Positions 1 to 24,000 are shown, counted from the stretch's first letter. The stretch: 24,000 nucleotides of DNA from Cyanobacteria bacterium P01_G01_bin.54 (GCA_039180005.1 JBCDEB010000012.1:10275-34274); one strand, 5' to 3'. Notes: generated by a model from the letters alone, not told the origin. Translations and numbers: made by a program.

Positions 1-710
1 GCAGATCCTATCATAGATTTAAAATAGTGTCAGATCAAGGTAATAAGCCTTGCAATGTCGCACTTTTTTGCATACATGACATGGGCAATATACGTGCTGC
101 ACTAGTTACTCAAAATGTTATCATCAGGCTTCGACCTAAATCTATTATTTTAACGGGTATTGCTGGAGGGATAAGAAAAAAGAATGATGAAAAATTCTTA
201 GGCGATGTTATCGTTTCAGAGCAAATTGTCTATTATGAACCGGAGAAGCAGAAGCCATCTAAAGTTGAGTTCCGCCACAATTCTTTTTCTGCAGATAATG
301 TACTTCTCCGAGCTGCAAAAAGTTTGAAGCCTGCTGATTGGTTCACTTTGATTGAAACAGAGCGGCCTGATGGAAAAACAGGCAGAATTAATCCTGCTGC
401 GTATTTCGGCATAGTTGCATCCGGTGAAACACTTGTTGCTGACGAAGCTTGGACAGAAAAATTACAAGACTATTGGTCTAAGATAATCGGAGTCGAAATG
501 GAAGGCGCAGGAGTAAGCCTTGCTGCTACAGAAAGTGGACTCCGTGGGATGCTTCTGGTCAAAGGGATTTCTGATTGGGCAGATGAAACAAAGAATGACG
601 ATTGGCAGCGTTATGCTTCTGAAGCTGCTGCTTCTTTCGTGATTGCTCTAATCAGAGATAAAACCACTATTGTTATGACTGAGCCGGGTCTTCCTGATAG
701 TAAAGCGTGA
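1..710 (+). CDS. Pfs / PNP_UDP_1-family nucleosidase or nucleoside phosphorylase, probably 5'-truncated by the window edge
   Basis: The reading frame is open from base 3, with no in-frame stop upstream of the GTG at 27, so the true N-terminus probably lies outside the window. The translation aligns by eye with Pfs-type nucleosidases. TGIAGGI / LGDVIVSE matches the NTGSAGG / VGDIVVSD region. GIVASGETLV and GVEMEGAGV...VKGISDWAD match AVEMEATA...VRAISDVAD. The first ~40 residues of the fold are missing. Hand-counted GC of a 60-nt line (121-180) is 22/60, versus 36/60 in the neighbouring ndhD (1021-1080). Confidence 0.6.
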   Translation, partial: RSYHRFKIVSDQGNKPCNVALFCIHDMGNIRAALVTQNVIIRLRPKSIILTGIAGGIRKKNDEKFLGDVIVSEQIVYYEPEKQKPSKVEFRHNSFSADNVLLRAAKSLKPADWFTLIETERPDGKTGRINPAAYFGIVASGETLVADEAWTEKLQDYWSKIIGVEMEGAGVSLAATESGLRGMLLVKGISDWADETKNDDWQRYASEAAASFVIALIRDKTTIVMTEPGLPDSKA

Positions 711-766
711 GTTATCCTATCAATGCAGTTCACACAATCATTGACGTCTCTACTTAAAAGGAGAAC

Positions 767-2350
767 TTATGAATTTGGATTGATGCCCGAATCGGTTTGA
801 ACGATCGCCCCCTGCCCAATATCCAAGGCAAATTCTCCCAGCAAGCCCTCCCCTGTAACTGAAACTTCAGCCGCCCTCGGCAAACCCATCACCGTCTCCC
901 GCAATACCAAATCTGTGGCTTGGGGTTCAGTCCAATGCACCACCCAATTGGGCAAGAGGCCAAAGAGCAAAATCAAGCTCATTAAGGCGAGCGAGGGAGC
1001 ATGGTCTTTGAGGGTCACACGGGGTAGGTTGGCTAAACCATCGGGCAGCCGGCCGAAAAAGACCCGGTTGACCATGAGCAGGAAATAAACAGCGGTCAAG
1101 CCGGTGCCCACAATGCAAAGAAGGGTCGGAATGGGGAAAATGGGGAATGCACCCCGGAAGACCAAAAACTCAGCAATAAAGCCAACCAAACCCGGCAGAC
1201 CGGCACTGGCCATCACCCCAACAATGATCAAGCTCCCTGTAATCGGCAGTCCTCGCTCAGGATTGAGCAGACCACAGAGCACATTCACATCCCGAGTGCC
1301 GGTTTTTTTGTAGACAATCCCGACCAGTAAGAAGAGAAAGGCAGAAATAAGACCATGGCTGACCATTTGGAACATGGCAGCATTCATGCTCAGGGGTGTG
1401 GTCGCAGCGGCGGCGAGCAAGATGTAGGCCATGTGGGCGATCGAGGAATAGGCCACCACCTTCTTCATGTCTTGCTGGGCGATCGCACTCAAGGCCCCAT
1501 AGAGAGCGCTGATCGCTGCTAGATAGGCCAGCCAAGGCGCAAGCACCACCCAAGCGGAGAAAAAGAGCCCCACACCAAACTTGAGCAAGGCATAGGTTCC
1601 CAGCTTCAGCAAGACACCGGCCAACAGCACCGAAACGGGGGTCGAAGCCTCCACGTGGGCATCAGGCAGCCAGGTATGGAAGGGGAAAATCGGAATCTTG
1701 ATGCAGACCCCCACCAGCAGCGTGGCCAGTAAGATGAGCTGTAGCGTCATCGGCAGATTTTGCTGACGCAGGGGTTCATAGTCAAAGCTGCTCGCGCCGC
1801 TGGCCCAAACCAACCCCAAAAAGGCGGCTAAGACTAAAATGCCGGAGACGGCGGTGTAGATCAGGAACTTCATCGCCGCATAGCCCCGGCGGCCACCACC
1901 CCAGATCGCAATTAAGAAATAGAGCGGAATAATTTCCAGCTCATAGAATAGGAAAAACAGCAGCAGATCTTGAGCGAGGAAGGCACCGGCTGCCCCCGAA
2001 CTTAAGAGCAGCAGTAGGGCATAGTAGAAGCGTTGCCTCTCAAGATCGGGGCGGCTGGCAATGATCGCCACTAGGGTCAAACCACTGTTGAGCGCGATCA
2101 AGGGCAAGGAGAGGCCGTCTATGCCCAGATGGTAGTTCAAACCCAGAAATTGAATCCAGGGGATAAACTCCTCCAACTGGGGCGTGAGCTGATTGGGGTC
2201 AAATTGCCCCAGCAGTAGCACCGTGACGCCGAGCATCAGCAGCCCGGTGACGATCGCCGTGCGGCGAAACCCCGTTGAGGACGGTTCAACGGGCAAGAGG
2301 GCAATCACAATTGCCCCAAGTACGGGCCCCCAGATTAATAGGCTTAACAT
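767..2350 (-). CDS. ndhD: NAD(P)H-quinone oxidoreductase subunit D (NuoM/ND4 antiporter-like family), NdhD3/D4-type paralog
   Basis: Polytopic hydrophobic protein with NuoM/ND4 hallmarks: FFLFYELEIIPLYFLI..WGG, HTWLPDAHVEASTPVSVLLAGVLLKLGTY, VAYSSIAHMAY. The first 53 codons of the ORF-track version (to 2509) are hydrophilic read-through of the ndhF-ndhD spacer. The ATG at 2350 gives the typical N-terminus MLSLLIWGPVLGAIVIALLP. It lies directly downstream of, and co-oriented with, ndhF. Confidence 0.88.
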   Translation of the reverse strand: MLSLLIWGPVLGAIVIALLPVEPSSTGFRRTAIVTGLLMLGVTVLLLGQFDPNQLTPQLEEFIPWIQFLGLNYHLGIDGLSLPLIALNSGLTLVAIIASRPDLERQRFYYALLLLLSSGAAGAFLAQDLLLFFLFYELEIIPLYFLIAIWGGGRRGYAAMKFLIYTAVSGILVLAAFLGLVWASGASSFDYEPLRQQNLPMTLQLILLATLLVGVCIKIPIFPFHTWLPDAHVEASTPVSVLLAGVLLKLGTYALLKFGVGLFFSAWVVLAPWLAYLAAISALYGALSAIAQQDMKKVVAYSSIAHMAYILLAAAATTPLSMNAAMFQMVSHGLISAFLFLLVGIVYKKTGTRDVNVLCGLLNPERGLPITGSLIIVGVMASAGLPGLVGFIAEFLVFRGAFPIFPIPTLLCIVGTGLTAVYFLLMVNRVFFGRLPDGLANLPRVTLKDHAPSLALMSLILLFGLLPNWVVHWTEPQATDLVLRETVMGLPRAAEVSVTGEGLLGEFALDIGQGAIVQTDSGINPNS

Positions 2351-2545
2351 GAATTTCTGATTGAACTCCCGAATCAAATTGTTCTCAACTAAAGCGCTCC
2401 AAAAGCGATTATCTTGAGCGGGCGAGACGCCCGCGCTACGGATATTGAATGGAGATGAACTGTAGCGCAGGTGGTCAGTGAGCGGAGTTGAACTGCACCT
2501 GCCTGCCACGGATCAAGATTTTTTACCGCATTTTTTTGCCACACG

Positions 2546-4465
2546 CTAACCCACTGTTACCGTCTCCAACACGGTGGTCCAAAAGCCCGTAATCACCGAC
2601 CATTCACCACTAAAAATCAACCAAAACAGCAAGGCAACGCCCAAAACCATCGTCAAGAGATAAAACTGTGATTGGCCCGAGACATTGTATTTAAGGGAAC
2701 TGCCGCCAAAGATGGTCGCCAGACCCACCAGGTTCACCACCCCATCAACGATATAGCGGTCGAACCAAGCCGTAAACCGAGAGGCACCAGAGACCGCCGC
2801 CACCACCGTCAACGCATAAAAACGCTCGATATAAAAGTCATAGGCCAAGAGATCCTGTACAAAGCGCAGGGGACGCAGATTCGGACGCGCCCAAGCCCGA
2901 TTGAGCGGTAGTTTCGTCCCAATTAGAATCCCCACCAGACCCGAACCCGCAATCAAGGGAATATGGACATTCTCCAGCCAATGGGTGGGGGCATCGAGGG
3001 GGGCATGGGGGCTCAGCCAGAGGGGCCATTGCCGGGGGGCGATCGCCACAACCGCCACAACCAGGGTCAAGGCGACCATCGGCAGCGCCATGGGCCAAGC
3101 CACCTCGGGAGTTCGGCGGGTTTTAGGTTGGGGCTCACCCCAGAAGACCAACCGGAAAACCCGCACGAGGTTAATGGCACTCAGGGCATTGACAAACAAC
3201 ACCATCACCAGCAACCAGAAGGGTGTGTGCCATTGGCCGTTAAACCAGCGCTCCACGGTCCAGAACATGCCCAGCGGCAGTAAGGCAACTAAGCTGGCAC
3301 TGCCGACGCCGTAAGCGGTCGTGGTGGCTGGCATCCGCGACCAGAGTCCGCCCATTTCGGTAATGTTCTGATTGCTGGTCGTCAGGATCACCGAGCCAAT
3401 GCTCATAAACAGCAACGCCTTGGCCAGGGCATGGCTAAAGAGCAGCAAAAAGGCGATATCCACCTGCCCGAGACCCACGGCAATGAACACGAGACCCATG
3501 TAGGCACTGGTGGAATGGGACAGGGTCCGCTTGATATCGATTTGGGCGATCGCCATCAACGAGGCCCCCACCGCCGTCACCGTGCCCAACACAATCAACA
3601 CATCAGAGACCACCGGCGAGAGACTAAAAACCGGTTGGAGCTTGATTAAAACATAGGCCCCCGCACTGACGACAATCGAATTGCGCAAAATCCCGGCGGG
3701 GTTGGGCCCTTCCATCGCCTCATCCAGCCAAAGATTGAGGGGGAACTGGGCACATTTACCAATCGGCCCGGCAATCAGCGCAAAGCCAATCAAGGTGACG
3801 GTTATGGGGGCGATCTGCGAGCTGCGCAAATGCAACTCCAATTCACTAAAATCCAGCCCTGCTCCATCGCTAGAGAGGGCGACCATGCCCATCAGCAGCA
3901 GCATATCACCCACCCGTTTGGTCAAGAACGCATCTCGGGCGGCAGTGACGACCAGGGGCTGGGCATACCAAAATCCCACGAGGAGGTAGGTTGAGAGCGT
4001 CAAGACCTCCAGAAAGCCATAGCTGAGAAAGAGAGAATCACTCAGGGCGATACCACTGAGTGCCGCCTCAAAGAGTCCCATTAGCCCATAGAATCGCGCC
4101 AGAGACCAGTCCTTTTCCATATAACCCAAGGCATAGAGCTGAACCAGGAGGCTCAAACCCGTGACCAAGGTCAAGGCCCCCAAGCTCACCGGCGAGAGAT
4201 AGAGGGTCAGGGAAAGATTGAAATCCGCCAGACTCAGCCAATTGAATGCCACTTGGTAGGGTGCTTGATCCCAAATCCCTTCGAAAGCGATCGCGCCATG
4301 GACAAAGGCCAGCACGGTCATCAAGAGGTTGATATAGGCCGCCGGGCGCGGACCCGTGCGACGAATGATACCGAGTGACCAGGGCAGGGTCAACATGGCC
4401 CCCAGCAGACCATAAAGGGGCACAAACTCAGTGTAGTCGAGCAAAACGTTGGTTAGGGCATTCAT
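2546..4465 (-). CDS. ndhF: NAD(P)H-quinone oxidoreductase subunit F (NuoL/ND5 antiporter-like family), NdhF3/F4-type paralog
   Basis: A 639-aa polytopic protein. The N-terminus (PLYGLLGAMLTLPWSLGIIRRTGPRPAAYINLLMT) and the core (QFPLNLWLDEAMEGPNPAGILRNSIVVSAGAYVLIKL, SHSTSAYMGLVFIAVG) are typical of cyanobacterial NdhF. ILRNS replaces the LIHAATMV of respiratory NdhF1; I associate this from memory with the CO2-uptake paralogs, unverified. It pairs with ndhD and lies next to the ccm genes. Confidence 0.88.
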   Translation of the reverse strand: MNALTNVLLDYTEFVPLYGLLGAMLTLPWSLGIIRRTGPRPAAYINLLMTVLAFVHGAIAFEGIWDQAPYQVAFNWLSLADFNLSLTLYLSPVSLGALTLVTGLSLLVQLYALGYMEKDWSLARFYGLMGLFEAALSGIALSDSLFLSYGFLEVLTLSTYLLVGFWYAQPLVVTAARDAFLTKRVGDMLLLMGMVALSSDGAGLDFSELELHLRSSQIAPITVTLIGFALIAGPIGKCAQFPLNLWLDEAMEGPNPAGILRNSIVVSAGAYVLIKLQPVFSLSPVVSDVLIVLGTVTAVGASLMAIAQIDIKRTLSHSTSAYMGLVFIAVGLGQVDIAFLLLFSHALAKALLFMSIGSVILTTSNQNITEMGGLWSRMPATTTAYGVGSASLVALLPLGMFWTVERWFNGQWHTPFWLLVMVLFVNALSAINLVRVFRLVFWGEPQPKTRRTPEVAWPMALPMVALTLVVAVVAIAPRQWPLWLSPHAPLDAPTHWLENVHIPLIAGSGLVGILIGTKLPLNRAWARPNLRPLRFVQDLLAYDFYIERFYALTVVAAVSGASRFTAWFDRYIVDGVVNLVGLATIFGGSSLKYNVSGQSQFYLLTMVLGVALLFWLIFSGEWSVITGFWTTVLETVTVG

Positions 4466-4863
4466 GTCAAAGCAGGGTCAAGGACGTCAGAAAGCTGGAC
4501 TATTCCTCTGATTGTCCTATGGATGGGTCATAAAGCGCATGGCAGATCCAATAAATTGGCGATCACCGCATCAGGGTCTGTTACCCACTTCACCCCGCGC
4601 ACCTTTTTCCTGCGGTCTCCTGCAAACTCAGCGGGCTGATCCAATTGATCCCCACTGCGAAATCAACCAAAACAGTGCATTATTCTGCACTTGTAACAGG
4701 GATTGAGCCAACCATAGATCAATAAAAATGCAGGATACCTTCCGGATTAATTTTTATCTATGCAATGAGTAATCACAACTGCTCCATTCAACAAAACGCA
4801 AGATCCAGCCAGGGCGATCGCCTCAATCCCTTGACCGAAAATGTCCTTGACGGACTGCCATAT

Positions 4864-4892
4864 TTGACGTATGGAAGACAACCTATTAAAAT
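4864..4892 (+). promoter_or_regulatory. Near-consensus sigma70-type promoter (TTGACG, 17-nt spacer, TAAAAT) facing ccmK2
   Basis: Read directly: TTGACG at 4864-4869, a 17-nt spacer at 4870-4886, and TAAAAT at 4887-4892, embedded in the most AT-rich part of the ndhF/ccmK2 divergent region. It would give a leader of about 330 nt before ccmK2. Confidence 0.4.
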
Positions 4893-5157
4893 TTGTTAAC
4901 AATAGAATTTAAAAAAATCATAAAGATTTATATTGTCAAAGACCCAACGGTTTCCTATTCTTGTTGAGTAAGTGAAGCACTAAGCAATTCCCAGCGACTT
5001 AATCGTTCTCAGTTTTAATCAACAAGAGAGCTGTTTTATGCTGAAGCGGAGTGACGATAGGACAATCTTGATAGGTGCTGCCAAGCTGAAGCAAGCTTGC
5101 TGTAGTAATGTTTTGGGTTTGCCCAGTGTCAGGAGCTTTAATCCTGTGCTGTGAGTA

Positions 5158-5185
5158 TTGAATCGGTTCAGTTCAATCCTATATT
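5158..5185 (+). promoter_or_regulatory. Proximal candidate promoter (TTGAAT, 16-nt spacer, TATATT) overlapping an ATTGAA-N9-TTCAAT inverted repeat
   Basis: TTGAAT at 5158-5163 and TATATT at 5180-5185. The perfect inverted repeat ATTGAA (5157-5162) / TTCAAT (5172-5177) spans the -35 box and spacer. The AAGGAG Shine-Dalgarno at 5213-5218 precedes the ccmK2 ATG at 5227. Confidence 0.3.
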
Positions 5186-5226
5186 TTCACGTTTCATTGT
5201 TTGCCGATATTAAAGGAGTTTAAAGA

Positions 5227-5538
5227 ATGCCTATTGCAGTTGGAATGATTGAAACCTTGGGTTTCCCTGCCGTGGTTGAAGCCGCTGATGCCATGGTCAA
5301 AGCCGCCCGCGTTACCTTAGTGGGCTACGAAAAAATTGGCTCCGGACGTGTCACCGTGATTGTCCGGGGGGATGTTTCCGAAGTGCAAGCTTCAGTTTCT
5401 GCAGGGATTGAATCGGCCAATCGTGTCAAGGGCGGTGAAGTGCTCTCCACCCATATCATTGCCCGTCCCCACGAGAATTTGGAATACGTGCTGCCCATTC
5501 GCTACACCGAAGAGGTCGAACAGTTCCGAACCTACTAG
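5227..5538 (+). CDS. ccmK2: Carboxysome shell hexamer protein CcmK2 (BMC-H)
   Basis: A 103-aa protein, [57 protein letters not shown]...[26 protein letters not shown]. This is the canonical CcmK sequence without the C-terminal extension, and it has a good Shine-Dalgarno. Confidence 0.95.
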
Positions 5539-5741
5539 CGCAGCGGCAGAATTTTGAGCGATTGGGTTGTGGTTCACTGCCCCAAACCCTCGCTGCCCAG
5601 CTCGTCGTAGATACGGCTCTGTGCCCCCACACGTTAGCCCCGAAGCTGAACCGTTATCGGCCCCGTTAACCCAGCATGCTAACCGACCGAGCGAATTGGT
5701 CAAATTAACCCTATGAGATTGAATTAGAGGATTGAATAACG

Positions 5742-6074
5742 ATGTCAATTGCAGTTGGAATGGTGGAAACATTAGGGTTTCCTGCCGTGGTTGAAGCCGC
5801 TGATGCCATGGTCAAAGCTGCCCGCGTTACGCTGGTGGGCTACGAAAAGATTGGTACCGGGCGTGTCACCGTAATTGTTCGGGGCGATGTTTCGGAGGTA
5901 CAAGCCTCTGTGGACGCAGGCACTGAAAACATCAAGCGTGTCAATGGCGGTCAGTTGCTCTCGACCCACATCATTGCTCGCCCCCACGAGAACCTCGAAT
6001 ATGTTCTCCCCATTCGCTACACCGAAGCGGTGGAGCAGTTCCGTGAGAGTGTTAACCCCTCACTGAGACGCTAG
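5742..6074 (+). CDS. ccmK1: Carboxysome shell hexamer protein CcmK1 (BMC-H with short C-terminal extension)
   Basis: A 110-aa paralog of the upstream gene. It has the C-terminal tail [10 protein letters not shown], resembling the CcmK1 tail of Synechocystis (REIVNPS...RR as I recall it). The order K2-K1-L-M-N matches the Synechocystis ccm operon. Confidence 0.92.
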
Positions 6075-6081
6075 GGACACC

Positions 6082-6420
6082 ATGCAGATTGCACAGGTTC
6101 GCGGCACGGTTGTCAGCACCCAAAAGCTGCCCACGATGACCGGGATCAAGCTGTTGCTCTTACAGTTTATTGATCACGAAGGTCAGTTGCTCCCTCAGTA
6201 CGAGGTCGCCGACGATCGCGTCGGGGCAGGCATTGGGGAATGGGTGTTGGTCAGCCGCCGCTCGATTGTTCCCCAACGGGAGGTCGAGGATCAGCGCCCC
6301 GTCGATGCGCTCGTGGTAGGCATTATCGATACAGTCTCCGTAGAATCCGGCCAGCTCTACAGCAAGAAAGATGAGTATCGGGTGCGACCCGCTCCGGCTC
6401 GATCCAAGCTAACCTCCTGA
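6082..6420 (+). CDS. ccmL: Carboxysome shell vertex (pentamer) protein CcmL (EutN/CcmL family)
   Basis: MQIAQVRGTVVSTQK...KLLLLQ...VADDRVGAGIGEWVLVS...DALVVGIIDTV is the typical BMC-P/CcmL pattern. It starts 7 nt after the ccmK1 stop. Confidence 0.9.
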   Translation: MQIAQVRGTVVSTQKLPTMTGIKLLLLQFIDHEGQLLPQYEVADDRVGAGIGEWVLVSRRSIVPQREVEDQRPVDALVVGIIDTVSVESGQLYSKKDEYRVRPAPARSKLTS

Positions 6421-6545
6421 GCCGGATTGCCTTGGTTTTATCCACCCCATCCCTTGTGGTCATCCTGCTCCATTCCCATTCTCTGTTGCCCTGGAAACCC
6501 CAAACTCCCTCTAAATTCAATTGGTTATGAAGGAAGGAAATTGTC

Positions 6546-8576
6546 ATGGTTGTCCGTAGACGCGCGGCTCCCCCCACACCCTGGTCGAGGGGTCTCACTG
6601 AACCCCAAATCCACCCCTCCGCCTACATTAATTCGTTCTCGAATGTTATTGGCGATGTGCGCATTGGGGCGAATGTGTTGATTTCGCCGGGTACTTCGAT
6701 CCGGGCCGATGAGGGGTTCCCATTCTATATTGGCGACTATACCAATGTGCAGGATGGGGTGGTCATCCATGGCTTAGAAAAGGGGCGCGTCCGGGGCGAC
6801 GATGGTCAGGACTATTCCGCCTGGATTGGTAAGAATACCTGTATTACGCACATGGCGCTCGTCCATGGGCCCGTTTATGTGGGCGATGATTGCTTTATTG
6901 GCTTCCGTTCCACGGTGTTTAATGCCAAGGTGGGCAATGGTTGCATTGTCATGATGCATGCATTGATCCAGGATGTGGACATTCCACCTGGCAAATATAT
7001 CCCCTCCGGTGCGGTGATTACCCATCAACAGCAGGCCGATCGTCTGCCGGATGTGCAAGAAGCGGATCGCGCCTTTGCCCATCATGTGGTCGAAATCAAC
7101 GAAGCCCTGCGGGTGGGCTATCGCTGTGCTGAAGACCCGAGTTGCATTCGCCCGATTCGCGATCAAGCGGAATCGGACACCCCCGCCCCCCATTTTTCGC
7201 TTAACGCTGACAACGAATTAGTAGACCTAGCAGACACCACCATGAGCCTAACTCCTGAAACGATCGAACAGGTGCGATCGCTGCTGCGGCAGGGATACAC
7301 CATTGGTCTTGAACATGCCGACAAACGCCGCTTCCGCTCTAAATCTTGGCTGACCGCACCGAGCATTCAGAGCAGCCGTGAAGGGCAGGTTCTGGCCGAA
7401 CTCGAAGACCGCCTCGCGGAATACGCCGGGGAATACGTGCGCCTGATTGGCGTTGACGCCCAGGCCAAGCGCCGCGTTCTCGAAGAGATTATCGCTCGGC
7501 CCAATGGCAATGCGCCCCAGCGCAAGCATCGAGCCACAATCCGTACCAGCGCTGCCACCAATGGCGTCGTGGCCACCAATGGCTTAGGCGGCGAAGTCGT
7601 CGAGCAAATTCGCTCCCTGCTGCGTCAGGGCTATAAGATCGGCACGGAACATGCGGACAAGCGCCGCTTCCGAGCCAAGTCTTGGTTGACGTGTCCCCAA
7701 ATTCAAGCCACCCAGGAGCAAGCGGTGTTTGCGGAGCTCTCCCAATGCCTTGCTGATCATGCTGGGGAATACGTGCGCCTGATCGGTGTCGATGCCAACG
7801 CGAAGCGCCGGGTGATGGAGATTATTATCCAGCGTCCCGGTGATGCGCCCGTCGCAGCCAGCCGCAATGGTTCCGCTCGCTACTCAGCCAGTAATGGTCA
7901 ACACACCAGTAATGGGGCGGGTGCAGGACTGAGTGAGCAAGTTCGAACTTTATTGGGTCAGGGTTTGAGCATCCGGGCTGAGCATGCCGACAAGCGGCGC
8001 TACCGTTCTAAGTCTTGGCTCACCTGCGCGGGCATTGATGGCACCAGTGAGACCCAACTGATGGGCCAGCTCCAACAGGTTTTGACGGAATATCCCAATG
8101 ATTACGTCCGCTTGATTGGCGTGGATGCCAATGCCAAACGGCGGATCAGCGAGATCATTGTTCAGCGTCCGGGTAATGGCAATGGTACAGCGACCGCCGC
8201 CATCAGCAATCGTCCGGCCAGCCGCAACGGCTATAGCGCTAGCAGCTATAGCGCCAACAGTAATGGGGCGGCGACCTATGCGACGAGTAGCTATGCTAGT
8301 CCAACCTCCAGCAGCAGCTTGGATAGCGCGGTAGTGGATCAGGTGCGATCGCTCCTGCGTCAGGGTTACAACATCGGCACGGAACACGCGGATAAGCGCC
8401 GTTTCCGGGTCAAGTCCTGGCAGCCCTGCTCACCCATTGAATCGAGCCGCGAAGGGGAAGTGCTCACCAAGCTGCAAGACTGCCTTAATGAGCATTCTGG
8501 TGAATATGTACGCTTGCTCGGCATTGATGCTGCGGCTAAACGTCGGGTGTTGGAGCAGATTATCCAGCGACCGTAA
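6546..8576 (+). CDS. ccmM: Carboxysome assembly protein CcmM: N-terminal gamma-carbonic-anhydrase (left-handed beta-helix) domain plus four RbcS-like (SSUL) modules
   Basis: The N-terminus [31 protein letters not shown] is typical of CcmM. The hexapeptide-repeat gamma-CA core carries His75/His102/His107 ([15 protein letters not shown]). Four repeats follow, of the form VxQ(V/I)[25 protein letters not shown]...[16 protein letters not shown]. Confidence 0.95.
7251..8573 (+). repeat. Four tandem SSUL (small-subunit-like) coding repeats inside ccmM, separated by low-complexity linkers
   Basis: Module coordinates from my residue count:
- SSUL1: aa 236-319 (nt 7251-7502).
- SSUL2: aa 349-431 (nt 7590-7838).
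- SSUL3: aa 462-542 (nt 7929-8171).
- SSUL4: aa 595-676 (nt 8328-8573).
The linker between SSUL3 and SSUL4 is a roughly 52-aa Ser/Ala/Asn/Tyr-rich stretch. Confidence 0.9.
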
Positions 8577-8774
8577 CGTTGCTCTACCGTCCTGTGGGTC
8601 GAATCGCTGATACCCCATTACGAAATTCAGACTATAGATCATCAGACTCAAGCCCAGCCAGCTCTGGCTTGATGACTGCGGTCGTGTAGCGTCCCTAGCG
8701 GGGAAACTGTAAACGCAAATTGCGAACGGGTATTAACTGACCCCAGGAGCATTGCTCCCTCTTTTTCTTGACCC

Positions 8775-9572
8775 ATGTCATTGCAACCGATTCATCTGCC
8801 AGACTATCCCGAGGTGCGGATTATCGGTGATGTTCAGATTGATCCGACGGTGGCGATCGCCCCTGGTGTCATTCTCCAAGCCGCCCCTGGTTCATCCATT
8901 CGCCTTGCAGCGGGTGTCTGCCTGGGCATGGGTGTGATCATCAAGGCCTACGGCGGTGTGGTTCAACTGGATGCCGGAGTGAGCCTCGGTCCTGGCGTGT
9001 TGATCATGGGGCCGAGCCATCTGGGCAGCAATGCCTGCATCGGTGGTATTTCCACCCTCTGGCACACCACGGTTGAACCGATGGCGGTGATTCCAGCGGG
9101 GACAGTGATGGGCGATCCGAGCCGTCAAGTGGATCTAGACGCCATCGCCCTTGAAACCCCTCGGCGCAATGGCCAGACGGCAACGCCCGCTGCTGAGCCT
9201 ATCTCTCAGCCCGTTTCTCAGCCACGGGTCTCCCCCCTGGCCGATCCGTGGGAGCCTGCCCAACCCATTGACGCCTCTGCAAACGCCCCGACCCATACCA
9301 AGAAGGCGAAGGCGATCCCCTATCCCCAAAATATGACGGCAAAGAAGACCGAGTCAGACAACGCCCCATTCGACAATTCTGAATTGGAAACGATTGAGTC
9401 AGAAAATGCGGTGTTCCCTGAAGCGAATTCCCCCCTTGTTGCACCCATTCCAGAGCCACCACCCGTGAAACCGCCGGGTCAAGCGACCTATGGCAAAGTA
9501 ATGCTCAATCAGCTCTTGATCACCTTGTTTCCCCATGAACAATCGGTGCGGCGATCGCCTCCAGATCATTAA
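8775..9572 (+). CDS. ccmN: Carboxysome assembly protein CcmN (hexapeptide-repeat N-domain, Pro/acidic linker, C-terminal encapsulation peptide)
   Basis: The N-terminal bacterial-transferase hexapeptide repeats are IGDVQIDPTVAIAPGVILQAAPGSSIRLAAGVCLGMGVIIKAYGGVVQLDAGVSLGPGVLIMG. A long disordered Pro-rich linker follows. The C-terminal amphipathic segment YGKVMLNQLLITLFP resembles the CcmN encapsulation peptide (YGK...L..L...FP). The gene sits directly after ccmM. Confidence 0.85.
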   Translation: MSLQPIHLPDYPEVRIIGDVQIDPTVAIAPGVILQAAPGSSIRLAAGVCLGMGVIIKAYGGVVQLDAGVSLGPGVLIMGPSHLGSNACIGGISTLWHTTVEPMAVIPAGTVMGDPSRQVDLDAIALETPRRNGQTATPAAEPISQPVSQPRVSPLADPWEPAQPIDASANAPTHTKKAKAIPYPQNMTAKKTESDNAPFDNSELETIESENAVFPEANSPLVAPIPEPPPVKPPGQATYGKVMLNQLLITLFPHEQSVRRSPPDH

Positions 9573-9766
9573 CAATTCTTAACAAAGAAACGCAGAATTT
9601 TTGGCATTCATTTAGCGGCCCCGATCGGGATGATTCGGATAATAACTTCCGCTTTTCCCTTGAAGCCTTTGCATCAAGTGAGCTGCTGCTTAGATCAAAG
9701 ATGCAGTTTGTAACAGCTCCAGATACTCAAAATCGAGGCGTCTAGTGATCAATAATTTTCTTGCTA

Positions 9767-9798
9767 AGCCCCAACAGACATGACCTGCTGGGGCTTTT
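9767..9798 (+). terminator. Rho-independent terminator candidate separating the ccm operon from rbcLXS
   Basis: AAGCCCCA (9767-9773...) pairs with TGGGGCTT (9789-9796) around a loop of about 15 nt and is followed by TTTT (9795-9798). The opposite strand lacks a T-tract, so it is oriented for the + strand. Confidence 0.5.
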
Positions 9799-10121
9799 GA
9801 TGTTGCTCCGGTGGGAGTACTCACTCTTTTTAATAAAGTATTAATTTCATTAATCAGTCGCACAAGGAATGGATATTGAGAAATCTGCATGGATCTGTCA
9901 ATAGTCGCCAAAAAAGTTATAGCTTCGTGATAAGCTAACTCTCGAAAGAAATTTTTACAGAATCTCTTAGATCGCTAACGTGCATTGCTGGCATCTCACT
10001 GTTCTCGGATTTTGAGGAACGTCTTCAGTGACTCATCTCCCAGGAAGCACAGCAGAGCAGTTGTGAACGACATCGAGTTTTCATTGCAGGCCTCACACCC
10101 AAAGAGGAGGAATTGAGGATC

Positions 10122-11534
10122 ATGGTACAAACCAAACCTAAATTTGAAGCAGGGGTAAAGGATTACCGCCTGACTTATTACACCCCTGATTACACCCCCA
10201 AAGACACGGATCTGTTGGCTTGTTTCCGGATGACTCCCCAACCGGGTGTTCCTCCTGAAGAAGCGGGTGCAGCGGTCGCCGCTGAATCGTCCACCGGTAC
10301 CTGGACCACCGTTTGGACGGACAACCTCACCGATCTGGATCGATATAAGGGGCGTTGCTACGACCTAGAAGCAGTTCCGGGTGAAGATAACCAATATTTC
10401 TGCTTCGTTGCCTATCCTTTGGATCTCTTTGAAGAAGGCTCCGTCACCAACGTATTGACTTCGATCGTGGGTAACGTCTTTGGTTTCAAAGCCCTGCGTG
10501 CCCTGCGCCTCGAGGACTTGCGCTTCCCCGTTGCCCTGATCAAGACCTTCCAAGGCCCGCCGCACGGCATCACCGTTGAACGGGACATCCTTAATAAATA
10601 TGGTCGTCCCCTTTTGGGTTGCACGATTAAGCCCAAACTGGGCCTTTCAGCGAAGAACTACGGTCGTGCCGTTTACGAATGTCTACGTGGCGGCTTGGAC
10701 TTCACCAAAGATGATGAGAATATCAACTCTCAGCCCTTTATGCGCTGGCGCGATCGCTTCCTCTTTGTCCAAGAAGCCATCGAGAAAGCCCAAGCGGAAA
10801 CCAACGAAATCAAGGGTCACTACCTCAACGTCACGGCTCCCACCTGTGAGCAGATGATGCAGCGGGCTGAATTTGCCAAAGAAATCGGCACCCCGATCGT
10901 CATGCACGACTACCTCACTGGGGGCTTCACCGCTAACACCACCCTGGCTCGCTGGTGTCGTGATAATGGTCTGCTGCTGCACATCCACCGAGCAATGCAC
11001 GCAGTAATTGACCGTCAGCGTAACCATGGCATTCACTTCCGCGTCCTGGCCAAGTGCCTCCGCCTCTCCGGGGGTGACCACCTCCACTCCGGTACGGTCG
11101 TTGGTAAGCTCGAAGGTGAGCGCGGCATCACCATGGGCTTCGTTGACCTGATGCGCGAAGACTACGTTGAAGAAGATCGCTCCCGCGGTATTTTCTTCAC
11201 CCAAGACTACGCGTCCCTGCCTGGCACCATGCCGGTTGCTTCTGGTGGTATCCACGTTTGGCACATGCCCGCCTTGGTGGAAATCTTCGGGGATGATTCT
11301 TGCCTCCAGTTCGGTGGTGGTACGCTGGGTCACCCCTGGGGGAACGCACCCGGTGCAACCGCCAACCGTGTGGCACTTGAAGCCTGTGTTCAAGCGCGTA
11401 ATGAAGGTCGCAACTTGGCTCGTGAAGGCAACGACGTGATCCGTGAAGCCTGCCGCTGGTCGCCTGAATTGGCCGCAGCTTGCGAACTTTGGAAGGAAAT
11501 CAAGTTCGAGTTCGAGGCCATGGACACGCTCTAA
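10122..11534 (+). CDS. rbcL: Ribulose-1,5-bisphosphate carboxylase/oxygenase large subunit, form IB
   Basis: [83 protein letters not shown] and [38 protein letters not shown] are diagnostic. I prefer the ATG at 10122 (MVQTKPK...) because AGAGGAGG at 10103-10110 sits 11 nt upstream. The TTG at 10113 from the ORF track is only 2 nt from that Shine-Dalgarno. Confidence 0.97.
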
Positions 11535-11548
11535 GCCCTGTTCTCGCT

Positions 11549-11595
11549 CTGGGGAAATCGGGTCTTTGACTACAGTTTCCCCCAGCGACCTCTTT
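11549..11595 (+). terminator. Hairpin plus short T-run in the rbcL-rbcX spacer (possible partial terminator or mRNA-stability element)
   Basis: CTGGGGAAA (11549-11557) pairs with TTTCCCCCAG (11576-11585), with one bulged C, around an 18-nt loop. CGACCTCTTTT follows. The genes downstream (rbcX, rbcS) are co-oriented, so at most a leaky terminator is expected. Confidence 0.3.
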
Positions 11596-11632
11596 TAAAC
11601 TGGGTCTGGTTCGGACTTATTTTCCACTCGGC

Positions 11633-12064
11633 ATGAACCCCAAAGTTGTTGCCCAAGAAACGGTTAAAACGCTGCAAACCTATCTGACATATCACGCAGT
11701 GCGTGAAATTGTCAATCAGCTCTCCCAGACGAATCCGCCGCAAGCCAGTTGGCTGAGTCGGTATTCGGAGGGCAAACTCAAAGACTCTGAAACCTATCTT
11801 CAGGGTTTGATGTTAGAGCAGAAGGAGTTAGTGTTGCGCATCCTCACGGTGCGCGCCAATATTGCTGAGCAGATCGCGGATTTTCTGCCCGGTATGCTGC
11901 GAGAGGCGATCGCCGCCTCCAATACCGACTACCGCCGTCAGGTGCTAGAGCGTTTAACCCAAACGGCAACAGTGCCAGACCCCCCGGCTGAACCGCCCAT
12001 CACGACCGATGAGTCGGACAGCCCCGATGAATCTTCGGAATCTTCACCCCATCCTGAACGTTAA
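11633..12064 (+). CDS. rbcX: RuBisCO assembly chaperone RbcX
   Basis: TVKTLQTYLTYHAVREIVNQLSQTNPPQASWL...LRILTVRANIAEQIADFLPGM...RRQVLERLTQ matches the conserved RbcX helices (TLQSYLTYQA...ETNPP...RIMTVREHIAE). It lies between rbcL and rbcS and carries an acidic Ser/Pro-rich C-terminal tail. Confidence 0.92.
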   Translation: MNPKVVAQETVKTLQTYLTYHAVREIVNQLSQTNPPQASWLSRYSEGKLKDSETYLQGLMLEQKELVLRILTVRANIAEQIADFLPGMLREAIAASNTDYRRQVLERLTQTATVPDPPAEPPITTDESDSPDESSESSPHPER

Positions 12065-12082
12065 TTAAGGAAACGACTGGCA

Positions 12083-12418
12083 ATGAAAACTTTACCCAAA
12101 GAGAAACGGTACGAAACCCTCTCCTACCTCCCCCCGCTGACCGATCAGCAGATTGCGCAACAGATCAACTATATGCTGGATCAAGGCTACATTCCTGCAG
12201 TGGAATTTGAAAAAGATCCCAACCCCGGTGATCACCATTGGACGCTATGGAAGTTGCCCCTGTTCAACGCCGCTAGCCCCCAAGATGTGTTGAGCGAAGT
12301 GCGTGAATGTCGTCAAGAATATTCAGATTCCTACATTCGTGTGGTGGGTTTTGACAACATCAAGCAATGTCAAACGGTGAGCTTCATTGTTTACAAGCCG
12401 GGTACGAGCCGCTTCTAG
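12083..12418 (+). CDS. rbcS: RuBisCO small subunit
   Basis: [43 protein letters not shown]...[10 protein letters not shown]...[23 protein letters not shown] is the canonical cyanobacterial RbcS sequence. Confidence 0.96.
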
Positions 12419-12442
12419 ATTGAAGTTTGGTGTTTAAAAGAT

Positions 12443-12474
12443 GGGGTTGAGTCCTTGGGCTCAGCCCCGTTTTG
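12443..12474 (+). terminator. Rho-independent terminator of rbcLXS
   Basis: GGGGTTGAG (12443-12451) pairs with CTCAGCCCC (12460-12468), including one G-U pair, around an 8-nt loop. GTTTT (12469-12473) follows, 25 nt after the rbcS stop. Confidence 0.6.
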
Positions 12475-12535
12475 GTTGGTCAGGGTAAGGAGCGATTGTT
12501 ATAGAATCGAGGGGTTGTTATCTGCAACAGCAAAA

Positions 12536-12838
12536 ATGCAAGGCGTACAATTTTTAGTCAATGGGTCGGGCGATCGCACCTCAGCGTTGATCGATTTAAA
12601 AACCCATGCTGAGTTTTGGGTAACCCTCCAAACTGGAACCAACTCTTCAAGCTGGAAATTTTTAACTGACGCACAGGGTCAGAAAATCGCGCTTGTGCTG
12701 GATTTAACGGATGAGGAAGATCAAGAACTTTGGGAAGATTTTTGTGATGGGGTGGCGATCGCAGCAGCAGCTCATGAGCCTCGTTTAAGCTGGGATGCAG
12801 CAAAAGCAGATTTAGATTCAGTAGCCACTCGTGTTTGA
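12536..12838 (+). CDS. Putative type II antitoxin (partner of the downstream RelE/ParE toxin), with an internally duplicated N-terminal module
   Basis: The gene overlaps the toxin start by 8 nt (GTGTTTGA, 12831-12838), a classic toxin-antitoxin arrangement. The segment WKFLTDAQGQKIALVLDLTDEEDQELWEDFCDGVAIAAAAHEPRLSWDAAKADL resembles the cyanobacterial antitoxin pattern of a beta-strand, an acidic helix, and then ExxxSxxEx. I prefer the ATG at 12536. The TTG at 12455 from the ORF track lies inside the rbcS terminator. Confidence 0.6.
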   Translation: MQGVQFLVNGSGDRTSALIDLKTHAEFWVTLQTGTNSSSWKFLTDAQGQKIALVLDLTDEEDQELWEDFCDGVAIAAAAHEPRLSWDAAKADLDSVATRV

Positions 12839-13094
12839 ATATCAGGTTACGATCGCCCGCTCGGCACAAAAGTCACTCACGAAACTGCCCCAGTCTGTGT
12901 GCGATCGCATTCTTGAACAGATTGATTACCTCCAGACTGAACCACGACCGTCAGGCGTTCGGAAATTGAAGGGTCAAACAAAAAGTTGGCGGTTGCGGGT
13001 TGGTGATTATCGAATTGTCTACGATGTAGATGATCAGGCTCGACAAATAGACATTGTAAGAATTCGCCACCGCCAGGATGTCTACAAACTTTAG
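12831..13094 (+). CDS. Type II toxin, RelE/ParE (mRNA interferase) family
   Basis: An 87-aa protein, MFEYQVTIARSAQKSLTKLP...ILEQIDYLQTEPRPSGVRKLKG...WRLRVGDYRIVYDVDDQARQIDIVRIRHRQDVY. It carries the RelE/ParE signature (A.K.L.KL, KL.G....R.RVGDYR..Y.I.D....I.I..I.HR...Y) and has a small overlapping upstream partner. Confidence 0.85.
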   Translation: MFEYQVTIARSAQKSLTKLPQSVCDRILEQIDYLQTEPRPSGVRKLKGQTKSWRLRVGDYRIVYDVDDQARQIDIVRIRHRQDVYKL

Positions 13095-13121
13095 GGTACA
13101 CAAGTTTTCTGGGGATCTAAG

Positions 13122-16100
13122 CTACGGCCTCCGAAAGGGCATTCTCGGTGGAGCAGTTTTCCACATCAGGTCAATTTCTTCGGGGGTGAGGCCGTAGGCC
13201 TGATTCACCAAATCAGAAATACGATGCTCTAAAGTCAACCCTTCAGAGCGGCGAGTTTGGATGGGGTGAGCATAGTCGCTGTAGGCTTCTTTGAGTTCTT
13301 TGAGCAGTTTAGGACCGAGGCTAACTGCGGCTTTGGGGCGACGTTTTTTGACTTCTTTAACAAAGTCATCCAAGGGCAAGCTGGCAAAGTCGCTGAGTTT
13401 GTTACCCGGTTTCTCAATGCCATGTTCAAGCCCAAGCCAGTCGAGGATGTCACGAGTCGCTTCTTGGTTAGCCTTGGTCATTTCGATCAGGCGTTGGACA
13501 GCGGGTTCGACTTCGGCACGGATTGCGTCGGTGGGTGGGGCGATGGGAAGTGTCTCGATGAACTGGGTGAAAAGCCTCAATGCTTCATCTTTTCCGTGCG
13601 ATGTGTTCCGCCACATATAAGCCCAAACGATTGGAGAATTGAGTACTCCAAGGAGATAGTGATTCCTGAGAGGAAGCATATAGGTCGTGTTGACCGATAC
13701 TGCTCCAGTCACATCAAAACTGAATTCTGGTCGCCAAGTAATGTCTGTATAGATTATCTTTGGATTGTCGAAGAATTTATAGTAAGCGCAGGGTCTCAAT
13801 TCCCACCAATAGTATCCTTGATCTTGCCTTTTTATGAGCTTATCTCTAAACTTAATGAGGTGTTGATAAATTGACGGATAAGTTCCTGAAAAGACTGACT
13901 CTGCATTATTATTGGACTCTTTCCATGGCCAATTAAAATCACTGCTTGACTTCAATAAAATCATCCATAATTGATTCCATTCTGGATGCCATCGGGACAA
14001 GTCCATCCCTCTTAGATAGGGTTTGATAATCTTTGATGCTTTCGGATCAGACTGAATGATTTCATCTTTTTTTCTGCCGTCAATAAGAAAAGCTTGATTG
14101 AATCCAGTTTTTATCCCCAAGAACGGTTTTTCACCAATCAAATCCTTCAAAAAAATTCCAGATACTCTCATATTTTCAAATAGAGCACTGACTTGAACAG
14201 GATCTAGACTCCAAGCTTGCTTATCAAAATTCAACCAAGGGATCTCATAACCTTCTTGATTTACATACTGTGGCAGGTTGATATTTTCCAAATGCTCCCT
14301 TGGCACTGGACAAATTTGCACAGATTCTGATACTTTCGGTTTCTCGGTCTCTTTCGCCCCCTCACCTTCCGGCTTCCTCACCGACACAATACAGGGAAAC
14401 ACATCCGCATCCACAAAAATTGGTGCATGACCGAAATCGATAATTTGCTCAAACACCGAGTTCTCAGCAAAAAACTTCCGCAACGGCTCCCCATAACCCG
14501 CCCGCAGCCACTTGTTCGTCACAATGTACGACAAAATCCCCTGAGGTCGCAGAATTTTTAGCCCTTTTTCGTAGAAGTAAACATAGATATCTGCCACCCC
14601 ATCATAAGCTGCATAATGTTCTTGTAGATAAGGCTTAAACGGCGTCAGTAACTCCTGGCGCACATAGGGTGGATTGCCAATCACCACATCAAAGCCACCA
14701 CTGACAAACACGTCCGGAAACGCCGCCTCCCAGTCAAAAGCGTAAGCATCCACATCCGGGTCAGCAATAATCGAATTGCCCACCTTGATATTGTCATCCA
14801 GATAGGTCAATGTCTTGCCGCGCTCCGCTGTTTTTAGCCACAGCGAGAGTTTGGTGATCTCCACCGACTCTGGTGATAAATCTACCCCATAAAGATTTTG
14901 ATTCAGAATGGTCTTGGTCAGGTCAAACAAGCTACGCTGACCCACCACTTGCCCTGATTTATCCTGCGTTTGCAGTGCCGCCAACCGCTCATTCACCGCT
15001 TCATACTTGCGACTGAGGAAATCAAACGCCGCAATGAGAAATGCCCCCGAACCACAAGCCGGATCAATCACCCGTGTTTGGGTCAGCACCTCATCCCGAT
15101 AACGTTCCCAAAACTCAATCTCTGCCACCCGCCGCTTGCGAACCGCATTCGCCCGAATCTGATCAATCCCGATTTCTGCCCAGAGCGCCTGTTCCTTACG
15201 CTCTAGATATTCACCCAGCGCCACTGCCACAATGTACTGCGTAATAAACGCTGGTGTGTAATAAACACCCTGAGTCTTACGACGCCCCTTCTTCTGGTCA
15301 TAGTCCTGATTCGCTGCCTTGGCTCGCAACTCTTCCAAATCCGATACCGATTGTTCAAAAATATGCCCCAGAATATTGACTGAAATCTCCGAGGCAAAGT
15401 CATAGCGGGTCAGGGTATTGAGCTGGCTACAGAGAACATCTGAAACCCACAATTGCTCATCCAAGAGCGGGTCATGAGCAAAAAGACCACCGTTATAGCC
15501 AGGGATCTCTAATGCACTGTTCCCCTTATCCACCGCTTGAAACACCGCCTTGAAATTATCCCAAATGCGGCGGGGATTATAGGGATCTTTATGGTCGTGG
15601 GCCTTTTGTAGTGTTTTCTCTGGCAACAAACCCCGGTCTTCGCAAAATGCAATGAACAAGATGCGATCGAGCACCTTCTGAGCAGCCGCGATCAGCGTGA
15701 TGTTGCGATTGTTCAACTCTGCTGGCCCAATATGCAGAAAATGTTTGGCTAGTTGTAGCCGTACCTGCTTATATTCCTCGTAGAGCTTTTCGGTGATGTC
15801 TTTATCTGCATTGGCTGACTCAATGAGCAACTGATCAATCCGCGATTTAGCCTTGGCATCAGCCGTTGGCGGCAAAAAATTCTCCCGACAGAGAATGAAG
15901 TAGAACCACTTGAAGGTTTCCAGATGGGTTAGGTCTTCGAGCCAAAACCACTCATAATAAGCTGGGGTCTTGCTGGTCTGGTAGAGTCGGATTTCTCGAT
16001 AATTTGACACGATCACCCAGCGACAATCCGGGGTGTAGTTGGCATAACGCCAGCCCTGATCCACCGCCGACTCATGGCGACCCGATACCGTGCGATCGAG

Positions 16101-16487
16101 GTCATTGGTCACGCCTTTGAGTTCAATAGGGGCAACGACTCGCCCCCAGAGCTTTACTTTGCCTGAATCCTCTGTTTTGGCATTAAAGAGTCCAATTGCC
16201 CCGTCTGCCGACCCTCCACCATCCGCAATGGTTTGCTCAGCATGGAGTTCCCAGCGATCGCCCTCAATAATGGAGCGGTAGCCCAACACCATTTGGAAAA
16301 TATCATTGAGGAACTGACCATGAAGCGAGACTTCTTTAATCTTGGTGAGCTTGCCTGACTGGAGTGAGGCGATCCACTCCTGTACCTTCTTGTGCTTATC
16401 CGCCAGATCGGCTGGAAAGACAAAGCCCTTGATCGCATTCTCAACACTCTTCTGGTTGAACAAAGCACCAGCATTTTTTCCAGACAT
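13122..16487 (-). CDS. Type IIG (MmeI/Eco57I-like, single-chain) restriction endonuclease / N6-adenine DNA methyltransferase with C-terminal target-recognition domain
   Basis: The N-terminal PD-(D/E)xK nuclease is laid out as in MmeI-type enzymes: D95 in SADGAIGLF, E122-L-K124 in APIELKG, then RWVIVSNYREIRLY. The gamma-class methyltransferase motifs are GVYYTPAFITQYIV (motif X), VIDPACGSGAFLIAAF (motif I) and VVIGNPPYVRQE (motif IV, nt 14661-14678). The C-terminal TaqI-like specificity-domain features are GIKTGFNQAFLI, KPYLRGMDLSRW and YYWWELRPCAYY. Confidence 0.8.
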   Translation of the reverse strand: MSGKNAGALFNQKSVENAIKGFVFPADLADKHKKVQEWIASLQSGKLTKIKEVSLHGQFLNDIFQMVLGYRSIIEGDRWELHAEQTIADGGGSADGAIGLFNAKTEDSGKVKLWGRVVAPIELKGVTNDLDRTVSGRHESAVDQGWRYANYTPDCRWVIVSNYREIRLYQTSKTPAYYEWFWLEDLTHLETFKWFYFILCRENFLPPTADAKAKSRIDQLLIESANADKDITEKLYEEYKQVRLQLAKHFLHIGPAELNNRNITLIAAAQKVLDRILFIAFCEDRGLLPEKTLQKAHDHKDPYNPRRIWDNFKAVFQAVDKGNSALEIPGYNGGLFAHDPLLDEQLWVSDVLCSQLNTLTRYDFASEISVNILGHIFEQSVSDLEELRAKAANQDYDQKKGRRKTQGVYYTPAFITQYIVAVALGEYLERKEQALWAEIGIDQIRANAVRKRRVAEIEFWERYRDEVLTQTRVIDPACGSGAFLIAAFDFLSRKYEAVNERLAALQTQDKSGQVVGQRSLFDLTKTILNQNLYGVDLSPESVEITKLSLWLKTAERGKTLTYLDDNIKVGNSIIADPDVDAYAFDWEAAFPDVFVSGGFDVVIGNPPYVRQELLTPFKPYLQEHYAAYDGVADIYVYFYEKGLKILRPQGILSYIVTNKWLRAGYGEPLRKFFAENSVFEQIIDFGHAPIFVDADVFPCIVSVRKPEGEGAKETEKPKVSESVQICPVPREHLENINLPQYVNQEGYEIPWLNFDKQAWSLDPVQVSALFENMRVSGIFLKDLIGEKPFLGIKTGFNQAFLIDGRKKDEIIQSDPKASKIIKPYLRGMDLSRWHPEWNQLWMILLKSSSDFNWPWKESNNNAESVFSGTYPSIYQHLIKFRDKLIKRQDQGYYWWELRPCAYYKFFDNPKIIYTDITWRPEFSFDVTGAVSVNTTYMLPLRNHYLLGVLNSPIVWAYMWRNTSHGKDEALRLFTQFIETLPIAPPTDAIRAEVEPAVQRLIEMTKANQEATRDILDWLGLEHGIEKPGNKLSDFASLPLDDFVKEVKKRRPKAAVSLGPKLLKELKEAYSDYAHPIQTRRSEGLTLEHRISDLVNQAYGLTPEEIDLMWKTAPPRMPFRRP

Positions 16488-16571
16488 AGTTTAATTGATT
16501 TGGCATTCTCCTTTTAGTCGATTGCTCAATTTTAATCTGCTTCGCCTAACCTAGGCTAAGGCAAACATCCA

Positions 16572-17387
16572 TCAAGCCTTGGTATAAACATAAGCTGTCT
16601 TGGTCGGCCCCGCCGTATCCACCCAATCCGGCAGGGCATCACCCAAGCGGCGAAGCACTTCATAGGCCCGCTGTGCCACTGCCCCCGCATAGTCTTCCTG
16701 CTCATTTTCATATTTAAAGCTAAACTCAACCACGATCGGTGCCTCGGCCGAATCAGCCGCATCATACCAAACTACTAAGGCACAGCTTGCTCTCACTTTG
16801 GGACGTTTGCCAATTTTCAACATTGCCCCCGTAATCACCAATTCTCGTGCCGTAAAATTGTTCACAATCTGGAGCGGTTCATCGGCTTGATACCCCGGTA
16901 GGCGGGTAGAAAGGTCAGGATAGAGTTTTCCGGGGTCAGCGAGGGTATTGAGTTTTTTACGCTCAGAAATGGGTTGTTTAGTCGAGAAGCTATAGAGTTT
17001 GAGAAAAGGTAATTTAATATCTTCTTCAAATTTTGTTTTGCCTTTTTTCCGTTTTGCGGCAGACATATCCCGATCTTGGGAAATATAGCGATCGGGATGA
17101 CGGTATTTAAGCGTCACTTCCCGTTCACGGGTTCTAAGATTGACCCGTTCTCGAAAAACATAGTTATTATTGCGTAGACGCTGATCACTGCTGTCATAGA
17201 AGCGAATGCTGCGTTCTTTTTCGATTTGATCTAAATTACCATCTGTGTCATACACCACATCTTCAATACTGTGCTTGAAATCGACCCAAAATGCTCCAGC
17301 CTGTTGGAGTAAGGTGGTTATTGAACCCATAAAGCGGATGCGTTGAAGCATGACTTTATATTCGCGTGAGATCACGTTTTGTTTCAT
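16572..17387 (-). CDS. CYTH-like (triphosphate tunnel metalloenzyme / class IV cyclase-like) domain protein of unknown function
   Basis: By-eye match to the CYTH beta-barrel pattern:
- REYKVML (degenerate ExExK; the first Glu is Ser).
- IRFYDSSDQRLRNNNYVFRERV (Q.YFDT.D..L...G..LRIR).
- EVTLKYR (LTLK).
- KFEEDI (R.E.E).
- IVVEFSFKYE (VEIE).
- a terminal TKT.
I prefer the ATG at 17387; the ORF-track start at 17438 is a TTG. The gene lies 84 nt upstream of, and co-oriented with, the type IIG gene. Confidence 0.5.
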   Translation of the reverse strand: MKQNVISREYKVMLQRIRFMGSITTLLQQAGAFWVDFKHSIEDVVYDTDGNLDQIEKERSIRFYDSSDQRLRNNNYVFRERVNLRTREREVTLKYRHPDRYISQDRDMSAAKRKKGKTKFEEDIKLPFLKLYSFSTKQPISERKKLNTLADPGKLYPDLSTRLPGYQADEPLQIVNNFTARELVITGAMLKIGKRPKVRASCALVVWYDAADSAEAPIVVEFSFKYENEQEDYAGAVAQRAYEVLRRLGDALPDWVDTAGPTKTAYVYTKA

Positions 17388-17573
17388 TGTTTCTCTACTT
17401 GGGTTGAACTTGACATTTTCTTTATAGATACGCTCCAAGACATATTTGAGTTTTTGGATGCTTATCTTTACATTATGACTTTCCCAAGGTTTTTGCCATC
17501 CTCCTCAGAACGTTTTCAGGTTGCTACGCCACTCTACGGACAACGACAACGCAGAGCGGGAGCGGATGGCACA

Positions 17574-18599
17574 ATGAAATGGCTCGGCAAACTTACACTT
17601 GGGGCGGCCTCAGCTTCCCTGCTCTTGCTGATGGTGGCGATCGTCCAGGCCGGCAGTTGGCAAGACTTTAAGCTCCAATATTATGCCTTGACCCAGATTC
17701 TGCATGATCAAGACCAAGAGCTCGACGATCTGCGCAAACAAGGGACACCGCCCCAACAGAACAGTCGTATTGAACTCGGCGAACTGCTCAACGGTGGGCC
17801 CCCCAAAGACGGGATTCCCAGTATCGATAACCCCGAATTTGATACGCCGACCACAACGCCTTTTTCTGAGGATGAAACAGTCATTGGTGTGGTCATCAAT
17901 GGTGAAGCCAAAGCCTACCCCTTTGGAGTGATGAACTGGCATGAAATCGTCAATGACACCGTTGGCGGCGTTAACATCACGATTTCTTATTGCCCCCTCT
18001 GCGATACGATCGTTGCCTTTGAGCGGGGCGACACGACCTTTGGTGTCTCGGGGAAACTCTACCAGAGCTGCTTGATTCTGTACGATCGCGCCGATGATAG
18101 CCTGTTTGTGCAACCCTGGGCCTTGGGTGTGGTGGGACCCCAGATGAACCAGAGCCTCGGGCGCATCCCCGCCGTGAAAACCACCCTCAAGGCCTGGCTG
18201 GCTCAATATCCCGAGAGTCAGATTCTCGCCACCCGCACCGGCCATGATCGCGCCTACCAGGGTTATCCCTACGGCAGTTACTACACCAACGAGCGCCTTA
18301 TCTTTCCGGTGCGCAACCAGGCCCAACGGCAGCATCATCCTAAGGCGATCGTCAGCTATATTTGGGCCGCCGATCCCCAAACTCCCCACAACCAGTTTGC
18401 TGGGGCAAGTCATCAATTCATCCATGAGGAGCTGCGTGAAGCGGGCTCCCAGACAGTGGATTTTCAGGGTCAGCCGCTTGTGGCCCGTTGGGATGCGACA
18501 CTTGAAACGGTGGTGGTGGAAGACCGGGAGGGTCGAGTGATTCCCAGTAGCACTGCGTTTGCGTTTGTCTATCCAGCGTTTTTTGGCTCGGCTCAGTAG
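17574..18599 (+). CDS. DUF3179-family protein with N-terminal signal/anchor helix
   Basis: MKWLGKLTLGAASASLLLLMVAIVQA is a signal or anchor helix. It is followed by the DUF3179 signature as I remember it: GGPPKDGIPSIDNPEF, VIGVVINGEAKAYP, HEIVNDTVGG, ISYCPLCDT, FGVSGKLYQSCLILYDRADDSLF. The upstream 65 codons of the ORF-track version run through the AT-rich divergent promoter region and are unlikely to be coding. Confidence 0.7.
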   Translation: MKWLGKLTLGAASASLLLLMVAIVQAGSWQDFKLQYYALTQILHDQDQELDDLRKQGTPPQQNSRIELGELLNGGPPKDGIPSIDNPEFDTPTTTPFSEDETVIGVVINGEAKAYPFGVMNWHEIVNDTVGGVNITISYCPLCDTIVAFERGDTTFGVSGKLYQSCLILYDRADDSLFVQPWALGVVGPQMNQSLGRIPAVKTTLKAWLAQYPESQILATRTGHDRAYQGYPYGSYYTNERLIFPVRNQAQRQHHPKAIVSYIWAADPQTPHNQFAGASHQFIHEELREAGSQTVDFQGQPLVARWDATLETVVVEDREGRVIPSSTAFAFVYPAFFGSAQ

Positions 18600-18667
18600 C
18601 TAAGCGATCACGATCACCTTGGCGGCCGATACCCTGAACCCACCCCGGTCTACGCTACGCTTGACCG

Positions 18668-18693
18668 CCCCTCCCGAGAGGGGATTTATGGTT
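18668..18693 (+). terminator. Candidate terminator after the DUF3179 gene
   Basis: CCCCTC (18668-18673), loop CCGA, then GAGGGG (18678-18683), followed by ATTTATGGTT. The stem is GC-rich but the U-tract is interrupted. Confidence 0.3.
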
Positions 18694-18778
18694 AAAATCT
18701 CCGACTGGGAGGAGTACCCTGGAGTGGGGAGGTGGGTTGACCCACTCTGCTCTCCAGAGGACATTTTGCGACCTGCCA

Positions 18779-19366
18779 TCAAACCCGCAACAATGTCGGT
18801 CGATCGCGGGTGGCCACAATTCGCCGACAGCCCGACTCGGGAAGCGCCCATTGATAATGCCGCTCCTCCGGCTTACCCCAGCAGAGTCCCAAATAGACTT
18901 CGGTCAGCGCTGCATCGACTTCGGCCCATTCCGCCTCGCCGATAAAGGTTTCGACCAACTCCGGGGAGAGACGTTGCTGCTCTTTGCCCATCAGCCAGAG
19001 TTTTAAGCCTGCTGTCGTCTGCCGCCAAAACGCCAATACATTAGCTTTGGAGGCTTGCAGCGCCTGTTTATCGGCGGCGATCGCAATCAATTGATTGTGC
19101 AACTCCGGAAAACGCACCGTCTGACCGCCAAACTGACAGGTGCGCCAAATCAGCCCCGAAACGCCGTAGCGACGCTGATAGTCATGGATCTGTTCGCGAA
19201 ACTCTCGATAGGCATACACTCGACTGATCTTGTCGTTGCCGAGCGCCAGAGAGAGAACCGGGTCATTGAAGCGCTCTTGGGCCGAGAGCAGCACCCGTTG
19301 ACCCCGACAACTGGCCCGCATTTCTTTTTCGAGAATCTCAATCAGTTGCTGTGTGGAATAGGGCAT
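18779..19366 (-). CDS. Hypothetical protein (195 aa), likely co-transcribed with the upstream 882-aa gene
   Basis: An ATG-initiated ORF, 82 nt downstream of the stop of the 882-aa gene on the same strand. Its GC content and HIP1 content look like the host genome. I recognise no motif in MPYSTQQLIEILEKEMRASCRGQRVLLS...CWGKPEERHY. Confidence 0.55.
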   Translation of the reverse strand: MPYSTQQLIEILEKEMRASCRGQRVLLSAQERFNDPVLSLALGNDKISRVYAYREFREQIHDYQRRYGVSGLIWRTCQFGGQTVRFPELHNQLIAIAADKQALQASKANVLAFWRQTTAGLKLWLMGKEQQRLSPELVETFIGEAEWAEVDAALTEVYLGLCWGKPEERHYQWALPESGCRRIVATRDRPTLLRV

Positions 19367-19448
19367 AGCGAAACCGTTGAAAGAGCGTGCCAGTCTTTCC
19401 CTGAATGATAGCGTTGAATATCATCAGGGCGCGTCATTAAAACCTGAC

Positions 19449-22097
19449 TTACTCCGACTCCCCACTCAAGGCTTGCTCCAGCTTCTTCTCATCAATCTCA
19501 CGCAGGGGAACCAATCCCGCCTTTTTCAACAAGAGCTGGCCTTCATCGGTCAGGAGCAAAGCAGCAAAGGCTTGGCCAATCGGTTGGCGGCGGTTGTCGA
19601 GGGGATAGACAACGGCCAAGGGATAAGCGAGCGGATAGCGCTGCTGGCGAATCGCCGCAATATTCGTGCGATAGCTCCCTTTCTCATTGCAGAGATCCGT
19701 CCGGGGACTAATCGAGAAGCCCCAATTGTTGATCAAGGGTGAAACCGGGCCTTTACCCCCGGCTTTTAGGGCGAGCGGATAAACCGAGCATTGGCCAAAC
19801 ACCTCGGAAAGGCTGCCAAAGGCGATCGCCCCCACCTGAGTCGCTTCAAAATCCCGCAGCACCGCATTCAGGGTTTGAAAGGTGGTCAGCCGGGTGATCT
19901 GAGTGCTGGCGGCACTGGCGCTGCTGCGCTGACTGCGCAGTTCTCGGAACTTGGCGATCGCCTCTTCGGTTTGTAACACCCGTTGCTCAAAAATGGCCAC
20001 CGCCTCCTGATCATCAGGAATATAGAGTTTGACGGCGAGATCAGGGCCCCCGATTTCTTGCCAATTGGTAATTTCCCCGGTATAGAGTTGCCGGAGTTGC
20101 CCCAGGCTAATTTGACCGTTGAGGCCTCGGGGCAAGCCGTTGCGACGGTCTTCGTAGCTAAAAGCCACATAGACGGCGATCGCATCGTAGGCAAACCGCT
20201 CGTACCAGAAGTCAATGCCCAGATTCTCCAGCAAGCTACTCACCGCAAACTCGGCTTCTTGATCCCGGACTTTGGCGATGGCATCACTTGCGGAGGGTTG
20301 GGGAAGATAGGTGAGGGTGATCCGGGTGGGCTCCTCGGCTTCCGCATCGCTACCCGCAGCAGCTTCCTCTGTTCCCGATTCGGCTGTCCCATCCCCCGCT
20401 GCGGCTGGATCAGCGTCTGGCGCAGGCTCATCCGTCTGAGCTGGAGTGGATGCGTCGCTGGCTGCGGCTGGGTCACTCGCTGCGGCTGGGCTTGGACTAG
20501 CCGCAGCGCCTTCCTCCGGTGCCGGACTATCGGGATTGAGGCGGCGATCGATTTCACCGGCCAGGGTTTTGTCCTTGACAATTAAATTCGCCTGCTGCCA
20601 AATGGGCGTCCAGACCCCAGCCCCTTCGCCCGTGAAGCGAATCGTTCCCTTGGGCAGGCCAGACACTTGATTCACGCAGCAGATCGTGGGGGGGCCGGGC
20701 AGGGGGGGCTCTGCCGTTAAGCGCTTGAAAAGCTGGAAGAGCCCACCCAAGGCCCCCACTGCGAAGAAGAGGAGCAGCAAAATCCGTAGCCAGGTGGGGG
20801 GGAAGGGCTTGCTGTCGTCCTGCAGGGTTTCGGGTCGGTCAACCACCGTGACCGGTTCCGGAATCGGCAACTTCAGCAGGGCTTGCCGGGCCAGACTTGA
20901 CGATTCAAAGGGCAGATTATTAAGCCCCATAAGCCAGAGAATATAGCGCTTGAAAGCCTCCGGAGTCGCCTCGGGCCAATATTCGGGCACACCGGGGTCG
21001 AGGGGGGTTTGGTTGCCCGGATCCGCCGATCGCCCCGCTAACAGATAAAAGGCCACCTTGCCCAAATCTTCCAGATCGCCCACCACCGAGGGCTCGGGAA
21101 CCGTTTGATTAAGCGGCAAAAAGAGATGCTCCCAGAGGGCCGGGTCGGCGAGGTAAATATAAACCCCCTGGAAGTTGGGCACAATCAGTAGGCTCTCTAA
21201 GTTCAAGTTACCGTGGGGAATGCCGATGCGCACAATACCTGTGGGCAGGCGATATTTCTGCTCATGCAGCCCCTCCAGGCTCTGGAGCACTTGCAGCAAA
21301 ATCTGCCGCACCAGATAGGGCGAAAGGGGTCCCGTTTCTTTGAGGTATTGTCCGAGAGTCGGGAAGATCTCTGGGGTTTCCGGCAAAATGCTATAGGCTC
21401 GACCAGACTGCAATTGCTGCTGCTCATTGGCCGTGAGTTCCACAAGCCCATCCAAAGGAACATCCCAGCGTAGATCCGGTGTACGGCGATCGGCCAGCTC
21501 CAAGCTGGTGAAATGGTCAAAGGTGCGCTTGCGCTGTTGCAACTCCAACGGGTGTTCCTTGAAATGACGCACCGGGAGTAAATATTCCTTGACGAGTACG
21601 GGCTGGCGATCGAGCAGATCGATCGCCCGGTAAATACGACCCAGGTTCCGGGTCTTCAAGAAACTCTCAATCTGGTAGCGGCCGCGTTTGCCCTGAATCT
21701 GGGTTTCGGGGGACAGTAGCGTTGGAAACCCACATCGCGCACAGGTTTTGGCCTCAGGATTCTCGTCAAGGGTTTGGGCGGGCCATTCACAATGGAGCGG
21801 ATTATTGTGCAGACAGCGATAGGCCGTGTAGAGGGGCGGCGGTGGGGTCAGCAGCTCCACTTCCGGCTCCGCCGCTGCGGTCTCATCCTCCGTGAGAATG
21901 CGAATCACCTCTTTTTTGACCTGGGGAAATTCAGGGGTGGGCAGCGAAATTCGTTGCACTGCCTCAGTGATGATCCAGCGATACCGGGCTGGGACAATCT
22001 GTGCCGCGCGAAACGAGGCGTTGGCAAACAACATATTGAAGCGACCGGTGATGCCCAGCACCTCGCGGTTTTTGATCGTTTCTAAAATGTTGGACAT
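19449..22097 (-). CDS. Multidomain membrane protein: N-terminal region, 4-Cys zinc-ribbon-like element, degenerate Ser/Thr-kinase-like domain, one TM helix, PstS-like periplasmic binding domain with a low-complexity insert
   Basis: Domains in order along the protein:
- Cys4 element: YRCLHNNPLHCEW...KTCARCGF.
- Kinase-like subdomains: LGRIYRAIDL...PVLVKEYL (VAIK-like Lys); IPHGNLNLESLL in place of HRDLKPEN; YLADPALW in place of DFG; GDLEDLGKVAFYLLAG (subdomain IX).
- TM helix: WLRILLLLFFAVGALGGLFQLF.
- C-terminal PBP-like features: GTIRFTGEGAG, ISLGQLRQLYTGEITNWQEIGGPDLAVKLY, GAIAFGSLSEV. Confidence 0.7.
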   Translation of the reverse strand: MSNILETIKNREVLGITGRFNMLFANASFRAAQIVPARYRWIITEAVQRISLPTPEFPQVKKEVIRILTEDETAAAEPEVELLTPPPPLYTAYRCLHNNPLHCEWPAQTLDENPEAKTCARCGFPTLLSPETQIQGKRGRYQIESFLKTRNLGRIYRAIDLLDRQPVLVKEYLLPVRHFKEHPLELQQRKRTFDHFTSLELADRRTPDLRWDVPLDGLVELTANEQQQLQSGRAYSILPETPEIFPTLGQYLKETGPLSPYLVRQILLQVLQSLEGLHEQKYRLPTGIVRIGIPHGNLNLESLLIVPNFQGVYIYLADPALWEHLFLPLNQTVPEPSVVGDLEDLGKVAFYLLAGRSADPGNQTPLDPGVPEYWPEATPEAFKRYILWLMGLNNLPFESSSLARQALLKLPIPEPVTVVDRPETLQDDSKPFPPTWLRILLLLFFAVGALGGLFQLFKRLTAEPPLPGPPTICCVNQVSGLPKGTIRFTGEGAGVWTPIWQQANLIVKDKTLAGEIDRRLNPDSPAPEEGAAASPSPAAASDPAAASDASTPAQTDEPAPDADPAAAGDGTAESGTEEAAAGSDAEAEEPTRITLTYLPQPSASDAIAKVRDQEAEFAVSSLLENLGIDFWYERFAYDAIAVYVAFSYEDRRNGLPRGLNGQISLGQLRQLYTGEITNWQEIGGPDLAVKLYIPDDQEAVAIFEQRVLQTEEAIAKFRELRSQRSSASAASTQITRLTTFQTLNAVLRDFEATQVGAIAFGSLSEVFGQCSVYPLALKAGGKGPVSPLINNWGFSISPRTDLCNEKGSYRTNIAAIRQQRYPLAYPLAVVYPLDNRRQPIGQAFAALLLTDEGQLLLKKAGLVPLREIDEKKLEQALSGESE

Positions 22098-22193
22098 GGG
22101 GATTCGTTAGGGGCGCTCAACGATACTGTGCATGACTTTAGCATCCCTACCCATTCGCCTTTGGCTCAACTCAACCCTTTGTCACACGCCCGT

Positions 22194-22302
22194 AAAAAAT
22201 AAAAATCCCTGGCAAGCGCAAGGTTTGCCAGGGAACTTCTCATCAGGGTGCATCTACCACTACTGGTATTCCGGTCTGGAGCGAAGCATCCGGAGAGTTC
22301 AG
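22194..22302 (-). ncRNA. Gene-proximal copy of an unclassified structured RNA ending in an intrinsic terminator
   Basis: Minus-strand RNA: GAACUCUCCGGAUGCUUCGCUCCAGACCGGAAUACCAGUAGUGGUAGAUGCACCCUGAUGAGAAGUUC. Proposed helices:
- Closing helix: GAACU.../...AGUUC.
- First hairpin: UCCGG/CCGGA.
- Second hairpin: UACCA-GUAG-UGGUA.
It is immediately followed by the terminator CCCUGGCAA-ACCUUGCGC-UUGCCAGGG (22233-22207) and AUUUUUAUUUUUU (22206-22194). Confidence 0.45.
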
Positions 22303-22321
22303 CCCTTCGTCACACGCCCGT

Positions 22322-22430
22322 AAAAAATAAAAATCCCTGGCAAGCGCAAGGTTTGCCAGGGAACTTCTCATCAGGGTGCATCTACCACTACTGGTATTCC
22401 GGTCTGGAGCGGAGCATCCGGAGAGTTCGG
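22322..22430 (-). ncRNA. Gene-distal copy of the same structured RNA plus terminator
   Basis: The fold is the same as the proximal copy, with one loop substitution. The terminator hairpin is at 22361-22335 and the U-tract at 22334-22322. A possible -10 box, TAAAAA (minus strand, 22443-22438), lies just upstream of the first helix. Confidence 0.45.
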
Positions 22431-22680
22431 CGAAATTTTTTTAGAGCACGGGTTTAACCCCAGTTCTAGATCAGCGAAACGATCGTATTCCTCAAAGCCC
22501 TACAATCTCATTGTCAAACCCGGTTGTCAGGGGTCCAGCCCCCCAACACCTCCCGCTGAGGGGGAGATTGCCCCCTCAGACTCCGGCAATATCGGAGCCA
22601 GTATTTGATTCTGCGAAGCTTCGACCGTCTTGCGCGATGTCTGCTTATCCAGAGTTCAAGTTAAAAAGGTGTGTTGGGTG

Positions 22681-22713
22681 TAGGTTGGGTTGAGCCCAGC
22701 GAAACCCAACACC
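22681..22713 (+). repeat. Hairpin repeat, copy 1 (TAGGTTGGGT - loop - GAAACCCAACAC)
   Basis: TAGGTTGGGTTGAGCCCAGCGAAACCCAACACC. The arms GTTGGGT / ACCCAAC are complementary. An extra half-arm, GTTGGGT, lies at 22673-22679. Confidence 0.6.
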
Positions 22714-22842
22714 GACAGTGTTTTCGAGATTGAGCCCCTTAGTGATCCTGCCACGCAACAGATCGGGACAAACATAGAGGGATTGCCCTACAGGATTTTC
22801 TAATCCAATATTTAAACGGTGTCACGACCAGAGGCGTCTGCC

Positions 22843-23565
22843 ATGCCCCAGAAAAAAACAATCATCAAGCGATTAACAGATCTCCTGAGCGTTCTGGGCA
22901 TGGCGTTAGTTATTGGCCTTGCCCTTCGGAATCTGGTGATCGGTGCGATCGCCGGCATACTACTCTTTGGGCTCTCGGGCGGCTCGCTCCTGTGGGGCGC
23001 TTTGGCGGGGGCAGGGGTGGGCGTACTCTTCCTCTTATCGGAGCTTTTTCTGGACGAGGATGACCTGCCGCTGTTCGGGAGTCAGCCCCAAGGCACCACA
23101 ACGGAACTTGACCCCCAATACCCCTTGGCCGCTGGGGAAATCGGTCGGCAAATTGTGATCCGGCGATCGCTCCCGGTCGTCTTTGCGGAAGTGCTCGATT
23201 TTGAGCGCCATGGTGAATGGTCTTGCGAAGTCGGCTTGAGAATTCGCCACCTTTCGGGCGATCGCCAGCAGGTGGGTGCGCGTTTTCAGCGACAGGCCAC
23301 TGAAATTGGCGCATCGGAAACCTCGATTTTGCAAATTACCGAGATCATCCCCCACCAGAAAATCACCTACACCCAAGCGTCAACAGACTCAAAACCGATT
23401 AAAATTATCGGCGGTTATTTCTGCTTTGCAGCCACAACCGAGGGAACGCAGGTGGCCGCTGTTTTGCAATTTAAAACCTCACCTGGATTTGGCGTTGTTG
23501 AGCGTTTGTATGAGCCGGGTATTCATCAAGATTTAATTAATCTGAAGGAGCGGTTGGAGGCTTGA
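22843..23565 (+). CDS. Membrane-anchored SRPBCC (START/Bet v1-like, polyketide-cyclase-type) domain protein
   Basis: The N-terminal hydrophobic segments are LSVLGMALVIGLALRNLVIGAIAGILLFGLSGGSLLWGALAGAGVGVLFLL. The C-terminal ~150 aa follow the SRPBCC pattern: I.I.R.....VF..L.DFERHGEW, ITEIIPHQKITY, and a terminal helix LINLKERLE. I prefer the ATG at 22843 (MPQKK...) to the GTG at 22819. Confidence 0.55.
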   Translation: MPQKKTIIKRLTDLLSVLGMALVIGLALRNLVIGAIAGILLFGLSGGSLLWGALAGAGVGVLFLLSELFLDEDDLPLFGSQPQGTTTELDPQYPLAAGEIGRQIVIRRSLPVVFAEVLDFERHGEWSCEVGLRIRHLSGDRQQVGARFQRQATEIGASETSILQITEIIPHQKITYTQASTDSKPIKIIGGYFCFAATTEGTQVAAVLQFKTSPGFGVVERLYEPGIHQDLINLKERLEA

Positions 23566-23610
23566 GGGGTAAGGGGCGATCGCCCAATACGAAACGAAAA
23601 TCAAAAACTG

Positions 23611-23643
23611 TAGGTTGGGTAGAACAGAGTGAAACCCAACACA
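23611..23643 (+). repeat. Hairpin repeat, copy 2
   Basis: TAGGTTGGGTAGAACAGAGTGAAACCCAACACA. The arms are identical to copy 1 and the loop differs. It has the same orientation and lies 46 nt after the SRPBCC gene stop. Confidence 0.6.
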
Positions 23644-24000
23644 GTCAGCATTATATTAGGTTCGCTCTTTTATTACTGGACTTTAGACAAATAGTAAAAA
23701 AACACTATAGGTGGTGTAATTTAGTCGAGTGGTTTCCTCTAGATATAGCGTTTTGTCTAAACTCCAATTATTAATCCAATGCACAAATTAAGGTGTTTCA
23801 CAGCACTATAGATAGAGCTCTTTCACAAAAGAGATATGTCGGAGAAAGTAGCTTGAGGATCATTGGTGTCGTAAAAAGGTAGAGATGCTTGAGGTTTTCC
23901 CCAATTAATCATATCCAAGAAGTTGGATTGATGTTTTAGGTGTTACCCAATCTAAGTCTCTCTCTTTATATTCATTTTTGTGAATTATTGGTATGTATTT

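Follow-up and report, generated by a model that had tools for sequence, protein, structure and literature searches.

In a 24,000-nucleotide stretch of DNA from Cyanobacteria bacterium P01_G01_bin.54 (the window), a gene for a predicted triphosphate-tunnel protein of 271 amino acids lies upstream of a gene for a type IIG restriction-modification (RM) enzyme of 1121 amino acids. We consider it quite probable that these are two independent accessory genes, chance neighbours in a patch of DNA that was probably acquired, with a type IIG enzyme that is self-sufficient and a tunnel protein that stands alone.

The 271-aa open reading frame runs on the minus strand from an ATG at 17387 to a stop at 16572. 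The type IIG gene follows it head-to-tail on the same strand (13122-16487), with a spacer of precisely 84 nt (16488-16571), as the sequence-only reading had described. That reading went on to propose that the pair forms a two-gene defence module. However, this proposal is not borne out by the loci of homologs of either gene. None of 80 loci of tunnel-protein homologs has, at a distance of up to ±10 kb, a gene for a type IIG enzyme or N6-methyltransferase: tblastn located a type IIG gene at 0/80, and no type IIG-family HMM had any match there (0/80). Approached from the other gene, the tunnel gene is missing from the loci of the 6 type IIG homologs that are closest in sequence (67-79% identity), and 3 further loci of the closest tunnel-protein relatives carry no RM gene. 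Starting from either gene, the pairing was thus not seen at any of 89 other loci, and no enrichment of tunnel homologs beside RM or defence genes emerged. Their immediate neighbours are heterogeneous and mostly housekeeping genes, with only a handful of PADLOC matches and at most 3 of about 75 loci sharing any one Pfam family, in a survey that used mechanical ORF calls and whose Pfam and PADLOC scans covered immediate neighbours only. The closest relatives, for example, adjoin transposase fragments and genes for a PemK toxin, ABC-F, FtsH and psbB. The tunnel protein and the type IIG enzyme probably do not need each other.

A tunnel fold in an unannotated clade

The start codon at 17387 is backed by 44 aligned homologs that open with M-x-x-x-V-x-SREYK. 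The public gene call, which begins at Met13 and gives a protein of 259 aa, cuts off the conserved first strand.

The protein had been described as CYTH-like. This description gains support from a fold search and from conserved residues, but searches of sequence libraries with the window protein itself gave nothing: there is no match in Pfam, NCBIfam or PADLOC, and none to Pfam CYTH at E <= 1. Among its relatives, sub-threshold matches to CYTH (PF01928) occur in 2 of 44 close and 19 of 68 distant representatives, the latter having 30-49% identity to the window protein, and the best E-values are 4e-4 to 7e-4. CYTH is the sole Pfam family that these relatives match recurrently. Given a single sequence of E. 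coli YgiF, hhalign assigns a probability of 36% and aligns the block RFYDT..LR..FRER..TLKFR with YgiF residues 35-71.

Structural comparison points in the same direction. The AF2 model (pLDDT 95.5, pTM 0.91) has 10 beta-strands, and in a Foldseek search of the PDB its top 30+ matches are all CYTH/triphosphate tunnel metalloenzyme (TTM) proteins, at probability 1.0 and TM-scores of 0.4-0.57. These include HpAC1, YgiF, AtTTM3, thiamine triphosphatase, class IV adenylate cyclases and SaTTM. Viral matches (Foldseek, BFVD) are CYTH proteins and the RNA triphosphatases of capping enzymes, at probability ~1.0. Thus, the model and the conserved residues support the assignment of a CYTH/triphosphate-tunnel fold.

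With established family members (YgiF, Arabidopsis TTM3, thiamine triphosphatase, CyaB and SaTTM) the model has in common the antiparallel beta-barrel tunnel, and the protein shares with them an xxExK first strand, an RxR strand, a KxR strand and an acidic ExD strand; its D-Y/F-D..L..R-x-R..T-x-K block is the part that aligns with YgiF. There are also differences. The protein has about 270 aa, whereas CYTH domains typically have about 170-210, and it has extra helices at residues 23-40, 235-251 and 263-269. Its TM-scores to CYTH/TTM structures are only those given above, and it does not reach the gathering score of PF01928. We know of no CYTH counterpart of its invariant C-terminal TKT. Its 617 homologs are, with one exception, unnamed or called "hypothetical" or "uncharacterized", and clustering at 50% identity divides the clade, which is distinguished by an SxExK motif discussed below, into about 1,100 clusters from many phyla. 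Judged by the model and these homologs, the window protein appears to be a stand-alone member of a divergent, widespread and unannotated CYTH/TTM clade.

Relatives beside nuclease and effector genes

At five cyanobacterial loci (L024, L029, L030, L031 and L038), the tunnel gene adjoins an ORF of 640-750 aa on the same strand. In four of them this ORF is a fusion of trypsin and a DNA/RNA non-specific endonuclease (NucA-type), and both gene orders are seen. In at least 5 rhizobial plasmid records, distant tunnel members have a homologous fusion (E = 1e-100) no more than 7 kb away, alongside PLD, patatin, pYEATS and CHAT genes. On two further plasmids, family members are flanked by genes for caspase-family proteins and S8 peptidases. 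In the family tree, the members with trypsin-NucA neighbours belong to at least 3 clades, and only about 6% of the genomic loci in our sample show this link. Because the family adjoins nuclease or effector genes in some other lineages, a role in biological conflict deserves consideration, and our neighbourhood survey may under-detect such a role.

The family might be a component or cargo of conflict islands, independent of the type IIG enzyme, acting as an effector or as a regulator of a nucleotide pool or signal; its adjacency to RM and toxin-antitoxin genes in the window would then reflect the clustering of genes in islands. The trypsin-NucA neighbours in cyanobacterial loci and rhizobial plasmids are consistent with this explanation, as Kaur et al. 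2020 (PMC7159879) predicted that operons of this kind constitute a conflict system, and so is the location of the closest relatives and of Acinetobacter plasmid copies near transposases and toxin-antitoxin genes. Nonetheless, we regard it as unlikely. About 75 of the 80 loci have unremarkable housekeeping neighbours, and PADLOC matches are few. The GC3 of the tunnel gene tracks that of the host in most genomes, and no phage homologs of the protein were found. Moreover, the window's own tunnel clade (L001-L015) has no NucA-linked member. The trypsin and Endonuclease_NS fusions that adjoin tunnel members elsewhere are of the kind that defines the NucA-peptidase "System 3" (Kaur, Burroughs, Iyer & Aravind 2020, eLife, PMC7159879), whose description lists no tunnel-fold component. 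In contrast to that system, neither a trypsin nor a NucA gene is present in the window: tblastn with the L024 and L170 proteins gave nothing significant (best E 0.011 over 47 aa).

A more specific proposal is that the SxExK clade is an undescribed participant in conflict alongside nuclease effectors, namely trypsin-NucA and conceivably this type IIG enzyme. We consider this improbable; if it were true, members of the clade would, for instance, generate, degrade or sense a triphosphate-bearing signal or nucleic-acid end. Two independent accessory genes remain our preferred explanation for the window.

Residues predicted to line the tunnel

The signature motifs of the 271-aa protein are SREYK (residues 7-11), FRER (78-81), TLKxR (92-96), KFEEDIK (119-125), EFS (221-223) and TKT (262-264). 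The first of these departs from the ExExK of CYTH proteins, as had been noticed in the initial inspection: it reads S7-R-E9-Y-K11, so that E9 and K11 are kept and the first Glu is replaced. Position 7 is Ser in 43 of 44 close and 57 of 68 distant relatives and never Glu, and therefore SxExK is a family-wide trait of the clade, not local decay. Similarly, the late ExE strand of CYTH proteins is ExS (S223) throughout the clade.

Across the 68 divergent relatives, five basic residues (K11, R79, K94, R96 and K263) and two acidic ones (D65 and E121) never vary, whereas two further basic residues (R81 and K119) and four further acidic ones (E9, D123, E182 and E221) are nearly invariant. These conserved Arg/Lys and Glu/Asp residues occupy alternating strand positions, a periodicity that suggests that they point inward. 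Lining the barrel lumen, the basic residues would hold a triphosphate group and the acidic residues a divalent metal, at a site that would be modified through its SxExK (for ExExK) and its ExS (for ExE). From the fold and the conserved residues we infer, as the most likely activity, that the protein binds a substrate with a triphosphate group and hydrolyses it; candidates are tripolyphosphate, NTPs and 5'-triphosphate ends.

Alternatively, the losses at S7 and S223 might have abolished catalysis, leaving a protein that only binds triphosphates or RNA 5' ends. RESC1 and RESC2 are tunnel-fold proteins that hold the 5' triphosphates of guide RNAs. Their structures also turn up in the fold search (E = 4e-4 to 1e-2), and one Glu is lost from each metal-binding pair family-wide. 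However, the six acidic residues that are invariant or nearly so seem more than ligand binding alone needs, and the proteins that match the fold best are triphosphatases and cyclases that are active. We thus think a non-catalytic protein quite improbable and favor hydrolysis.

The type IIG enzyme, the spacer and the low-GC3 patch

The identification of the 1121-aa protein as a single-chain fusion of nuclease, methyltransferase and target-recognition domain holds up well. It matches the PADLOC model REase_MTase_IIG (6.7e-146) over residues 48-1110 and the Pfam families Eco57I (2.9e-50), MmeI_Mtase, N6_Mtase and TaqI_C, with weak matches to MmeI_N and MmeI_hel; related solved structures are the CamA, BseCI and TaqI methyltransferases. 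The N-terminal PD-(D/E)xK nuclease has D95 and E122-L-K124, and the gamma-class N6-adenine methyltransferase has DPACGSGAF (475-483) and NPPY (605-608), all of which are invariant in 40 homologs. As the nuclease, methyltransferase and TaqI_C-type recognition motifs are all intact on one chain, the enzyme is predicted to be complete and self-sufficient. The TaqI_C-type domain would recognize a DNA site, the NPPY domain would methylate its adenine, and the D-ExK nuclease would cut unmodified DNA. No conserved partner gene was seen at the closest loci of its relatives.

In its fusion, D..ExK, motif I, NPPY and full-length PADLOC match, the protein resembles MmeI/Eco57I-type IIG (IIL) enzymes, and the sole unusual feature that we detected is its diverged recognition domain. 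Identity to the nearest homologs is 80-97% over most of the protein and falls to 32-61% in residues 701-1000 (13488-14387, minus strand). GC3 is 0.38-0.39 in codons 701-900 versus 0.50-0.59 in the rest of the gene. The AT-rich block of this gene thus appears to be a target-recognition domain that has diverged or been swapped, which would imply a specificity unlike that of the nearest relatives.

AT-rich blocks had been reported in both genes. In the 271-aa gene, we reproduced the G+C count of 17/60 at 16981-17040, and a recount at 16621-16680 gave 38/60 instead of 37/60. The Lys-rich composition of the protein had been offered as a partial explanation. However, composition alone is insufficient because GC3 is also low: it is 0.44 in the 271-aa gene and 0.51 in the type IIG gene, versus 0.58-0.69 in flanking genes. 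A RelB-like antitoxin and ParE/RelE toxin pair (12455-13094, plus strand) has GC3 of 0.41 and 0.46, so that four genes with GC3 of 0.41-0.51 make up a patch of ~5 kb (about 12455-17387), with the carboxysome/RuBisCO operon on one side and a DUF3179 gene on the other. Given the difference from the flanks, the patch is probably horizontally acquired, and the 271-aa and type IIG genes, both lower in GC3 than the host, could have arrived together.

No terminator-like or sigma-70-like site was found in the 84-nt spacer by a consensus scan, which agrees with the initial impression that there is no terminator, although such a scan cannot settle transcription in cyanobacteria. RNA folding of the spacer region is unremarkable (z = -1.8), and the spacer has no homology to the sequences that precede the type IIG genes of the closest homologs. 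The sole sigma-70-like match upstream of the 271-aa gene is a candidate site, ATGGCA-16-CATAAT (17472-17499, minus strand; 9/12 consensus matches), which ends 85 nt before the ATG. With both genes on one strand, 84 nt apart, and no recognizable terminator or type IIG promoter between them, read-through co-transcription is possible.

This arrangement, together with the location of both genes in one low-GC3 patch with a toxin-antitoxin pair, is compatible with a lineage-specific module in which a co-transcribed tunnel enzyme modulates the type IIG enzyme. The tunnel enzyme might, for instance, synthesize or degrade a signal consisting of a nucleotide or polyphosphate, or process nucleic acid with a 5' triphosphate in the course of an infection. 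We judge such a module highly improbable, in view of the 89 loci that lack the pairing, a type IIG enzyme that has every motif to act alone and whose nearest homologs have no conserved upstream partner, and an RM neighbor at ~1/81 loci, which is presumably what chance would give in RM-rich cyanobacteria.

The toxin-antitoxin pair, which matches Pfam ParE_toxin (6.7e-12) and NCBIfam RelE_StbE and, weakly, a RelB-like family, is convergent with the type IIG gene.

The proposed two-gene module

The locus encodes an ordinary type IIG restriction-modification (RM) enzyme and, next to it, a divergent triphosphate-tunnel protein that lacks annotation. The sequence-only reading had proposed that the two genes form a defense module, and the arrangement that it described is confirmed: the tunnel-protein ORF (271 aa, 17387-16572, minus strand) ends exactly 84 nt upstream of the type IIG ORF (1121 aa, 16487-13122, minus strand). 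A consensus scan of the gap found no terminator-like site, in agreement with that reading, and no sigma-70-like site; the predicted RNA structure of the gap is unremarkable (z = -1.8). Of two G+C counts that had been given for 60-nt stretches, 17/60 matches and the other is 38/60 instead of 37.

The comparative evidence argues against a functional pair. We fetched 80 loci carrying homologs of the 271-aa protein, most of them with ±10 kb of flanking sequence. The type IIG protein of the window found a counterpart in none of these 80 loci by tblastn, and an HMM built from 40 type IIG homologs matched none of their 1,259 ORFs. When the flanking ORFs were clustered all against all, no neighbor family occurred in more than 9 loci. 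Among 77 upstream and 73 downstream neighbors, no Pfam family was present in more than 3 loci, and the families that were found are mostly housekeeping ones (GNAT, GCV_T, CbiJ, MacB/FtsX, transporters); PADLOC gave a handful of single matches in the same set. The search from the other side was also negative: the six loci that carry the closest type IIG homologs (67-79% identity) have neither a relative of the 271-aa protein nor any conserved upstream gene. Three further loci of the closest 271-aa relatives lack any RM gene, and contain transposase fragments, a PemK toxin gene and ABC-F, FtsH and psbB genes. Homologs of the 271-aa protein are thus not enriched beside RM or defense genes, and the proposed CYTH-like and type IIG module is not supported. 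Our literature search found no paper linking CYTH/TTM proteins to RM or defense systems. If true, such a pair would have represented an accessory-assisted restriction system of a new type; because the comparative evidence argues against it, there is no new defense system to record here.

A divergent triphosphate-tunnel family

The 271-aa protein matches nothing in Pfam, NCBIfam or PADLOC, and sequence and profile searches of the PDB with it returned noise only. Its close homologs, which are about 270 aa long, number 617; all but one are unnamed or called 'hypothetical' or 'uncharacterized', and a profile search recovered 1,122 clusters at 50% identity. Homologs were found in cyanobacteria, Gammaproteobacteria, Actinomycetota, Acidobacteriota, Planctomycetota and other groups. 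They support the ATG at 17387 as the start of the gene; the public gene call (P0001, 259 aa) starts at Met13 and omits the conserved first beta-strand with its SREYK motif (window 17352-17387).

The CYTH-like assignment made from the sequence is supported by the predicted fold. An AlphaFold model based on 44 sequences is confident (pLDDT 95.5, pTM 0.91), and its top Foldseek matches in the PDB are solely CYTH/triphosphate-tunnel proteins, i.e., HpAC1, YgiF, AtTTM3, thiamine triphosphatase, class IV adenylate cyclases and SaTTM, with probability 1.0 and TM-scores of 0.4-0.57. Searched against a viral library, the model matched CYTH proteins, together with RNA-triphosphatase modules from capping enzymes. 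Below-threshold matches to Pfam CYTH occur in 2 of 44 close and 19 of 68 distant relatives, and no other Pfam family recurs. In hhalign comparisons with the single sequence of E. coli YgiF, the right block was aligned (RFYDT..LR..FRER..TLKFR with YgiF residues 35-71), at low probabilities of 1.7% (A1) and 36% (A4).

The residues that are conserved point to a modified metal site. Across 68 divergent representatives, K11, D65, R79, K94, R96, E121, W207, S223 and K263 are invariant, and R8, E9, R81, K119, D123, E182 and E221 are nearly so. The first Glu of the ExExK motif of CYTH/TTM proteins, whose replacement had been noticed in the window protein, is Ser throughout the family and never Glu, and a late ExE strand is ExS. 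One might read SREYK as the mark of a pseudo-enzyme in decay in this genome, but this idea is rejected, since the whole family has the motif and it is under selection. Given the fold matches and the residue conservation, the 271-aa protein is a divergent member of the tunnel fold that is under selection and has a modified metal site, not a locally decayed copy. We infer that it binds and hydrolyzes a triphosphate group in a metal-dependent manner. A sizeable, strongly conserved and previously unannotated clade can therefore now be assigned to the triphosphate-tunnel superfamily, with SxExK and ExS as its distinctive altered metal-binding motif, and a profile model of it could be made.

Two individual homologs deserve mention. 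One homolog only, P0056 of Microbulbifer epialgicus (L014), carries the UniRef name 'TIGR04255 family protein'. This label was not reproduced by an NCBIfam scan of 44 members that included P0056, the other members being 'uncharacterized', and a literature search found no mention of 'TIGR04255'. The other, P0108, is 49% identical and lies on a 100.8-kb contig in an assembly of a green alga (Ostreobium quekettii), and could reflect horizontal transfer or bacterial contamination.

The type IIG enzyme and its surroundings

Over its whole length, the 1121-aa protein fits the PADLOC type IIG model (6.7e-146), and Pfam detects Eco57I, MmeI_Mtase, N6_Mtase and TaqI_C in it, which upholds its earlier assignment. 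Because the catalytic motifs (D95, E122-x-K124, DPACGSGAF and NPPY) are invariant across 40 type IIG homologs, the enzyme is, as judged from its sequence, complete. Residues 701-1000 (window 13488-14387) are only 32-61% identical to the nearest type IIG homologs, versus 80-97% over most of the protein, and contain the AT-rich block of the gene (codons 701-900, GC3 0.38-0.39). This suggests a target-recognition (specificity) domain that has been swapped or is rapidly diverging, which is a common feature of type IIG enzymes.

The window is cyanobacterial in character, with NDH-1 subunit genes, ccmK/L/M/N-like genes and rbcL-rbcX-rbcS. Beyond these lies a RelB-like/ParE pair (12455-13094, plus strand), which is followed by the type IIG and tunnel genes. 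GC3 is 0.41-0.51 in these four consecutive genes (12455-17387) versus 0.58-0.69 in the flanks on both sides, and the patch of about 5 kb is probably acquired DNA that sits directly downstream of rbcS, next to a core operon. The 271-aa gene is host-like in GC3 in most other genomes; the nearest relatives of the window copy are from low-GC cyanobacteria. No synteny with the window was seen in any of the 80 homolog loci, 80 metagenomic loci of DUF3179 relatives (at most 69% identity) have no other gene in common with it, and neither flanking repeats nor tRNA genes that would mark an insertion were found at the boundaries. The type IIG and 271-aa genes could have arrived jointly, but no other locus supports this. 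The 84-nt spacer does not align with the regions upstream of the closest type IIG genes.

Some additional observations concern the surroundings of such genes. The neighborhood of a type IIG homolog that is 76% identical (L082:683-14815) includes a TrwC relaxase, a Tn3-family transposase, an integrase and IS fragments, which shows that genes of this RM family are carried by mobile elements. Small toxin-antitoxin-like genes directly adjoin the type IIG gene. In the window these are RelB/ParE; four of the six closest type IIG loci (L081:9408-9919, L083:9362-9912, L084:9198-9446 and L086:9429-9996) have DUF2281 or PemK genes, and the families involved vary from locus to locus. Elsewhere in the window, a PNP_UDP_1 phosphorylase-family gene (27-710) has a GC3 of 0.31 versus 0.66-0.69 in its neighbors, and may be a second foreign gene.

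Trypsin-NucA neighbors elsewhere in the family

In five cyanobacterial loci, drawn from two sub-clades in the family tree, an ORF of 640-750 aa is the same-strand neighbor of a tunnel-family gene, and both gene orders occur (L024:3116-6357, L031:6468-9529, L038:7715-10792, L029:2260-5368 and L030:884-3844). In L024, L029, L031 and L038 this ORF is a fusion of a trypsin-like peptidase with a DNA/RNA non-specific endonuclease (NucA, Endonuclease_NS); that of L030 is tied to these fusions by BLAST clustering only. Kaur et al. 2020 (PMC7159879) predicted that operons with trypsin-NucA form a conflict system, and their NucA-peptidase 'System 3' is described with no mention of a tunnel-fold component. 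Another paper, PMC12799240, was set aside as a nuclease-protease parallel, as it concerns MBL-fold nucleases and not NucA.

Copies linked to trypsin-NucA occur in at least three clades of the family. None is in the window's clade, and no trypsin-NucA gene was found in the window. A conflict-related role for the family is possible, and this link, seen in a minority of genomes, is a concrete and testable lead to the clade's function; it does not support any link between the tunnel family and type IIG enzymes.

Distant members (26-34% identity) are found on rhizobial and Acinetobacter plasmids. In at least five rhizobial plasmid records, a homolog of the cyanobacterial trypsin-NucA fusions (E = 1e-100) is located at most 7 kb away, with PLD, patatin, pYEATS and CHAT genes alongside. 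Family members on two other plasmids are flanked by caspase-family and S8 peptidase genes. Around the distant members on rhizobial plasmids (L170:7001-12637, L171:3730-8934, L169:1-7807 and L173:76-6858), the effector-like genes also include S1/P1 nuclease, trypsin and caspase genes.

Follow-up and report, generated by a model that had tools for sequence, protein, structure and literature searches.

A probable pair of tandem nsiR1 genes upstream of a kinase-like/PBP gene in an apparently heterocyst-free cyanobacterium

Introduction

NsiR1 is a small RNA of roughly 60 nt that is encoded in Nostoc sp. PCC 7120 by 12 tandem copies upstream of hetF, each of which possesses its own promoter with a DIF motif, TCCGGA, around position -35 (PMC4030482, PMC9045159, PMC6133370). 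According to citations in PMC9045159 and PMC4030482, Ionescu et al. 2010 reported the RNA from Nostoc (Anabaena) sp. PCC 7120 and from further heterocyst formers. A definition of the DIF motif is given in PMC4030482 and PMC6133370, a 70-nt DIF-motif promoter from nsiR1 is sufficient for expression (PMC4030482), and the array as a whole is transcribed away from hetF (PMC8406250). In Nostoc, the features of the class further include HetR- and NtcA-dependent induction on nitrogen step-down and post-transcriptional repression of hetF or of targets of the alr3234 type.

NsiR1 has been described as confined to heterocyst formers, and, together with the DIF1 promoter, it is regarded as a hallmark of heterocyst development (PMC6596454, PMC4030482). 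There is one exception in the literature searched, namely Limnospira indica, for which expression of an NsiR1-like RNA is mentioned in passing (PMC8400943). This RNA, RNA162 of strain PCC 8005, is described as an NsiR1 homolog of about 57 nt; it has been annotated, and its transcript detected, in a filamentous organism that neither forms heterocysts nor fixes N2 (PMC8400943).

Here, we examine a tandem repeat in a 24,000-nt stretch of cyanobacterial DNA, referred to throughout as the window, which an earlier note had interpreted mainly as a pair of riboswitches or attenuators in the leader of an 882-aa gene. The comparative evidence instead points to two tandem, independently transcribed genes for the cyanobacterial small RNA NsiR1, a reading to which we assign a probability of about 0.88.

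Results

The host and the wider window

The window is a segment of a cyanobacterial chromosome with a GC content of about 0.52, and it carries ndhF/ndhD-type genes, ccmM, ccmN, rbcL, rbcX and rbcS, as well as a type IIG restriction-modification enzyme. The closest named homologs of the 882-aa protein are found in Spirulina sp. SIO3F2 (69%) and in other Spirulina (about 50%), and the host is therefore read as being of the Spirulina type. The Spirulina lineage belongs to the Spirulinales, which are not known to form heterocysts; the host thus appears to be a Spirulinaceae-like cyanobacterium without them.

Directly after rbcS, the segment 12455-16487 contains a small ORF, a ParE-toxin-like ORF (so assigned from a Pfam match on the identical contig L122), and a 1121-aa restriction-modification enzyme of the Eco57I/MmeI type. 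The GC content falls to about 0.47 in this segment, which looks like an inserted defence/addiction island beside the RuBisCO operon.

The repeat consists of two NsiR1 units

Tandem Repeats Finder, applied to the whole window, reports one tandem array at 22171-22428 (period 128, 2.0 copies, 97% matches, no indels), in agreement with the head-to-tail 128-bp duplication that the earlier note had recognized. When the two units are aligned on the minus strand, their sRNA bodies and terminators are identical: the identity runs from GAACTCTCCGGA through the terminator and beyond, the sole internal difference is one base of the promoter spacer, and further divergence is seen at the unit edge. The short-read assembly of the source run (contig L001, window 18656-22210) breaks inside the proximal repeat unit, at 22210, so that counts of tandem nsiR1 copies taken from fragmented assemblies are probably too low.

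An Rfam scan of the whole window yields exactly two matches above the gathering score, both of them to NsiR1 (RF02399; gathering score 39 bits) and both on the minus strand. The matches, at 22259->22198 and 22387->22326, each score 54.9 bits and cover model positions 1-60 of 60, and the 5' segment UGGUAGAUGCACCCUGAU of NsiR1 is exact in both copies. By every sequence-level criterion, the window element is therefore a member of NsiR1, and the units do have a known class, which the earlier note had been unable to name. Its second choice, a duplicated sRNA gene, proved to be the right one. The sole addition from a permissive Rfam scan of 21500-23500 (E <= 1) was an miRNA match at the level of chance; no riboswitch family appeared. 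A coding reading of the repeat was also considered and rejected, as only unconserved ORFs of 23-69 aa cross it.

The features of the array and of the gene that follows it are listed below in the direction of transcription; all lie on the minus strand.

22417-22422, minus: DIF1-type -35 hexamer TCCGGA of the distal copy, occupying -35 to -30 when counted from the Rfam NsiR1 5' end at 22387
22394-22400, minus: putative -10-like region GGAATAC of the distal copy, aligned with the homolog promoter block aGaA.Aa at about -13 to -7
22322-22387, minus: distal nsiR1 gene (RF02399 match), with the 18-nt conserved 5' end, a single-stranded linker and an intrinsic terminator
22334-22363 (stem) and 22322-22333 (T-run), minus: distal terminator, 128 bp further up from the proximal one
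22289-22294, minus: DIF1-type -35 hexamer TCCGGA of the proximal copy, in the same register (-35) relative to 22259
22266-22272, minus: putative -10-like region GGAATAC of the proximal copy, from alignment with homolog promoters
22194-22259, minus: proximal nsiR1 gene (RF02399 match), with the 5' hairpin GGU/ACC, the linker CUGAUGAGAAGUU and a terminator
22206-22235 (stem) and 22194-22205 (T-run), minus: proximal terminator, from terminator prediction and folding
22163-22187, minus: conserved block just past the terminator (GTGTGACAAAGGGTTGAGTTGAGCC), also found between the copies; TGTGA..AA.GTTGAG is common to the spacers of L123 and L126, two related contigs described below
22135-22140, minus: TAAAGT, candidate -10 box belonging to the 882-aa gene and located 38 nt ahead of its ATG; aligns with TACAAC in L123 and L126
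19449-22097, minus: 882-aa gene, with a kinase-like N-terminal region, one hydrophobic segment and a C-terminal PBP_like_2 domain (PF12849, 2e-13)

Anatomy of a unit

Each 128-bp unit would carry a DIF1-type promoter, with TCCGGA at -35 and an atypical -10 region. Judging from Nostoc sp. PCC 7120, transcription would begin at the U of UGGUAGAUGCACCCUGAU or close to it, around 22259 and 22387, and would proceed through a short 5' hairpin, a single-stranded linker and a Rho-independent terminator to give an RNA of about 62-66 nt. Since TCCGGA lies at -35 to -30 of each NsiR1 5' end, a promoter-like element does separate the units, between which the earlier note had seen no -10-like box. The strong intrinsic terminators that it placed at the end of each unit are, on the other hand, clearly present: the last part of each unit is a GC-rich hairpin with UUUUUAUUUUUU after it, which in the RNA corresponds to a 10-bp GC-rich stem and U5AU6. 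The 66-nt proximal RNA is predicted to fold with -22.0 kcal/mol (z = -3.10).

The putative window promoters, known from sequence, resemble the DIF+ class of Nostoc sp. PCC 7120 (PMC6133370, PMC4030482) in combining a palindromic TCCGGA at -35 with a non-canonical, A-rich -10 region, and in neither is another conserved element needed within about 50-70 nt. They differ from that class in that their -10 region fits the homolog consensus only after a shift of 1 nt. The NtcA box GTAN8TAC has no match anywhere in the window.

Conservation of promoter, 5' end and terminator

To place the two units among their relatives, the conserved 18-mer TGGTAGATGCACCCTGAT was scanned against one genome per species. 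At least 120 loci were recovered, among which the proportions of lineages are not population estimates; all are cyanobacterial except for one Clostridia contig, whose match is a chance hit. A set of 208 units was then taken, 206 from the listed loci and 2 from the window, of which 204 are unique.

TCCGGA is matched in at least 5 of 6 positions at -35+/-1 in both window units and in 205 of the 206 homologous units. This comprises all 84 Nostocales-like units and 121 of the 122 others, the single miss being the Clostridia contig. A hairpin of at least 5 bp precedes the T-run in 190 of the 204 unique units, and the 178 distinct terminator hairpin sequences have a median MFE z-score of -4.2, with 98% below -2. 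Furthermore, a stem-anchored pair census in Python revealed that the inner stem positions use all six canonical or wobble pair types; as judged from these sequences, the terminator is conserved as a structure rather than as a sequence. The invariant 18-nt 5' end, the -35 motif and the paired terminator of variable sequence recur in 205/206 units. The two window units thus belong to a family with the -35 motif in its canonical register and a terminator at the end, and all three attributes are conserved across many genomes.

Some variation is found in the promoter. Among the 122 non-Nostocales units, the palindrome TCCGGA is replaced at -35 by TCCTGA in 31 and by TCCGGG in 9, and in about half of the 122 the motif lies one base nearer to the sRNA start; units of these kinds come from L005, L007, L026, L028, L030, L034, L036 and others. 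Such variant hexamers and spacings may reflect a diverged recognition factor.

Relationship to the 882-aa gene

Both nsiR1 copies point toward the 882-aa gene, whose ATG, about 97 nt beyond the last terminator, lies at 22097, where the earlier note had placed it. In the encoded protein, a hydrophobic segment, WLRILLLLFFAVGALGGLFQLF, is accompanied by a PstS-like PBP domain and by an acidic linker rich in Ala and Pro. Its long N-terminal region has no Pfam kinase match, and PF00069 is present in some of its homologs. The sequence HGNLNLES, which occurs where the kinase HRD motif might be expected, suggests a possible pseudokinase sensor.

Orthologs of this gene with an upstream NsiR1 were found in three related genomes:

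L124: ortholog with 75% identity, NsiR1 at 4232-4293, gene start at 4551
L123 (Spirulina sp. SIO3F2): ortholog with 69% identity, NsiR1 at 9845-9909, gene start at 10001
L126: ortholog with 64% identity, NsiR1 at 9-71, gene start at 159

In each of the three, a single NsiR1 copy lies directly upstream of the ortholog and in the same orientation, with spacers of 88-258 nt, from which it follows that the duplication is private to the window's lineage. Relative to these genomes, promoter, sRNA and terminator form a conserved island with diverging flanks. The spacer to the 882-aa gene likewise diverges from those of L123 and L126, except for the TGTGA..AA.GTTGAG block and a TAnAnn box in which T, A and A are the invariant columns of the window, L123 and L126. 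Lying about 38 nt before the ATG, this box may be the gene's own -10.

It might be proposed that the module serves two purposes, such that the nsiR1 genes are real but partial read-through of their terminators would feed DIF1-driven transcription into the 882-aa gene, making the array a conditional leader whose leak is set by the number of terminators. The co-oriented arrangement in the window and its three relatives is in keeping with this proposal, as is the observation that the window, L123 and L124 do not share the genes lying beyond NsiR1 on its other side. However, the terminators are strong and stand two in series, and the conserved TAnAnn box suggests that the gene has a promoter of its own. 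Moreover, NsiR1 is absent upstream of the orthologs at <=53% identity (L125, L127, L129), and no homolog of the 882-aa gene occurs within 8 kb at the other NsiR1 loci listed, which number at least 120. We therefore consider such a dual use improbable.

Thus, the notion that these units always precede orthologs of the 882-aa gene holds for the three closer relatives and fails for the more distant ones, and what survives of the earlier note's view of the array as a leader is the recurrence of the upstream position in related genomes. The location of nsiR1 upstream of the gene most likely reflects a gene order passed down within one sub-clade rather than service as a leader, although the co-oriented linkage in four genomes leaves room for a role in cis.

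The proposed aptamer is largely promoter DNA

According to the main reading of the earlier note, each unit would comprise an aptamer and a terminator, both units would share one transcript, and the 882-aa gene would be under ligand control. When a single sequence is considered, the layout does fit: a foldable segment is followed by a terminator, the whole is repeated, and the gene begins shortly afterwards. The resemblance to tandem riboswitches or attenuators is nevertheless superficial, as the window has neither a conserved aptamer nor a match to a riboswitch family, and each of its units would be a separate transcription unit.

The 68-nt segment described as a structured RNA folds at the level of chance (MFE -17.1 versus a shuffle mean of -15.0, z = -0.73; 42/200 shuffles fold as well or better), and its MFE structure differs from the helices that had been drawn. 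Nor are these helices found in the homologs. Across the 204 unique units, UACCA/UGGUA is fully formed in 3, the second CCGGA needed for the UCCGG/CCGGA hairpin is likewise present in 3, and the closing helix occurs no more often than in a shuffled control. On this comparison of sequences, the three helices are private to the window's lineage.

The segment itself holds the promoter motif in register in 205/206 homologous units, and most of the supposed aptamer is promoter DNA upstream of the sRNA 5' end. Because TCCGGA is located at -35, the UCCGG/CCGGA hairpin amounts to the DIF1 palindrome together with a lineage-specific second CCGGA. The UACCA-GUAG-UGGUA hairpin straddles the predicted transcription start, and in the closing helix one strand is promoter DNA and the other belongs to the linker of the sRNA. 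An anti-terminator formed by CCCUG and CAGGG, which had also been suggested, fares no better: explicit structure evaluation gives -10.2 versus -22.0 kcal/mol for the terminator fold, about 12 kcal/mol worse, and an exact CAGGG in the terminator 3' arm is found in only 15/184 homologs. Taken together, these results render a riboswitch or attenuator very improbable.

Finally, a non-functional repeat, MITE-like or decaying and resembling NsiR1 by accident, is scarcely credible: near-identical copies do signify a very recent duplication, and the source-read assembly does break inside the repeat (L001 ends at 22210), but there are only two copies in 24 kb, terminal inverted repeats are lacking, and in three diverged genomes the orthologous site retains promoter, sRNA and terminator between flanks that have changed.

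Discussion

Comparison with Nostoc and proposed function

The two nsiR1 genes of the window share with those of Nostoc the identical 18-nt 5' end, the short 5' hairpin, the single-stranded linker, the terminator, and an RNA length of about 60 nt. They are also arranged as tandem direct repeats, each with TCCGGA at -35, and score above the Rfam threshold. In contrast, there are two copies in the window versus 12 in Nostoc, and the linker reads GAGAAGUU where the Nostocales signature, absent from the window, is AACUAACU. Unlike in Nostoc, the window copies are neither beside hetF nor antisense to any 5' UTR, and they are co-oriented with the kinase-like/PBP gene rather than divergent from hetF. 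HetF of Nostoc punctiforme (L079:3406-5931, CHAT domain confirmed) indeed has no tblastn match in the 24-kb window, by Pfam the adjacent 882-aa protein has no CHAT domain, and those 24 kb contain no CHAT-domain gene. RNA162 of Limnospira indica, which the window copies resemble by description, comes from a different lineage (Arthrospira/Limnospira-type), and neither a tandem pair nor a linkage to the 882-aa gene is reported for it (PMC8400943).

As the host is apparently heterocyst-free, expression that is "heterocyst-specific" cannot apply to it literally. The departures from the Nostoc paradigm thus concern context, in the lack of hetF and the co-orientation with another gene, and apparently also the biology of the host.

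By analogy with Nostoc, nitrogen deprivation would induce the promoter via the HetR/NtcA pathway, and the sRNA would act in trans, pairing through its single-stranded 5' half with the translation-initiation regions of target mRNAs. On the same analogy, two identical copies would simply raise the dose. The 5' part of NsiR1 was compared by RNAduplex with 17 gene starts in the window, and pairing with these local mRNAs is at background level. For the start of the 882-aa mRNA, the value of -14.3 versus a shuffle mean of -15.6 represents no above-background pairing. The ORF at 22819, which scored best, was rejected as a target, its value of -21.1 being reached by 8% of random tiles.

A more far-reaching possibility is that the module is active in its heterocyst-free, Spirulina-like host and does there what it does in Nostoc, firing early under nitrogen stress and possibly in no more than a subset of cells along the filament. 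It would then belong to a cryptic HetR-type circuit older than heterocysts, and in this sub-clade its partner would have changed from hetF to a membrane kinase-like/PBP sensor gene, to which some read-through would couple it. We regard this scenario as unlikely; were it true, a cryptic circuit for HetR-type differentiation or patterning that predates heterocysts would be revealed.

NsiR1 outside the heterocyst formers

The survey bears on the distribution of the family more broadly. All 18 of the diverse non-Nostocales loci tested passed the curated Rfam threshold, among them loci from Symploca, Microcoleus, Phormidesmis, Crinalium, Geitlerinema, Hormoscilla, Spirulinaceae and Chamaesiphon. 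To judge from these matches, NsiR1 with a DIF1-type promoter is widespread outside the Nostocales.

Divergent nsiR1-hetF pairs were also observed in Symploca, Coleofasciculaceae, Phormidesmis, Leptolyngbyaceae, Crinalium and Hormoscilla, lineages without heterocysts (L045, L041, L031, L050, L070, L078, L009 and L083; HetF tblastn identities 42-59%). On L045, for example, NsiR1 lies at 5344-5361 on the minus strand and a hetF-like gene at 5580-7988 on the plus strand. The nsiR1-hetF linkage therefore seems to be older than heterocysts.

Larger arrays exist in such lineages as well. Microcoleus vaginatus GB1-A2 (L046 2686-4212) has 12 Rfam matches above threshold and Symploca sp. SIO2C1 (L021 3956-5253) has 8, numbers similar to the 12 known from Nostoc sp. 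PCC 7120. Two Chamaesiphon sp. MAGs carry NsiR1 at L016 5986-6045 and L032 1792-1845 (56.2 and 52.6 bits), with the variant -35 hexamer TCCCGA. Chamaesiphon is a unicellular genus; if these bins are clean, NsiR1 is not limited to filamentous forms.

Two further loci recall the window. Spirulina sp. SIO3F2, besides the copy that precedes its 882-aa ortholog, has a second NsiR1 locus on another contig, L067 4601-4776 (JAAHHN010000021), where two copies lie in tandem at a distance of about 120 bp. The genome of the window may, as in SIO3F2, hold further NsiR1 copies elsewhere. In a Leptolyngbyaceae MAG (L011), the SRP RNA gene is followed, about 1.1 kb further downstream, by NsiR1, which adjoins an ORF with RbcS-like repeats, rbcS and rbcX (4396-4492, 5616-5667, 5781-6107, 7229-8000), a layout resembling that of the window, in which nsiR1 is about 10 kb from rbcLXS.

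Implications

Identification of the repeat as NsiR1 removes a false lead, as the window contains no new tandem riboswitch, and it extends a known family without adding a new kind of element. That one Spirulinaceae sub-clade has conserved nsiR1 ahead of a kinase-like/PBP gene is a small oddity, and the broad spread outside the Nostocales is the more interesting by-product. The complete module, with TCCGGA at -35, the invariant 5' end and the terminator, is found in many heterocyst-free lineages, often still divergent from hetF. Units such as those of Spirulina, Microcoleus and Leptolyngbya offer simple test systems, and the occurrence of the module in heterocyst-free lineages lends support to the idea that the heterocyst regulatory circuit is, in part, older than heterocysts.
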